Source: Polyangiales bacterium
Lineage (GTDB): Bacteria > Myxococcota_A > Polyangia > Polyangiales > Ga0077539
NCBI GenBank assembly: GCA_044229975.1
Contig: JBGARZ010000008.1
Coordinates: 128,001-192,000 of the forward strand
Length of the DNA: 64,000 bases
Reading direction: 5' to 3'
The notes beneath the pieces are model-generated. The model did not search any database, was not told the DNA's origin, and worked only from the letters and a program-made list of their open reading frames with translations. A program made the translations under genes and the position numbers. Each line of letters begins with the position of its first letter. The stretch's first letter is position 1. Shown piece by piece: positions 1 through 64,000 of the stretch.

Positions 1-1800
1 CCGACGCCCGTGGACGCCACCGACGACGTCCGTCGATCCGCCGTCGCTGCTGCCACGGACGCGACCCTCGGCGCGCTGTCGCCCAACGACTTCAGCCTCT
101 TCCGCCGCTACCAGTTGGTCCCAGCGTTGGCGGGTGACGTGACCCGCGCGGGACTCGACGCGCTCGTCGCCGACCCGCGGGTGCGGCGCGTGGAGGCCGA
201 CCTCCCGACGCAGGCCCACCTTCGTGAGAGCACCGTCGTGATGGGCGCGGTGGCCGCCCGTGCCGCTTTCGGGGTGACGGGCCGCGGCGTGCGCGTAGCC
301 GTGCTCGACACCGGGGTCCTCACGACCCACGCCGACCTCTCGGACGACCTCGTCGCGCAGCACTGCTTCACCCACTCGGCGTGTCCGCCCGGGATGACCT
401 CGGAGGGCATCAGCGCGGAGGACGACAACAACCACGGGAGCAACGTCGCGGGCATCATCACGTCGCGCGGAACCGTCGTCGGAGCGGGCGTCGCGCCGGA
501 CGCGGAGATCGTCGCGGTGAAGGTCCTCGCCGCCAACAACACGGGCTTCATCTCGGACTGGGTCGCCGGGCTCGACTGGGTGCGCGCCAACCTCGGCACC
601 ACCGGGGTGCGCGTCGTCAACATGAGCCTCGGCACCGGAGCCCTCTACTCCGGCAACTGCGACGCCAACCAGACCACCATGGCCACCGCCATCGCCCTGC
701 TCGTCGCGCGCGATGTCGTGGTGTTCGCGTCCACGGGCAACCAGGGATCGTCCGACCGCATCGCGGCGCCCGCCTGCAACTCCGGGGTCATCGCCGTCGG
801 CGCGTTGTACGACGGCGCCCTCGGTCGCGAGCCCGACACGGGCACCTACCAGTCCCTCTTCGCGGGATCCTGGCCGGCGTGCTTCGACGCCACGACCGGC
901 ACCGACACGATCACCTGCTTCACCAACAGCAGCGCCTCGATGGACCTCGTCGCCCCCGGCGCGGTCATCGTGTCCGCCGGCCGCGCCCTCGGCGGCATCA
1001 GCACCTTCCGCGGCACCTCCCAGGCATCGCCCCACGCCGCCGGCACCGCGGCGCTCATGCTCGAATGCAGTCCCCTCCTCACGCCGGCTGGGGTGGAGAG
1101 CGTTCTGCGGTCGACGGGCGCGCCCGTGGTCGATGCTCGCAACGGCCTGAGCTTTCCCTCGCTGCGCGCACTCGAAGCGACCCGCATCGCCTGCCAGTGC
1201 CGGGGACGATCGGAGGGCGACACCTGCGACGACGGCAACCCGTGCACGACGGGCGAGGTCTGCCGCTCGGGCCTCTGTGGCAACGGCCGCCCCACGTCCT
1301 GCCCGGGCGTGGACGCGGGCGTGGACGCTGGGGTGGACGTCGTGGACGTCGTGGATGTCGTGGATGTCGTGGATGTCGTGGATGTCATCGACGTCGTGGA
1401 CGTCGTGGATGTCGTGGATGTCGTGGATGTCATCGACGTCGTGGACGTCGGCCAGGAGATCGGTGCCGACGTCGTCGACGCCAACGTGAATGATGCGGTC
1501 GATATTGGGGACACCGACGTCGGCTCGGTCGCGGTGATGGACGCCGGCACGGTCGACGTCGGACAGGCGCCGCTCGACGCGACGATCGCAGACGCAGCTC
1601 CGGTCGACAGCGCGATCGATGGAGGAGTCGCCACGGACGTGGTCGCCTCGGACGCGCCCGATGGAGGGTCGTTGCCAGCCACCCGCAGCGGCTGCGACTG
1701 CAACGTCGACGGGCAGGCAGCGAGTGGTTCGTGGGCACCGTGGGGGCTGCTCGCGGTGCTCCCGCTGACGCGGCGAAGGAGGCGCAGGGTCCGGGCCTGA
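1..1800 (+). CDS. S8 family (subtilisin-like) serine protease with Cys-rich repeat, Val/Asp-rich linker and MYXO-CTERM-like C-terminal anchor; probably 5'-truncated by the window edge
   Basis: Catalytic triad motifs VAVLDTG, HGSNVAG, GTSQASPH; C-terminus GCDC...hydrophobic stretch...RRRRRR; frame open from base 1. Confidence 0.9.
   Translation, partial: PTPVDATDDVRRSAVAAATDATLGALSPNDFSLFRRYQLVPALAGDVTRAGLDALVADPRVRRVEADLPTQAHLRESTVVMGAVAARAAFGVTGRGVRVAVLDTGVLTTHADLSDDLVAQHCFTHSACPPGMTSEGISAEDDNNHGSNVAGIITSRGTVVGAGVAPDAEIVAVKVLAANNTGFISDWVAGLDWVRANLGTTGVRVVNMSLGTGALYSGNCDANQTTMATAIALLVARDVVVFASTGNQGSSDRIAAPACNSGVIAVGALYDGALGREPDTGTYQSLFAGSWPACFDATTGTDTITCFTNSSASMDLVAPGAVIVSAGRALGGISTFRGTSQASPHAAGTAALMLECSPLLTPAGVESVLRSTGAPVVDARNGLSFPSLRALEATRIACQCRGRSEGDTCDDGNPCTTGEVCRSGLCGNGRPTSCPGVDAGVDAGVDVVDVVDVVDVVDVVDVIDVVDVVDVVDVVDVIDVVDVGQEIGADVVDANVNDAVDIGDTDVGSVAVMDAGTVDVGQAPLDATIADAAPVDSAIDGGVATDVVASDAPDGGSLPATRSGCDCNVDGQAASGSWAPWGLLAVLPLTRRRRRRVRA
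1309..1449 (+). repeat. Coding 9-bp tandem repeat (GTGGA[T/C]GTC) encoding (VDV)n
   Basis: Directly visible run of gtggatgtc/gtggacgtc/atcgacgtc units. Confidence 0.9.
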
Positions 1801-1821
1801 AGGCGAAGGAAAGCTCGCGGG

Positions 1822-3114
1822 TTGATCCATGCTACGGGAGTCCGTGTGAGAGCCCAGCGCGCGGCACGATGCTCCCTCGGCCTCGTCCTTCTCTCGTCGT
1901 GCGCCATGTCGGTGAGCGGGGCGGACCCTTCGCGCGCCGACGCTGCTGCCGACGTCGCACCCCAACCGGACGTCGCAGCCCAGCCCGATGGGCCGACGAC
2001 CTTGCCCACGGACGTCGGCCCCGTCGACCCTCGTTGCCCGCAGCGCCCTTGTCTTCCGGCGCCGATCATTCGCGCGTCGTCCCTCGGCACGTGGCTCATC
2101 CACCCCGACGGCCGAACCCTCTTCTGGGGCGCGCGCCGCACCCCCGGCCTTGCCATCGAAGAGCCCGCCCGACGCTTCATGGCGCCGACCCCTGGTCCCC
2201 GCTTGCCCGATGGGCTCATCGACGCCGCCGCGGGCACGTCGCACGTCTGCGGGCTCTTCGCGTACCCACGCCGCGTGATCTGCTGGGGCGACAACGCCGA
2301 TGGCCAGCTCGGTCGCGGCTCCTTCGGCGGCTCCGACGAGCCGACCATGGTGGCGAACCTCGCCAACATCGATGCGGTCGCGGCCACCGATGACCAATCC
2401 TGGGCGCTGACCGAGACCGGAACCTTCGCCTGGGGACGGTTCCAGCTGTACGGAGGGGTGCCTCAGCGCACGAGCGCCCCGATGCGGATGCACGCGGCGC
2501 CTGCCTACTCGTTCCGGTTCGCCACGGGCTGGGGGAAGGGCTGGGGCTTTCTCACGTCCGACGGAGAAGTCTTCGCCTTCGGCTTCGGAGCGGCCGCCGG
2601 GTCGAGGGTCGACGCGCCCGTCTATTCGCCGACCCGCATCGGGCCGATGCCCGCCGCCGTCGACTACGCAGCCACCTTCGAGTCCTCCTGCGCCGTCGCG
2701 GTCGACGGGGCGGTCTACTGCTGGGGAGCGAGGCGCTTCTTCCTGACGACGGCCAACGACGGCTTCTCGCGAACTACCACCCCCGAACGCGTAGCCGACA
2801 TCTCCGACGCCGTCCGCGTGCACCTCAACGGGGACATGGCCTGTGCGTTGACACGCGGTGGGCTCGTCCAATGCTGGGGCCGCGTCGATCGCAACACCGG
2901 CAGCGCCAACGCCGAGGCGCGGGTCTACGCCGCGGCCGGTCCGGTGATGAACCTCCCGCCAGTGCGCGAGCTCACGCTCGGGTTGTCGCACGCCTGCGCG
3001 ATCACCACGGACGATGTCGTCTACTGCTGGGGCGACAACGACCAGGGACAGCTCGGACCGCTGGCGTTCGCAGGCAACAGCTCGACCCCGGTGCTCGTCG
3101 GGCGTCTGCGGTAG
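1822..3114 (+). CDS. RCC1-repeat secreted protein/lipoprotein (start uncertain)
   Basis: Repeated H.C....G.V.CWG.N..GQLG motifs; N-terminal hydrophobic segment ending in SSC. Confidence 0.85.
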   Translation: MIHATGVRVRAQRAARCSLGLVLLSSCAMSVSGADPSRADAAADVAPQPDVAAQPDGPTTLPTDVGPVDPRCPQRPCLPAPIIRASSLGTWLIHPDGRTLFWGARRTPGLAIEEPARRFMAPTPGPRLPDGLIDAAAGTSHVCGLFAYPRRVICWGDNADGQLGRGSFGGSDEPTMVANLANIDAVAATDDQSWALTETGTFAWGRFQLYGGVPQRTSAPMRMHAAPAYSFRFATGWGKGWGFLTSDGEVFAFGFGAAAGSRVDAPVYSPTRIGPMPAAVDYAATFESSCAVAVDGAVYCWGARRFFLTTANDGFSRTTTPERVADISDAVRVHLNGDMACALTRGGLVQCWGRVDRNTGSANAEARVYAAAGPVMNLPPVRELTLGLSHACAITTDDVVYCWGDNDQGQLGPLAFAGNSSTPVLVGRLR

Positions 3115-3123
3115 CGCGGACGG

Positions 3124-3891
3124 CTACTTCTGCGCCGGCGAGTTGATCGCCCACACCACGCCGAAGGGGTCGGTCAACTGCCCGTACTTGTCGCCCCAGG
3201 GCGCGACCGCGAAGGGCAGCTTCTCCGTACAGCCCGCCTCGATCGCGCGCGACCACCACGCGTCGCCGTCGGCCACGACGAGCTGCATCGTGTACGAGCC
3301 CGACCGCTGCACCGGGGCGAAGCCCATCTCCGGGAAGTTGTCGGCGATCATGAAGGCGCCGCCGTTGATCACGAGGTGGCAGTGCATCAGCCGCTTGCCG
3401 TCGCGACCCGGCATGCACGCGACCTCCGTGGCGCCAAAAGCCTTCTGGTAGAAGGCCGACGCCTCGCTCGCGCCATCGAAGCTCAGGTACGGAACAACCC
3501 CCGCCGGCAAGTGCTGCGGCCGGTCCATCAGCTTGTGATCGGGCGGCGGGTACATCTCACCCACCTGGATGAGTTCGAGCGTCCCGTCGCCCATGAGTTC
3601 GAGCGTGCGCTTCGCGTCCTCGATCGCGGCTTCCTTGCTGTCGTGGGAGGTCAGCGAGTAGCCGCCGCCCGCCATCCAGCCGTCGCCGCTCGGCGGGTCT
3701 TCGACGGTGAACTCACCGTCCTTGCGGATGACGCGCGCGGCGGCGGTGGCGCGCTTGCCGAGTCCGCCCGTGGCCAGCGTCGTGCCGTTGGCGATCTTCT
3801 CGGCGATGGCGGCGCGCACCCTGGCCATGTGCTCGATGTCGGGTGGGCTCTTCATGGGCCCGGCGGCGACGGTGATTTGCAGGAAGCGCAT
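3124..3891 (-). CDS. YciI-like domain fused to VOC/glyoxalase (PhnB-like) domain
   Basis: N-half LATGGL...TVEDPP...GGYSL...SKEAAIE (YciI/DGPF-like); C-half VVPYLSFDGA..A..FY.KAFGA...PWGDKYGQLTDPFGVVW. Confidence 0.8.
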   Translation of the reverse strand: MRFLQITVAAGPMKSPPDIEHMARVRAAIAEKIANGTTLATGGLGKRATAAARVIRKDGEFTVEDPPSGDGWMAGGGYSLTSHDSKEAAIEDAKRTLELMGDGTLELIQVGEMYPPPDHKLMDRPQHLPAGVVPYLSFDGASEASAFYQKAFGATEVACMPGRDGKRLMHCHLVINGGAFMIADNFPEMGFAPVQRSGSYTMQLVVADGDAWWSRAIEAGCTEKLPFAVAPWGDKYGQLTDPFGVVWAINSPAQK

Positions 3892-4039
3892 GGGGTTGTC
3901 CTCCGCCCCGCCGGATGAACCCTCCGCGGGTGACGTGACAAGTTCCTGGCGACCCGGCGGGCGGGTGGGTATCGACGAGCGGGGCCGGGGCGCGGCGAGC
4001 GAGGACCAGCGCCAGGACGTCCGGGGAGGCCGTGGATCA

Positions 4040-4418
4040 CGGCCGTTGGTACTGGGGACACCACGTCGTCCTCCGCATCCAAAGGAGAACTGCTCGCTAG
4101 GTCCACGCCGGAATTCGCCGTGCCATCACCGCGTCCACGCCGGAGTTCACCGTGCCGCCGCCGCGCCCGTCGCGCTCGGTTTACTCCGGGCTATTTCACG
4201 CGGATCGCCCCGCTTGAAGCGGGGCTCTCTGAATCCGATCCTGGGCCACCAACCGTCGCATGAAGAGCCGCCTGAGCCCCGCTTCAAGCGGGGCGATCCG
4301 CGTGAAATAGCCCGGAGTGAACCGAGCGCGACGGGCGCGGCGGCGGCACGGTGAACTCCGTGCGTGGACGCGGCGGGTTCTCAACCTCGGACACTGCGAC
4401 TCCAACTTCGACAGTACG
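4040..4418. mobile_element. Palindromic MITE-like element, family A copy 1 (degenerate ends; arms 4129-4227 / 4274-4373; 46-bp loop)
   Basis: ~99-bp inverted arms differing by one mismatch and one indel; flanks homologous to the copies at 16604 and 38250; outer limits approximate. Confidence 0.8.
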
Positions 4419-4442
4419 AGCGCCTGTGCGGAGCGCGGTGCC

Positions 4443-4537
4443 TCACGCCACCCGATGCACCGCCGGTGCGAGACGGCACCCCGTCGTTGCGCATCCCGAT
4501 GAGCCAGTGAGTCGAGGAGTAGCGCGCCGCGGCCATA
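4443..4537 (-). pseudogene. Decayed duplicate of the 3' end of asnB
   Basis: 4443-4461 identical to 11253-11271, starting at the asnB stop codon; further blocks cggtgcga.acggcaccccgtcgt and cccgatgagcc match. Confidence 0.75.
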
Positions 4538-4555
4538 TGACCTATCAGCGGCGCC

Positions 4556-6082
4556 ATGGTCACTGCCCGCCGGGGTCTCGCGCCTTCGTTCGCGCTCCTT
4601 CTCTCATTGAGTCAGGCGTCCATCGTCGGTTGCGACCCGACCCACTCGGGACCGTTGAACCCTGACGACGCCGGGAGCCCGACCGATGTCGCCACGGTCG
4701 ACGGCGGCGGGCCGGACAGCGCACGCGACGACAGCGGCACGACGGACGTGGTCACGATCGCGGAGGCGAGCGTCGACAGCGGGTCGACCGACGCACCCGT
4801 CGCGATGACCGATGTCATTGCGATCGATGTCGGGCGCGACGCGGGCGGCGTCGATGCACCCGCCGCGAGCGACGTGGTCGACGCAGGGCGTACAAGCGAT
4901 GCGGCAGCGGCGGTCGATGTTCCGACGGCGACGGACGTGCCCGCGATGGATGTGCCGCCGACGATGGATGTGCCCGCGGTGGACGTTCCGAGGGTCGACG
5001 TGCCCGCGGTGGACGTCCCGGCGATGGATGTGCCTCCGGCGGTCGACGTGCCGACGGCGGACGCGTGCATCGCCCGTTGCACGGGTCGGGTCTGCGGCAG
5101 CGACGGGTGCGGCGGAACCTGCGGCCCAGGCTGTGCGACGGGGCAGCTCTGCGTGACGAGCGCGGGCACCTGCGCGGTCGATCGCACCGCGTGGACGCGC
5201 CGTACGTTGTCGTCATCCCCCAACGGTCGCCAGCACGGAACGATGGCCTTCGACAGTCGCCGCAACGTCATCGTGCTCTTCGGTGGCGACACCACGTCGG
5301 CCACCTACGGCGCCGACACCTGGGAGTACGACGGCATGACGTGGACGCGTCGCACGCTCTCCACCTCGCCCAACGGTCGGCAGCACGCGACCATGGCCTT
5401 CGACAGCCGTCGCAACGTGATGGTGCTCTTCGGCGGCGACACCACGTCCGCGACCTACGGCGCCGACACCTGGGAGTACGACGGACTCAACTGGTCGCGC
5501 CGCACCCTGCCGAGCAGCCCCAACGGCCGCCAGCACGGAACGATGGCCTTCGACAGCAACCGCAACGTGATGGTGCTCTTCGGCGGCGACACCACGTCGG
5601 CGACCTATGGCGCCGACACCTGGGAGTACGAGGGCACGACGTGGACGCGTCGCACGCTCCCCGCCTCGCCCAACGGTCGCCAGCACGGCACGATGGCCTT
5701 CGACAGTCGCCGCAACGTCATCGTGCTCTTCGGTGGCGACACCACGTCGGCCACCTACGGCTCGGATACGTGGGAGTACAACGGCACGACGTGGACGCGC
5801 CGCACGTTGTCCACGTCGGCCAACGGGCGGCAGCACGGGACGATGGCCTTCGATCCGGTGCGAGGTCGAACGGTGCTCTTCGGCGGCGACACCACGACGG
5901 CGACCTACGGCGCCGACACCTGGGAGTACGACGGAACCACATGGACACGTCGCTCGCCCAGCAGCTCGCCCAACGGTCGGCAACACGGGACGATGGCCTT
6001 CGACAGCCACCGCAATGTGATGGTGCTCTTCGGTGGCGACACCACGTCGGCTACCTACGGCGCCGACACCTGGGAGTATTGA
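4556..6082 (+). CDS. Secreted lipoprotein with DVP-rich linker, Cys-rich motif and six near-identical Kelch-like repeats
   Basis: IVGC lipobox-like; CG.DGCGG.CG motif; 6x ~50-aa WTRR....SPNGRQHGTMAFDSRRNV.VLFGGDTTSATYGADTWEY. Confidence 0.9.
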   Translation: MVTARRGLAPSFALLLSLSQASIVGCDPTHSGPLNPDDAGSPTDVATVDGGGPDSARDDSGTTDVVTIAEASVDSGSTDAPVAMTDVIAIDVGRDAGGVDAPAASDVVDAGRTSDAAAAVDVPTATDVPAMDVPPTMDVPAVDVPRVDVPAVDVPAMDVPPAVDVPTADACIARCTGRVCGSDGCGGTCGPGCATGQLCVTSAGTCAVDRTAWTRRTLSSSPNGRQHGTMAFDSRRNVIVLFGGDTTSATYGADTWEYDGMTWTRRTLSTSPNGRQHATMAFDSRRNVMVLFGGDTTSATYGADTWEYDGLNWSRRTLPSSPNGRQHGTMAFDSNRNVMVLFGGDTTSATYGADTWEYEGTTWTRRTLPASPNGRQHGTMAFDSRRNVIVLFGGDTTSATYGSDTWEYNGTTWTRRTLSTSANGRQHGTMAFDPVRGRTVLFGGDTTTATYGADTWEYDGTTWTRRSPSSSPNGRQHGTMAFDSHRNVMVLFGGDTTSATYGADTWEY

Positions 6083-6095
6083 GCGCCGACGGCTC

Positions 6096-6785
6096 TCACC
6101 ACTCGTAGTTCTGCCCGCGCCAGTTCAGGAACGAGCCGCTCTCCGCCATGGTCAGCGCGTCGATGCGAGCGACGAGCGCGCCCACCGACTGCTCGACCGA
6201 GAGCGACGCCGACGGCCCGCCCATGTCGGTCTTCACCCAGCCAGGGTTGAACACCACCGAGATCACGCCGCGGCCCCGCAGGTCCACCGCCATGCTCCGC
6301 GAGGCCATGTTGAGCGCGGCCTTCGACATCCGGTAGGCGTACTCGCCGCCCGACGTGTTGTCGGCGATCGAGCCCATGCCCGACGAGATGTGCGCCACCT
6401 TCCGCACGCCCGACCGCAGCAGGTTGGGCAGCAGCGCCCGCGTCACCCGGATCGGGCCCAGCGCGTTGACGGAGTACACCTGCAGCGCATCGTCCATGAC
6501 CATCGCGTCCAGCGACGAGTGGTCGTTTCGCGCGCCTGCGTTGTTGACCAGCACGTCCACGGCACCGTCGCCCACCGACCGCGCGAAGCCGCGCACGCTC
6601 TCGTCGTCGCCCACGTCGCACGCCAGCACCCGCAGCCGATCGGGGTGCTCCGCCGCCAGCGCCTTCAGCGCGTCGGCCTGCGCCGGATCTCTCGCGCCCG
6701 CCACGACGGCGTCACCCCGCCCGAGATACTGCCGAACGAACTCCAGCCCGATGCCGCGATTGGCCCCCGTCACGACGATGTTCAT
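6096..6785 (-). CDS. SDR family oxidoreductase (CsgA/C-factor-like subfamily)
   Basis: TGANRGIG, LVNNAG, YRMSKAALN, NPGWVKTDMGG; start placed at MNIVV. Confidence 0.92.
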   Translation of the reverse strand: MNIVVTGANRGIGLEFVRQYLGRGDAVVAGARDPAQADALKALAAEHPDRLRVLACDVGDDESVRGFARSVGDGAVDVLVNNAGARNDHSSLDAMVMDDALQVYSVNALGPIRVTRALLPNLLRSGVRKVAHISSGMGSIADNTSGGEYAYRMSKAALNMASRSMAVDLRGRGVISVVFNPGWVKTDMGGPSASLSVEQSVGALVARIDALTMAESGSFLNWRGQNYEW

Positions 6786-6838
6786 GGCCGCGCAGACTGC
6801 CACCGCCAGCGCGCAGGGTCGATCGCCCGCTCCGCTCG

Positions 6839-8692
6839 TCAGAAGTTCACGTCGCCCCACGCCTCGCCCGATCGCATCCACGGGACCTCCGCGTCTCCGC
6901 CGCCGAGCGAACCTGGAGCAGAGCGACCGCGATACACCACGATGCGGTCCGGGGACGGGGGCTGTCGTGAGCCGGCGATCACCACGACCAGGTCCGAGCG
7001 TCCGTCGCCGTCGACGTCCCCGTTGGCGTCGAAGGAGCGGTGCCCCCGCGTGATGACGACCGGAGCGGAGACGCCGCCCGTTCGAGGGTCGCCCCGGAGC
7101 AGCGAGAGGAGGTCCTCGTGCGCGGAGGAGAACCCGACGTAGCGGCTCTCGCTGAGCAGGAGGTCACCGACCCCGTCGCCGTCGAGGTCCGGCACGCAGC
7201 GCACGCTCATCGGTCGCAGCGTGACGTCGGGCGGCGCGTCGACGGTGACCGTCGAGACGGCCCACTGCAGGTCCGCGGTCAGGCGCAGGATGGCGACGCT
7301 CGTGGGGACGCGCCCGCGCTCGCCCGCGACGACGATCGGCGCCTCGGTGTCCGCCAGGACGACCTCGGAGCGCCCGTCCCCGTCGAGGTCGCAGCGCCCG
7401 CTGGCCATCGAGAACACGTCAAAGTTCGGAGGCTGCGGAGGCCGCGGCGCGACCACGCTCCGTGTCGCGAGCCCCGCGGTCGGACCGAGCGACACGGCGA
7501 GCCGATCGCCGCCGTTGACGTACCAGTTCGCGAACAGGAGGTCGGACGTGCCGTCGCCGTCGAAGTCGGCGGCCCGCTGCTCCCACGGAAACGCTGACGC
7601 TCGCACGCTCGCGCCGTTCCAGAGGCCGCGGGGAACGATCCGGGCGGGAGGGACGCCGTCGAAATCCCGTGGCCCACCGTGAAACACGCCGGCCTCTGGA
7701 AGGAACTCGTCGACGGTGTCTCCGACGACCACCGGGAGGGCGACGGAGACGCCCACGTCCGCGTAGCCGTCGCCGTTCTCGTCGCCGACCGCGCTGTAGC
7801 TGGTGGTGATAACCGCCCCGATGTCGGGGTCGAGGACGGCGCTCGTCGGCGTGGTGGCGAGACCAGTCGCCGACCCGCGGTACACGTACAGCCCCGTGAC
7901 CGGGTCGGACCCCGGAGCTTCCGGTGCGGCCGTGAACGCCCTCACGAGCAGCTCCGAGTACCCGTCGCCGTTCAGGTCCGCGGAGGTCGTTCCGAACGAC
8001 TGACGCAACCTCGGGTCGGGCAGCTCGATGGCGACGCCGCCCGCGGGACGCAACCCCTCCGCCCCACCGTAGAAGACGACCACCTGCGTCTGATGGGTGA
8101 CGGCGAGGTCCGCGAAGCCGTCCCCGTTGAAGTCGTTGAAGCGGCCGAACGCGGTGTCCGCAGGCGCGTCGTGCGCGAGCGTCCGAAATTCCCATGTGAA
8201 CGAGCTGCGCGCGCGGCCCTCCGCGTCGAGTGTGCTCGCCCGCCAGAAATGGACGCCCGCCGGGAGGGCGTTGTCGGGGCGATACGAGGTGCCCGTGACG
8301 GTCGCGTGCGACTCCGCGACGGCGCACGCGCGGTCCCGACAGACGTCGACCGTGACAGCCGACGACGCGGGGGACGCCCAGCGCAGGGTCGGACGCTGCG
8401 AGGAGACGATGCTGGTCGACAGCGGCGACAGCAGCCGCGGGGCGAGCGCATCGCCGGTGACGGGGTCGCCGCGGAGGACGGGCACCCACTCGGCCGACGT
8501 CCATGCGTGCGCGTCGGCGTCGCGCGCATCGACGCTGTCGCGGGCGGACGAGTCGCGGAGGACGCCGGCGTCCGTGCCGGAGGACGCACTGTTCGTCGCG
8601 GTGTTCGCACAGGCCGCGAGCATCATCGAGCACGACAGCGCCACATGGCCTCCCGCGCTCCTGCGTCCTCTCGGCAGCCCGCTGTCGCGCAT
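6839..8692 (-). CDS. FG-GAP/VCBS repeat lipoprotein
   Basis: Multiple D.NGDG..DL motifs; LAAC lipobox. Confidence 0.85.
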   Translation of the reverse strand: MRDSGLPRGRRSAGGHVALSCSMMLAACANTATNSASSGTDAGVLRDSSARDSVDARDADAHAWTSAEWVPVLRGDPVTGDALAPRLLSPLSTSIVSSQRPTLRWASPASSAVTVDVCRDRACAVAESHATVTGTSYRPDNALPAGVHFWRASTLDAEGRARSSFTWEFRTLAHDAPADTAFGRFNDFNGDGFADLAVTHQTQVVVFYGGAEGLRPAGGVAIELPDPRLRQSFGTTSADLNGDGYSELLVRAFTAAPEAPGSDPVTGLYVYRGSATGLATTPTSAVLDPDIGAVITTSYSAVGDENGDGYADVGVSVALPVVVGDTVDEFLPEAGVFHGGPRDFDGVPPARIVPRGLWNGASVRASAFPWEQRAADFDGDGTSDLLFANWYVNGGDRLAVSLGPTAGLATRSVVAPRPPQPPNFDVFSMASGRCDLDGDGRSEVVLADTEAPIVVAGERGRVPTSVAILRLTADLQWAVSTVTVDAPPDVTLRPMSVRCVPDLDGDGVGDLLLSESRYVGFSSAHEDLLSLLRGDPRTGGVSAPVVITRGHRSFDANGDVDGDGRSDLVVVIAGSRQPPSPDRIVVYRGRSAPGSLGGGDAEVPWMRSGEAWGDVNF

Positions 8693-8728
8693 GGAGAGAC
8701 GGTACCTCTGCTGGGGCAGTCGGCGCAG

Positions 8729-8944
8729 CTACCGCGCGGCGTCCGTCAGGACCGCGGCGTCGCGCGGCTGGCAGGTGCTGATCTCGTCGCCGAGCTCGCA
8801 CACCAGCCCCGACGCGCAATCGTCGTTGACCGCGCACACCGCGCCGACGCCGCGGTTTCGGAGGGAGCCATCGTCACCGCAGGCCGCGAGCCAGGAGGCC
8901 AGCGCGAGCGCGAAGGCGCGAACGAAGGGTCTGGAAGGAATCAT
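8729..8944 (-). CDS. Small Cys-rich lipoprotein (71 aa)
   Basis: Signal peptide ...WLAAC; GAVC....DCASGLVC motif. Confidence 0.65.
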   Translation of the reverse strand: MIPSRPFVRAFALALASWLAACGDDGSLRNRGVGAVCAVNDDCASGLVCELGDEISTCQPRDAAVLTDAAR

Positions 8945-9172
8945 GGGCGTCGTCTCCGGGTGGGGGCCCCGCCGGACGGCGTCCGACCCTTGCTGCGTGG
9001 TGCGCGACCCCCGGAGGCGCCAACGGGAAAACACCGCCGGGCCGGTCGCGCCCGTGACGAGCCCGCTGGCGAGTGAGCGTGTGCCGCTCGGCCGCCCTGA
9101 GCCTCAGCCTCTAATCCCCCTCCGTCCCTTGCGCTCCTCGCGCCCTTGCGGCTTCGCGCTCGGACTACCGGA

Positions 9173-9751
9173 TCAACGCCGCAGCCAGGTCAGAGGGTAG
9201 GCCGCTGCCATCGCGCACGCGGCGAGCTCCGGCGCGACCGCGATCGGTCCGTAGTAGATGGCGAACACCACGTTGGTCGCGACCGTGAACTGGATCAACT
9301 GACGCCCGTTGAGCGTGATGAGGCCGTAGAGCATCAGCCTCGCATCCGGGAACTGGCGCGCCCACGCGATGACGAGCGCGTCTGCCACGGCCCACCCGCC
9401 GAGGTGCACCACGTCGCCTTGCCCCATGAGCAGGGCGAGCACGCTCGTCGCTCCGGTGGCCGCGAGCAGGACGTGGATCATGAACCGTCGCAAACGACGA
9501 TCGCCCCAGCGGATCGCGAGCTCGCTGCCGAACTTATAGATGGAGAGCACGGTGACGATGAGCCCCATCGGTCCGGGCTCGACGAAGGGCCACGTCACGA
9601 GCCGCCAGATCTCACCGTGCAGGACCAGCGATGGGATCAGCGCGGCCGCGTGGGCAATGTGACCGCCTTCGAGCGCAGCAACGATCGACACGACCAGCGT
9701 GACGACCATCCACCGCGTCACCAGCCTGCTTGATCCTAGCCGCGGCCACAT
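9173..9751 (-). CDS. Rhomboid-like membrane protein (probably catalytically inactive)
   Basis: GEIWRLVTWPF, FGSEL...WG; several TM segments; no GxSG motif. Confidence 0.75.
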   Translation of the reverse strand: MWPRLGSSRLVTRWMVVTLVVSIVAALEGGHIAHAAALIPSLVLHGEIWRLVTWPFVEPGPMGLIVTVLSIYKFGSELAIRWGDRRLRRFMIHVLLAATGATSVLALLMGQGDVVHLGGWAVADALVIAWARQFPDARLMLYGLITLNGRQLIQFTVATNVVFAIYYGPIAVAPELAACAMAAAYPLTWLRR

Positions 9752-9836
9752 GCGCGGAGACGCTACACCACGCGTGCACGGTCACCACAGCGCGTTGTCC
9801 GGCATGTAGCGGTCGCCATGGCGGCGACGACGGCCG

Positions 9837-10226
9837 CTACCAGACTCGGACGAGGCCCTCGTAGGCGTCGAGAGCCGGGTCGCGCGAGAGGAGCGGGACG
9901 TCCTCGACCAGCGCTTGCGCGATCAGGAGGCGATCGAATGGGTCGCGGTGATGGAGCGCGAGCGAAGCGACGGGCGCGAGGTGTCGCAGCTCGATCGACA
10001 GGACCGACACCTGGAGTCGCGCGAGTTGCTCTGCGATGAACTCATGCGGTGACGGTTCGAGGCGGAGCTTGCCTGTCCGATGCTTGATGCTCATCTCCCA
10101 CGCGCTGGCGACGCTCAAGAGACGTTCGTTGGCCGGGTCCAGGATCAAGGAACGCGCACGTTCGCCGAGCTGCGCCGGGTCTGAGGCGGCCCAAAGGAAC
10201 GTGTGGGTGTCGAGCAACAGGCGCAA
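9837..10226 (-). CDS. vapC: Type II TA system PIN-domain (VapC family) toxin
   Basis: LLLDTHTFLW, SVASAWEM.IK, HRDPFDRLLIAQA. Confidence 0.95.
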   Translation of the reverse strand: MRLLLDTHTFLWAASDPAQLGERARSLILDPANERLLSVASAWEMSIKHRTGKLRLEPSPHEFIAEQLARLQVSVLSIELRHLAPVASLALHHRDPFDRLLIAQALVEDVPLLSRDPALDAYEGLVRVW

Positions 10227-10233
10227 GCGATCC

Positions 10234-10446
10234 TCAGAGGTAAGCCTCGAACTCCTCGGGCGTGGCGTCGAAGTCTTCCGCCATGGTCACCCGTCCCTTC
10301 GCCGTGCCGAGCTGTGGCACCCGTCGCTCGTCCTCCGACGTTCCCCATAGTTCAAGGACCGCCCCTTCAGGAACATCGATCGGTAGTTCTGGGATCAGCA
10401 CCCTGCCGTCGAAACGCGCGCGGACGTGGATGGTGGGCTTCGACAT
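10234..10446 (-). CDS. Cognate antitoxin (70 aa)
   Basis: Immediately upstream of the PIN gene; ARFDGRVLIP..P...PEG N-terminus and G.AKG.V.MAEDFDA..EEF..Y tail. Confidence 0.85.
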   Translation of the reverse strand: MSKPTIHVRARFDGRVLIPELPIDVPEGAVLELWGTSEDERRVPQLGTAKGRVTMAEDFDATPEEFEAYL

Positions 10447-10530
10447 GACGGCAATCTACACCGCAACCCTCGCGCTCGCAGCGCCGAGCTCGTCGACGCG
10501 CAGCACGCCACCACCGCCTGTGAGCGACGC

Positions 10531-11256
10531 TTACCGGCGGTGGCGGCCGAGCGCCATGCACGCCTCCGTGACACCGCCCTCGCACGCCCGCTGGTATAGG
10601 TCGCGCGCGACACCGCGGCCCTCGTCGCACAGGGTCGCGAGCGCGGTGCACGAGTGCATGTCGCCACCATTGCATGCGAGCTCGTAGAGCTGCACCGCGC
10701 GCGCCTCGTCGCGCTCCACCTCGCGCCCTTGCAGGAAGCTGAAGGCGACCTCACCGCACGAGGGCATGATCCCTCCCTCACACGCCTGAGCGTGGAGGCG
10801 CGCGGCGCGTGCGAAGTCGCGCCCGACGCCGCGGCCGTGCTTGTAGAGCATGCCGAGCATCGAGCAGCTCCGCAGGTCGCCGTGGGCGCACGCCGGTTCG
10901 TAGAGCCGCGCGGCGCGGGGAACGTCCTGCTCGATCCCATCCCCGATGTCGTAGAGGACGCCGAGGCTCCCGCAGGCGGCGAAGTCTCCGCCGTCGCACG
11001 CGCGTTGGTACAGGAGAGCCGCCCGCGAGACGTCGCGCTCGACGCCAGTGCCCTGTCCGTAGGCGGCGCCTGCGCGGCCGCACGCCCGGACGTCGCCCCG
11101 CTCGCACGCCCGCTCACCGGTCGGGTCTGGCAACGCAACGACCGGAGGAGCCGCCGATGGAGCCGCCGGTGGAGCAACCGAGCGAGCGCCCGGGTGAGCG
11201 CACGCACCGAACGCGAAGACCGCCGCGACGATGCCGAACGCCCCCCGCCCCGTCAC
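10531..11256 (-). CDS. Sel1-like repeat lipoprotein
   Basis: Repeated AC..LG.LY..G.GV.RD..RAA.LY..AC.GG; GTG start overlaps the asnB stop (GTGA). Confidence 0.85.
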   Translation of the reverse strand: MTGRGAFGIVAAVFAFGACAHPGARSVAPPAAPSAAPPVVALPDPTGERACERGDVRACGRAGAAYGQGTGVERDVSRAALLYQRACDGGDFAACGSLGVLYDIGDGIEQDVPRAARLYEPACAHGDLRSCSMLGMLYKHGRGVGRDFARAARLHAQACEGGIMPSCGEVAFSFLQGREVERDEARAVQLYELACNGGDMHSCTALATLCDEGRGVARDLYQRACEGGVTEACMALGRHRR

Positions 11257-13277
11257 GCCACCCGATGCACCTCGGTGCGAAACGGCACCCCGTCGTCGCC
11301 ATCGTCGCGCTGCCCGATGAGCCGGTGGTGCAGCACCTGCGTCGAGAGCAACCCCACCACGGCCATGTTGTCGGCGTTGCTGAAGCCCGCGTCTCCCCCC
11401 TTCGCCGCCACCCGCCGGGCCTTCTCCAGCAGCGCCGTCGCGGCCGCCGCGTCGAACACCCCGACCTCCTTCAGCGCCGCCTCCGTCGTCAGCGCGCGCA
11501 CCCACTCGGGCGCATCGGGCCCCGTGAAGCACGCCGCGTCGGGCGCGCGGTAGGGCTGCTTCGGCCGCTCGAGAATCTCCTTCGGCAGCACCTCCGCCGC
11601 CGCGCGCTTGAGCACGTGCTTCTCGTCGAGGCCGCTGAGCTTGAAGCGCGCGGGCATCGCGTTGGCGTAGGCCATCACCTCCTTGTCGAGAAAGGGAAAG
11701 CGCCCCTCGACCGAGTTGGCCATCAGCATCCGATCACCCTGCGACGCCAGGATGTACGGGTTGAGCAGCGTGACCACCTCCAGGTACTGCGCCTGCGCGA
11801 GCGGGTCCCACCGCTTGAAGTCGTCGGGCAGCGAGGCCACCAGCGAGGCCACCGCGCCGGGCCGCGCGTCGCCCACCGTGCGCGCCTTCCACTCCGACGA
11901 GAACAGCCGCTGCAACGCCGACGCGCTCGACCACCGCGGGCCGTGCGAGAAGGTCGGGTCGTCGGGCCGCTCGATGCCCTTCGCCCAGAACTGCAATGCC
12001 AGCCCCCGCGCCGCCGCGGGCGAGCGCGCGAGCCACGGGTACAGCCGATCGAAGAGCCGCGGGCGCAGCTTCGACTGGGGCTGCCGCGACCAGAAGCGCC
12101 GCACCTTCGCCTCGCGGAAGAGGTCGTACCCGCCGAGCATCTCGTCGGACCCCTCGCCCGTCAGCACGACCTTCAGGCCCTGCTCGCGCACCAGCTTCGA
12201 CAGCAGGAAGAGCGGCGCCGGACCCGTCCGCAGCAGCGGTCGCTCGGCGTGCGCCACCACGTCGGGAAACACCCCCGCGATGTCCGACCGCGACGCCACC
12301 ACCTCGGCGTGCTCGCTGTGCAGCCGATCGACCATCAGCCGCTGGTACTTCGTCTCGTCGTACTCGGGGTCCTCGAAGCGCAGCGAGAACGTGTGGAACT
12401 TCCCGCGCACCGCATCGCGCGCCAGCCACGCGACGTAGCTGCTGTCGATGCCGCCCGACAGGTACGCGCCCACCGGCACGTCCGCCCGCAGCATCCGCAG
12501 CTCCGCCGCGTTGAGCAGCCGGTCGCGCAGGCCCTTCACCGCCTCGTCGAGCGTGCACGAGTCTTCATCGCGCGGACCGTCGCCCTGCACGCGCGGATAG
12601 CTCGGGTGCCAGTAGGTCTGGTCGACCTTCGCGCCCGAGCGGTCGTAGCGGCGCACCACGCCCGGCGGGAGCTCCTCGATGCCCGCAAACACCGACGTCG
12701 GCGCCCGCGAACCCCAGAACGTGAAGGTCTCCTCGATGCCTCGCGGGTCGAGCGCGCGCGACACGTCGGGGTCGGCGTAGAGCGCCTTCACCTCGCTGGC
12801 GAAGCGCACCCGACCGCCGCCCTCGTGCAGGAAGAGCGGGCGCACGCCCACGCGGTCGCGGCAGAGCACCAGCTCCTGGGTGCGCGTGTCCCACAGCGCG
12901 ATGGCCCACTGGCCGTTGAAGCGCGCGAAGGCGTCGACGCCCCAGCGCTCCCAGGCGTGGACGATCACCTCGGTGTCGGAGTGCGTCCGGAAGACGTGGC
13001 CCGCGGCTTCGAGCTCGACCCGCAGCTCGACGAAGTTGAACACCTCCCCGTTGAACACCAGCCACGACGTCTCATCGGTGTTGGGCATCGGCTGCTGGCC
13101 GCTCGCCAGGTCGACGATGGAGAGGCGCGCGTGGCCGAGGCCCGCCCTGCCGTCGCGGTAGACCCCGAACTCGTCGGGGCCGCGGTGGCGGATGGCCCGC
13201 ACCATCGCGCGAACGAGCTCGCGCGAGGGAGGCGGGAGCGCATCCGAGAGGTTCACGATTCCGGCGATGCCACACAT
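11253..13277 (-). CDS. asnB: Asparagine synthase (glutamine-hydrolysing) family amidotransferase
   Basis: MCGIAG, HRGPDE, RLSIVDL, FNGEVFN, LSGGIDSS, TGEGSDE, EGRFPFLD. Confidence 0.95.
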   Translation of the reverse strand: MCGIAGIVNLSDALPPPSRELVRAMVRAIRHRGPDEFGVYRDGRAGLGHARLSIVDLASGQQPMPNTDETSWLVFNGEVFNFVELRVELEAAGHVFRTHSDTEVIVHAWERWGVDAFARFNGQWAIALWDTRTQELVLCRDRVGVRPLFLHEGGGRVRFASEVKALYADPDVSRALDPRGIEETFTFWGSRAPTSVFAGIEELPPGVVRRYDRSGAKVDQTYWHPSYPRVQGDGPRDEDSCTLDEAVKGLRDRLLNAAELRMLRADVPVGAYLSGGIDSSYVAWLARDAVRGKFHTFSLRFEDPEYDETKYQRLMVDRLHSEHAEVVASRSDIAGVFPDVVAHAERPLLRTGPAPLFLLSKLVREQGLKVVLTGEGSDEMLGGYDLFREAKVRRFWSRQPQSKLRPRLFDRLYPWLARSPAAARGLALQFWAKGIERPDDPTFSHGPRWSSASALQRLFSSEWKARTVGDARPGAVASLVASLPDDFKRWDPLAQAQYLEVVTLLNPYILASQGDRMLMANSVEGRFPFLDKEVMAYANAMPARFKLSGLDEKHVLKRAAAEVLPKEILERPKQPYRAPDAACFTGPDAPEWVRALTTEAALKEVGVFDAAAATALLEKARRVAAKGGDAGFSNADNMAVVGLLSTQVLHHRLIGQRDDGDDGVPFRTEVHRVA

Positions 13278-13296
13278 GAGTCGGTGATGTTCCCTT

Positions 13297-14418
13297 CTAG
13301 CGGGCGGCCGCGTCGTGCAGCGCGCCCACCCAACCCTCGTGCATGCGCTGTTGCGTGAACCGCTCCAGCACCCGTCGTCGACCCGCCTCGCCCCGCCGCG
13401 CGCACCCTTCGGGGTCGCGCAACAGCGTCGCCATCGCGGCCCCCATCGCGGCGTGATCGCCCCGCGGGACGAGCTCTCCCGTCACACCCTTCGCCACGAT
13501 CTCGGGGTTGCCCCCGACCTCGGTGACCAGCGCCGCGCGCTCCGAGAGCATCGCCTCCAGCAGCGTCACGCTCGTGCCTTCGGAGAGCGACGCCATCGCG
13601 AAGAGGTCGCTCGCCGCGTAGATGGCCGGGATGTCCCGACGCACGCCCGCGAACACCACCCGCTCACCCACACCGAGCTCACCCGCGAGCGCCTTCAAGG
13701 GCTCGGCCTCGCCGCCGCCGACCAGCAACAACCGCGCGTCGGGGAGCTCCCGCGCGGCGTGGGCGAAGGCGCGAACGAGCGTGGGGTGATCCTTCACCGG
13801 GTGGAAGCGCGCGACGCAGGTGACGACCTTCGCGGTGGGCGCGAGGCCGAGCGACGCGCGGATGCCAGCGGGGTCGAGCTGCGCGCGCTGGGCCGGGTCG
13901 AAGCGCGACGGGTCGACGCCGTTGTAGACGACGTCGATGCGCGAGGCGGGGATGCCCTCGTTTTCGACGAGCAGGCGCTTGATGTACCCGCACACCGCGA
14001 CGACGCGGCTCGTGTAGTGGAGGAAGAGCGCGTTGTTGGCCAGAACGCGCTTGGGTCGGCGCTCGTCGGGGTAGTGCCGACCGTGCTCGACGAAGACCAG
14101 GCCCGGTCGGTGGCGCATCGGCCCCATGGCCATGGCCGCGTACGAGTACGGCGTGTACTGGTGGGCGCACACGACGTCGGGGCGCACCTCCGCGATGAGC
14201 CGATGGAGGCCGAGCGCGATGCCCGGTTGCAGCCCCTCGCGGCGGCCGAGCACCTCGACGCGAACACCGTCCGCCCGCAGCGACTCGCCGAGCGGACCGA
14301 TGCCGTCGAGGCACACCACCACCTGGGTGAGTCGGTCGCGGGTGGCCTTGAGGAAGTCGTGCACGAGCACCTCGGCGCCGCCGAAGGTCATGCTGTGGAG
14401 GACGTGCAGGACGCGCAT
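13297..14418 (-). CDS. GT4 family glycosyltransferase
   Basis: GGAE N-terminal motif; ARF.P.KDH; SLSEGTSVTLLEAM; VGGNPE. Confidence 0.92.
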   Translation of the reverse strand: MRVLHVLHSMTFGGAEVLVHDFLKATRDRLTQVVVCLDGIGPLGESLRADGVRVEVLGRREGLQPGIALGLHRLIAEVRPDVVCAHQYTPYSYAAMAMGPMRHRPGLVFVEHGRHYPDERRPKRVLANNALFLHYTSRVVAVCGYIKRLLVENEGIPASRIDVVYNGVDPSRFDPAQRAQLDPAGIRASLGLAPTAKVVTCVARFHPVKDHPTLVRAFAHAARELPDARLLLVGGGEAEPLKALAGELGVGERVVFAGVRRDIPAIYAASDLFAMASLSEGTSVTLLEAMLSERAALVTEVGGNPEIVAKGVTGELVPRGDHAAMGAAMATLLRDPEGCARRGEAGRRRVLERFTQQRMHEGWVGALHDAAAR

Positions 14419-14631
14419 GGATCAAAGCCCGGTTGAGACCCGCGACCGACGCGCGGGGAGGCGTGACCGTGCGCGAGCGGCGAGCGGCGCGTCAAGCGTT
14501 CCTCCGGGGCGCAGAGCCTTTCTCTTGCGGTCGTTGCACGGGTTTCACTAAGCTCCGCTCGTTTCTGGCGGGCTCCGCAGCAACCGGCGCATGCTCCCCC
14601 CAGGAGGATGGATACCCTCGTGAAGACACAC

Positions 14632-16563
14632 ATGTCCCGTCGAAGTTTGGCGTTGGTGGTGGCGCTGCTTGGTTCAGCGCTCCCCTCCGTCGCGTCTGCA
14701 CAGACCGTCACGGGCTGGGCGCTCGACCGCTACGAGCCGACCACCATCGGCGACGTGTTCTTCATGGCGGAGCACCCCTGGTACTCCTCCACGCGCACGT
14801 TCTCCGTCGGCCTCATCGGCGACTACGCGGTCAACCCGCTGGTGCTGCGCCAGGAGTTCATGGGCGCCGGTGGCACCACCACGACCACCACCACCAACGT
14901 CATCTCGGGGCAGCTCCAGGCGCACCTCGGCGTCGCGGTCTCCTTCCTCGACCGCATCGGCATCGGGCTCTCGCTCCCGCTGTCCCTCTCGCAGTCGGGC
15001 GACGGCTCGCCCGCCGGCACCACCGCCATCGCCCCCGCCTCCGGCGTCGCCGTCGGTGACCTCCGCATCGGCGCGCGCGTCCGCCTCGTGGGCCACGCCG
15101 ACCGCGACCCCATCTCCCTCCACCTCGGCGCCAACCTCTGGGCCCCCATCGGTGATCGCGCCAACAACACCGGCGACGGCTCGGTGCGCTTCGAGCCGCG
15201 CCTCACCCTCGCGGGTCGCGCGAGCATCATCCGGTGGTCGTTCGGCGCGGCGTTCCAGATTCGCGGCGCGCTCGACGCGGTCAACCTCGCCATCGGCAAC
15301 GAGCTGCGCTTCAACGCCGCCATCGGCTTCGTCGCCGACGAGGGTCGCCTCACCATCGGGCCGGAAGCCTACGTCGCCACCTCCATCCGCGACCTCCCGT
15401 CGGCCGTCGGCCAGGGGAGCTCGGCCTTCGAGACGGGTCAGTGGGGCGGCGAGCTCATCCTCGGCGCGCACTACACCATCGCCGACACCGTGCAGGTGGG
15501 CCTCGGCGGCGGCGTCGGCCTGGAGCGTGGCTACGGCATCCCCGCCGGCCGCGGTCTGCTCTCCGTCGCCTACGCGCCCATCACCCGCGAGCGCCCGGCC
15601 GAGATCGGCGACCGCGACCACGACGGCGTGCTCGACCCCGACGACATCTGCCCCGACACCCCGCAGGGCCCGCACCCCGACCCGGCGCGCCGCGGCTGCC
15701 CCCTGCTCGACACCGACGGCGACGGCGTCTTCGACAACGAAGACATCTGCGTGACCGTTCCGCAGGGCGAGCACCCCGACCCCACGCGCCGCGGCTGCCC
15801 GTTGCCCGACAGCGACAGTGATGGCGTCTTCGACCCCGACGACCAGTGCGTGACCACGCCGCAGGGCGATCACCCCGACCCCGATCGCCGCGGCTGCCCC
15901 GATGGTGACCGCGACCACGACACCATCCTCGACCACGCCGACGTGTGTCCGGACGTGCATCGCGGGCCGTTCCCCGACCCGGCGCGCGTTGGTTGCCCGC
16001 TCAACGACCGCGACCATGACACGGTGCCCGACACGACCGACCACTGCCCCGACGTGCCGGGCGCTCCGTCGGAGAACCCGCTGCTCAACGGCTGCCCGGT
16101 GGGCGGCGTGGTGGTCGACGGTGGGCGCATCAACATCCTGACGCCGGTGTTCTTCGACACCGACCGGGACACCATCAAGGCGCAGAGCTTCCCGGTGCTG
16201 TCGCGCGTCGCGGACGTGCTGCGGACGGCGACGTTCATCCGCCGCATCCGCGTCGGCGGCCACACCGACGACCGCGGCGATCACGATCACAACGTCGACC
16301 TGTCCAACCGCCGCGCCATCGCGGTCATGCGCTGGCTCACCGAGCACGGCATCGACTCGACCCGCATGGAGGCTCAAGGCTACGGCCCCGACGTGGCGAT
16401 CGCGTCCAACCAGACCGTGGTGGGCCGCGCCCGCAACCGCCGCGTGGAGTTCGTCATCCTCGACCCCGCGCAGCCGGCCAACACCATGACCCAGTCCGCC
16501 GCGACCGCCGACCCCGGCGACGTGCGCGACACCAACAGCCGCCGCCGCCGCACGCCGCGCTGA
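14632..16563 (+). CDS. OmpA-family outer-membrane protein with N-terminal beta-barrel and thrombospondin-3-like repeats (TraB-like architecture)
   Basis: Signal peptide; GDLRIG barrel motif; D.D.DGV.D..D.CP repeats; OmpA motifs FFDTD...GHTD...LSNRRA...NRRVEF; alternative ATG at 14608. Confidence 0.9.
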   Translation: MSRRSLALVVALLGSALPSVASAQTVTGWALDRYEPTTIGDVFFMAEHPWYSSTRTFSVGLIGDYAVNPLVLRQEFMGAGGTTTTTTTNVISGQLQAHLGVAVSFLDRIGIGLSLPLSLSQSGDGSPAGTTAIAPASGVAVGDLRIGARVRLVGHADRDPISLHLGANLWAPIGDRANNTGDGSVRFEPRLTLAGRASIIRWSFGAAFQIRGALDAVNLAIGNELRFNAAIGFVADEGRLTIGPEAYVATSIRDLPSAVGQGSSAFETGQWGGELILGAHYTIADTVQVGLGGGVGLERGYGIPAGRGLLSVAYAPITRERPAEIGDRDHDGVLDPDDICPDTPQGPHPDPARRGCPLLDTDGDGVFDNEDICVTVPQGEHPDPTRRGCPLPDSDSDGVFDPDDQCVTTPQGDHPDPDRRGCPDGDRDHDTILDHADVCPDVHRGPFPDPARVGCPLNDRDHDTVPDTTDHCPDVPGAPSENPLLNGCPVGGVVVDGGRINILTPVFFDTDRDTIKAQSFPVLSRVADVLRTATFIRRIRVGGHTDDRGDHDHNVDLSNRRAIAVMRWLTEHGIDSTRMEAQGYGPDVAIASNQTVVGRARNRRVEFVILDPAQPANTMTQSAATADPGDVRDTNSRRRRTPR

Positions 16564-16603
16564 TCTGCCCCGCCACCTCGCGCTCCTTCCCTGCCTCCTC
16601 CCC

Positions 16604-16946
16604 GGTGGTGTCCGACTTAGGACACTTATTTCTCGGCGTCTCCAAAGTAGGACAACTCGCCTCGCTCACGCCGGAGTTCACCGTGCCGCCCCTGCGCCCG
16701 CCGCGCTCGGTTCACTCCGGGCTATTTCACGCGGATGGCCCCGCCGAAGCGGGGCTCAGGAGGCCCCCATGAAGGCATTCGATGGTCCCTGGGCGGAGGC
16801 ACGGAGCCCCGCTTCGGCGGGGCCATCCGCGTGAAATAGCCCGGAGTGAACCGAGCGCGGCGGGCGCAGGGGCGGCACGGTGAACTCCGGCGTGAGCGCG
16901 TCGGGCTCTCAGCTTGGGACACTGCGCCTCAAACTCGGACACTACC
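16604..16946. mobile_element. Palindromic MITE-like element, family A copy 2 (perfect 95-bp arms 16663-16757 / 16804-16898; 46-bp loop)
   Basis: Ends GGTGGTGTCC...GGACACTACC; TCCTCCCC repeated on both sides (16596-16603, 16947-16954). Confidence 0.88.
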
Positions 16947-17003
16947 TCCTCCCCCGCACCATCGACAGCCCGGACGCTCCTGCGCTAGCGTGGGAGCCGC
17001 TCC

Positions 17004-17198
17004 ATGGCCGCCAAGACCGCCAAGAAGGAACGCTCGTTCGGCTGGGCTCCGCTCGTGCTGATGACGCTGGGCTACGTGATCCTCACGTACTTCCGCGACA
17101 CCATCGGGCCGCTGACCTCCGCGCCGGGCTTCTACCGCATCTCCGAGGACACCCCGGAGCCGCGCCGCGGCTGCATCATCCCGCGCGCGAGCCCGTAG
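17004..17198 (+). CDS. Small putative membrane protein or gene remnant (64 aa)
   Basis: GGGAG upstream; basic N-terminus plus one hydrophobic segment; GC-rich third positions. Confidence 0.5.
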   Translation: MAAKTAKKERSFGWAPLVLMTLGYVILTYFRDTIGPLTSAPGFYRISEDTPEPRRGCIIPRASP

Positions 17199-18320
17199 CT
17201 ACGCCGCCACGCCCTGCGGCAGGTGGATGACGAAGGACGTCGCCCACGACGCCCGGTGCTCCACCCCGATGGAGCCGCCGAGCGCCTCGACCGCCCGCTT
17301 GCTGAAGTACAGACCCAGACCCGCGTTGCCCATCTGCGCGACCTCGCTGCTCCCGCGGCGAAACTTCTCGAAGATGCGCGCGCGCTCGACCTCCGGGATG
17401 GCCACGCCGTCGTTGGAGACCGAGACCTCCACGTCGCCGTCGGTCTCCAGGCCGACGCGGATGCGACCGTCCTTCGGGGTGTACCGCAGGGCGTTGTCGA
17501 GGAGGTTCTCCAGCACGCGACGCAGCAGCGCGCGGTCGGTGTTGACCAGCAGCGGCGTCTCCGGCGGCGCGAGGAGACGCACGCCCCGCTCGGCCGCCTG
17601 GGGCTCGTAGGTCTCCACCACGCCGTGCAGCATCTGCGAGAGGGCGACGGGCTCGCGCAGCAGCGGCAGGCTCGCGGCCTCCATGCGCGAGATGGTCAGC
17701 AGGTCGTTGATCATCGAGCGCAGACGACTGGCCGCCTCGCGCGAGTCGTGGACGATGGGCGCCAGCTCGGGGTGCGTGCGAACCACGCCGTGCTGGAGGG
17801 CGTCGAGCCCGGCGTACACCACGCCCAGCGGGCTCCGCAGGTCGTGCACGATGAACGCCGTCAGCTCGCGCTGCTCGCGCTGCGCCGCTTCGAGCGCGGC
17901 GTGGCGACGACCCAGCTCGTCACGCGAGCGTTGCAGCTCGTCGCGCGAGTCCTTCAAGGCCAGCAGCGTGCGAACGCGCGCGAGGAGGATGGGCACGTCG
18001 ATGGGCTTCTCCAGAAACTCATCGGCTCCTGCTTCGAGGCCGCGCAGGCGGTGTTCGCGCTCGATGCTCGCGGTGACCAGCACCACCGGGACGTGACGCC
18101 CCTCCTCGCTCGCGCGCAGGCGGGTGAGCACCTCGACGCCGTCCATGCCCGGCATCATCAGGTCGAGCAGGATGAGATCGGGCCGGTCGCGCTTCACCAT
18201 CGCGAGCGCCGTCGCGCCGTCCGTCGCGCGCAGCAGGCCGTAGCCGTACGGCAGCAGGATCGCTTCGAGCGCGAGGAGGTTTCGCGGGTGATCGTCGACC
18301 AGCAGGATCCGGTGCGTCAT
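17199..18320 (-). CDS. Hybrid response regulator-histidine kinase (REC-HisKA-HATPase)
   Basis: ILLVDD...DLMMPGMDG...KP; HDLRSPL; NLLDNALRY; GLGLY. Confidence 0.93.
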   Translation of the reverse strand: MTHRILLVDDHPRNLLALEAILLPYGYGLLRATDGATALAMVKRDRPDLILLDLMMPGMDGVEVLTRLRASEEGRHVPVVLVTASIEREHRLRGLEAGADEFLEKPIDVPILLARVRTLLALKDSRDELQRSRDELGRRHAALEAAQREQRELTAFIVHDLRSPLGVVYAGLDALQHGVVRTHPELAPIVHDSREAASRLRSMINDLLTISRMEAASLPLLREPVALSQMLHGVVETYEPQAAERGVRLLAPPETPLLVNTDRALLRRVLENLLDNALRYTPKDGRIRVGLETDGDVEVSVSNDGVAIPEVERARIFEKFRRGSSEVAQMGNAGLGLYFSKRAVEALGGSIGVEHRASWATSFVIHLPQGVAA

Positions 18321-18539
18321 TCGTCGTGGCTCTCCTTTCCCCGGTGGGTCACTCCGTCGAACTGAACTCGTGCGGACCCTCACTTCATGAGGAGCCCGAC
18401 TCCCAACGGTAACCCCCTCAATCTCCGGGTGGGCATCGTGCGGTGTGACGAGGTCGTCCATGTGGCGCTATGGTGCGCGCCGCGCGAAACCGCAGGCGAA
18501 CCGTCACCTGCGCGAAGACAGAGACCACCGAAAGCTCCC

Positions 18540-20477
18540 ATGGCAACGCACCCTGGACCGCCCGCTGATGTTCCGTCCGTCCTGAAGCAGCTCCACCGCC
18601 CGAAGCGCGCGGTCGTCACGGCGGGGATGCCCTACGCCAACGGCCCGCTGCACCTCGGTCACCTCGCGGGCGCGCACCTCCCGCCGGACATCTACGCCCG
18701 CTGGCTGGGCATGCTCATCGGCCGCGACAACGTCCTCTTCGTGTGCGGCACCGACGAGCACGGCTCCACCAGCGAGCTCGCCGCGCTCAACGCGGGTGTG
18801 CCCATCCGGGAGTTCATCGACGGCATCCACGACCGGCAGAAGCGCACCCTGGAGCGCTACTCCATCAGCCTCGACACCTTCAGCGGAACCTCCCGCCCCG
18901 ACACCTTCCCCATCCACCAGGAGGTCTGTCAGGACTTCCTCCGTCGGCTCCACGCCAACGGGCTGCTGGAGAAGCGCGCGAGCCGCCAGTGGTTCGACCC
19001 GAAGGTGCAGCGCTTCCTGCCCGATCGCTTCGTGCGCGGGCGGTGCCCCAACCCGAAGTGCGACAACCTCGAAGCGTTCAGTGACGAGTGCGACCGCTGC
19101 GGCGCGCAGTACGAGCCGACGGCCCTCATCGACCCGCGCAGCAGTGTGAGCGACGCCACGCCCGAGATGCGCGACACGACCCATTGGTTTCTCGACATGT
19201 GGTCGGTGTCCGAGACGCTGCGCGAGTGGCTGCAGGCGAAGCAGAAGACCTGGCGGGCTTCGATGCTGGCTGACGTGCTCGACCGGGTGATGCCGTCGCT
19301 GCGCTTCGCGGGTGACCGCGAGAAGGACTACGTCGCGATCAAGGCGACGCTGCCGAAGCACAAGAGCAAGTACGCGCAGGGCAAGCAGGTGGTGTTGCAG
19401 TTCGGCAACAAGGTCGACCTCGACACCGGGCGCACGATGCTGAAGGAGCTCGGCATCGAGACGGCGCTGGTGTCCGAGTGGGCGCACCGGTCGATCACGC
19501 GCGACATCGCGTGGGGCGTTCCGCTGCCCGAGCTCGACGCCGACTTCGACGTCACGGGGAAGACGCTCTACGTGTGGCCCGACTCGCTCATCGCGCCGAT
19601 CTCGTTCACGCAGGTGGCGCTGAAGGAGCGGGGCGAAGACCCGTCGCGCGTCGACGAGTTCTGGCGCGACCCGGAGTCGCGGATCGTCCAGTTTCTCGGG
19701 CAGGACAACGTGTTCTTCTACGTGCTGATGCAGGGCGCGATGTGGCTCGGCACGCAGGCCGACCCGCACCGTCAGCCGCGCGTGGGCGAGCTCCAGATGA
19801 CCGACATCTTCGGCTGCTTCCACCTGCTGGTGAACGGCGAGAAGATGAGCAAGACGCGCGGCAACTTCTACTCGGGCGACCAGCTCCTCGACGAGAAGGG
19901 CTACACGGCCGACCAGCTCCGCTACTACCTCGCGCTGCTCGGGCTCCCGGAGAAGTCGTCGGACTTCGACTTCAACAAGCTCGACGAACGCAATCGCTTC
20001 CTCGCGGGCCCCATGAACGCCGCCTTCGAGAAGCCCATCTCCGCGGCGCACGCGCGCTTCGGGGGTGTGGTTCCCGATGGGGTGCTGCTCGACAAGGTGG
20101 CGGCCGACACGCTGCGCATCGTGCAGCGCTACGTGCGCTCGATGGACAAGGCCGACTACCCCACGCTGCTCTACGAGATCGAGAACTACGCGCGCACCAT
20201 CAACAGCTTGTTCACGCAGCACAAGCCGCACGACGACCGGCACCCCGAGGAGGCGCGGCGCAACGCGCTCTACTCGTGCTTCTACGTGCTCAAGACGCTG
20301 ATGATCATGCTGTACCCCTTCGTGCCCGACACGATGGACCGGCTGCGCGAGTCGCTGCGGCTGCCGAAGACGGTGTTCAACGTCGACGAGCTGGGTACGC
20401 CCATCGCCGCGGGCCACGAGCTCGGAGCGAAGGACGTGTACTTCCCCGCGGTGGCCGAAGCGCCCGCCGCGACGTAG
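18540..20477 (+). CDS. Methionyl-tRNA synthetase-like paralogue (two-knuckle type, no C-terminal tRNA-binding domain, divergent specificity residues)
   Basis: PYANGPLHLGH, CGTDEHG, CPNPKC...CDRCG, KMSKT, anticodon-binding helical bundle. Confidence 0.9.
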   Translation: MATHPGPPADVPSVLKQLHRPKRAVVTAGMPYANGPLHLGHLAGAHLPPDIYARWLGMLIGRDNVLFVCGTDEHGSTSELAALNAGVPIREFIDGIHDRQKRTLERYSISLDTFSGTSRPDTFPIHQEVCQDFLRRLHANGLLEKRASRQWFDPKVQRFLPDRFVRGRCPNPKCDNLEAFSDECDRCGAQYEPTALIDPRSSVSDATPEMRDTTHWFLDMWSVSETLREWLQAKQKTWRASMLADVLDRVMPSLRFAGDREKDYVAIKATLPKHKSKYAQGKQVVLQFGNKVDLDTGRTMLKELGIETALVSEWAHRSITRDIAWGVPLPELDADFDVTGKTLYVWPDSLIAPISFTQVALKERGEDPSRVDEFWRDPESRIVQFLGQDNVFFYVLMQGAMWLGTQADPHRQPRVGELQMTDIFGCFHLLVNGEKMSKTRGNFYSGDQLLDEKGYTADQLRYYLALLGLPEKSSDFDFNKLDERNRFLAGPMNAAFEKPISAAHARFGGVVPDGVLLDKVAADTLRIVQRYVRSMDKADYPTLLYEIENYARTINSLFTQHKPHDDRHPEEARRNALYSCFYVLKTLMIMLYPFVPDTMDRLRESLRLPKTVFNVDELGTPIAAGHELGAKDVYFPAVAEAPAAT

Positions 20478-20480
20478 CCG

Positions 20481-21458
20481 TCAAAACGCCACCACGCAGC
20501 TCGCGCCGCCCCATGTCGGCGCGCACCGCAGCGACACCCGCGTCGATCCCGCGCGCGGCGCCGTCGCCAGCAGCGCCACGCCCGTCCCCAGCAGCACACC
20601 GCCCGCGACGTACCCGGTGACCATCAGCGCCGTCGCGAGGTCGATGGTCGACACCCGATCGACGCACTCGCTGCCGCCCACCACCGCGCCCGTCACGCCA
20701 TCGTACCCGCAGCCGAAGTCCGTCGCGCTCGCGACCGACACCTCGCGCGCCACGTGGCTCGCCACGCCGCCGATCACCAGCACCCCGCCCGTCACCACCG
20801 ACGCGAGACCCAGCGTCGACCACACCGGGCTCCGTGTCGGAACCTCCACCCGCGCGGGCGGCCCCACCACGACCACCTCGGGCCGCTCGACCGGCGCCAC
20901 CGACTGCACCGCGACCAGCGTCACCGTCTCGCGCGCCATCTCGCTCGCGGTCACCACCACCGAGCGCTGCGCCGTCACGTAGCCCGCGGCGCTCACCTCC
21001 AGCAGCACCGTCCCCGCGCTCGCCCAGAGCGGCTCGGACAGCGGCAGCGTCCCGCCGTCGCGGCCGTCGACGCGCACCGTGGCGCCCTCCACGGCACCCA
21101 GCACCTCGATGCGACCGAGGTGCTCGCGGATGGTCCGACGCTCCTCTTCGAGCGACGCGCGGCGCGCGGTGATCCACGGGTCGCCCTCCGTCGCGAGGGC
21201 CTCGCTCATGTGCTGCTGGGCGTCGAGCCAGCGACCGAGCGCCTGCTCCGCGCGCGCCATCTGGGCTCGCGCACGAGGCGAGTGCGTCTCGTCCCACAGG
21301 GCGGTGAGCCGGGTGAGTGCCTCGGCGTCGCGTTGCTGCATCCGCAGCGCGAGGGCCTCCGCGATGCGAGCGTCCAGGGTCGTCGGGTCGGGCGGAGTCT
21401 GCGCCGACGCCGCGCCCCCCATCAGCGCCACCACGAGCGCGACACCAACGGGTCTCAC
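20481..21458 (-). CDS. TPR/PEGA-domain membrane protein
   Basis: Signal peptide, short TPR-like helices, GATVRVDG...V.A.GY PEGA motif, C-terminal hydrophobic segments. Confidence 0.8.
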   Translation of the reverse strand: MRPVGVALVVALMGGAASAQTPPDPTTLDARIAEALALRMQQRDAEALTRLTALWDETHSPRARAQMARAEQALGRWLDAQQHMSEALATEGDPWITARRASLEEERRTIREHLGRIEVLGAVEGATVRVDGRDGGTLPLSEPLWASAGTVLLEVSAAGYVTAQRSVVVTASEMARETVTLVAVQSVAPVERPEVVVVGPPARVEVPTRSPVWSTLGLASVVTGGVLVIGGVASHVAREVSVASATDFGCGYDGVTGAVVGGSECVDRVSTIDLATALMVTGYVAGGVLLGTGVALLATAPRAGSTRVSLRCAPTWGGASCVVAF

Positions 21459-21583
21459 GGGCGCGCCTCTTCAGGTCGTTGCACCCGCTGGCGAGCCGGG
21501 GTGCAGGCGCGGGACGCGACCAACCCCGGTCTGCGAGCAGCCGCAACGACCTTGCGAAGAGTAGCTCCCACCGCCGCGACCGA

Positions 21584-22975
21584 TCAGTCCTCGATCACCG
21601 AGCCGTTGGGGCCCAGCACCCGTCGCCGCACGCCCGCGTCGACCGCCGCACCACTCCCCGCGTCGGAGCCGCCCGTCCGCACGTCGGTCCGCCGCGTCGT
21701 CGGTGGGCGCTGCGCGACGCGCACCACCGGCGGCGTCGGAACCACCACCGGCGCCGCAGCCGCCACCGCCACCGGCGCCGCAGCCGCCACCACCACCGGC
21801 GCGGGCGTCTCTTCGTGCCTCGGCACCACGGCCGGCACGGGCGCCACCGCGCGCTCCGAGCGCAGCGCATCGATGCCCGCCAGCGCCAGCGCGATCGCCG
21901 CCGTCGCGCCCAGGACCACCGGCCACCGCGGACCCGACGTCGGGCGGCCGTCGGGCCGGTGCAGCGTCTGCGGATCGACCTCGCGGGAGAGCTGCCCCGG
22001 CGTCGCCGAGGCCCGGGCGGGGGGCGCCGCCGGAGCGAGCTCCACCGGGCCGCCGACGAAGACCTCCGACCACTCCTCTCGCGCCTTCGCCGAGGCGAAG
22101 GGCAGCAGCGCCGCGCCCATCGCCCGCGCCGACTCGAAGCGCGCCGCGGGGGACTTCTCCAGCGCCCGCAGCACCACCGCCTCCAACGCTGCGGGGAGAT
22201 CCGTACGCAGCTCGCGCGGTGGCTTCACGGGCTGCGTCGCCACGCGGTGCAGGATGGAGATCATCCCCTCGCCCTCGAAGGCCCGGCGCCCCGTCAGGCA
22301 CTCGTAGAGAATCGCCCCCAGCGAGAACTGATCGCTGCGACCGTCGATGTCGCGGAAGTTCTCGGCCTGCTCGGGGGACATGTACGAGGGCGTGCCGAGC
22401 AGCGCGCCGGAGCCGGTGAGCGTCCCTTTCTGATCGGGCAGGTCGCCGCCGAGCTTCACGATGCCGAAGTCGAGCACCTTGGGAACCGCCGCCCCGCGCG
22501 GCCCCACCCTCGCCAGGAAGATGTTGTCGGGCTTCAGGTCGCGGTGAACGATGCCCTGCCCGTGCGCCATCGCGATGGCGTCGAGCACCGGCAACAACAC
22601 GTCGAGCGTCGCCTCGGCGCTCATCGCTCCGTCGCGCTCGCAGCGCGCGCGCAGCGTCTCGCCCTCCAGAAACTCCATCACCAGGTACGGCTGCCCCTCG
22701 AACACCCCGACGTCGGTGACGTCCACCACGTGCGGGTGCCGCATCGCCGACGCCGCCACCGCCTCACGCGAGAACCGCGCCCGCACCGTCGGGTGCAGCG
22801 CAAACTCACGGTGCAGCACCTTCAGCGCGACGCGCTTCTTCAGCTCGCGGTGCGTCGCCTCGTAGACCGCGCCGAAGCCTCCGCGACCGAGGAGCGCGAC
22901 GACCTCGTACCGCCCGAGCCGCGTGCCCGGCAGCAGGTCTTCGGGGGGTTCCGATGGGTCGGGCAGCGACTGCAC
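21584..22975 (-). CDS. Membrane Ser/Thr protein kinase
   Basis: GRGGFG, VALK, HRDLKPDN, DFG, GTPSYMSPEQ; TM near C-terminus. Confidence 0.95.
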   Translation of the reverse strand: MQSLPDPSEPPEDLLPGTRLGRYEVVALLGRGGFGAVYEATHRELKKRVALKVLHREFALHPTVRARFSREAVAASAMRHPHVVDVTDVGVFEGQPYLVMEFLEGETLRARCERDGAMSAEATLDVLLPVLDAIAMAHGQGIVHRDLKPDNIFLARVGPRGAAVPKVLDFGIVKLGGDLPDQKGTLTGSGALLGTPSYMSPEQAENFRDIDGRSDQFSLGAILYECLTGRRAFEGEGMISILHRVATQPVKPPRELRTDLPAALEAVVLRALEKSPAARFESARAMGAALLPFASAKAREEWSEVFVGGPVELAPAAPPARASATPGQLSREVDPQTLHRPDGRPTSGPRWPVVLGATAAIALALAGIDALRSERAVAPVPAVVPRHEETPAPVVVAAAAPVAVAAAAPVVVPTPPVVRVAQRPPTTRRTDVRTGGSDAGSGAAVDAGVRRRVLGPNGSVIED

Positions 22976-23003
22976 GCGCGGCAGTATGCCAGAAGCTCAG
23001 CCG

Positions 23004-24437
<1,434 letters not shown>

Positions 24438-24526
24438 GCTCGTCCTCGGCTGACTCCCCTCCACGTCCCTTCCCCACGACGCAGGCCGCGCCCCCAGTGA
24501 CGGGCGCGGAGAGTCTTCGAGGTCCG

Positions 24527-24988
24527 ATGAGCAGGTCATTGCCCTGGTTTTTACGGCTTTGCCGCGGCGCGCTCGCTCGCCGCGACGTCATCGAGCGGAT
24601 GTCCCACGCGCTCCATCGCGCGCATCGGGTCGACCCCGGCGAGGCGCTGCACGCGTTCGGGTTCAAGTGCGACGAGCTGGTCTTCGCGCGCTCGTTGCTG
24701 GAGCGTCACCCGCGCTTCTGGCTGTTTCGCACCCATCAACAGCGGCGCTGCGGCGACTTCGCCGTCGTCGACCTGTCGTCGCCCGACCCGACGCGACGGG
24801 TGCTCCGCGTGCTGGAGCTGAAGCGCGCGGAGGCTGTTCGGGTCGACCGCGGCGCCGGACTTCAGTTGGCCAACGCCGCGGCGCTGGGCGCGCTTCTGGC
24901 GGAGACGGGCGTCGTCGCGGAGGGCGCGGCCATCGAGCGGTTGACGGGCGACGGGCGGGCGCTCGCGACCTGGCTCGGTGGTGCGTAG
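24527..24988 (+). CDS. Hypothetical protein, possible PD-(D/E)XK fold
   Basis: E...CGDFAVVD...LRVLELK...Q motif spacing. Confidence 0.6.
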
Positions 24989-25024
24989 GTCCATCGGCCG
25001 GACGGTGTACCGTCGCGGCTACTC

Positions 25025-25993
25025 ATGGGTACCTTCCGTCGCGCACTCGCTCTCTCCCTCTTCGCCGTCGCATGCAGCAGCGAGGTCGTCACCGTCGAGG
25101 ACCCCGGCTATGACGCCGGGAAGGCCGAGGACATCGTCGCTCCCACCGACCGTTCGCCCTTGGTCGATGCGGGCTCTCCCGCCGACGTCCCCGCCGCGCC
25201 CGTCGACGCGAGCGCTCCGATGGACGTTGGCACCGCCACTGTCGACGTCGTTCGGCCGCCCGTCGACGTCGCCGCACCCGGCGACTGCCGGAGCAACAGC
25301 GACTGCGACCGACGTAGCTTCTGCGCCTCCGACACCTGCGACGGACCGGGCCGCTGCGAGCCTCGCCCCGAGGGCTGCGCGACCGTGTACCTCCCCGTCT
25401 GCGGCTGCGACGGGCGCACCTACGGCAACACCTGCGAGGCCGCCGCCAGCGGAGCCCGTGTGCGCGACCGTGGCACCTGCGCGACGCCCCCCGACGCGGG
25501 CACACCGCGCGACGTGCCGACCATCGACAACGGCACGACACCGCGCGATGTCCCGACGACGGACACTGGCGTCACCCGCGACGTCCCGGCGATGGACACC
25601 GGCGCCGACGTCCCGGCCCGTGACTCGGGCATCGCGGCCGATGTTCAGCCCGGCGGGCGCTGCGTCACCAACGACGACTGCGGGTCGAGCACCCTGTACT
25701 GCGCGGGCGACCGCTGCGGCGCGGCGGGTACCTGCGCCATCCGACCGCGACTCTGCTCCACCCTCTACAGCCCCGTGTGCGGCTGCGACGGCGTCACCTA
25801 CAGCAACGAGTGCAACGCCGCGAGCGCCGGAGCGCGTGTGTCCGCCCGCGGCGCGTGCCTCACGACCCGCGACAGCGGCCTCTCGCGCTGCGCGCTCATC
25901 GACTGCCGCGCAGGACTGCTGTGCTGCGACAACCCCGGGTCGATCAACGACGGTCGTTGTTACGACCCGCTCTGCCTCGCCTGCTGCCGCTGA
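25025..25993 (+). CDS. Kazal-domain Cys-rich lipoprotein
   Basis: AVAC lipobox; two PVCGCDG.TY.N.C.A motifs. Confidence 0.88.
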   Translation: MGTFRRALALSLFAVACSSEVVTVEDPGYDAGKAEDIVAPTDRSPLVDAGSPADVPAAPVDASAPMDVGTATVDVVRPPVDVAAPGDCRSNSDCDRRSFCASDTCDGPGRCEPRPEGCATVYLPVCGCDGRTYGNTCEAAASGARVRDRGTCATPPDAGTPRDVPTIDNGTTPRDVPTTDTGVTRDVPAMDTGADVPARDSGIAADVQPGGRCVTNDDCGSSTLYCAGDRCGAAGTCAIRPRLCSTLYSPVCGCDGVTYSNECNAASAGARVSARGACLTTRDSGLSRCALIDCRAGLLCCDNPGSINDGRCYDPLCLACCR

Positions 25994-26054
25994 ACACGCG
26001 CCGCCACCGATCGTTGCCGCCGGTCTCCGGCCCGTGCTACCCGGTGGGCCTTCC

Positions 26055-27101
26055 ATGGGAGCGCCTTCGGTCCAGGGTTTTCGCTCGGTTCGCGGCCACG
26101 ACGCCGCTGTCGCGCTCCTGCGTCGTGCCATCGAGCAGGGCCGCGTCGCCAGCGCGTACCTCTTCGCGGGCCCGCAGGGCGTCGGCAAGGACCGCGTCGC
26201 CCTCGCCCTCGCCCAGGTCATGAACTGCACCGCGCGCCGCGACGGCGACGCGTGCGGCGAGTGCTCCCACTGTCGACACATCGCCGACGGGCAGTTCGTC
26301 GACCTGATGGTGCTCAAGCGCGAGTTTCGCGACTCGGTCTCCGCCCGCGACCGCGAGTCCGACGACCCCGACGAGAAGAAGCTCCGCATGGAGATCGTCG
26401 TCGACCAGATCGACGCCGTCGTGAGCCGCATGGCCTTCCGGCCCCACGAGGGCGGCACCCGCTGGGTGATCGTTCGCGAGGCTGATCGGCTCAACCCGAG
26501 CGCGGCCAACAAGCTCCTCAAGACCCTCGAAGAGCCGCCGGCCAACACGCACTTCGTGCTGCTCTCGCACCGCCCCTCGGCGCTGCTCCCCACCATCCGC
26601 TCGCGCTGCCAGACCGTGAACTTCGGCCTCCTCGACGAGGCCGACGTGCGCGCCATCCTCGCGGGCCTCGACCTCGCGCCCGACCACATCGCCGAGCTCC
26701 TGCCGCTCGCCGAGGGCAGCGTCGGCCGCGCCCTCGTCTATCAAGACCCCAAGCACCTCGCGGCCCGCAAGAAGCTCCTCGACGAGATGCTCGCCACGCT
26801 GCGCACCAGCGGGGTCGCCGTCGGCAGCTTCGTCGAGCTCGCCACCCGCTACAAAGACCCGCCCGAGAAGGCCGACCAGTTCGGCCGCGCCGCGCTCGAC
26901 GAGACCCTCGCGCTGCTCTACCGCCACCTCCGCAACGAGGCCGTCGCCGCCGCCACCAAGGCCGCGCGCCAGTCCATCGTCAACGCGCACCGCGCGGAGA
27001 TCGTTCGCGAGACCATGGAGCTGCTCGACGGGCCCACCAGCTTCAACGTCGGCATGCACCTGCAAGCGATGCTCGTGCGCCTCCGCGAGGTGCGCGCGTG
27101 A
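26055..27101 (+). CDS. holB: DNA polymerase III subunit delta'
   Basis: AYLFAGPQGVGK, CGECSHC, AANKLLKTLEEP, LLPTIRSRC; conserved holB-ricT-metG-tatD context. Confidence 0.93.
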   Translation: MGAPSVQGFRSVRGHDAAVALLRRAIEQGRVASAYLFAGPQGVGKDRVALALAQVMNCTARRDGDACGECSHCRHIADGQFVDLMVLKREFRDSVSARDRESDDPDEKKLRMEIVVDQIDAVVSRMAFRPHEGGTRWVIVREADRLNPSAANKLLKTLEEPPANTHFVLLSHRPSALLPTIRSRCQTVNFGLLDEADVRAILAGLDLAPDHIAELLPLAEGSVGRALVYQDPKHLAARKKLLDEMLATLRTSGVAVGSFVELATRYKDPPEKADQFGRAALDETLALLYRHLRNEAVAAATKAARQSIVNAHRAEIVRETMELLDGPTSFNVGMHLQAMLVRLREVRA

Positions 27102-28297
27102 GCGACCGCCGCCCGTCCCGCCGCCCGCCAGCGCCCGCGGGTGAGGCCAACCGCCCGTCGAAGGCGCCACCGCCGCCCGGTGCGCGTCCGTCGAAGGCGC
27201 CACCTCCGCCCGGTGCACGTCTCTCGCGACCGCCGCCCGCGCCCGGTGCGCGCCCGTCGAAGCCGCCGCCTCCCAACGCGCGCCCGTCGAAGGCACCGCC
27301 GCCACCTGCTCCGCGACCCGCGCCGCAGCCGCGAGCGCCGCAGCCGTCGACCGTCATCGTCGCCCCGCGCCGCGTGCATCTCCCGCTCGAAAGCCACGCG
27401 GCCGACGTCGACCCGTACGGCGAGCCCGACTTCCCCGACGACACCTCCTCGGGCCGCGCCGCCCTCATGAACGTCGTCCTCGTCCGCCTCCCCGACGCCC
27501 CGCGCGCCACGCTGGCCGACGCCGGGGCGCTGCTGCTGCGCAAGGGCGACACCGTGCTCCTCGAGATCGAGCGCAGCACCACGCTCGCGGTGGTGGCGTT
27601 TCCGTCGCGGCGGCAGCTCGTCGAGTCGCGGATGCTGCCACGCGTGCTGCGGCGCTCGGACGAGGGCGACCTGAAGGCCGAGACCCGCGCGCGCTTGAAG
27701 GAGGCCGAGGCGGTTCGCGCCGCGCACGGCATCGTGGCGACGCTCAAGCTGCCCGCGAAGGTGCTGCGCGCCGAGGTCGCCAACAACGGCCAGCGCGTGG
27801 TGGTGCACCTCTCCAGCGACGACCGCATCGAGCTGCGCGAGCTCGGTCGACAGCTCAACAACGCGCTGCGCACGCGCGTCGAGATCCGCCACGTCGGGGC
27901 GCGCGACGCCGCGAAGGCCGTCGGCGGCGTCGGCCCGTGCGGGCTCCAGCTGTGCTGCAACACCTTCCTCGCGGACTTCGCGCCGGTGTCCATCCGACAC
28001 GCCAAGGAGCAGGGCCTCGCGCTCAAGCCCGAGCGGGTGAGCGGCGTGTGCGGTCGGCTCATGTGCTGCCTCGTCTACGAAGACGCGTTCTACCGGTCGC
28101 AGCGCTCGCTCTTCCCCAAGCCGGGCAAGCGGGTGATGACCCCGAAGGGCGAAGGCCGCGTGCGCGACGTCGACGTGCTGGCCCGAACCGTTCGGGTGGC
28201 GCTCAACGACGCCGGGGTCGAGACGTTTTCCGTGGATGCGCTATCACTGGCGTCCCCCGCGACGGGCGACCCGTCCGCCGCGACTCCACACGACTGA
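27098..28297 (+). CDS. ricT: PSP1-domain / RicT (YaaT) protein with Pro-rich N-terminal repeats
   Basis: GGVGPCGLQLCC, SGVCGRLMCCL; position after holB. Confidence 0.9.
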   Translation: MSDRRPSRRPPAPAGEANRPSKAPPPPGARPSKAPPPPGARLSRPPPAPGARPSKPPPPNARPSKAPPPPAPRPAPQPRAPQPSTVIVAPRRVHLPLESHAADVDPYGEPDFPDDTSSGRAALMNVVLVRLPDAPRATLADAGALLLRKGDTVLLEIERSTTLAVVAFPSRRQLVESRMLPRVLRRSDEGDLKAETRARLKEAEAVRAAHGIVATLKLPAKVLRAEVANNGQRVVVHLSSDDRIELRELGRQLNNALRTRVEIRHVGARDAAKAVGGVGPCGLQLCCNTFLADFAPVSIRHAKEQGLALKPERVSGVCGRLMCCLVYEDAFYRSQRSLFPKPGKRVMTPKGEGRVRDVDVLARTVRVALNDAGVETFSVDALSLASPATGDPSAATPHD

Positions 28298-28363
28298 CCC
28301 TTCTCCCTCCCTGAAGTGTCCCTCTCCCGATTCAGGCGGAGGGCTCTAGCGAAGACCCGTCCC

Positions 28364-30406
28364 ATGACCAAGCGCTTCTACGTCACGACGCCCATCTACT
28401 ACGTCAACGGGTCGCCCCACATCGGGCACGCGTACACGACCATCGTGGCCGACTCGCTCACGCGCTACCACCGGCTGCGCGGCGAGCGGTCGCGCTTCCT
28501 CACCGGCACCGACGAGCACGGGCAGAAGATCGAGCGCGAGGCCGCCAAGGCCGGCGTCGACCCGCGGGCCTTCGTCGACGACGTGAGCGGGCGCTTCCGC
28601 GAGCTGTGGCCGCAGCTCTCGGTGGAGCCCGACGACTTCATCCGCACCACCGAGCAGCGTCACGTCGAGAGGGTGCAGGCGTGGTGGCGCAAATGCCGCG
28701 ACGCGGGCGACCTCTACAAGGGCCATTACAAGGGCCCGTACTGCTACGGCTGCGAAGGCTACAAGACCGAGAAGGAACTCCTCCCCGGCAACCTCTGCCC
28801 CATCCACGAGCGCCCCGTGGAGATCCTCGAGACGGAGACCTGGTTCTTCCGCCTCACGAAGTACCAGGACCGGCTGCTCAAGCTCTACGAGGAGCACCCG
28901 GAGTTCGTGCTGCCCGAGACGCGGCGCAACGAGATCGTTTCGTTCGTCAGCTCGGGGCTCGAAGACCTCTCGCTGTCGCGCTCCAACTTCACCTGGGGCA
29001 TCCCCGTCCCTGACGACCCCGGGCACGTCATCTACGTCTGGTTCGACGCGCTCTTCAACTACCTGAGCGCGGTCGATACGCCTGAGTTGCGGGCGTTCTG
29101 GCCGGCGCAGGTGCAGCTCGTCGCCAAGGACATCGTGCGCTTCCATACGGTGTACTGGCCGGCCTTCCTGATGAGCGTGGGCGAGCCGTTGCCCACGACA
29201 GTGTGGGTTCACGGGTACCTGCTCTCGGGCGGTCGCAAGACCTCCAAGACCCCGGGGATGACCGCCGTGAAGACGCCGGGGACGACCGACCCGCGACGCA
29301 TCACCGCCGTGCTCGGCGCCGATGTGTTGCGCTTCTACCTCTTGCGCGAGGTGGGCTTCGGCCAGGACGGGGAGTTCTCCATCCCGGGCATCATCACCCG
29401 CGCTCGCGCCGAGCTCGGCGAGACCGTCGGCAACCTGCTCCATCGCGCGCTTCCCTTCGTGACGAAGTACTTCGAGGGGAAGGTTCCGGCGGTGGACGAG
29501 GCGCAGCTCACGGAGCTCGATCGGACGCTCCGCGCGAAGGTCACGGGCCTCGTCGCGGAGGTGGGTGCGGCGTGGGACGAGCTCGCCTTCCACCGGGCGT
29601 TGGAGCTCACCATCGAGACCGCGCGCGCGGCCAACAAGTACTTCGACGAGACCGCGCCGTGGAAGCTCGCCAAGGCGGGTGAGACCGCGCGCCTCGCGAC
29701 GGTGATCGCGCATGTGCTGGAGGTGGTTCGCACCACGGCGGTGCTGCTCTCGCCGGTGACGCCGACGAAGAGCCGCGAGCTGCTCGACCAGTTGGGCCTC
29801 GATGCGTTGACCGCACGCGAAGACGTCGACCAGTGGCCCACCACCTGGGGCGGCCTCGCGGCCGGAACGACCGTACGCCCCGGCCAACCCGTGTTTCCGA
29901 AGTACGACACCGCGACCGAAGCGGCCATGCTGGAGAGCCTCGACGTGCGCGAGGCAGAACCGACCCCGAAGAACGCGACCAAGACCATGAACACCGACGA
30001 GAAGACCACCGCCCCCGCGACCGATACTCCCGCCACTGCTCCCGCGGTTGCTGTTGCTGAGGAAGCTCCCGCGACCATCCAGTACGACGACTTCGCGAAG
30101 GTCGACCTCCGCGTCGGCAAGGTGCTCACCGCCGAGCGCATCCCGCGCAAGGACAAGCTCCTCAAGCTCTCCGTCGACCTCGGCGAGACCGCTGGGCCGC
30201 GCACCATCATCGCGGGCATCGCGCTGTCCTTCCCGGAGCCGACGGTGCTCGTGGGCAAGCAGGTGGTGGTCGTCGCCAACCTCGCGCCGCGCGACTTCGG
30301 CAAGGGCCTCGTGTCACACGGGATGCTCCTCGCCGCGGGCTCGTCGGAGGCGCTCTCGCTCGCCACCTTCGCCGACGATCGCCCCGCTGGCACCCGGGTG
30401 AAGTGA
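28364..30406 (+). CDS. metG: Methionine--tRNA ligase (canonical, with C-terminal tRNA-binding domain)
   Basis: TTPIYYVN..PHIGH, YVWFDALFNY, KDIVRFH, GNLLHR, APWKLAK, DFAKVDLRVG. Confidence 0.95.
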   Translation: MTKRFYVTTPIYYVNGSPHIGHAYTTIVADSLTRYHRLRGERSRFLTGTDEHGQKIEREAAKAGVDPRAFVDDVSGRFRELWPQLSVEPDDFIRTTEQRHVERVQAWWRKCRDAGDLYKGHYKGPYCYGCEGYKTEKELLPGNLCPIHERPVEILETETWFFRLTKYQDRLLKLYEEHPEFVLPETRRNEIVSFVSSGLEDLSLSRSNFTWGIPVPDDPGHVIYVWFDALFNYLSAVDTPELRAFWPAQVQLVAKDIVRFHTVYWPAFLMSVGEPLPTTVWVHGYLLSGGRKTSKTPGMTAVKTPGTTDPRRITAVLGADVLRFYLLREVGFGQDGEFSIPGIITRARAELGETVGNLLHRALPFVTKYFEGKVPAVDEAQLTELDRTLRAKVTGLVAEVGAAWDELAFHRALELTIETARAANKYFDETAPWKLAKAGETARLATVIAHVLEVVRTTAVLLSPVTPTKSRELLDQLGLDALTAREDVDQWPTTWGGLAAGTTVRPGQPVFPKYDTATEAAMLESLDVREAEPTPKNATKTMNTDEKTTAPATDTPATAPAVAVAEEAPATIQYDDFAKVDLRVGKVLTAERIPRKDKLLKLSVDLGETAGPRTIIAGIALSFPEPTVLVGKQVVVVANLAPRDFGKGLVSHGMLLAAGSSEALSLATFADDRPAGTRVK

Positions 30407-31260
30407 TGTTCACCCCGACGCCGCTGCGACGCACGTACGCCGCGGCGTTGCGTGACCTCACCTCCAGCAAGCCCGCCGTCCGCGCCTCGGCCGCCGCCGA
30501 CCTGCTCTCGGTCGGGACCGACGAGCCGCGCGCCGCAGCCGACGCGCTCGCCCCGCTCCTCCGCGACGCCGACAGCTCCGTGCGCGCCGCGGCGCTCACC
30601 TCTCTCGGCGCCCTCGACGCGCGGCACCTGCTCGACGAGGTCGCCGCGCGCCTCGACGACGAGCACACCACCGTCCGCCAGATGGCCGCCGTCGCGCTCT
30701 CCGACCTCGGCGGCGACCGCGCCCTCGAAGCCCTCCGCGCCGCCCTCGATCACCGCCACGAAGACGTGCGCTACCAGGCGTTGCTGGGCATCGTTCGCGC
30801 GGCGCCGATGGAGGGATTCCACGCGGCGCTGAAGACCGTCGACGACGCCGATCCCTGGATCGCCTCCGAGAGCGCCGAGCAGCTCGGCTACCTCCTCGAC
30901 CCGACGCTCGACCCTCCGCTCGACCTATCCCCCGCCGACCGCGACCGCGCCCTCGCGACGCTGCGCCGCGCCTCCGACGACCGCTACACCGCCCGGGCCC
31001 GCGTGGGCGTGCTCGCGGCCATCGCCCTGGTGCGCGCGGGGGATGTCGGCGCCGTGGACATCGTCGCGTCCTTCGCGCGCGGTGAGCTCACCATCCCCGG
31101 CAAGGACGCCTCCGAGCTGCGGCTCGACGCCATCGACGCGCTCGGCGCCGCCCGCGACCACACCGAAGCTCGCGCCGTGCTGCAACGGCTCGCGCGCAGC
31201 ATCATCCCGACACCCGCCCGCGCCCACGCCCGCATCGCGCTGGGGGAGACGTCGTCGTGA
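30406..31260 (+). CDS. HEAT-repeat protein
   Basis: L.D....VR..A...LG repeats; start overlaps the metG stop (TGATG). Confidence 0.85.
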   Translation: MFTPTPLRRTYAAALRDLTSSKPAVRASAAADLLSVGTDEPRAAADALAPLLRDADSSVRAAALTSLGALDARHLLDEVAARLDDEHTTVRQMAAVALSDLGGDRALEALRAALDHRHEDVRYQALLGIVRAAPMEGFHAALKTVDDADPWIASESAEQLGYLLDPTLDPPLDLSPADRDRALATLRRASDDRYTARARVGVLAAIALVRAGDVGAVDIVASFARGELTIPGKDASELRLDAIDALGAARDHTEARAVLQRLARSIIPTPARAHARIALGETSS

Positions 31261-32039
31261 GCGTTCCCCTCGTCGACTCGCACTGTCACCTCGACTACGC
31301 CGCCTCGCCCGAGGAGCGCGCCGCCGTGCTCGCCCGCGGCCGCGCGGCGGGCATCGCGTGGTTCGTCACCGTCGGCGTCGGCCGCGGAACCGACGGCGCC
31401 CGCGACGCCATCGCCATCGCCGAGGCCGAAGCCGACGTGCGCGCGACGGCGGGCGTTCATCCCCACGACGCCGCGGAGTGCACCGACGGCACCGTCGCCG
31501 CGATGGAGGCGATGATCGCCCACGACAAGGTGCTGGCCGTCGGCGAGATCGGCCTCGACTACCACTACGACAACTCGCCGCGCGAGGTGCAGCAGCGGGT
31601 GTTTCGCCGCTTCGTGGCGCTGGCGAAGGCGGCGAAGAAGCCCATCGTGATCCATACGCGCGAGGCGGCGGCCGACACGCTGGCGATCCTGCGCGAGGAG
31701 GGCGCGCGCGACGTGGGCGGCGTCATCCACTGCTTCTCCGAAGACGAGACCTTCGCGCGCGCCGCGATGGACCTCGACTTCGACATCAGCTTGTCGGGCA
31801 TCGTGACCTTCAAGAAGGCCGAGGCCGTGCGCGCGGCGGCGAAGGTCATCCCCCTCGACCGGCTGATGATCGAGACCGACTCGCCGTACCTCGCGCCCAT
31901 CCCGATGCGGGGCAAGCCCAACGAGCCGTCGTACCTGGCGCACACCGCGCGGCAGCTCGCCGAGCTGCGCGGGATGCCCGAGGACGAGCTCCGGGCGCGC
32001 ACCACGGAGACGGCCACGCGGCGCTTCGGGCTGCGTTAA
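31257..32039 (+). CDS. tatD: TatD family hydrolase
   Basis: DSHCH, GVHPH, VGEIGLDY, IHTRE, IHCFS, ETDSPYLAP. Confidence 0.95.
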   Translation: MSVPLVDSHCHLDYAASPEERAAVLARGRAAGIAWFVTVGVGRGTDGARDAIAIAEAEADVRATAGVHPHDAAECTDGTVAAMEAMIAHDKVLAVGEIGLDYHYDNSPREVQQRVFRRFVALAKAAKKPIVIHTREAAADTLAILREEGARDVGGVIHCFSEDETFARAAMDLDFDISLSGIVTFKKAEAVRAAAKVIPLDRLMIETDSPYLAPIPMRGKPNEPSYLAHTARQLAELRGMPEDELRARTTETATRRFGLR

Positions 32040-32101
32040 CAGCGGGTCGTGTCGCGGTGCAGCAACGGCCGGGCGCTGTGATAGCGTCCGCGCCGCCGAC
32101 G

Positions 32102-33136
32102 ATGACCGACCCCAAAGACCACGATTCCCATTCCGTCATCCGGGTGACTCCGCCGGGCAAGGTGGTGGCACTCACCGGGGCCAACGGCTTCCTGGGCAGC
32201 AACCTCATCGGCCTCCTGGAGGACGACGACCGCGTGTCGCGAATCGTCGCGCTCGACGTCGAGCGACCCACCACGGCCGGCCGCAAGACCCGCTTCTACA
32301 AGGTCGACCTCACGCAGCCGCGGGTCGACTCGCGGCTCGCGGAGATCTTCGCCAGCGAGCAGGTCGACACGCTCCTGCACATGGCCTTCCTGTCGTCGCC
32401 GACGCACGCGAGCGCCTGGGCGCACGAGCTGGAGAGCGTGGGCACCGCGCACCTGCTCAACGCGTGTCGCGAGCGGCCGGTGCGAAAGTTCGTGCTGTGG
32501 TCGCACACGATTCTCTACGGGGCGTCGCCGCGTAACCCCAACTTCCTCCCGGAGACGCACCCGCTGCGGGGCCGCGCGGAGAGCCGCTTCCTGCGCGACA
32601 AGATCGAGGCCGAGCAGGTCGTCGCCAGCTTCGCCCGCACCTCGCCCGGAACCATCGTCACGGTGCTCCGCCTCGCCTCGCTGCTCGGCCCGACGGTGAA
32701 CAACTACCTCACGCGCTACCTCGGTCGATCGCTCGTCCCGACGGTGATGGGCTTCGACCCGCTGATGCAGTTTCTCCACGAGGTCGACGCGCTGGCGGCC
32801 TTCAAGCTCGCCGTGATGCGCGACATCCCCGGCGTCTACAACATCGTCGGCGATGGGGTGCTGCCGCTGTCCACGGTGATCCAGCTCGCGGGCCGCGTGA
32901 GCCTCCCGATCCCCCACCCGGTGATCTACCCCATCGCGCGCGCGCTCTGGGCGGCGCAGCTCAGCGAGGCGCCCCCCACCTTCATCGACTACGCCCGCTG
33001 GCTCTGCGTGGCCGACGGCGACAAGGCGCTGCACGAGCTGAAGTTCAGGCCCGCGTTCACGACCCGCGAGGCCGTGCTCGACTACACCAACGCCCAGCGC
33101 ATGCGCGACGCCAAGCTGCTTCGCACGACCCCGTAG
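32102..33136 (+). CDS. NAD-dependent epimerase/dehydratase family protein
   Basis: TGANGFLG Rossmann motif; start placed at MTDPKD. Confidence 0.88.
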   Translation: MTDPKDHDSHSVIRVTPPGKVVALTGANGFLGSNLIGLLEDDDRVSRIVALDVERPTTAGRKTRFYKVDLTQPRVDSRLAEIFASEQVDTLLHMAFLSSPTHASAWAHELESVGTAHLLNACRERPVRKFVLWSHTILYGASPRNPNFLPETHPLRGRAESRFLRDKIEAEQVVASFARTSPGTIVTVLRLASLLGPTVNNYLTRYLGRSLVPTVMGFDPLMQFLHEVDALAAFKLAVMRDIPGVYNIVGDGVLPLSTVIQLAGRVSLPIPHPVIYPIARALWAAQLSEAPPTFIDYARWLCVADGDKALHELKFRPAFTTREAVLDYTNAQRMRDAKLLRTTP

Positions 33137-33147
33137 AGAGAACACCC

Positions 33148-34488
33148 ATGGCGCGCAAAGTCCTCGGCAACGACCCCTTCAGCGCGGAGACCCCGAAGGG
33201 CGCCCCCGCGAAGAAGCCCATCCCTCCGAAGAAGGCCGCTCCCGCGAAGGCGAAGGCCCCGGTCGCTCCGGCGAAGAAGGCCGCTCCACCCGCGAAGAAG
33301 ACCGTCGCGGCGAAGCAGGTCGTCGCACCGCCCGTGGTCGAAGAGTCCATCGCGACGCCCGTGGTCGAAGAGCCCGTCGCAGCACCCGCGGAGGTCGTCG
33401 AGGCGCCCATCGTCGCGGCGTCGGATCTCATCGAAGAGGCGCCCGCCGTCGAGGCACCTTCACCGTCGCTGGAGTCCGTCGTGGCCCAGCTCGACGCGCT
33501 GCTCGACCAGGCGATGGAGCCCACCGAGCACCGCCCGCTGCTCGACCGCCTCGCGTCGCGGCTGAAGTCGCTGGTGCAGCCCGAGCGCGCCCTCGCGGTG
33601 GAGTCTCCGCCCGCCGTCACCGACCGCGAGCCCTTCGACGCCGCGCGCGAGCTGCACGCCAGCGACTACTACCTCCGTCGCTGGGGTCAGACGGCCATCC
33701 GCGATCGGTCCGAGGAGGTCGACGACTTCGGCCTCGACCCCAACTACGCGCAGCGCTGGCAGCCCGTCTGGAACCTCCTCTACGAGCACTGGTGGCGCGT
33801 CGAGGTGGAGGGCGTCGAGAACGTCCCCGCGACGGGTCGCGTGGCGCTGGTGGCCAACCACTCGGGGGCGATTCCCTTCGACGGCATCATGCTGGCGACG
33901 GCGCTGCGCAGGGAGCACCCGTCGCAGCGCACGCTCCGCTGGCTGGCGGAGGATTTCATCTTCCACTTCCCCTTCGCGGGCGCGTACCTCAACCGCCTCG
34001 GAGCCGTGCGCGCGTGCCAGGAAAACGCCGAGCGGCTGCTGTTGAAGGACGCGTGTCTGGCGCTCTTCCCGGAGGGCGTGAAGGGCATCGCGAAGCCGTT
34101 TCGCGAGCGCTACCAGCTCCAGCGCTTCGGTCGCGGCGGGCACATCAAGCTCGCCATTCGCACGGGCACACCCATCGTCCCGGTGACCATCATCGGCGCG
34201 GAGGAGGCGCACCCGATGATGTTGCCGTCGGGGCGCATCGCGAAGATGCTCGGGCTGCCGTTCGTGCCGGTGACGCCGACGTTTCCGCTGCTCGGTCCGC
34301 TCGGCCTCGCGGGGCTGCCGGCGCGGTGGAAGATCTCCTTCGGCGAGCCCATCCCGATGGACGGCTACCGCCCCGAGCAGAGCGAAGACATCGTGCTGGT
34401 CAACCGCCTCAACGAGAAGCTGCGGGAGACCATCCAGGGGTCGCTCGACCGGCTGCTGCGGGCGCGGCAGTCGGTGTTCAAGGGGTAG
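33148..34488 (+). CDS. Lysophospholipid acyltransferase (PlsC-like) with Lys/Ala/Pro-rich N-terminus
   Basis: VANHSGAIPFD, LFPEG, PIVPV. Confidence 0.9.
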   Translation: MARKVLGNDPFSAETPKGAPAKKPIPPKKAAPAKAKAPVAPAKKAAPPAKKTVAAKQVVAPPVVEESIATPVVEEPVAAPAEVVEAPIVAASDLIEEAPAVEAPSPSLESVVAQLDALLDQAMEPTEHRPLLDRLASRLKSLVQPERALAVESPPAVTDREPFDAARELHASDYYLRRWGQTAIRDRSEEVDDFGLDPNYAQRWQPVWNLLYEHWWRVEVEGVENVPATGRVALVANHSGAIPFDGIMLATALRREHPSQRTLRWLAEDFIFHFPFAGAYLNRLGAVRACQENAERLLLKDACLALFPEGVKGIAKPFRERYQLQRFGRGGHIKLAIRTGTPIVPVTIIGAEEAHPMMLPSGRIAKMLGLPFVPVTPTFPLLGPLGLAGLPARWKISFGEPIPMDGYRPEQSEDIVLVNRLNEKLRETIQGSLDRLLRARQSVFKG

Positions 34489-34566
34489 AGGGCTCTCCGC
34501 GCACTCTTGATGGGTGCGGCCGAGAGAGCGAGCACACCAGAGCCAGGACGGTCATGCCGGTGACCG

Positions 34567-36168
34567 TCAGCGCTTGAACCGCCGACGCACCCCGCCCACC
34601 AGGCGCTTCGCCTCCGGCTCGCCCAGCGCGAACCCGATCGCCAGGTACGCCGCGCCGAAGACCGCGAGCGTCGGCGGCGCCACCAGCAGCGGACGATCCC
34701 CCACCAGCGCGCGCAGCGGAACGTGCGCCGCCCACCCGAGCGCCGCCGCGGCGAACGCGCCCGCCCAGAGCCGCGTGACGACGGCGAACGCGAGCCCGTT
34801 TGGACCGACGACGCGGGTGAGCGACGCGCGCAGCAGGGCGTACTCGACCCACCCGGCGAGGCCCGCGGAGGCGGTGAGCCCGACGGTGCCCCACGAGGCG
34901 CCGAGCCCGAGCGCGCGCACCAGCGGAAACGCGAACACGTACCCGAGCCCCGCCGTCAGCGCGAGCCGCAGCAGCGCGACGCGCATCGGCGTGCGGGTGT
35001 CGCGGAGCGCGTAGAACGCCGACGAGTACAGCCGCGCCATGGTCTGCCCGAGGAGCCCGACGGCCGACCCCGCGAGCGTCGCCCAGACCCACACGGTGTC
35101 CGCGCGGTGAAACACGCCGCGCTGGAAGAGCAGGCCCGCGATGTGCTCGCCGAGCGCGACGAAGGCCACCGCCGACGGCACCACGAAGAACGCCAACCGA
35201 CGCAACCCCGCGTCGAGGCGCGCGGCGACGGCGCGGTGCACCTCCTCGGGCGTGCCGGTGGCGGAGGCCATCTCGGGGAGCTCGGCGGCGGAGATCGCGA
35301 CGCCGAAGAGGCTCACCGGCAGGAGGCTGATGGTCTGCGCGTAGCCGAGCGTGGCGACGGCGCCGAGGGGCAGCAGGCTCGCGAGGATCTGGTCGATGTA
35401 CGCGCTGAGCTGCGCGACGCCGCGCGCGAGGAGCGCCGGTCCGAAGCGGGTGACCACCGCGCGCACCTCGGGAGACGCGAGGCCGAGGGTGGGCCGCGCG
35501 CCGCCGACGAGGCGCAGCGCCGCGGGGAGCTGGAGGGCGAGCTGGAGGACGGCGCCCGCGACGGTTCCGTAGGCGGCGGCGCGGGCGAGGGCGAAGGGCC
35601 CGGCGGCGCGGCCGGTGAGGAAGAGCGCGACGACGACCGCGGCGCTGGAGACGACGGGCACGACGTAGGGGAGAAAGAAGCGGCGGTGGCTGTTGAGGAC
35701 GCCGAGGCACCACGCGGACAGGACGAGCACGCCGACGCCGGGGAAGAAGATGCGGACGAGCGCGAGGGTCTCGACGCGGCGCGCGCCCTGGAAGCCCGGC
35801 GCGACGAGCCCGACGAACGAAGGCGCGAGGAGCATCCCGAGCGCCACGAGGGCGGCGGTGACGAGCGCGAGGATCGTCGCGACGGCGGAGGCCACCACCA
35901 CGGCGTCGCGGTCGCGCCCCGCCGCGCGGAGCTTCGCGTACGCGGGGATGAACGACGCGCTGAGCGCGCCTTCGCCGAGGAGGTTCTGGAGGACGTTGGG
36001 GATGCGAAACGCGGCGGTGAAGACGTCGGCCCCGACGCTGCTCCCAAGGAAGGCAGCGAACACCGACTGCCGCACGAGGCCCGCGAGGCGGCTCGCGAGG
36101 ATGCCGGCCTGCACCATGAGCGCGCCGCGCGAGCTGGAGCGAGCGGGTGCGTCGGAAGCGTCGGGCAT
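34567..36168 (-). CDS. murJ: Lipid II flippase
   Basis: SRLAGLVR, AFRIPN.L.NLLGEGALSASFIP, AFYALRDTRTP. Confidence 0.95.
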   Translation of the reverse strand: MPDASDAPARSSSRGALMVQAGILASRLAGLVRQSVFAAFLGSSVGADVFTAAFRIPNVLQNLLGEGALSASFIPAYAKLRAAGRDRDAVVVASAVATILALVTAALVALGMLLAPSFVGLVAPGFQGARRVETLALVRIFFPGVGVLVLSAWCLGVLNSHRRFFLPYVVPVVSSAAVVVALFLTGRAAGPFALARAAAYGTVAGAVLQLALQLPAALRLVGGARPTLGLASPEVRAVVTRFGPALLARGVAQLSAYIDQILASLLPLGAVATLGYAQTISLLPVSLFGVAISAAELPEMASATGTPEEVHRAVAARLDAGLRRLAFFVVPSAVAFVALGEHIAGLLFQRGVFHRADTVWVWATLAGSAVGLLGQTMARLYSSAFYALRDTRTPMRVALLRLALTAGLGYVFAFPLVRALGLGASWGTVGLTASAGLAGWVEYALLRASLTRVVGPNGLAFAVVTRLWAGAFAAAALGWAAHVPLRALVGDRPLLVAPPTLAVFGAAYLAIGFALGEPEAKRLVGGVRRRFKR

Positions 36169-36394
36169 CGGAGAGACCGTGACCTAGCGGAGAACGCCCG
36201 AGGCGACCAATTTGCCGAACGGTCAGCAGGCGAGCAGCTCGCCGAGGCCCGGCACCGGTCAGGCCCGCAGTCACCGGGGGCCACGCCGCAGCGTCAGCAA
36301 GGCGCGCAACGGTCAGGCTCGCAGCCACCGGGCCTCCCGACCGCGAGCGCGCGGCTTTGCGCCAGACCGTCGTCCCGGCCTACACCGGAGCGCG

Positions 36395-36940
36395 ATGGAT
36401 GCCCCCGACGCCCTCGCCTGCAACTTCGTCGACCCCCAGCTCTCGTCGCGGCTCGGCGACGCCCCGCTGCTCGACGCGGCGGCCCTCGACCGCGCCGTCG
36501 CAGTGCCGTGGACCGAGGGACTCCACGCCGCCATCGAGCGCTGGTCCGCGTTCGCCCGCGTCGGCGCGCCTGCGTACGACTTCTACCGTGACACCCTCCC
36601 GAAGGTCCGCGCGTGGGCGCTCGAACAGCACCCGCAGCCGCCGTTGACGCTCCTGCGGCGGGGCGAGCCGTGGAGCCTCGCGCTCTCACCGCGGCACGCG
36701 CGGCACCTCCTCGCCTGCGCCTTCTTCCTCGGCACCCTCGACACGAACACGGCGGGCGGTCTCTCGCTCGCGGGGCTCTACGAATTGGAGGAGTCCTCCG
36801 CGGTCGAGCGCATCGTCTGCCTGCTCGCCTACCTCCACACCGCCGACGCGGCCGACGATGTGCCGAGCCGATCGTTCCAGGGGAAGCCCTGCGCCTCGGC
36901 GAGCTCGCGGGAGACGCCCGTGTGGATCGCGTCGATGTAG
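36395..36940 (+). pseudogene. Truncated poly(ADP-ribose) glycohydrolase-like gene (helical domain only; homology ends near 36865)
   Basis: FYRDTLP.V...AL...QPPL.LL...SL.LS....LLACAFF...ERI.CLLAY resembles the canonical PARG pre-catalytic region; no GGG..QEE macrodomain follows. Confidence 0.65.
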
Positions 36941-37068
36941 ACCTCACCGTGCGCGCGCAGCAGCACGCGCGGGTCGAGCGCTGGAGGGTCGACGATCCAC
37001 GCGGCCTTCTCGACGGTCTCGAACTCGCTGCCCGGGACGAGGTACTCGGGGCTGAAGAAGACCTTCAT
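36829..37068 (-). pseudogene. N-terminal fragment of a histone deacetylase-family protein
   Basis: MKVFFSPEY...FET..KA.WI...LLRAH...Y+DA+.TG...LAEAQGFPW; lacks HH, GFC and DxH motifs. Confidence 0.65.
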
Positions 37069-37079
37069 GGCCGCGCGAT

Positions 37080-38156
37080 TCAGCCGCGCAGCGCAGCGTC
37101 GACCAGCGAGACGCAGAGCGCGTCGAGCGCCTTCCGGTCGGGCGCGTGCGGCAGCGGTGATGCCTTCGCGAGCGCGTCGAGCGCGGCGTCTTCGGCCGCA
37201 ACGAACTCCCGCAGGCGGTCGAAGCTCCACGCGCCCTCGCGGATGGAGAGCAGCTCGTCGCGGTCGGGCCGCCCCACCCGCACCTCGCCCGTGGTGAGAA
37301 TCTCGCGGCACATCCGCAGGAGCCGAACGATGTGCGCGCCGAACTTGGTGTCGTAGCCGAAGCGAGACTCCAGCTCGGCGCGACGCGGGTTGCGCGCCTT
37401 CTTCCACGCCGCGTACTGCTCCCAGTCGCGCTGCCTCGCGCGGAGTTCGCGCTCGCGCAGCATCAGCCCCGCGAGGTCGTCGCCGAGGCCGAGGTGCCGG
37501 GCCGCCGCGCGCCAGGCTGGATCGTCCGCCGCGACCCGCTCGCCCAACGCGGAGGTGATGCGTTCGCGAAGGTCGTCCTGCGCGTCGCGCGGGAGCGGCG
37601 ACAGGTCGACGTCCCAGGTCTTGAGCAGGCGCTCCATCTCGGCGTGCACCGCCGCGAGCCGCGTCTGCTCCTGCTCGGTGAGGGCGTCGAGGCCGAAGTC
37701 CTCGCGCCGCGGCGGACTCACGGGCGGCGCGCTCGCCCACGCGTGGTGGCGCTCCAGGCGCTTGAGCTGCGCCATCGCGAAGCCCGAGAAGGTGTGCCGC
37801 GCCTTGCGCGAGAGGAAGAGGTCGCGCGCCGCGAGAAGCCTCTCACCAACGGGCGTGACGCCAAGGTGATCGGCGGGGTCGGTGAACAGCACCTCGATGA
37901 TGCTCGGGTTGCAGTCCGCCGCGAGCGTCATGAACTTCCGCAGCTCGTAGACGACGAGGTCGGGGTCGCTGCACTCGGCCTGCTCGAAGCGGCTCGCGAA
38001 GCCCAGGTAGTACTCGCGCGGCGCGATCGCGACGCCCTTCACGTCAAGGTCGCTGGCCGGCGTCGCGAGCCCATAGGCGTGCGAGCCGTGACGGGTGAGG
38101 AAGATGGTTCGCTCGGGCAGCCACGTCAGGTTGCCCCTGTACCCCGGTATCTCCAT
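37080..38156 (-). CDS. DNA polymerase beta-superfamily nucleotidyltransferase (RlaP/YcgL-like)
   Basis: GSHAYGLAT..SDLDVKG, NPSIIEVL, GYDTK...H.VRLL, LL.IR.G. Confidence 0.88.
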   Translation of the reverse strand: MEIPGYRGNLTWLPERTIFLTRHGSHAYGLATPASDLDVKGVAIAPREYYLGFASRFEQAECSDPDLVVYELRKFMTLAADCNPSIIEVLFTDPADHLGVTPVGERLLAARDLFLSRKARHTFSGFAMAQLKRLERHHAWASAPPVSPPRREDFGLDALTEQEQTRLAAVHAEMERLLKTWDVDLSPLPRDAQDDLRERITSALGERVAADDPAWRAAARHLGLGDDLAGLMLRERELRARQRDWEQYAAWKKARNPRRAELESRFGYDTKFGAHIVRLLRMCREILTTGEVRVGRPDRDELLSIREGAWSFDRLREFVAAEDAALDALAKASPLPHAPDRKALDALCVSLVDAALRG

Positions 38157-38249
38157 GGTGCGCAGTCTGATCGCGAGACGCGCAGGCCGCTACCCCTCTT
38201 CGGCGCGGGTGAGGTCCACCGTGCGCCCGATGTACCACCTCGCTCATCC

Positions 38250-38594
38250 GCGTAGTGTCCCAGGTTGAGTCGCGGTGTCCCAGGTTGAGAACCCGCCGCG
38301 TCCACGCCGGAGTTCACCGTGCCGCCCCCGCGCCCGTCATGCTCGGTTCACTCCGGGCTACCACACGCGGATCGCCCCGCCGAAGCGGGGCTCAGGAGGC
38401 CCACCTGAAGGCACTCGATCGTCCCTGGGTGGACGCACGGAGCCCCGCTTCGGCGGGGCGATCCGCGTGTGGTAGCCCGGAGTGAACCGAGCATGACGGG
38501 CGCGGGGGCGGCACGGTGAACTCCGGCGTGGACGCGGCGAGCTGTCCTACGTTGGAAGCGGAGGAGAAATCGGTGTCCTCAGCAGGACACCACC
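38250..38594. mobile_element. Palindromic MITE-like element, family A copy 3 (perfect 100-bp arms 38294-38393 / 38440-38539; flanks inverted relative to copy 2)
   Basis: Ends GTAGTGTCC...GGACACCACC; GCTCATCC (38242-38249) and GCTCGTCC (38595-38602) on either side. Confidence 0.88.
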
Positions 38595-38645
38595 GCTCGT
38601 CCCGCCGGGTTGCGTGCGATCGCCGATCGCGCTCACCCTCGCGCC

Positions 38646-39137
38646 ATGATCGACACGACACTGTTCGACACCTCGGGTCGCGTCACCGACGCCATCGACA
38701 AGACCGTCGAGGTCACGGCGACGCCGCGCGCCGTCTTCGACGCGTGGACCTCATCGGAGGGACTACGTGCCTGGCTGGGCATCGACTCGCGCATCGACCT
38801 GCGCATCGGCGGCTCCTACGAGTGGATCTTCCTGGAGGACGCCGCCCCAGGAGGTCAGGGCTCCGAAGGGTGTCAGGTCCTGGCGTACGTCCCCGACGAG
38901 ATGCTCGCCTTCTCGTGGAACGCCCCGCCCGACATCCCCTTCGCCCGCACGCGCCGCGCGTGGTGCGTGCTCACGCTGACCCCCACCGCGACGGGGACGC
39001 GCGTGCGATTGCAGCACCTGGGCTTCGGCAGCGACGGTGACTGGCCCGCCGTGCGCCCGTACTTCGACCGCGCCTGGGGCCGGGTGCTCGATCGCCTCGC
39101 CGCGCACTTCGGCGCGACCTCCGACCACTCCACCTGA
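38646..39137 (+). CDS. SRPBCC/AHSA1-like domain protein
   Basis: ATP..VFDAWT..EGL..W, DLRIGG.Y, GTRVRL.H.GF, W..VL..L. Confidence 0.88.
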   Translation: MIDTTLFDTSGRVTDAIDKTVEVTATPRAVFDAWTSSEGLRAWLGIDSRIDLRIGGSYEWIFLEDAAPGGQGSEGCQVLAYVPDEMLAFSWNAPPDIPFARTRRAWCVLTLTPTATGTRVRLQHLGFGSDGDWPAVRPYFDRAWGRVLDRLAAHFGATSDHST

Positions 39138-39200
39138 AGGCGCAAGCAGAAGACCAGATCACCCGCCCACGACGTCGGGTCCATCCGTTGGACCGAATGG

Positions 39201-39905
39201 TCAGCGCCGCATCATCGGGCGGCCCATGCGCGTGTGCGCTTGCGGCGGCGGCGCCGAGGGCGGCTCCGGCGCGGCCATGTCGCCCATCATCGGCTCGCCC
39301 TGCATCACCTGCGGCTCCACGGGCGGCGCGTTGACCACCGTCGGCATCGCCACCGCCCCGCCCTGCACCATGTTCACCGACGGCGGCACGGGCTGCGGCG
39401 CGCCCATCCGCGAGAACATCATCGCCGCTGCCCCCGCGGCCAGCGCCGTGACCGCGCCCGCTGCGGCCACGAGCTGCACGCGCTTGCGGCGCACGCCCAC
39501 CGAGCAGTCCGCCGTCAGGATCGTCCCGTCCGCGCGGCGGTAGTAGCGCACGCAGAGCTTGCCCTCCTTCTCGCGCACCAGCGCCTCGGCGGCCTCGCGG
39601 GTCATCGCCGAGAGGTTGTAGACGTTCTTGTTGCAGCTCGCGCAGTGGCGTGACTGCTCGTCGCCCGTCATCGCGTCCCAGCGCTCGTGGCAGGGCGACG
39701 CCACCCGGATGTTGTCGAGCATCGGCAGGTGCCGTGGCGCCCTCGCGTGCAGCTCCCTCCGCAGCGTGTCGAGCTCGGTCACCAGGCGAGGCTCCTCCCG
39801 GGTGGTCTCCACCAGGCGGGCGCGCTCGCGCCGTACGCCGCTGAGCTCCCCTTCGAGCTGCCGAACCTGTGCCTCAAGCGCCTCGACGTCGTTGCGGTAG
39901 CTCAT
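39201..39905 (-). CDS. Hypothetical membrane protein: coiled coil, Cys-cluster domain, TM
   Basis: IRVASPC.E.W..M.GD...RHC..C.KNVYNLS.MT...LC.R...DC, then a hydrophobic helix. Confidence 0.8.
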   Translation of the reverse strand: MSYRNDVEALEAQVRQLEGELSGVRRERARLVETTREEPRLVTELDTLRRELHARAPRHLPMLDNIRVASPCHERWDAMTGDEQSRHCASCNKNVYNLSAMTREAAEALVREKEGKLCVRYYRRADGTILTADCSVGVRRKRVQLVAAAGAVTALAAGAAAMMFSRMGAPQPVPPSVNMVQGGAVAMPTVVNAPPVEPQVMQGEPMMGDMAAPEPPSAPPPQAHTRMGRPMMRR

Positions 39906-39960
39906 GGTTCGGGTCGGACGTCCCAACCCGCGAAGGGTTTTGCACCCGGCTGAGATTTCT

Positions 39961-40857
39961 TCAGCCCAACCCCGCCGCCGCCCGCGCCCAGTCCGCCGCC
40001 CGCGCGCCGTCCACCGCCGCGCCCTCCGTCGGCCACTCCGTTCCCGCGGCCAGCGCCGCGGCCAGCGCCTCAAGCCACGGCGTCGCCACCAGCGCGTCGC
40101 CGCCCAGCCAGAGTCCGCCGCCCGCTACGCGCCCCGCCTCCACGCGCCCGATCGGCACTTCGACGCCGACCACTTCCCGCGGCCCCTCCGTCGCCACCCA
40201 CGCCTCTCCCGCGGGCTCGTCCGCCATCTCTACCGCGCCCGCGCGCTCGGCCACCGCCGCCATCAGCGCGCCCAGCACCACCGTCGCGTCGCGCCCCTCG
40301 CCCACCGCCACGGGCGTCTTCCCCCGCCAGCGATCGATGCCCCGCTCGGCCTCCGTCGCCATCTCCGCTGGCAACCCGATCGCTTCGTCCCAGCCGACGA
40401 TCATCTCCATCAACAGCGCGCCCGATGGCGACAGCTCGTAGCCCAGCATCGCCGCGGGCCGATGTTTCACCGCCACCCATTCGCGCCCGAAGTACGCCGC
40501 TGCGATGCCCGATCGGGTCATCCCCCGCAGCCACGGCCGCACGTTGCGGTTGAGCAGCGTCCCGAGCGTCGTGTCGGCATACAGCGCGTCGATGGTCGGC
40601 AGCGCCACCGCACACCACAGCGCGCGCCCCCCCATCCACGCCGCCGTCCCGGTCGTTCGCCTCCGAACCACCTGGGCCGACGACGTCACCGCCTCGCGTC
40701 GCTGCCTCGCGCCGAGCACCACCACGGGCCCCTCGACCACCGACCCCGCGGACCACGCCTCACCCGCGTCCGCTCGTTGGAGCATCGCGTGCGAGAGGGC
40801 TGCTGCGTCAGTGGGAGTTCGTGCGGCGAGGGGCGCTTGTCGGAGCGGGCGCTCCAC
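39961..40857 (-). CDS. Divergent lipoate/biotin-protein ligase-like protein (start uncertain)
   Basis: VVVLGARQ...VVRRRTTGTAAW resembles the LplA RRxxGGG region. Confidence 0.6.
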   Translation of the reverse strand: MERPLRQAPLAARTPTDAAALSHAMLQRADAGEAWSAGSVVEGPVVVLGARQRREAVTSSAQVVRRRTTGTAAWMGGRALWCAVALPTIDALYADTTLGTLLNRNVRPWLRGMTRSGIAAAYFGREWVAVKHRPAAMLGYELSPSGALLMEMIVGWDEAIGLPAEMATEAERGIDRWRGKTPVAVGEGRDATVVLGALMAAVAERAGAVEMADEPAGEAWVATEGPREVVGVEVPIGRVEAGRVAGGGLWLGGDALVATPWLEALAAALAAGTEWPTEGAAVDGARAADWARAAAGLG

Positions 40858-40866
40858 GGCGACGGC

Positions 40867-41661
40867 TCAGCGGGGCGGGCGCTCGTTGTCGGTGCCGAGC
40901 GGCTGCTGCACCACCACGCCCGGACCATCGAGTCGCGGGCCGGGCTCGCGCGGAACCACCGCGTTGGTCGTCACCGGCGCGCCCACCTCGACCTGCTGAA
41001 CCCGTCCGTTGGGCAGGTGCAGCCGCAGGGTGTCCGGCGCCGCGAAGGGGGGGAAGTCCACGTAGAGGAAGTGCAGCCCCTGCGGGCCGACCTCCTGCGA
41101 GGTGCGGTGATCGACCTCGGCGCGGACATCGAGCACGAGGTCGATACCGCCGCGCACCTGACGGAGCCACGCGCGGTTGACCGGCGTACCAAAGGCTTCG
41201 GTGATGAGGGGACGGCGGTTGTTGGAGAGCGCGATGCGCCCGCCCGCGATGTGCACCACGCGCTGGAGGGCGGTGCGCGACTCGGTCACCACCGCAGGCT
41301 GCGTGAGCGCCACGAACACCCGGCTGCCGCCCGGCTGCATCTGGAAGCCCGGCCACGCCGCCACCGGGACCCGCGTGCGACCCAGGCGCGCCATGCGGCG
41401 GAAGCCCGGCGCGATCGATCGCAGACCCGGCGTCACGCCGCCGTACTCCTCGGGGCGATGCACGTCGCGGCCGTCGATGAAGCGCCGCGTGCCCATCGAG
41501 CGCGCCCGCGGCTCGTCCCCCGCCTGCGGAACCACCCCGATGGAGTTGCCGTTGGGCGTCGCCCCCACGACGGTGTACCCGCCCTGCTGTTGTGCCTGCG
41601 CCGCCGTCGCACCCAGCGCGACCACACCCACCGCCAGCAGCCGCCGCACCCACGCTTGCAT
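40867..41661 (-). CDS. Secreted AMIN-like domain protein
   Basis: Signal peptide AAQA; SRVFV.L...DLVLDVR...LYVDF beta-rich pattern. Confidence 0.65.
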   Translation of the reverse strand: MQAWVRRLLAVGVVALGATAAQAQQQGGYTVVGATPNGNSIGVVPQAGDEPRARSMGTRRFIDGRDVHRPEEYGGVTPGLRSIAPGFRRMARLGRTRVPVAAWPGFQMQPGGSRVFVALTQPAVVTESRTALQRVVHIAGGRIALSNNRRPLITEAFGTPVNRAWLRQVRGGIDLVLDVRAEVDHRTSQEVGPQGLHFLYVDFPPFAAPDTLRLHLPNGRVQQVEVGAPVTTNAVVPREPGPRLDGPGVVVQQPLGTDNERPPR

Positions 41662-41772
41662 CGAGTATCTCATCGCGGCCGCGATTCCATCACGCCCTCA
41701 CCCCCCGCGGCAACTTCGCGTCACCTCACTCGCCCACAGCGTCCTCGCCTATCATCCGCGGTCGATCATCCC

Positions 41773-43197
41773 GTGAACCCCTTCGCGAGCGTCACCTTCG
41801 CGTGGCTGACCGTCTGCGTCTTCCTGCTCGCGATGTTCGCGTTCATGGGGCTCTTCCGCCGCGTGCCGGGCGACGCGCCCCGCTTCGGCGCGCTGCTGCT
41901 GCTCGCCAGCCTCTATGACCTCGCGTCGGTGCTCCGCTACGGCCACCGCCCGATCAGCTCCATCCCCTGGGAGCACCTCCGCGTCGCCTCGGGCCTCGCC
42001 ATCATGCCCGTCGCCCTCGACCTCGCGATGCGCTTCGCCCACGTCGCCGAGCGCCCGCGCCAATGGCTCAAGCTGGCCTACGCCTGGTTCGCCGTCATCT
42101 GCCTGCTCAACCTCTTCGGCGTCGTCGTGGTCAACGACGCCCACGTCCAGCGCGCCGTGCTCGGGCCCTTCACCATCGACTACCGCGAGGCCGTCATCTC
42201 CCACGCCGGGCACGCGATGATGTTTCCCGCGGTGCTCATCGCCCTCGTCGCCACCGTCTTCTATTACGTCCGCGCGGCGCGGGCCCACGGCGGCTGGGGC
42301 TGGGCCGTCGCCGTCACCTTCCTCCTCGTCGCGTGCGCCGTCGTCCACGACGCCACCACCAGCATCACCCACCTCCCGTCGCCCTTCCTCGCCGAACACT
42401 TCATGTTCATCCACCTCGGGGCGCTGTCCTTCGCCTTCACGGCGCGCCTCTCCGAGGAGTCCGCCCGCCGCGACGACGAGCTCGCCCGCGTGCGCGGCGC
42501 CCTCCAGGAACGCGAGGCCCTCGCCGCCATCGGCGAGCTCGCCGCCATCGTCGCCCACGAGGTGCGCAACCCCATCACGGTCATCAACAACTCCGTCGCC
42601 TCGCTCCGTAAAGCGGAGCTCCCCAGGCGCGAGCGCGACCTCCTCCTCAGCATCCTCGAAGAGGAGTCCGAGCGCATCAGCCGCATCGTCACCGACCTGC
42701 TCACCCTCGCCCGACCGCTCCACCCGCAGCCCTTCGAGACCCTGCCCAAGGAGCTCATCCTCCGCTGCCTCGGCCCCGCCGAGCGCGCCGGAACCGAGGT
42801 CGACCTGCGCACGAGCCCCGACGCCGAGACGCCCATCCAGTGCGACGCCCACCTCCTGCGCCACGCCCTGGAGAACGTCATCGAAAACGCCGTTCAGGCC
42901 ATGGGCACCGGCGGATCGCTCACCATCACCCTCACCCGCAAGACCCGCCACGCCATCGAGGGCCGCGAGATCGCCGTCATCGACACCGGCGAAGGCATGA
43001 ACACCGAGGTCCGCAACAGCGCGCGCAAGGCATTCTTCACGACGCGCACCACGGGCACCGGGCTCGGCCTCGCCATCGTCGACCGCATCCTCACCGCCCA
43101 CAAAGGCGCCGTCGACATCGAGAGCAGCCGCGGCGAAGGCACCACCGTCCGACTCTTCGTCCCGGAGCCACCGACGCCCCCAAAGCCCCCCGCATGA
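41773..43197 (+). CDS. Membrane sensor histidine kinase with multi-TM N-terminus
   Basis: About 7 hydrophobic segments; AHEVRNP; NVIENAVQA; DTGEG; GTGLGL. Confidence 0.92.
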   Translation: MNPFASVTFAWLTVCVFLLAMFAFMGLFRRVPGDAPRFGALLLLASLYDLASVLRYGHRPISSIPWEHLRVASGLAIMPVALDLAMRFAHVAERPRQWLKLAYAWFAVICLLNLFGVVVVNDAHVQRAVLGPFTIDYREAVISHAGHAMMFPAVLIALVATVFYYVRAARAHGGWGWAVAVTFLLVACAVVHDATTSITHLPSPFLAEHFMFIHLGALSFAFTARLSEESARRDDELARVRGALQEREALAAIGELAAIVAHEVRNPITVINNSVASLRKAELPRRERDLLLSILEEESERISRIVTDLLTLARPLHPQPFETLPKELILRCLGPAERAGTEVDLRTSPDAETPIQCDAHLLRHALENVIENAVQAMGTGGSLTITLTRKTRHAIEGREIAVIDTGEGMNTEVRNSARKAFFTTRTTGTGLGLAIVDRILTAHKGAVDIESSRGEGTTVRLFVPEPPTPPKPPA

Positions 43198-43270
43198 ACG
43201 CCCCGCCCGGGCGGTGCACCTCTCTCCCTACCCAGCAACGAGAGCACCGCACCGACGACGGAGGTCACCC

Positions 43271-43984
43271 ATGCAAAGCCGTACGCCCGCGTTCATCCTC
43301 GCCACCGCGCTGATGGGCGCCCCCGGACTCGCGGCGGCCGACCCTCCCGTACACCTCCAGACCACCGTCGGCACCGACGCCCCGCTCGCCGTCAACGTCC
43401 GCGCCGACCTCGAACTCCCCGGCCGACTGCGCCTCATGGCCTCCGCCGGCATCACGCCCGACCTCTACCTCTCCGCCTTCAACGGCATCGTCAGCGCCTC
43501 CGCGGGCGGTCAGTCCGACGCGGGCCTCTCCGGCATCCGCCTCACCCGCGGAACCTCCTGGCGCATCCACGCCGGCTGGCGCCCCGCCCCCAACGCGGGC
43601 CTGCTCCTCATGGGCGGCTACGGCCGCGTCGACCTCTCTGGCGAGGTCAGCGCCCGCGAGCTCATCACCTCCGTCACCGGCCTCACGCCCCCCACCAACG
43701 TCCCCGAAGCGACCGGGATGTACGACGTCACCTCGACCCTGCACACGCTCAACGCCGAGATCGGGTGGGAGTTCTTGTTCTTCGGCGACCACCTCGCGCT
43801 GATGACCGCCGTCGGCCTCATGGGAACCATCGACTCCCGCACCACCATCACGCCCCGCTTCAGCTCCACCACGCCGGGCGCCGCCGACGCGCGCCGCTCC
43901 GCCCAGGACTCCATCGACCAGGTGCTGCGGTCGTACGCCTTCGTACCAACCCTCTCACTCTCCCTCGGCTACCGCTTCTTCTGA
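43271..43984 (+). CDS. Putative outer-membrane beta-barrel protein
   Basis: GGAGG RBS; signal peptide; C-terminal LSLGYRFF. Confidence 0.75.
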   Translation: MQSRTPAFILATALMGAPGLAAADPPVHLQTTVGTDAPLAVNVRADLELPGRLRLMASAGITPDLYLSAFNGIVSASAGGQSDAGLSGIRLTRGTSWRIHAGWRPAPNAGLLLMGGYGRVDLSGEVSARELITSVTGLTPPTNVPEATGMYDVTSTLHTLNAEIGWEFLFFGDHLALMTAVGLMGTIDSRTTITPRFSSTTPGAADARRSAQDSIDQVLRSYAFVPTLSLSLGYRFF

Positions 43985-44689
43985 TCGTCGATCGTGGCGG
44001 TGGTGCCGCGGGTGGTGTCGCCGCCCTTCGTGATGTCCGTGCCCCTGGTGATGGTGACCGTGTCGATGCGGCCGACTCTCTCCGCCCGCCGCGGGTGACG
44101 ACCCGTCGACGACCTCGGCCCGCCACACCGGCCGCAGCTCCCACAGCGACGCCACCACCGCCGCGCGGTGCCCGCACCCGCGCCCCGCGTTGCGCTCGCA
44201 CCAGTGCGCGCCGTTCCAGAAGAGGTACCCCGTGAGCCGCACGTGCACCGGCTCGCGCAGCTCCACCTGCCCGCGCCCCGCGGCCAGCAGCCTCGCCCGC
44301 GCCTCGTCGTAGGCCGCGCCCGACGGAACGCGCACCACCACCCGCGGCGAGTCGCTCCCGGCGCGCACGGCCGTCACTTCGAGCTGAAGCTCGCAGCCGT
44401 CGTCGCCGACCTTCACCCGCCACACGTCGCCCTCCAGCGTCGCGACGGCGCCTTCCCGCTCGTCGATGGGCTCGTCGCGCTCCCGCACGCTGCCGTGCTC
44501 GACCCGCGCGGGCGGCGACCACGCCATCAGCGTCGCCACGGAGAGGTTCGGCACCGTCACCGCCGCAGGCGCCCGCCGCGTCATTGCCGCGCGGTACCCG
44601 GCCGCAACGCGCGACGGCGAACACACCTGCGCGCTCGCGGTCGATGCGGCCAGCAGCGCGGCCAGCGCGACCCCTACGCCGGGCCGCAC
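43955..44689 (-). CDS. Secreted hypothetical protein (OB-fold-like) with His-rich tail
   Basis: Signal peptide ...ASTASA; V.LTGYLFW...H...WELRPV; His-rich C-terminus; start inferred. Confidence 0.65.
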   Translation of the reverse strand: MRPGVGVALAALLAASTASAQVCSPSRVAAGYRAAMTRRAPAAVTVPNLSVATLMAWSPPARVEHGSVRERDEPIDEREGAVATLEGDVWRVKVGDDGCELQLEVTAVRAGSDSPRVVVRVPSGAAYDEARARLLAAGRGQVELREPVHVRLTGYLFWNGAHWCERNAGRGCGHRAAVVASLWELRPVWRAEVVDGSSPAAGGESRPHRHGHHHQGHGHHEGRRHHPRHHRHDRRSEEAVAEGE

Positions 44690-46749
44690 GAGACCGTCGT
44701 CTCCACCACGTTGTCGCCCTCGTCGCACTCGCGCGCCGCGCCCCCGTCGTCGACGCGGATGTAGATACGCGTGTCCCGCTGCGGCGCCTCGATCTCCACG
44801 CACACCCGCTCGCTCTGCATCGGCCCGAGCACCCGCATCGTCGACTCCGTCCCGAGCCGACGCGCGCCCATCGCCGTCGGCATCTGGTCGTACACGCCGA
44901 CGCTCACGGCGCCCACCATCGCATCGCCCTCGTTGCGAACCGTCACGCACACCGTCGCCACGCGCCCGCTGCACGTCGGCGCCTCGGGCGCGCCAGCGAG
45001 GTCGGGCGCCAGCAGCTCGCGGTCGCGCGATCGGTTGAGGCGGAAGGTGTTGTGCGTGCGCCAGGAGGGCTCCTCGCGCCGGGGGATGCTCCCGTCGTCG
45101 TTGATGTTGTCGATGTGGTAGCCGTGCTCGTTCCAGAGGGGGCGGGCGGACACCCACGAGCCGTCGCCCGAGGTCCAGATCTCCAACCCCGGGATGCGCT
45201 GCGTGGCCGTCTGCGCCGCCGGGATGGTGTTGCCCGCGAAGGCCGCGCACTGGTTGGCCCCAAAGACGATGTCCGCCTGACCGTCCCCATCGGCGTCCGC
45301 CACGATGGCCTGCTCGGTGCGCGTCTGGCTGGGGTTCCAGTCTTCAAAGACGACGCGACCGGTGCGGCCGTCGAGCACCATGAAGCGCTCCTCGTCGTTG
45401 TAGACGACCTCGCTCGCCCCATCGCCGTTGAAGTCGAACACCGTGCTCGACGTGACGTTGCTCGACGTGTCCTCCGTGACCGTCGCCCACCGCACGCCCA
45501 CCGCCAGGCACCCCGCGCCCGCCGCGCGACAGTCCGGGTCGAAGAGCGTGTACCGATCGCCGCCCGCGACGCCCACCTCGGCGTGTCCGTCGCCGTCGAA
45601 GTCCGCCACCGTCGGCGCACCGCCCAACGCCATCGCCCCCTGCAAGCGCTCGCTCCACCGCGATGCGCCCGTGCGACCGTCGTAGAGGGTGAGCGTTCCG
45701 CCCTGCATGACGGCGACCTCGGGCTGGCCGTCGGTTCCGCCTGCGCCGGATGCGTCGAGGAGGTCGCCCACGGCGGCGAAGCCCTCGCCGTTGCCCATGC
45801 GGAAGCGCTGAACCCCGCGCGCGTCATACACCGTCGCCCCGGTGATGACCTCCAGGCTGCCGTCACCGTCGAGGTCGATCACGACGCTGAGCGGTCCCTG
45901 TCCGTTGGCGCCGCGCGTGGCAGCCTGCCAGCGAGTGGCGCCCGTTCGGCCGTTGACCACGGCGCCGCCAGCGATGACCTCGGGGGTTCCATCGCCGTCG
46001 AGGTCGGCGATGTTGACGGAGGGATTGGCGCCGTTGGCTCCCATGAGCATCGCCGACGATTGCCAGTAGAGGCGGCCGTTGCTGCGGAAGGCAGCGAGCC
46101 CGAGGCCCGCGGTGACGGCGACGACTTCGAGGCCGTTGGTGAGGTCGCCATCGAGATCACCGACGGCGGGGTGGCCATCCCAGCGCAGGCCGAAGTCGGC
46201 GGTCTCGGTGTTGGGTGCGCCGACGCCGTTTTGCGACCAGAGCAGGCGGTGGGGCGCGCGGCCGGAGATGACCCGCAGCACCGAGCGCGGATAGCCCGAC
46301 TCGCACGAGAAGGTCATGAAGGCGACCTCGGGGACGGCAGCGGTTCCGGCGGGTTCGCGGACGATGTCGGCGACGACCGGGGTGGAGCACACCTGGTCGG
46401 CGCCCGCGAAGGCCATCCCCGCGGTGGCGCGCCAGTGGAGCCGGAGCGCGGGGCTGCGAAAGGGCTCGGCCGAGGGTGTGACCGTGCAGCGACGAGGACC
46501 AGCGTCGACCGCGGGCGCATCGGCGGGTGCGGTGGTGACGTCGGCGGTGGGCACGTCGGTGGTGGGCACGTCGGTGGCATCGAGGCGGGCGTCGAGGCGG
46601 GCGAGGTCGTTGGTGGACGGACGATCGGTGGCGGAGGGGCGGGCGTCGAGGCGGCCGGCGTCGAGGGGGACGATGCCTTCATCGGGCGCGCAGCCGAGCG
46701 CGACGGCGGTCAGGGCGACGGCACGGAGCGAAAGGGCGCGAGAGGACAT
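44674..46749 (-). CDS. FG-GAP repeat lipoprotein with C-terminal CARDB-like domain
   Basis: ALGC lipobox; many D.DGDG..EV repeats; V.VRNEG...VDD...ECDEGDN. Confidence 0.88.
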   Translation of the reverse strand: MSSRALSLRAVALTAVALGCAPDEGIVPLDAGRLDARPSATDRPSTNDLARLDARLDATDVPTTDVPTADVTTAPADAPAVDAGPRRCTVTPSAEPFRSPALRLHWRATAGMAFAGADQVCSTPVVADIVREPAGTAAVPEVAFMTFSCESGYPRSVLRVISGRAPHRLLWSQNGVGAPNTETADFGLRWDGHPAVGDLDGDLTNGLEVVAVTAGLGLAAFRSNGRLYWQSSAMLMGANGANPSVNIADLDGDGTPEVIAGGAVVNGRTGATRWQAATRGANGQGPLSVVIDLDGDGSLEVITGATVYDARGVQRFRMGNGEGFAAVGDLLDASGAGGTDGQPEVAVMQGGTLTLYDGRTGASRWSERLQGAMALGGAPTVADFDGDGHAEVGVAGGDRYTLFDPDCRAAGAGCLAVGVRWATVTEDTSSNVTSSTVFDFNGDGASEVVYNDEERFMVLDGRTGRVVFEDWNPSQTRTEQAIVADADGDGQADIVFGANQCAAFAGNTIPAAQTATQRIPGLEIWTSGDGSWVSARPLWNEHGYHIDNINDDGSIPRREEPSWRTHNTFRLNRSRDRELLAPDLAGAPEAPTCSGRVATVCVTVRNEGDAMVGAVSVGVYDQMPTAMGARRLGTESTMRVLGPMQSERVCVEIEAPQRDTRIYIRVDDGGAARECDEGDNVVETTVSCGPA

Positions 46750-46837
46750 GCGGACGAAGGGATCACACCGGCAGCGGACGTCAACGGGCAACGAGCGCAG
46801 TGCGACCGTGTCCTCTCCACGAGCACCGGGCGATCGC

Positions 46838-47066
46838 TTGGCCCCCTCACCGCGCTGCCGCGCGCCCTCACCCCCGCGGGAGCGGGGGCAAGGGCTCCGA
46901 TGACCGCAACCCCGGCGCGCGTCCGACAGCATCCAGAGCTGGCGATGGTCGTGGGTCGCTCACCGCCCGATCACGTCCCCAACCCGCGCGCGCCTGACAG
47001 TATCCGGAGCCCTTGCCCCCGCTCCCGCGGGGGTGAGGGCGCGCGGCAGCGCGGTGAGGGGGCCAA
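46838..47066. repeat. Perfect 62-bp inverted repeat pair (46838-46899 / 47005-47066) with 105-bp spacer; REPIN-like family B
   Basis: Arms are exact reverse complements; each contains CCCCCGC-GGGA-GCGGGGG or its complement. Confidence 0.9.
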
Positions 47067-47099
47067 CCGCCCTTCACCCCATGCCACCATCGCTCCCCA

Positions 47100-47429
47100 A
47101 TGCTCACGCTCGTCGTCCCAGCGATCGACACCGATACCGATCCCCCGCGGCGCATCGCGGTCGACCGCACCCCGTTCACGCTCGGCGCCCACCCCGACAA
47201 CGACCTCGTGCTGCCCCGCGGCACCGTCGACCGTCACCACGCCCGCATCGAGCTGCACGACGGGCGCCACGTCATCATCGATCACCACACCACCCACGGA
47301 ACCACCCTCAACGGCCGACGTGTCCTCGCCCCGACCGAGCTCCGCCCTGGTGACCAGCTCACCGTCGGTGAGCAACACGACATGACCGTCGAGTTCGCCT
47401 CGCCCGACACTCCGCCAGTCGCTCACTGA
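47100..47429 (+). CDS. Stand-alone degenerate FHA domain protein
   Basis: TLG..PDNDLVL....V.RHHARI...GTTLNG...L.PGD.L.VG. Confidence 0.8.
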   Translation: MLTLVVPAIDTDTDPPRRIAVDRTPFTLGAHPDNDLVLPRGTVDRHHARIELHDGRHVIIDHHTTHGTTLNGRRVLAPTELRPGDQLTVGEQHDMTVEFASPDTPPVAH

Positions 47430-47446
47430 CGGTCCGACCCCTCCCA

Positions 47447-47633
47447 TTTCACTCCCGGAGTGACGTCCGACCGTTCTGAGCCCTCCCGTTTCACTCCCGG
47501 AGTGACCCGCGACCCATTCCGAGCCCTCTCATTTCACTCCCGGAGCGACCGACCGTCTGCTTGAGCAGACCCATTTCACTCCCGGAGTGACGTCCGACCG
47601 TTCCGAGCCCGCCAGGGTCACTCCCGAAGTGAC
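47447..47633. repeat. Five ~42-bp tandem units, each with palindromic core TCACTCC-C-GGAGTGA
   Basis: Unit starts at 47447, 47489, 47532, 47574, 47616. Confidence 0.9.
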
Positions 47634-47770
47634 TCACCCGCTTCGTCATCGTCCGCCTTTCCCGGTTCGGTGCGGCGCTTTGTGGAGCCTCTGCCACCCG
47701 CTGCAATCCCGTCCGATCGTGGTAATCGGGGAGTGCGCCCGCTCGCGACGGTCGTCCATCGAAAGGTTGC

Positions 47771-48550
47771 ATGGCCAGCATTCCCCCGCGGCATCGATCG
47801 AGGCCCTTCGCGTGGACCCACCAGGACGTCCGCATCCCCGGGCCGCGCACCGTGCGGAGCATCGAGAAGCACGAGCTCAACGTGGTGTTCCAGCCGATCG
47901 TGTCGCTGCTCGACGGGTCGACGTACTCCTGGGAGACGCTGGTGCGGTGCACCGTTCCGGGCTTCGAGGCGCCGCCCGTCCTCTTCCAGGCGGCCGTCGC
48001 GGAGAAGGCGTGCGGGCGCCTCGGTCGGCTCATCCGCGAGGTCGCCTTCGAGCGCGGCGCAGGCCACCCCCTCTTCGTCAACATCCACCCCGCCGAGCTC
48101 GCCTCGCGCTGGCTCGTCCAGCCCGACGACCCGATGAACTTCCACGACGCCGGGGTCTTCCTGGAGATCACCGAGTCAGCCACCTTCGAGCACTTCGAGC
48201 TCTGCTGGAACGTCCTCCGCGAAATCCGTCAGCGCGCCTCGGTGCGCTTCGTCGTCGACGACCTCGGCGCGGGCCACTCCAACCTCAAGCGCGTGCTCGA
48301 CCTCGAACCCTCCGTCGTGAAGCTCGACATCTCCCTCGTGAAGGGCATCGACCGCAGCGCCCGGCAGTTCGCCCTCGTGCGCTCACTGGTCTCCCTCTTC
48401 GCCGACCTCGGCGCGACCGTGGTCGCCGAGGGCATCGAGACGCTGCAAGAGCTACGGAAGGTCCGCGAGGCCGGCGTGCACTTCGGCCAGGGGTACTTCC
48501 TCGCGCGCCCGGCGTGGCCGATGCCCGAGATCCACTGGCCCTTCCGCTGA
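47771..48550 (+). CDS. Stand-alone EAL-domain c-di-GMP phosphodiesterase
   Basis: FQPIV, ETLVR, FVN, EITE, DDLGAGHSNL, VKLD, VAEGIE, GQGY. Confidence 0.92.
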   Translation: MASIPPRHRSRPFAWTHQDVRIPGPRTVRSIEKHELNVVFQPIVSLLDGSTYSWETLVRCTVPGFEAPPVLFQAAVAEKACGRLGRLIREVAFERGAGHPLFVNIHPAELASRWLVQPDDPMNFHDAGVFLEITESATFEHFELCWNVLREIRQRASVRFVVDDLGAGHSNLKRVLDLEPSVVKLDISLVKGIDRSARQFALVRSLVSLFADLGATVVAEGIETLQELRKVREAGVHFGQGYFLARPAWPMPEIHWPFR

Positions 48551-48599
48551 GCCGGGATTGACGTCCGCGGCGCTGCTCCGAATACGGGAGCACCGCGCC

Positions 48600-49058
48600 A
48601 TGACCGACCCCGCCGACGAGGAGACCGAGAAGGAGCGCGTCGAGCGCGAGTACTGCGAGCTCCTCGACGAGATCCGCATCGCCCTGCCCGGCGGTGAGGT
48701 GATGCTGGGCTTCCTGCTCACCGCCCCCTTCAGCGATCGCTTCTCCAACCTCACCGAGGCCCAGAAGCTCATCTACCTCGTGTCGCTGCTCTGCGTCGCC
48801 GCGGCCACGGCGCTGCTGCTCGCGCCCACCGCGTACCACCGCATCCGCTTCCGCGCGGGCGACAAGCCCTGGATCACCCGCCGCGGCAACGCCCTCGTCA
48901 TCGCCGCCATGATCGCGATGGTGCCCGGCATCGCGGGGACGATGTTCGTGGTGACGGACGTGATCTTCTCGCGCGTCGCCGCCGCGCTGGTGAGCGGCGG
49001 GACGGCGGCGTTTCTGGTGGGGCTGTGGTTCGCGGTGCCGCTGCTGCGACGGCGGTGA
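48600..49058 (+). CDS. DUF6328-like small membrane protein
   Basis: ELL.E.RIALPG..V.LGFLL..PF..RF; APTAYHR; 4 TM segments. Confidence 0.8.
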   Translation: MTDPADEETEKERVEREYCELLDEIRIALPGGEVMLGFLLTAPFSDRFSNLTEAQKLIYLVSLLCVAAATALLLAPTAYHRIRFRAGDKPWITRRGNALVIAAMIAMVPGIAGTMFVVTDVIFSRVAAALVSGGTAAFLVGLWFAVPLLRRR

Positions 49059-49059
49059 G

Positions 49060-51918
49060 CTACGGGGTCATCCCCTGCCAGCCGTTGCCATCGATGTCGA
49101 CGTACACGGGGTTGGTGTACCCGATGGCGCTGCCCGCGCCGATCGGCGACAGCGACCCGCCGCGCGACAGCACCACGTAGAAGCTGTCCCGCGTCGGACG
49201 CGCCCGCACCGTCGCGTGCCAGCGCACCACGCCCGAGCGCCCCGGCGACGCGTCGCCCACCGTCTGCACGAAGGGATCGGTCACGGCAGTCGCCACCGCC
49301 GCGGTAAACGCGTCCTCGGTGCCCACGCGCGTCAGCGCCAGCGGGCGCCCGTTTTCGAACACCACCAGGTCGCGCGGGTTGACCCACGGCGCCGCCTGGA
49401 GGGTGATCTCCAACGGCACCGTCCCATCCGCGCCCGGCCTGACGACCTCCTGCCAGCCCATGCGCGCCATGCCGTTGACGCGCACGCTGAGCACGATGCC
49501 CGAGGCCACCACCACGCGCTGTCCCCGGATGGCGTCGGTGACCATCGCCTGCGTCACGCGCTCGGGCTGGTCGTCGTTGACGCGCAGCAGGTTGTGCGGC
49601 CACCCGGAGCCGCCGTTGCGCGAGTGCGTGTCGCTGTTGCCCAGCGCGCACGTGTGATCGCCGCGTCGCAGAAACGCGAACCAGTCCTGCATGGTTGCGA
49701 CGGCGCCCGGGTCGGTCGTGGCGAGCCGGCGCAGCGCTTCGTCGTTGGAGGCGAGGTAGTCGCGGGCCTCGCCGACCTCGGTGTTGACCTCCATGGCCTC
49801 CCAGCCCGTCGCGAGCGGAATCGCCATGCCCGACACGGTGCTCCCCGCGTACGTGAACGGGTTGAGCCGGATGCTGGTGAAGTACCCCTTGAGCCCGGTC
49901 GAGCGCGGGTGCGACAGGTGCAGCACCGGGTTGCCGGCCTCGGCGCGGATGCGCGTGAAGAGCTGCTGCGCCGTCTGGTCGGCCCAGTACTGCGCCCCGA
50001 TGTTGGCCGTCGGGTCAGCCGGGTTGATGGTCAGCGGGTAGGCGTTGAAGTGCCCGAGGCCGATGACCGAGATCTCGTCGCCGCGCATCGCGCCGAACCA
50101 CCGCTGGAGGCTCTGCGACGCGATGCACGGTCCGAAGTCGCTGATGTTGTCGTGGTCGGTGGTGGCCGCGTACTCCAGGCCCTCGGCGGTGTCTTCGAGC
50201 ACGCGGTTGCAGAGGCTGCGGCCCGAGTCGATGCTGCCCACCGTGTGCTGGTGGAAGTCGCCCGCCACCTGGCCCGGCGTGTCGAGCACGCGCCGCACGT
50301 CCGCCGTCAGCGTGGCCTCACCGCCGGCCGCGAGCGTGATGTCGCGCTCGACGGTCTCGTACTCCTCGCCGCGCGAGACGATGGCCCGGTAGCGCCCCGG
50401 CTTCACCGTGACGCGATCGACGCCGCCCAGCGAGTACACCGCGCGGTAGAGGCCGTACTCCTCGCGCTCGCCTTCGAGCTCGCCCATGCCGGGGTCGGGC
50501 GCCTCGGCCTCCACGCCGCGCAGGCTCACCTTCATGGGAGCGCGGCCGCGCGTTCCGTCGCGCTCGACGGAGTTGAGATCGAGCACCAGCGTCGCGCTCT
50601 GGCCCACCGTCGGAGCGGCCGTGGCCATGCCTCCGTCGGTGACGGTGACGGTGACGGGCGTCCCGCGGTTGCGCCCCTGATCGACGGCGACGAGGGTGTA
50701 CGCGCCGGGCGCGAGCGCGAGTCGGTAGGCGCCATCGGGCGCCGAGCGGGCCATGGAGCGCACCGGGTTTCCGACGGCGTACGGGGTGGAGTACGCGTAG
50801 ACGAGCGCGCCGGGAGAGGTGGTTCCGGTGACGACGCCGTGCGGGTCGCGGCGGGCTTCCATGAGGGGCTCGACGGCGGAGGTGACGTCGCCGGTGCCGA
50901 TGGAGAAGTAGCGGGTGAAGGAGACGGGCTGGCCCGCCATCGCGGAGATGGAGGGGTAGATGGCGACGGTTCCCGAGGCGTCGACCACGGGGACGGACAT
51001 GGTGCCGGTGGCGGGCGAGACGGCGTAGGAGACGTGGCGGTTGTTCTCGCCGGGGTCGCTGACGGCGACGAGGTAGTGGGGCGGTGCGACGGCGCGCGTG
51101 GCGTCGCCGAAGCCCGTCGCGTCGGTGAAGAGCGTGAGCGCCGAGCCCGCCCCGTAGAACTCCCCCGCCACCGAGGTCGGAACCGACGCGTTGCTGTTGG
51201 ACTGCACCTCCGTGCGCGCCTCCAGCACCGAGCTGTTGGGGCGCAGGATGTAGTGCGTGACGATGCGCACGTCGCGCTCGCGAGCGAGGCCGTCGAGGAT
51301 GTTGATGAGCCGCGTGGGGACGTCGCGACCCACGACGCGGATCGCAGCCGGTCGCCCGCCCGATCCGTCGCACGCGACGGTCACTTCGGCCGCGTTGCTG
51401 ATGCGGTACCCCACCACGCCAAACATCTCGCGGAAGACGTCCCCGCCCGGCGCACCCGCCGGTCGAACGACGTCCATGTCGATGATGTTGCCGCCGTACA
51501 GGTTGTACCCGCTGGCCCGCTGCGGGGTGCCGGCCTGCACCCTCCCCTGGACGATCACCCGCACGCGGTTGTTGTAGATGCGGAGGTGTCCGATGCGCCC
51601 CGCCGCGGCCTCGCCGCCGATGAGCTCGCGCTCGTTGGTGATGACGCCCGCGCGGGCCTCCGTGGCGTCGAGCGAGTCGTCGAGCGCGCGCGGCCCGGCG
51701 GCGGGCGGGCACGCATACGGGTCGACGTAAGGCGGCAGCGGCTGGACGTCGGGCTTCGGCTCGGCGTCGACGACGGCTTCGGCATCGGGGGCCGCATCGG
51801 CGCCGAGGTCGTTGACCGTCGCGGCGTCGACCACGTCGGGCGGGGTCGCCGCGTCGGTGTTGGTCGTGGTGGAGTTGCAGGCGAGGAGCAGCGGAGCGAG
51901 ACCGAGGAGACGTCGCAT
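49060..51918 (-). CDS. CehA/McbA-like PHP-fold metallohydrolase lipoprotein with carboxypeptidase-regulatory-like domain
   Basis: GDFHQH...DS, TDHD, GHFN, SHPR, GNSDTH, YTNPVYVD. Confidence 0.85.
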   Translation of the reverse strand: MRRLLGLAPLLLACNSTTTNTDAATPPDVVDAATVNDLGADAAPDAEAVVDAEPKPDVQPLPPYVDPYACPPAAGPRALDDSLDATEARAGVITNERELIGGEAAAGRIGHLRIYNNRVRVIVQGRVQAGTPQRASGYNLYGGNIIDMDVVRPAGAPGGDVFREMFGVVGYRISNAAEVTVACDGSGGRPAAIRVVGRDVPTRLINILDGLARERDVRIVTHYILRPNSSVLEARTEVQSNSNASVPTSVAGEFYGAGSALTLFTDATGFGDATRAVAPPHYLVAVSDPGENNRHVSYAVSPATGTMSVPVVDASGTVAIYPSISAMAGQPVSFTRYFSIGTGDVTSAVEPLMEARRDPHGVVTGTTSPGALVYAYSTPYAVGNPVRSMARSAPDGAYRLALAPGAYTLVAVDQGRNRGTPVTVTVTDGGMATAAPTVGQSATLVLDLNSVERDGTRGRAPMKVSLRGVEAEAPDPGMGELEGEREEYGLYRAVYSLGGVDRVTVKPGRYRAIVSRGEEYETVERDITLAAGGEATLTADVRRVLDTPGQVAGDFHQHTVGSIDSGRSLCNRVLEDTAEGLEYAATTDHDNISDFGPCIASQSLQRWFGAMRGDEISVIGLGHFNAYPLTINPADPTANIGAQYWADQTAQQLFTRIRAEAGNPVLHLSHPRSTGLKGYFTSIRLNPFTYAGSTVSGMAIPLATGWEAMEVNTEVGEARDYLASNDEALRRLATTDPGAVATMQDWFAFLRRGDHTCALGNSDTHSRNGGSGWPHNLLRVNDDQPERVTQAMVTDAIRGQRVVVASGIVLSVRVNGMARMGWQEVVRPGADGTVPLEITLQAAPWVNPRDLVVFENGRPLALTRVGTEDAFTAAVATAVTDPFVQTVGDASPGRSGVVRWHATVRARPTRDSFYVVLSRGGSLSPIGAGSAIGYTNPVYVDIDGNGWQGMTP

Positions 51919-52014
51919 GGGGCGCGCATGGTGCCAGCGAGACGGCCGTCACCGCAAAGGTCCGCGGCATGGACTCTGACGAGTGCGTGCACTACCGTCC
52001 GCGGCGCTCCTGCC

Positions 52015-52542
52015 ATGGCGATCTCCAACGACCCACCCCTCCCCGGCGCGCTCGCCGACGACCTCCGCCCCGTCGCCCAACCCCGTCGGCGCGGGGCGCG
52101 CTCGTACCCGAAGTACATCGCGCTCGGGCTGCTGGCGCTGGTCATCGCGGCGGTGGCCTCCACGCTCGGCGGGTCGGCGCTGGTCTATTCGAAGTACGTC
52201 GACGAGGTGGCCACACCCGCCGCACGGGCGCGGTGGGTCGGCCGCACGATTCGCATCGAGGGCCTCGTGGCGCCTTCGTCCATCGCGCACCGGCCCGGCA
52301 CGCGCGACTTTGCGTTTCGCGTGGCGCGCAACCACGTCGAGCTGCCGGTGACGTACAGCGGGGTGGTTCCCGACACGTTCAGCAACTGCACCGGGGTCAC
52401 GGTGCGCGGCGTGCTCGGCCGTGACGGCGTGTTTCGCGCCGACGAGATCGTGGCCAAGTGTCCCAGCAAGTACGAAGCGGCCACAGTGGTCAACGGGGAG
52501 TGCGTCGTGGGGATGGCGCCCGAAGCGCCACGGCGACCATAA
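52015..52542 (+). CDS. ccmE: Cytochrome c maturation heme chaperone, CxxxY variant
   Basis: N-terminal TM; IRIEGLV; V.Y.G.VPD.F; AKCPSKY. Confidence 0.9.
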   Translation: MAISNDPPLPGALADDLRPVAQPRRRGARSYPKYIALGLLALVIAAVASTLGGSALVYSKYVDEVATPAARARWVGRTIRIEGLVAPSSIAHRPGTRDFAFRVARNHVELPVTYSGVVPDTFSNCTGVTVRGVLGRDGVFRADEIVAKCPSKYEAATVVNGECVVGMAPEAPRRP

Positions 52543-52596
52543 ACGACGGATCTTCCCGATGCGTCGGAAGGTGCGTTAGGGTAGGGTCAAGTTTCG

Positions 52597-53352
52597 ATGG
52601 GCGCGCGTACCTTCGCGATCGGCGACATTCACGGCAACCTGGAGGCGCTCAACCTCCTGTTGGATCGCATCGCGCCGGAGAAGGACGACACGGTGGTGTT
52701 CCTCGGCGACTACCTCGACCGGGGTACGCAGTCGAAGGAGACCGTCGAGCGGGTGCGGGCCTTCGTCGACGAGGCGCCGTGCAAGGCCGTCGCGCTCCGC
52801 GGCAACCACGAGGACATCTGGATCGAGTGCTTCAAGGAGCCCAACGCGGGCTTCCTCCTGCCGCGCAGCAACGGGTGCATGGACTCGTTCCGGTCGTTCA
52901 CGGGGTCCGCCCCGTTGGAGGAGGGACAGCCGCTGCGGGCCGAGGAGTTCGTGCAGTACCTCCAGGTGTCGACGTGGTTTCCGAAGGACGTCATCGAGTG
53001 GTTTGAGTCGCTGCCGCTCTGGTACGAAGACGAGCACGCCATCTTCGTGCACGCGGGCCTCGACGGTCGCGACACCGAGTGGAAGCACCCCAAGGACGGC
53101 CGCCAGAAGACCCTGATGTGGATGCGCGAGAAGGGCTTCTACAGCGGCTATGAAGGCAAGCGCGTGGTGTTCGGGCACACGCACACGCGCGACCTGCCGC
53201 AAGAGCACCGTCGCTTCCCCGAGGCGATGCCGTCGGAGCCCGACCGGGTGTGGCTGCGCGGTGAGCTCGTGGGCCTCGACACCGGCTGCGGCCGCGCGGG
53301 CGTGCTCAGCGCCATCGAGCTTCCCTCCCTGAAGATCATCGACACCCGATGA
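52597..53352 (+). CDS. PPP-family metallophosphoesterase (Ser/Thr phosphatase-like)
   Basis: GDIHG, GDYLDRG, RGNHE, HAG, FGHT, LDTG. Confidence 0.93.
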   Translation: MGARTFAIGDIHGNLEALNLLLDRIAPEKDDTVVFLGDYLDRGTQSKETVERVRAFVDEAPCKAVALRGNHEDIWIECFKEPNAGFLLPRSNGCMDSFRSFTGSAPLEEGQPLRAEEFVQYLQVSTWFPKDVIEWFESLPLWYEDEHAIFVHAGLDGRDTEWKHPKDGRQKTLMWMREKGFYSGYEGKRVVFGHTHTRDLPQEHRRFPEAMPSEPDRVWLRGELVGLDTGCGRAGVLSAIELPSLKIIDTR

Positions 53353-53948
53353 CGTCTCGCCTCACGTCGCCGCTGGCGCTCGTGGCGGGCGTCGCCACCT
53401 GGAGCGCCGCGGAGTACCTCCTCCACCGCTACATCGGCCACGGCCCGCGGCGTCGTCGCGCGCCGCGCTGGTACCAGCGGCTCACACCCGCGGGGCTGCT
53501 CGCGGAGTTCAACGAGGAGCACCTCGCGCACCACGCCGACCCGACGTACTTCGCGCCCACCGAGCGCAAGGCCCTCGCGGCGGTCGTCGCCGTCGCCGCC
53601 GTCGGAACGGCGGGCTCGCTGCTCGTCGGCCCGCGTCGCGCGTGGAGCTTCGCGCTGGGCTTCACCGCGGCGTACGTCGGCTACGAGACGTTGCACCGCC
53701 GCATCCACACGCACCCGCCGACGGGCGCGTACTCCCGCTGGGTGCGCCGGCACCACCTGCTCCACCACTTCCGCGCCCCGCGCGTGAACCACGGCGTCAC
53801 CTCCCCGCTGTGGGACCACGCCTTCGCCACCGAGACGCCCGACGCCGGCAAGCTGCGCGTGCCCGCGAGGCTGGCGCCCCACTGGATGATCGACCCGGCG
53901 ACCGGCGCCGCGCGCGACGCCTACGGCGACGATTACGACGTGGTGTAA
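53349..53948 (+). CDS. Fatty acid hydroxylase / sterol desaturase family protein
   Basis: EYLLHRYIGH, HLAHH, YETLHRRIH, HHLLHH, NHGVTS..WD. Confidence 0.9.
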   Translation: MTSRLTSPLALVAGVATWSAAEYLLHRYIGHGPRRRRAPRWYQRLTPAGLLAEFNEEHLAHHADPTYFAPTERKALAAVVAVAAVGTAGSLLVGPRRAWSFALGFTAAYVGYETLHRRIHTHPPTGAYSRWVRRHHLLHHFRAPRVNHGVTSPLWDHAFATETPDAGKLRVPARLAPHWMIDPATGAARDAYGDDYDVV

Positions 53949-54000
53949 GTCACACCGAGGCTCTACCGCGACGGGAGGGGCGTGGAGTATGGTCCGCGCC

Positions 54001-55092
54001 ATGGGATCCCTTCGTTGCTTCGCGGCGCTCGTGTTGGTGGTGGGTTGTAGCTCCGAGTCCCCCGGCACCGGGGTGGTGGATTCGGGCACGGATGTGACCG
54101 TGGCGGTGGATGTTCCGGCGGCGACGGACGTGGCCATCGACCGGGTGGACGTCCCGCGCGACGTGGCTGGTGATGCGGGCGGGGCGGCGCTCTTCAGCCC
54201 GTGCACCCTGGCGCGCAACTGCGCGGGCATTCCGTCGGCGCAGTGCATCGCGGTGACCGAGGGGTACCCGATGGGCCAGTGCACGCGGGCGTGCACGACG
54301 GACACGCAGTGCGGCGACGGGGGCATCTGCCTGGCGTTCGGGTCGGGCCGCGTGTGCTTCCAGCGCTGCGATACGGGCACCGACTGCCGCGCGGGCTACC
54401 AGTGCTTCCTCGCGCGCGGCGAGGGAACGACCGCCGAGCGGGCGTGCTTCCCGTTCTGCACGGACGACGCGCAGTGCCCGGGCCGGGCGTGCAACCGCTA
54501 CTCGCGCTTCTGCGGGACGCTCGACAACACCCGCGGCGACAACGACGACCCCTGCGAAAACGACGTGGCGTGCCGGAGCGGTCGCTGCTTCGAGGAGTTC
54601 AACACGACGACCGAAGAGCCGAGCGGATACCTGGGCGGTCAGTGCTACTCGCGCTGCACGGTGCCCGCCGCGACGGAGTACGCGGGCTCGACGTACCCGC
54701 GCGGCGACTGCCCCGAGGGGAGCGTGTGCGTGCGCGAGTCGGGTCAGGTCGCGGGCGACACGGCGCTGTGTCGCGGCGGGTGCACGAGCAACAGCGACTG
54801 TCGCGGCGGGTACATCTGCCTGCGCTCGACGCGCCCCGGCGGCGACGCGGGGACGTACGACAACGGCTACTGCGCGCCGATGAACTGTCACTACATGACG
54901 CAGACCTGCCCGGCGGGCGCGACGTGCCTGACGACGCGCACCGACGACGCGGGCGTGCCGACGAGCGGCCGCTGCACGCGCCCGATGGACTTCGACGCGG
55001 GCACCGAGACCGATGGCTCGACCGACGCGACGACGGACTCGTCCGTGACGGACTCGTCTGCGACAGACGCGGGCGTAGCTGATGGGGGCTGA
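54001..55092 (+). CDS. Cys-rich lipoprotein
   Basis: LVVGC lipobox; repeated G.C...C..D..C..G..C units; alternative ATG at 53989. Confidence 0.85.
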   Translation: MGSLRCFAALVLVVGCSSESPGTGVVDSGTDVTVAVDVPAATDVAIDRVDVPRDVAGDAGGAALFSPCTLARNCAGIPSAQCIAVTEGYPMGQCTRACTTDTQCGDGGICLAFGSGRVCFQRCDTGTDCRAGYQCFLARGEGTTAERACFPFCTDDAQCPGRACNRYSRFCGTLDNTRGDNDDPCENDVACRSGRCFEEFNTTTEEPSGYLGGQCYSRCTVPAATEYAGSTYPRGDCPEGSVCVRESGQVAGDTALCRGGCTSNSDCRGGYICLRSTRPGGDAGTYDNGYCAPMNCHYMTQTCPAGATCLTTRTDDAGVPTSGRCTRPMDFDAGTETDGSTDATTDSSVTDSSATDAGVADGG

Positions 55093-55152
55093 AAGAGGGA
55101 GTGAGGAGAGACCTGGGAACCGGCGCCCACGAGGACGCCGAACCGGTCGCCT

Positions 55153-56439
55153 CTACACGTCGAACTGGCCGGCTTCGAGGAGCTCGGTGATGCGGTAGAG
55201 GAAGTTGTTGGCGGCGACGCCGTCGACGATGCGGTGGTCGTACGAGAGCGCGACGAACATCACCGGGTGGATGGCGATGGTGTCGACGCCGTCGACCTCC
55301 ACCACCACCGGGCGCTTCACGATCTCGCCGGTGCGGAGGATGGCGACGTTGGGCTGCGAGATGACCGCGGCGCCGACGAAGTTTCCCTTCGTGCCGGGGT
55401 TGGAGATGGTGAACGTCGAGCCCGCGAGGTCGTCGGCCTCGATCTTCCCGTCGCGGGCCTTCTTGGCCACGGCGTCGATGCCCTTGGCGAGGCCCTTCAC
55501 GGTGAGCTCGTCGGCGTTGCGCACCACGGGCACCAGCAGACCTCCGGGGGTCTCCACCGCGACGCCGAGGTTGATCTCCTTGATCTTCACGTACGCGTCT
55601 TCGAGCACGCGCGCGTTGAGCATCGGGTTCTCGCGCAGCGCCCGCGCCGTCGCGGCCGCGATGAACGACAAGAACGTCAGCCCCACACCTTCAGCCTTGA
55701 GCGCCTCCTTCCGCGACTCGCGCAGGCGGGAGACCTTGTGCATGTCGATCTCCGCGAACGTGTAGACGTGCGGCGAGACGTGCTTCGAATAGACCATGTG
55801 GTCGGCGATGATTCGCCGACGGCGGTTGAAGGGGACGACCTCGTCGCCGGGCGCCTGCACGTACGGCTTCACGCTGTACCCACCGCGCGGCGCGGCCGGG
55901 ACGGCGCCCTGTGCCTGCGACGGGGGCGCGACGACCTTGATGACCTCGCTCGGAGGCGGCGGAGGCGGCGTGGCCGGACGCGCCGGAGTGGCCGCCGCGG
56001 ACTTGTCGGCAGCGGCGGCGAGGGCGTCGTCGCGGGTCACGCGGCCGTTGTCGCCGGAGCCCTTGATGGCACCGAGGTCGAGGTCGTTTTCGCGGGCGAT
56101 CTTGCGCACGACGGGCGTCGTCGGCGGCTCACGCGCGGGGGCGCTGGCGGCGGGCGCAGGCGCGGCGGCGGGCGCTGCCTTCTCAGCAGGCGCCGCCTTC
56201 GCGGCGGTGTCGATCTCCGCGATGGCAACGTTGACCGGCACGACGGCCTGCTCGGCGGCGAGGAGCTTCAGCACGAGCCCACCGACCGGCGACGGGACGT
56301 CCGTGTCGGCCTTGTCGGTGGAGACGGTGACGAGGATCTGGTCCTTGGCGATGACGTCGCCGGGCTTGACGTGCCACTTCGTGATGGTGCCTTCGACCAC
56401 GCTCTCACCGAGCTGCGGCATGACGACGGGAACTGCCAT
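55153..56439 (-). CDS. 2-oxo acid dehydrogenase E2 (dihydrolipoamide acyltransferase), single lipoyl domain
   Basis: MPQLGESV.EG, STDKAD..VPSP, GSG..GRVTRDD, DHRIVDG. Confidence 0.95.
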   Translation of the reverse strand: MAVPVVMPQLGESVVEGTITKWHVKPGDVIAKDQILVTVSTDKADTDVPSPVGGLVLKLLAAEQAVVPVNVAIAEIDTAAKAAPAEKAAPAAAPAPAASAPAREPPTTPVVRKIARENDLDLGAIKGSGDNGRVTRDDALAAAADKSAAATPARPATPPPPPPSEVIKVVAPPSQAQGAVPAAPRGGYSVKPYVQAPGDEVVPFNRRRRIIADHMVYSKHVSPHVYTFAEIDMHKVSRLRESRKEALKAEGVGLTFLSFIAAATARALRENPMLNARVLEDAYVKIKEINLGVAVETPGGLLVPVVRNADELTVKGLAKGIDAVAKKARDGKIEADDLAGSTFTISNPGTKGNFVGAAVISQPNVAILRTGEIVKRPVVVEVDGVDTIAIHPVMFVALSYDHRIVDGVAANNFLYRITELLEAGQFDV

Positions 56440-56557
56440 GAGATCTCTGTCCTTCTCTCCGATGAAGGTCGGCGTGGGGGATGCTGTCGGGCGGAGCGTT
56501 TCCGCGCGCCTTCGCATACCTGCAAGCGTGCGGGGAAGCAATCGCTCCCAGTAGGTG

Positions 56558-58330
56558 CTAGCGGCGCGTGGTCGTCTGGAGCACGTACCAGAGCGCGCTG
56601 CTCGCGAGCGCCAGGAACATCACCGACAGCGCGAGCATCAGCCACCCGGTGGACGACCGCTGCGGCGGCGCCAACGCGGGCACTGGTGCCGACGCGACGG
56701 CGGAGGGCGGCCATCCCGTGGGCGGCATCGTGGGCTGACCCATCGGACCATGGAGCCCAGGCGGCATCGACGGAAACGGGTCTGCCCCCATCGGCGCCAT
56801 GGGTGCCATCGGCGCGGGCATCGGATACGACGGCGCCGCGGGCTGATCCTGGATGGTGGCGGCCTCGATGTTGGCGGGCGCACGAAACTGCGCCGACGGC
56901 GGCTTCACGGTGTCGACGAAGTCCGAGGCGGAGACCTCCGCGGGGTCGTCCTGGGTGACCGGCGCGGGCGCCGACTGCGGACGACGACCGCGGATCTGCT
57001 CCATCACGGGCGACCCATGGCTGAAGAGCGCGGTGTCTCCGTCTTCGTCGTAGTCGGGGTGATGCGACACCGCCTTCGTCGCGGGTGCGACAGGCGCCGA
57101 CGGTCGCAGCGGCGCCGGGCTCATGGTGGGGGTTCGCACCTTCGCCGGGGCGGCCTTGCGCTCGGAGGGCGCGGGCATCGCCATGGTGGGCTGACGCAGC
57201 TTCGAGGTCGGTCGCGGGCCCGACTCCTCCTGGCGCGCGCGCGGCGCAGCCGTGGACGGGAGCACCGCCGGCGGAACATCCGGGTCGGTATTGGAGTGGC
57301 GGACGTGCTCGACGACGGTGGACGACATCGGGTCGAAGTCGACGTCGTTGGTGACGCTCTCGCGCATGGCGCGGCGCTCACGTTCGAGCTTCTGCGAGGC
57401 GACGCCGGAGATGAAGGCGGCGACGTCGCGCCCCGAGGCGACGGACGCAGCGAGGTGCGTCTCGATGGCGTCGGCGAACTCGTCGGCCGAGAGAAAGCGC
57501 TGGTCGGGGTCGGGGTGGAGCGCCTTGCGGCAGATCTCGTCGAGCACGGGCGGCAGCCGCGGGTCGAAGTCGAGGAGCGCCGGGTACTCGCCGGTGAGGA
57601 TGCGGCGCGCGGTGTCGAAGTCGTTTTCGCCCGCGTACAAGCGGCGCAGGGTGACGGCCTCCCAGAGCGTGACGCCCATGCCGAAGACGTCGACGCGGCG
57701 ATCGAGCTGCGCGCTGCGGAGCTGCTCGGGGGCCATGAAGTTCAGCTTGCCCTTGATCATCCCCACCTTGGTGGTGGTGACGCGGGACTCGGCCTTGGCG
57801 ATGCCGAAGTCGACGATGCGCGAGACGCCGTCGACGCCCACCACGATGTTCTGGGGAGAGACGTCGCGGTGGATGATCTTGAGGTGATTGCCTTCGAGGT
57901 CACACAGCTCGTGGGCGGCGTGGAGGCCCGCGAGCGCGTCGAGCACCACGCGCAGGGTGATGCCGAGGGGGATGCGGCGGCGCAGCGAGATGGCGACCTT
58001 CTCCACGTTGGAGAAGCTGTCGCCCTCGATGTAATCCATGATGAGGAAGACGAGGCCGTCTTCGAAGCCGACGTCGATGATGGGGACGACGTTGGGGTGA
58101 TGGATGGTCGCCGCGACGCGCGCCTCGTCGAGGAACATATCGACGAAGGACTCGTCCGAGGTCAGGTGCGCGTGCATGACCTTGATGGCCACGAGGCGCT
58201 TGAAGCCGCCGCTGCCGGTGGAGCGCGCGACGTACACCGAAGCCATGCCGCCGGTGCCGATCTCCGCGATGACCTCGAACCGCCCGATGCGGGATCCGAC
58301 GAGGCTGTTTCGTGCGGCAGCGGGCTTCAT
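56558..58330 (-). CDS. Membrane Ser/Thr protein kinase
   Basis: GTGGMA, VAIK, HRDVSPQN, DFGIAK, GKLNFMAPEQ; C-terminal TM. Confidence 0.95.
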   Translation of the reverse strand: MKPAAARNSLVGSRIGRFEVIAEIGTGGMASVYVARSTGSGGFKRLVAIKVMHAHLTSDESFVDMFLDEARVAATIHHPNVVPIIDVGFEDGLVFLIMDYIEGDSFSNVEKVAISLRRRIPLGITLRVVLDALAGLHAAHELCDLEGNHLKIIHRDVSPQNIVVGVDGVSRIVDFGIAKAESRVTTTKVGMIKGKLNFMAPEQLRSAQLDRRVDVFGMGVTLWEAVTLRRLYAGENDFDTARRILTGEYPALLDFDPRLPPVLDEICRKALHPDPDQRFLSADEFADAIETHLAASVASGRDVAAFISGVASQKLERERRAMRESVTNDVDFDPMSSTVVEHVRHSNTDPDVPPAVLPSTAAPRARQEESGPRPTSKLRQPTMAMPAPSERKAAPAKVRTPTMSPAPLRPSAPVAPATKAVSHHPDYDEDGDTALFSHGSPVMEQIRGRRPQSAPAPVTQDDPAEVSASDFVDTVKPPSAQFRAPANIEAATIQDQPAAPSYPMPAPMAPMAPMGADPFPSMPPGLHGPMGQPTMPPTGWPPSAVASAPVPALAPPQRSSTGWLMLALSVMFLALASSALWYVLQTTTRR

Positions 58331-58405
58331 GCGAGGCGGTGTGGCGACGCTACCACAACGCCACAGTCCGCCGGAAGCTATGGACTCGCGCGATGGGAGG
58401 GCGCG

Positions 58406-59233
58406 TCAGGTGGCGACGCGGATGGGTGCGTAGAGACCTCGCGCGCGCTCCACGAGGGGACCGGCGAGGGTGCATCGATCTCCACGTTCGATGCGGCGCT
58501 GGAGGCCGATGAGGCCGCGCTCGTCGACCTTGACGTGTTGCGTCGCCTCGATGGCTGGAGGGTTTTGATCTTCGAGCACACGGCCGAGCAGGGCGGCGTC
58601 GGTACTGTGTCGATAGGTCAGCGTGCGCGGGTACGAGTGCGCCGGGGTGAACGCGGTCAAGAGCTCCAACGGGCCAAAACGGCGGTGCATGGTGAGAGCT
58701 CGGCCGTTCCATTGTGCGGCGCCGACGAGGGTCTTGGCGCGCAGCACGCGGCACCCGAGGGCCTTGGTGAAGGTGCCGAGTCCCTTGAGTCCGGCCTCCT
58801 TTCCGAGCGACCCGACGTTGTGTTCGAAGAACTCTCCGGGTGCCACGGTGGGGATGGCGACGTGGAGCGAGAGCGGCACCCAGACGTTCTCCTGGGGGGC
58901 GACCTCGAAGCGCTCGCGGAGCATCGGGGAGACGTCCTTCGGTCGCACGGCGAGGCCGAAGAGGGCGCTCGGCCACTCGGCGCAGTCATAGAAGACCCAG
59001 CGCTCCATGGCCATCGCCTGCGGGCCGAAGGTCTGCGCGTCGAGGCGCTCGATCCAGGTGAGAAACCTCTGCGACGCGAGCATCGTCGGGTCGATGCGCA
59101 GCGTCTTCGGAACCTTGATGCCGAAGGGCGACAGGTCGAGGTGTTCCCAGTGGGCGCGCGGCGCGACCACGAAGGGTCGGCAGATGCGGAGGACGTCGCG
59201 GTAGATGGGCGAGAGTTCGGGCGTGGCGGCCAT
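58406..59233 (-). CDS. Hypothetical protein, possibly GNAT-like
   Basis: Long ORF with coding-like composition; LKGLGT..K and AL..HRRFG segments. Confidence 0.65.
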   Translation of the reverse strand: MAATPELSPIYRDVLRICRPFVVAPRAHWEHLDLSPFGIKVPKTLRIDPTMLASQRFLTWIERLDAQTFGPQAMAMERWVFYDCAEWPSALFGLAVRPKDVSPMLRERFEVAPQENVWVPLSLHVAIPTVAPGEFFEHNVGSLGKEAGLKGLGTFTKALGCRVLRAKTLVGAAQWNGRALTMHRRFGPLELLTAFTPAHSYPRTLTYRHSTDAALLGRVLEDQNPPAIEATQHVKVDERGLIGLQRRIERGDRCTLAGPLVERARGLYAPIRVAT

Positions 59234-59323
59234 CGGTAGGCCCCGGACGCTACCGCGAAGTGGCCGTGACGCGGTGGCCCTTCCCACCGGAGGTCGAGGT
59301 CTCTACGCTCCGCGTCAAAGACG

Positions 59324-60688
59324 ATGAGCAAAGCGCACGTGGTGATTCTGGGCGGGGGCTTCGGGGGTCTGGCGGTGGCGAGGGCGCTGGCGGATGCGCC
59401 GGTGAAGGTGACGCTCGTCGACCGGCAGAACCACCACCTGTTTCAGCCGCTGCTCTATCAAGTGGCGACGGCGGGGCTGAACCCGAGCGACATCTGCGCG
59501 CCCATCCGCGGCCTGCTCAGCGAGCAGAAGAACGCCACGGTGCTGCTCGCCGAGGCGACGTCCATCGACGTGGCGAAGCGGGCCGTGCGCATGACCGAGG
59601 GGGAGCTCGCGTACGACTATCTCGTGGTGGCGACGGGGGCGACGCACGCGTACTTCGGCCACGACGAGTGGGCGTCGCGCGCGCCGGGGTTGAAGACGCT
59701 CGAAGACGCGGTGGAGATCCGGCAGAGGTTCCTGCTGGCCTTCGAGGCGGCGGAGCGGGAGACCGACCCGGTGCGTCGGCGGGCGTGGCTGACGTTCGTG
59801 GTGGTGGGCGCGGGTCCGACGGGCGTCGAGCTCGCGGGGGCGATGGCGGAGGTGGCGCACCACGCGCTCCGCAACGACTTTCGCTCGATCGACCCAGCGG
59901 ACGCGCGGGTGATCCTGGTGGAGGGCCTCGACCGGGTGCTGCCGACGTACTCGAAGGAGCTGTCGGCGAACGCGCTGGAGGCGTTGAAGGAGCGCGGCGT
60001 CGAGGTGCGGCTCAACACGCGGGTGACGCACATCGACGAGGACGAGGTGCAGATGAGCGGCGAGGTGGTGCGCGCGCGAACCGTGGCGTGGGCCGCGGGC
60101 GTCGCGGCGTCACCGCTAGCGAAGAGCCTCGGGGTCCCGCTCGACCGCGCGGGTCGGGTGAAGGTGGAGCCGGCGCTCAACATTCCCGGGCATCCGGAGG
60201 TGTTCGTCATCGGCGACCTCGCGACGATCACGGTCGATGGGGTGATGGTTCCGGGCGTGGCGCAGGGGGCGATTCAAGGCGGCAAGCAGGCGGCGGCGAA
60301 CATCGTCCATCTCATCGACGGCGAGACGCCGCGGGCGTTCAACTACGAAGACCTCGGGTCGATGGCGACCATCGGCCGCAACGCCGCGGTGGCCGCGGTG
60401 GGACGGGCGGAGTTCACGGGCTTCCTCGCGTGGCTGATGTGGCTCTTCGTGCACGTGATGGCGCTGGTGGGGTTCCGCAACCGGGTGGCGGTGATCTTCT
60501 CGTGGGCGTGGTCGTACGTGACCTTCAACCGGGGTTCGCGGCTCATCACACGGAGGGTTCCGCCGACGCTGCTGTCGCACGACGATGACGACGACGTGAT
60601 CGCTCAGCCGGGCTCCCGCCAGAGCACCGCCTCCATCGGAACCTTGGAGAGGGAGAAGCCCTCCGCCGCCGCGCGCAGCGTCCCCTGA
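59324..60688 (+). CDS. ndh: Type II NADH:quinone oxidoreductase
   Basis: GGGFGG, FQPLLYQVAT, VVGAGPTGVELAG, FVIGD, GSMATIGR. Confidence 0.93.
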   Translation: MSKAHVVILGGGFGGLAVARALADAPVKVTLVDRQNHHLFQPLLYQVATAGLNPSDICAPIRGLLSEQKNATVLLAEATSIDVAKRAVRMTEGELAYDYLVVATGATHAYFGHDEWASRAPGLKTLEDAVEIRQRFLLAFEAAERETDPVRRRAWLTFVVVGAGPTGVELAGAMAEVAHHALRNDFRSIDPADARVILVEGLDRVLPTYSKELSANALEALKERGVEVRLNTRVTHIDEDEVQMSGEVVRARTVAWAAGVAASPLAKSLGVPLDRAGRVKVEPALNIPGHPEVFVIGDLATITVDGVMVPGVAQGAIQGGKQAAANIVHLIDGETPRAFNYEDLGSMATIGRNAAVAAVGRAEFTGFLAWLMWLFVHVMALVGFRNRVAVIFSWAWSYVTFNRGSRLITRRVPPTLLSHDDDDDVIAQPGSRQSTASIGTLEREKPSAAARSVP

Positions 60689-61551
60689 TCGCGCGCCCCG
60701 AGGCTCTCCAGCAACCATCCGCGCAGCCATGACGCCGTGACGCCGCGCTCGCGCAGGGTCGCGATGCCCATGGAGCCGTGGCGCTTGGCGAGGCGCGCGC
60801 CGTCGTCGCCGAGCACCAACGGGAGGTGCGCCCAGGTCGGCGGGGTCGCGCCGAGCGCCTCGTAGAGCAGTACCTGGCGCGGTGTGCTGGCGAGGAGGTC
60901 GTCGCCGCGCACGACCTCGGTGACGTCCATGGTGATGTCATCGACGACCACGGCGAGCTGATACGAAGCGACGCCGTCGGCGCGGGCGATGACGAAGTCG
61001 CCGACGTCGCGATGCACCTGCTGGACGAAGGGCGGCGCGAGGCGGTCGTTGATGACGATCGCGGGCGCGGCGGGGTCGGTGCGAAGGCGCCACGAGACAC
61101 CACGACCGAGCGAGCGGGCACGGGCGATGACGGCCTCGGGGTCGAGGTCGCGACAGGTGTTGGGGTAGACGGGTTCGGCGCCGTGGGGGGCCTGCGCGGC
61201 GAGCTCGACGTCGCGACGACTGCACGCGCAGGGGTAGACGAGGTCGAGGTCGCGGAGGTGCGCGAGGGTCGTGTTGTAGAAGGCGGCGCGATCGCGTTGC
61301 GCGTAGGGAGCGGAGGGTCCGCCGACGTCGGGGCCTTCGTCCCAGTCGAGGCCGAGCCAACGGAGGTCGGCGAGCATGGCGGCGGTAGCACCGGGTGCGG
61401 CGCGGACGGCGTCGAGGTCCTCGACGCGGAGGAGGTAGCGGCCGCCGACGGACCAGACCGAGAGCGCGGCGGCGAGCGCGGTGCGGGCGCTGCCGACATG
61501 GAGCGCGCCGGAGGGTGTGGGGGCGAAGCGGCCGCGGGCGATGGAGGGCAT
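60604..61551 (-). CDS. gluQ: Glutamyl-Q tRNA(Asp) synthetase
   Basis: RFAPTPSG.LHVGS, LRVEDLD, C.CSR..., YQLAVVVDD, VVRGDDLL, RLAKR; no anticodon-binding domain. Confidence 0.9.
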   Translation of the reverse strand: MPSIARGRFAPTPSGALHVGSARTALAAALSVWSVGGRYLLRVEDLDAVRAAPGATAAMLADLRWLGLDWDEGPDVGGPSAPYAQRDRAAFYNTTLAHLRDLDLVYPCACSRRDVELAAQAPHGAEPVYPNTCRDLDPEAVIARARSLGRGVSWRLRTDPAAPAIVINDRLAPPFVQQVHRDVGDFVIARADGVASYQLAVVVDDITMDVTEVVRGDDLLASTPRQVLLYEALGATPPTWAHLPLVLGDDGARLAKRHGSMGIATLRERGVTASWLRGWLLESLGARDQGTLRAAAEGFSLSKVPMEAVLWREPG

Positions 61552-61606
61552 CGACGTGGCCGGGTGGTGTACCCCGCTCCCGCGTGACGCGGTACTCATC
61601 GGGGTC

Positions 61607-62341
61607 GTGGAAGACCCAGACGACCCGTCCCCCTCGCTGCGCGCCGACGCGCTCCTCCACGTGGGCCAGCTCGCGGCGGGTGTCGCGCATGAGCTGCGCA
61701 ACCCGCTCTCGGTGATGGAGACCTCCGTCTACCTGCTCAACGACTACGTCGGCGAAGACCCGCGCGCGGCGAAGCAGCTACGGCGCATCACCGAGCAGCT
61801 CCGCATCGCCAACGCCATCGTCACCGACCTGCTCGACACCGTGCGCGGCCGTCACGCACCACCTTCGCTCGCGACCGTCTTCGACCTCGCCCGCGTGGCG
61901 CGCGAAGCCGTCGCATGGGTGCCCCGACCGCCGCGCCTCACCATCGCGCTCACGTTGCCCGACGACCCGGTGACCGTCGCGGGTGACGCGCGACGCATCC
62001 GCCAGGTGGTCATCAACCTCGTCGCCAACGCGGTGCAGATCCTCGACGGCCACGACGACTCGCCCGGCATCGCGGTGACGCTGACCGCCGACGAGAGCAC
62101 CACCCACCTCGCCGTGCGCGACCACGGGCCAGGCATCGCGCCGGAGCTTCTCCCGCGCCTCTTCGAGCCCTTCGTGACGACCCGCGCACAAGGCAACGGC
62201 CTCGGCCTCGCCCTCTCGCGACAGATCGCCCTCGACCATCATGGCGAGCTCCGCGCGGAGTCCGTGGCGCAGTCTGAGGGCGGTGGGGCCCGCTTCACGC
62301 TCACCCTCCCACGCACCGATTCGTCGACCGTCTCCGGCTGA
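61607..62341 (+). CDS. Cytoplasmic histidine kinase without obvious sensor domain (start uncertain)
   Basis: AHELRNPL, NLVANA, DHGPG, FEPF.TT...G.GLGL. Confidence 0.88.
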   Translation: MEDPDDPSPSLRADALLHVGQLAAGVAHELRNPLSVMETSVYLLNDYVGEDPRAAKQLRRITEQLRIANAIVTDLLDTVRGRHAPPSLATVFDLARVAREAVAWVPRPPRLTIALTLPDDPVTVAGDARRIRQVVINLVANAVQILDGHDDSPGIAVTLTADESTTHLAVRDHGPGIAPELLPRLFEPFVTTRAQGNGLGLALSRQIALDHHGELRAESVAQSEGGGARFTLTLPRTDSSTVSG

Positions 62342-62422
62342 CGATTTCCCGCAACCCTTCCCAGCAGCGCTCCCGACAAGCACCCGCGCTCGGCTCTTCC
62401 CCGCCGACCGCCAGGAGCGCCC

Positions 62423-63529
62423 ATGCCGTCACACCGTCCATCGAGCCACCCCTCCGGCCTTTCATCCCTCGCCGTTGTCGCCGCGGTGATCTTTGCGCTC
62501 GTCGGCCTCGCAGCGCTCGCCTGCGTCGCGGGGGTCGTGTTCGCCCTCGACCGATCGCACCCCCAGAACCACGCACCGCAACTGCGCACCCGAACCCTTC
62601 CCCGGCCGTTCCTGATCTACGCCACCGGGCAGGTCAGCGACCCGGGGCTCAACGCTCGGTTCGACCCGGTCATCGAGCGATGCCTCGACGGCTTCTCCGC
62701 GCATGTGAACAGCTCCCACCGGCTCTACATGGCCCGCATCGGCCGCGCCCTTCCTCCCGTCGGCAACGGCCCACCGCTACTGCCTCTTCTCAGGGTCTCC
62801 GAAGACCCCGCGGAGTGCGAGACCGCCCTGCGCTCGGCCGCGGCCATGGCGCCCGACGACCCCGCGTTCGGCGACGCCGCCCGACGCTACGCCGTCGAAC
62901 TCCGCGCAGTTGTCGTCGCTCTCAATGACGCAGACCCCTACTACCGCCAGGAAGACTGGCGCGACGACTCGATGGCCCGCGGGCGACTCATGCACGGCGT
63001 GCTGATCCAACGCTTCGAAGCCACCGCGCGAGCCCACAGCGCCCTCGCGAGCTACATCGAGCGCGCCCAGCGGGACCATCCAACGACGCCGTGTCGGGGC
63101 GCCGCGGAGGGCGGCTCCGTCCGCTGCGACTTCGCGCGCCATCACGCGGTCGCGCGCCGGGTGACGGTCGCCGCTGTGCACGCCACCATCGCGCCCGATG
63201 GCACCGTCGCCGGGCTCGACCTGCCACGTCTTGCCGAGGATATCGAGGCGCTTGAAGCGTCGATGCGTGTCCTGTTGGCCATCGAGTCTGGCGCCGTCGA
63301 GACGACCGCCGAACGCAGCGAGGTCCGGTCGTATCTGCAACAGGCCGGAGAGCACCTGCGGCACATCAAGACGCTCCACCGTATCGCGCGCGACCGCACG
63401 CAGGTGGACGCCGAGCAGTGGAACGACGTCGGCCCGAACCCCCCCGGCTCGCCGGCTCGCATCGCCTGGGAGTTCAACCGCGTGGTCTCCATCCACAACG
63501 ACGAGGTGCACTTCACCGGGTCGCCCTGA
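62423..63529 (+). CDS. YiiG/DUF3829-like membrane-anchored protein
   Basis: N-terminal TM; YY.QEDWRDD.M..G..MH..L...F; FN..V..HN C-terminus. Confidence 0.65.
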   Translation: MPSHRPSSHPSGLSSLAVVAAVIFALVGLAALACVAGVVFALDRSHPQNHAPQLRTRTLPRPFLIYATGQVSDPGLNARFDPVIERCLDGFSAHVNSSHRLYMARIGRALPPVGNGPPLLPLLRVSEDPAECETALRSAAAMAPDDPAFGDAARRYAVELRAVVVALNDADPYYRQEDWRDDSMARGRLMHGVLIQRFEATARAHSALASYIERAQRDHPTTPCRGAAEGGSVRCDFARHHAVARRVTVAAVHATIAPDGTVAGLDLPRLAEDIEALEASMRVLLAIESGAVETTAERSEVRSYLQQAGEHLRHIKTLHRIARDRTQVDAEQWNDVGPNPPGSPARIAWEFNRVVSIHNDEVHFTGSP

Positions 63530-63544
63530 CGCCTCGTCGTCCCC

Positions 63545-64000
63545 ATGTCCGTCGTGGTGTACTCCGACACCCCGATGGACGAAGCCCCGATCGCGCCGCC
63601 CCACGCCTCCCGCGCGCCACAACCCGCGCGCCACCCGCAGCTCCTGATCGTCGACGACAACCGCGACCTCGCCGAGAACCTCCAGGACATCTTCGAGCCG
63701 CGCGGCTTCGTCGTTCGCTTCACCCCGAGCGCCCGCGAGGCCCTCGCGCTCGCCCGCATCGAGGGCTTCGACCTCGCCCTGGTCGACGTCAACCTGCCCG
63801 ACGCCAGCGGCGCCGACCTCCTCCCCGCCCTCCGCGACGCCTCACCGCTCGGTGAGGTCGTTCTCATCACGGGGCACGCCACCCTCGACTCGGCCGTCGC
63901 TGCCGTGCGTGGCGGGGCGTTTCAGTATGTGGTGAAGCCCTTCAAGGTCGACGAGCTGGTCGCCACCGTCGAGGGCGCGCTCCGCCAGGCCACGCTTCGC
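63545..64000 (+). CDS. Response regulator receiver protein, 3'-truncated by the window edge
   Basis: LLIVDDN...ALVDVNLPD.SG...ITGH...GAFQYVVKPF. Confidence 0.9.
   Translation, partial: MSVVVYSDTPMDEAPIAPPHASRAPQPARHPQLLIVDDNRDLAENLQDIFEPRGFVVRFTPSAREALALARIEGFDLALVDVNLPDASGADLLPALRDASPLGEVVLITGHATLDSAVAAVRGGAFQYVVKPFKVDELVATVEGALRQATLR

Follow-up and report, generated by a model that had tools for sequence, protein, structure and literature searches.

A MetRS-derived paralogue with a rebuilt amino-acid pocket and anticodon site in Myxococcota and Bdellovibrionota: a candidate tRNA-charging enzyme of altered specificity

The window, meaning the whole 64,000-nucleotide stretch of DNA analysed here, carries both a canonical methionyl-tRNA synthetase (MetRS) gene and a gene for a MetRS-like paralogue on its forward strand. 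The canonical metG is of the Gram-positive or MetRS1 type and encodes a C-terminal tRNA_bind domain. It was recognised through Pfam, NCBIfam and its neighbours, which stand in the order holB-PSP1-metG-HEAT-tatD, and its product clears the NCBIfam equivalog cut-off (NF008900, 740.8 bits against 598). A preliminary description of this DNA had stated that this enzyme retains the canonical residues, and in the alignment the equivalents of Y260, H301, W305, N391, R395 and W461 (E. coli numbering) are indeed present. The paralogue runs from ATG to stop over 645 aa, a length shared by its database twin, matches Pfam tRNA-synt_1g in two separate stretches and has no C-terminal tRNA_bind domain. Its family is referred to here as group A. 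The class I motifs HLGH and KMSKT and the Zn knuckle, described earlier as intact, were all located; the motifs are invariant in the family, and all four Cys of the knuckle are invariant in A1. The features are as follows, with residue changes given relative to E. coli MetRS.

18540..20477, + strand: coding sequence of the MetRS-derived group A paralogue, 645 aa and a stop codon; Pfam and AlphaFold
18624-18635, + strand: GMPY motif of the paralogue
18651-18662, + strand: HLGH (HIGH motif) of the paralogue
18624..18662, + strand: GMPYANGPLHLGH, pocket entrance (A12G, L13M) together with HLGH
19044..19100, + strand: Zn knuckle CPNPKC-x9-CDRC (Cys169, 174, 184, 187)
19236..19481, + strand: family-specific insertion, residues 233-314, a gap in E. 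coli and canonical MetRS
19494..19505, + strand: ITRD, equivalent of E. coli R233-D234; R in all 18 group A members and all 27 canonical representatives
19575..19598, + strand: WPDSLIAP, rebuilt amino-acid pocket wall; W253 kept, L254P, A256S, P257L, G259A, Y260P
19698..19736, + strand: GQDNVFFYVLMQG, rebuilt pocket floor; K295Q, H301Y, W305Q, P306G, D296 kept
19842..19856, + strand: KMSKT (KMSKS motif, both lysines kept); K435 and K438 fixed in 18/18 group A
20016..20033, + strand: NAAFEK, helix carrying the E. coli N391/R395 positions; N391A, R395K
20223..20240, + strand: KPHDDR, loop carrying the E. coli W461 position; W461H then two Asp, invariant in 18/18 group A
28364..30406, + strand: canonical metG, Gram-positive/MetRS1 type, with C-terminal tRNA_bind domain

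The register of the paralogue was set by HMMER alignment to MetRS chains from the PDB (E. coli and P. abyssi) and by MAFFT alignment with E. coli K-12 MetG. Both alignments pair A12G, L13M, A256S, P257L, Y260P, H301Y and W461H, while for N391A and R395K the pairing rests on MAFFT and on HMMER against P. abyssi; against E. coli, HMMER aligns this part only loosely. An invariant Asn sits one residue upstream of the N391 column in group A. The register that had earlier been drawn by eye is thus upheld by HMMER and MAFFT, and the canonical residues are not restored. The substitutions listed at that time are confirmed as replacements fixed in the family, with K or R at position 395, apart from the Asn at the I297 position, which is the usual residue in canonical enzymes (22/27) and hence not distinctive of the paralogue. 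Further changes beyond that list are L254P, G259A, K295Q, W305Q and P306G.

From the E. coli MetRS literature, L13, Y260, H301 and W305 are presumed to have roles in the Met side-chain pocket, and N391, R395 and W461 are taken to be the CAU anticodon readers. R233 presumably acts in the tRNA-dependent step, and the D52 equivalent is the alpha-amino-binding Asp. Residues were counted in 27 canonical representatives of the MetRS2 type, which in the drug-target literature denotes the E. coli/archaeal/eukaryotic-type MetRS, against 18 members of group A and five of its sister clade, group B. All 27 canonical representatives are fixed at Y260, H301, A256, G259, K295, P306, N391 and R395, and 26 of them keep A12, L13 and W461. 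The group A replacements at these positions are fixed in 18/18 members except at position 395 (K in 13, R in 5) and position 295 (Q in 15, I in 2, V in 1), and position 305, which is F or W in every canonical representative, is Q. Within the pocket, L13, A256, P257, Y260, H301 and W305, conserved in 24-27 of the 27 canonical enzymes, are replaced by M, S, L, P, Y and Q, and at the anticodon site N391, R395 and W461 give way to A, K (or R) and H. After W461, canonical representatives mostly carry K and then T, whereas group A carries two Asp. The paralogue accordingly differs from MetRS in its Met pocket and its anticodon readers, and it falls below both NCBIfam MetRS cut-offs (NF001100, 367.6 against 587; TIGR00398, 291.5 against 336.35). 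In contrast, HLGH, both KMSKS lysines and the equivalents of D52, D296, Y15 and W253 are invariant in the family, and the R233 and N452 equivalents are also kept. The pocket floor formed by GQDNVFFYVLMQG resembles the motif GFDIIFFWV in the ValRS of the same genome. These changes are constant throughout the family and strongly constrained, which gives good support to the view that the paralogue is not an ordinary MetRS.

The AlphaFold model of the paralogue (pLDDT 93.9) retains the full MetRS fold and domain order, with the helix bundle in the MetRS arrangement, and shares the HIGH, KMSKS and Zn knuckle elements with known MetRS structures (1rqg, 1f4l, 1qqt). Its best Foldseek match is P. abyssi MetRS (1rqg, TMq 0.78), and E. 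coli MetRS reaches 0.72. The main structural difference is an insertion of approximately 80 aa (233-314) where E. coli MetRS has a much shorter stretch. This insertion is common to groups A and B, and its predicted topology is beta-alpha-beta-beta-alpha-beta, a ferredoxin-like order, with pLDDT above 90 within the whole model and 76 when folded alone. It is the least conserved internal part of the protein, with 15% invariant columns. No Pfam match was found for it at E values up to 10 and no PDB match by Foldseek at E <= 0.001, the best being the MetNI C2 domain at 0.02. The best VIA-align Z scores, 8.3-8.9, are no higher than the level given for the tool as usual between unrelated models, and the likeness to ACT-type small-molecule sensors is weak (TyrA ACT, Z 8.3-8.5). 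As modelled, the fold of the insertion is a generic ferredoxin-like arrangement only.

Among 151 sampled genomes of Bdellovibrionota, 38 carry a group A gene, as do a few Myxococcota; the carriers include the cultured predators Bdellovibrio, Bacteriovorax and Pseudobdellovibrio and the myxobacteria Labilithrix and Sorangium. Members from cultured carriers are WP_102243018.1 (Bacteriovorax stolpii), WP_015469892.1 (Pseudobdellovibrio exovorus JSS), WP_063206980.1 (Bdellovibrio bacteriovorus) and a homologue in Labilithrix luteola. In the Tn-seq table of B. bacteriovorus 109J (PMC6561027, supplementary file 5), 22 tRNA-ligase genes include one metG and no second MetRS-like gene, and this strain apparently lacks the paralogue. 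A second MetRS gene accompanies the group A paralogue in all 44 carrier genomes examined, and the refuting case named in the preliminary description, an orthologue as the sole MetRS of some genome, was not seen. Phylogenetically, the family forms one clade inside the MetRS2-type enzymes (SH-aLRT 100), with a stem of 1.24 substitutions per site and short branches thereafter. Mean column identity across Myxococcota and Bdellovibrionota members of group A is 76%, and between the window and L013, a single genome pair, the paralogues are 61% identical against 36% for the canonical MetRSs; this high cross-phylum identity could partly stem from horizontal transfer rather than a slow rate, as the Myxococcota rows are nested within the Bdellovibrionota rows of group A in the tree. 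Named Myxococcota/Polyangiales-type proteins share 70-77% identity with the window paralogue, and named Polyangiales/Myxococcales-type proteins share 51-60% with the product of the window's canonical metG. Invariant columns make up 43% of the helix bundle and 40-42% of the Rossmann halves in group A, and the best-conserved face of the bundle reads ENYAR..IN..LF...KPHDDR.PE..R. Public sources name many group A members methionine--tRNA ligase and leave others generic. No description of the family was found in full-text literature searches, and a term look-up in the review PMC9437257 returned no mention of MetRS; within the scope of the literature searched, group A is an undescribed family.

Group B, a remoter sister clade (SH-aLRT 100), is exemplified by the Ruminococcus protein WP_303161905.1, and proteins of this type are labelled 'class I tRNA ligase family protein' and are uncharacterised. 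Like group A, group B carries G, M, S, L, A, P and Y at A12, L13, A256, P257, G259, Y260 and H301, with A12G and L13M fixed in 5/5 members. Unlike group A, it has G at the R233 equivalent and a KASSS-type motif with S at the K335 equivalent (each in 5/5), and its anticodon-site residues are variable, whereas those of group A are near-invariant. At matched divergence, the catalytic parts of groups A and B are alike in their invariant columns (33 vs 31% and 28 vs 25%), and those of the helix bundle are 29% in group A vs 4% in group B. The split between the two clades can be regarded as a natural experiment on a synthetase leaving or staying in translation, one pocket being common to both and the tRNA-linked features kept in A and lost in B. 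Among 80 metagenome loci, drawn from closely related gut and rumen contigs (proteins 65-78% identical), the group B gene follows a GluRS gene on the same strand in 14, lies within three genes of one in 22 and precedes mnmA in 21. The neighbouring GluRS scores 281 bits against a cut-off of 289.95 and is probably the housekeeping copy.

For group A, no conserved neighbour or operon was found among 26 loci. By Pfam, flanking ORFs in the window and in L013, L009, L011 and L015 contain no cupin or N-hydroxylase domain, the paralogue itself contains no cupin domain, and no biosynthetic cluster lies in its neighbourhood in the window. A histidine-kinase-like family occurs near the paralogue in 10/26 loci at varying positions, and in a single Bacteriovorax locus (1/26) the paralogue adjoins an msrBA fusion near leuS-metG. 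An Rfam scan of the whole window gave no family at gathering score, and no riboswitch or T-box leader was found. Since no neighbour is conserved among the 26 loci, the context suggests a role other than secondary metabolism.

Possible tRNA partners were also sought, as the preliminary description had proposed a scan for unusual tRNAs. Such oddities do occur in this genome: it encodes a tRNA-Ile(UAU), and divergent tRNAs lie in arrays. None of them accompanies the paralogue in other carriers. In four other carriers the closest tRNA to tRNA-Ile(UAU) has a CAU anticodon, no UAU was found in the five searched, and TilS lies above its cut-off in 5/5 other carriers; a link between the paralogue and tRNA-Ile(UAU) was accordingly rejected. 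The short-arm Leu array was not found in five other carriers, apart from a 37-base partial match in one, which removes the divergent arrays as a family-wide partner. A dedicated adjacent tRNA gene was found neither in the window nor in six loci. The paralogue likewise does not appear to stand in for a missing synthetase, in a comparison that covered AsnRS and GlnRS only: AsnRS is present in 5/5 carriers and GlnRS scores above its cut-off in 1/5, without a pattern. Presence of GlnRS in few genomes, as in this one-in-five count, is a common bacterial pattern.

In our judgement there is about an even chance that the group A paralogue is an accessory tRNA-charging enzyme, of non-Met and non-CAU specificity, that works beside the housekeeping MetRS. 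Such an enzyme would descend from a MetRS of the E. coli/archaeal type, keep the class I synthetase-type machinery intact and, as predicted here, activate some amino acid that is not Met. The rebuilt anticodon site would hold a specific tRNA, likely not tRNA-Met(CAU), and the amino acid would be joined to its 3' end. A different, non-Met and probably shorter side chain would be expected because the pocket is largely hydrophobic and carries Tyr where ValRS and IleRS carry Trp. Similarly, the presence of the R233 equivalent and both KMSKS lysines and the core-like conservation of the bundle lead us to expect that a specific tRNA would receive the amino acid at its 3' end. The preliminary description had offered four alternatives, namely another amino acid, another tRNA, inhibitor resistance or a role outside translation. 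A new amino acid and tRNA are favoured by the retention of KMSKS and the R233 equivalent and by the high conservation of the helix bundle. Inhibitor resistance is disfavoured, since a resistant copy would need the Met and CAU readers that the paralogue has replaced and the neighbourhood contains no biosynthetic cluster. Action outside translation is less likely than charging but has a precedent in the MetRS-like domain of hydrazine synthetases.

A narrower form of this proposal, in which the family supplies an extra aaRS pair comprising a non-Met, probably short hydrophobic amino acid and a tRNA read through the rebuilt position-34 pocket, is offered tentatively, as a possible outcome and not the expected one. 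The AUA-decoding tRNA-Ile2 may be one candidate, and any other isoacceptor is possible. Position 34 alone distinguishes the anticodon of tRNA-Ile2 (lysidine-A-U or U-A-U) from that for Met. Some observations run against a charging role. The KPHDDR loop is acidic, where canonical enzymes are mostly basic or neutral, and this is unusual for an RNA-binding face; moreover, no dedicated or unusual tRNA accompanies the gene. Retention of the helix bundle does not in itself prove that tRNA is used: hydrazine synthetases have a MetRS-like domain that is described as keeping the bundle without using tRNA (10.1101/2025.08.22.671884).

This domain, exemplified by PyrN-C, is the basis of an alternative in which the paralogue is a tRNA-independent ligase: it would form an aminoacyl-adenylate, and a small molecule or a protein would accept the amino acid. 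PyrN-C is reported as an O-aminoacyl-hydroxylamine synthetase domain (PDB 9L8V, 9VQ4) that acts on N6-hydroxylysine, is MetRS-like and keeps HLGH along with the bundle (10.1101/2025.08.22.671884). Its pocket is re-tooled at the same positions as that of the paralogue (the L13 region, the W253-Y260 wall and H301), and it is a detectable relative (9l8v, E 4e-18 by HMMER; Foldseek rank 17, TMq 0.67). Group B adds to the resemblance in lacking the R233 and K335 equivalents and in its KASSS motif, which recalls the KFSTG that PyrN has for KMSKS, and the insertion could form an acceptor site. However, PyrN-C works with a cupin and an adjacent N-hydroxylase gene, whereas no cupin, N-hydroxylase or biosynthetic neighbour is seen at the window locus or at 25 further loci of group A. 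Group A also keeps KMSK[ST/A] in 18/18 members together with R233, its bundle is as constrained as the core, unlike that of group B, and true MetRS chains are far closer to it (E 1e-57 to 5e-75) than PyrN-C is. With conservation that is unusually high for secondary metabolism besides, a ligase of this kind appears unlikely for group A; if group A nonetheless proved tRNA-independent, it would still be new, as a branch of MetRS-like ligases found outside the biosynthetic clusters known so far.

Other fates known for synthetase paralogues have less to recommend them. GluQRS (YadB) is a GluRS paralogue that glutamylates queuosine in tRNA-Asp, and a similar tRNA-modifying enzyme would place its amino acid on a modified tRNA base and not on the 3' end. 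The group A paralogue resembles GluQRS in occurring beside a real synthetase, its position-34 readers are rebuilt as a charged His-Asp-Asp-Arg loop, and the group B loci near GluRS and mnmA provide a tRNA-related setting. Yet GluQRS consists of a truncated catalytic domain and lacks an anticodon-binding domain, which would let the anticodon loop reach the catalytic site, whereas the paralogue is full length, with a strongly conserved bundle arranged as in MetRS. The contigs behind the synteny of group B are closely related and their GluRS is probably housekeeping, and group A has no such neighbours, so that this reading is quite improbable. A second true MetRS that makes Met-tRNA-Met through other contacts, such as a stress-specialised or inhibitor-resistant isoform, would fit the methionine--tRNA ligase annotation of many members and the msrBA fusion and leuS-metG in the Bacteriovorax locus, although this adjacency is seen in only 1/26 loci. 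S. pneumoniae MetRS2 is a resistant second MetRS. Duplicated resistant copies are likewise described in other bacteria (PMC5388404), but inhibitor-resistant second synthetases keep the cognate residues and often lie near a biosynthetic cluster, and the paralogue does neither. Every Met or CAU residue kept by 26-27/27 canonical enzymes is replaced in it, it scores below both NCBIfam MetRS cut-offs and it is never the sole MetRS (44/44), all of which makes a second true MetRS very improbable. The least probable of the readings, and one to which we give hardly any weight, is a non-catalytic or regulatory pseudo-synthetase that only binds a ligand or partner. The weakly ACT-like insertion (TyrA ACT) and the histidine-kinase-like family near the gene in 10/26 loci would suit such a role, but the insertion has no fold match that rises above background, and invariance of the catalytic residues HLGH, the KMSKS lysines, D52, D296, Y15 and W253 is unexpected without catalysis.

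New synthetase specificities are rare; they show how the adaptor layer of the genetic code evolves and supply orthogonal enzyme-tRNA pairs for genetic-code expansion. In group A, evolution has altered exactly the positions that engineers mutate in E. coli MetRS, plus the anticodon readers. If the narrower proposal of an extra aaRS pair is true, a quarter of Bdellovibrionota and some Myxococcota would run a second charging route in parallel, one that either alters decoding or serves as its backup. No sequencing run was found to hold half or more of the words of the stretch, and pieces approximately 90% alike over most of the gene are present in contigs from two metatranscriptome libraries, which gives a weak hint that relatives of the paralogue are transcribed.

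The MetRS-like paralogue and the canonical metG of the window are both on the plus strand, merely 8 kb apart, in DNA of 71% G+C from a genome of 10.0 Mb (39 contigs, 93% complete).

18540 to 20477, + strand: paralogue, from ATG to stop, 645 aa
28364 to 30406, + strand: canonical metG, among housekeeping genes (holB-PSP1-metG-tatD)

Both genes have their best named relatives in Myxococcota/Polyangiales, and the paralogue lies among genes of myxobacterial style (Ser/Thr kinase, FHA-sigma54 activator, hybrid histidine kinase). Since its third-position G+C (0.93) is similar to that of neighbouring genes, the paralogue is not, by composition, a recent foreign arrival. It is solitary: the upstream hybrid kinase gene diverges, and the downstream 325-aa gene, for which no Pfam match was found, converges. 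No Rfam family reached threshold across the whole window.

In the paralogue, the MetRS catalytic domain is matched in two stretches by Pfam and NCBIfam, and the whole-protein score falls below the curated MetRS cut-offs (367.6 vs 587; 291.5 vs 336.35); the canonical metG scores above its cut-off (740.8 vs 598). Against all PDB chains, HMMER ranks Pyrococcus abyssi MetRS first (4.7e-75), followed by Escherichia coli MetRS (~1e-57). These HMMER matches and a MAFFT alignment with E. coli K-12 MetG agree on the residue register by which the preliminary description had proposed a remodelled amino-acid pocket and anticodon reader, and that register is upheld.

Motif changes from E. coli MetG to the paralogue (MAFFT)
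CALPY to AGMPY
WLDAPIGY to WPDSLIAP
GKDIVYFH..FWP to GQDNVFFY..MQG
KMSKS to KMSKT
NLASR to AAFEK
APW to KPH

The alignment adds L254P, G259A, K295Q, W305Q, and P306G to the changes described earlier. I297N, which lies in one of those motif pairs, is not distinctive, as Asn is usual at that position (22/27 canonical representatives). We take the roles of the E. coli residues to be formation of the Met pocket, reading of C34 and the anticodon, and, for R233 and K335, catalysis.

These changes are a family trait. When the paralogue was compared with 5.8 billion proteins, the top hit was a twin of 100% identity, and among the matches listed the remaining 119 are all 70-94% identical to the paralogue, including Labilithrix luteola, Sorangium sp. 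So ce128, Polyangiales MAGs, and a Bdellovibrionales MAG. When 14 members from both phyla were aligned, mean column identity was 76% and all changed motifs were invariant. HMMER, run exhaustively over 50%-identity representatives, gave two layers of single-stretch matches, and because each representative matches the paralogue in a single stretch, both layers share its insertion. Group A, the paralogue's own family, has representatives 42-61% identical to it and keeps KMSKS and KPHDDR; the remoter group B (660-675 aa) is 26-30% identical by MAFFT and includes WP_303161905.1 of Ruminococcus champanellensis, which is annotated as a 'class I tRNA ligase family protein'. Within the window's phylum, a 673-aa ORF resembling group B (G172:C13:28883-30712, another genome) matches in one stretch (residues 21-614) with 31% identity.

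Residues were tabulated for 18 group A, 5 group B, and 27 canonical MetRS2-type (E. coli/archaeal-type) rows. All 27 canonical rows keep A256, G259, Y260, K295, H301, P306, N391, and R395, and A12, L13, and W461 are each kept in 26 of them. Every group A row carries A12G, L13M, A256S, G259A, Y260P, H301Y, N391A, and W461H; P306 is replaced by G (16 rows), N (1), or S (1), and position 395 is K in 13 rows and R in 5. Group B has the pocket in common with group A, but its five rows replace R233 by G and K335 by S, and their anticodon-site residues vary. In a maximum-likelihood tree of 54 rows, A and B form one cluster (SH-aLRT 100) whose stem, 1.24 substitutions per site long, lies within the MetRS2-type radiation. 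Branches within group A are short, with the Bdellovibrionota rows basal and the Myxococcota rows nested inside them (98).

The family profile was positive in 38 of 151 sampled genomes in the phylum of a Bacteriovorax locus and in 4 of 151 in the class of a Polyangia locus; a single-protein query found an orthologue in 2 of 201 genomes of the window's phylum sample, the window's genome counted. Exact look-ups identified cultured carriers, namely Bdellovibrio bacteriovorus and other Bdellovibrio strains, Bacteriovorax stolpii, and Pseudobdellovibrio exovorus JSS. The preliminary description had regarded an orthologue serving as sole MetRS as evidence against a new specificity; none was found, and another MetRS gene, of either type, is present elsewhere in 44/44 carriers examined (the window's genome, 5/5, and 38/38). 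One Bdellovibrionota genome (G241) has three MetRS-family genes: the paralogue, a MetRS2-type, and a MetRS1-type.

Group A neighbourhoods (26 loci) are not conserved, the sole recurrent family being histidine-kinase-like (10 loci, varying positions). In a Bacteriovorax MAG (L013:4946-5959 and 9597-13703), a divergent msrB-msrA fusion gene flanks the paralogue, which lies ~1.7 kb upstream of leuS, with the canonical metG directly after leuS. On gut and rumen metagenome contigs (L043-L122), 14 group B loci have a same-strand GluRS gene directly upstream and otherwise different neighbours; GluRS lies within three genes in 22/80 group B loci, and mnmA lies downstream in 21/80 (one subclade).

Synthetase paralogues with new roles are already known, and group A adds a new, widespread family with a putative role of this sort. 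Sources name its members methionine--tRNA ligase or class I tRNA ligase family protein, and no description of the family was found in the text reached by full-text searches or in the portions consulted of two reviews (PMC9437257, PMC5388404). Because group A is present in growable, engineerable organisms, its function is open to direct testing.

Since the ATP- and alpha-amino-group-binding residues are all intact and invariant, amino-acid activation would be the expected chemistry. The side-chain pocket keeps its hydrophobic walls (M, L, W, Y, P), and the residues holding the Met sulfur are replaced. His301 becomes Tyr inside a D-N-V-F-F-Y-V string resembling D-I-I-F-F-W-V of the genome's own ValRS, a hint in the sequence that the side chain accepted may be shorter and not that of Met. 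This genome has two class Ia ORFs that are ValRS-like (C38:55523-58576 and C38:600571-603246), one of 1018 aa (PPPNVTG, GFDIIFFWV) and the other of 892 aa (PPPTVSG, KMSKS).

On the acceptor, the most telling result comes from comparing the sister groups at matched divergence. A and B conserve their catalytic parts to the same degree (33 vs 31% and 28 vs 25% invariant columns), whereas the helix bundle has 29% invariant columns in A and 4% in B, which also lacks the R233 and K335 equivalents. Group A thus seems to maintain both the residues of the tRNA step and, at the place where MetRS binds the anticodon, a ligand site under tight constraint. Because these features are kept in A and lost or poorly conserved in B, we give about an even chance to a reading in which the group A enzyme would charge a tRNA with a changed anticodon preference. 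Against this, the anticodon-site loop is now acidic (His-Asp-Asp-Arg), a partner tRNA was searched for and none was found, and gene transfer may explain part of the high inter-phylum identity, given the nested Myxococcota. Moreover, PyrN-C, the MetRS-like domain of bacterial hydrazine synthetase, retains the bundle yet uses no tRNA, according to the part of the preprint consulted (bioRxiv 10.1101/2025.08.22.671884).

That domain is a clear precedent for a tRNA-independent ligase, but this reading is unlikely for group A, where the defining companions (cupin, N-hydroxylase) and the degraded KMSKS are absent. A GluQRS-like enzyme aminoacylating a base would suit the charged site at position 34 and the group B neighbours linked to tRNA (GluRS upstream, mnmA downstream), but it fits the retained helix bundle poorly and is very improbable. 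A variant true MetRS ranks lower again, as the Met and CAU readers are lost wholesale and the paralogue is never a genome's lone MetRS. The least credible reading is a pseudo-enzyme, given the invariant catalytic motifs.

Unusual tRNAs, for which the preliminary description had proposed a scan, do occur in the window's own genome, but none follows the paralogue in other carriers. Outside the window, C20:281741-281814 encodes a tRNA-Ile with anticodon UAU and acceptor pairs C4:G69 and C5:G68. This genome has only two CAU tRNAs, and no TilS in it passes the TIGR02432 cut-off (best 55.8 vs 93.6; genome 93% complete). The UAU tRNA was rejected as the partner, since the closest tRNA has CAU in four other carriers and TilS is found in 5/5; in the window's lineage, it may replace the lysidine system for AUA. 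Several arrays hold divergent tRNAs, 58-77% identical to the other copy of the same anticodon.

Divergent tRNA arrays in the window's own genome (contig, positions)
C19, 132218 to 132612
C2, 20891 to 21238
C16, 42171 to 42698
C32, 448987 to 449441
C33, 350442 to 350706
C19, 323800 to 324205

Three Leu-anticodon tRNAs in these arrays measure 73-76 nt and have no long variable arm; the Leu array was rejected as a family-wide partner because it was not found in 5/5 other carriers. In this G+C-rich genome, some of the other long ARAGORN predictions resemble false positives.

The AlphaFold2 model of the paralogue (50-row alignment; pLDDT 93.9, pTM 0.92) retrieves MetRS chains first in Foldseek (1rqg, TMq 0.78; E. 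coli, 0.72), with PyrN-C in 17th place (TMq 0.67). Within the whole model, the insertion (residues 233-314) forms a helix-strand module predicted with confidence, and, folded alone, it takes a beta-alpha-beta-beta-alpha-beta order (pLDDT 76); its matches in the PDB to ACT, RRM, and acyltransferase subdomains stay at background. Of the internal parts, the insertion is the least conserved: 15% of its columns are invariant, and loci share 38-52% identity across it. Elsewhere in the window, 6842-8728 (-) encodes a 629-aa protein that carries FG-GAP repeats and weakly matches the TcdB_toxin_midN region, and a PARG-like (poly-ADP-ribose glycohydrolase helical domain) gene at 36188-36937 (+) adjoins an RlaP-family nucleotidyltransferase gene at 37083-38189 (-).
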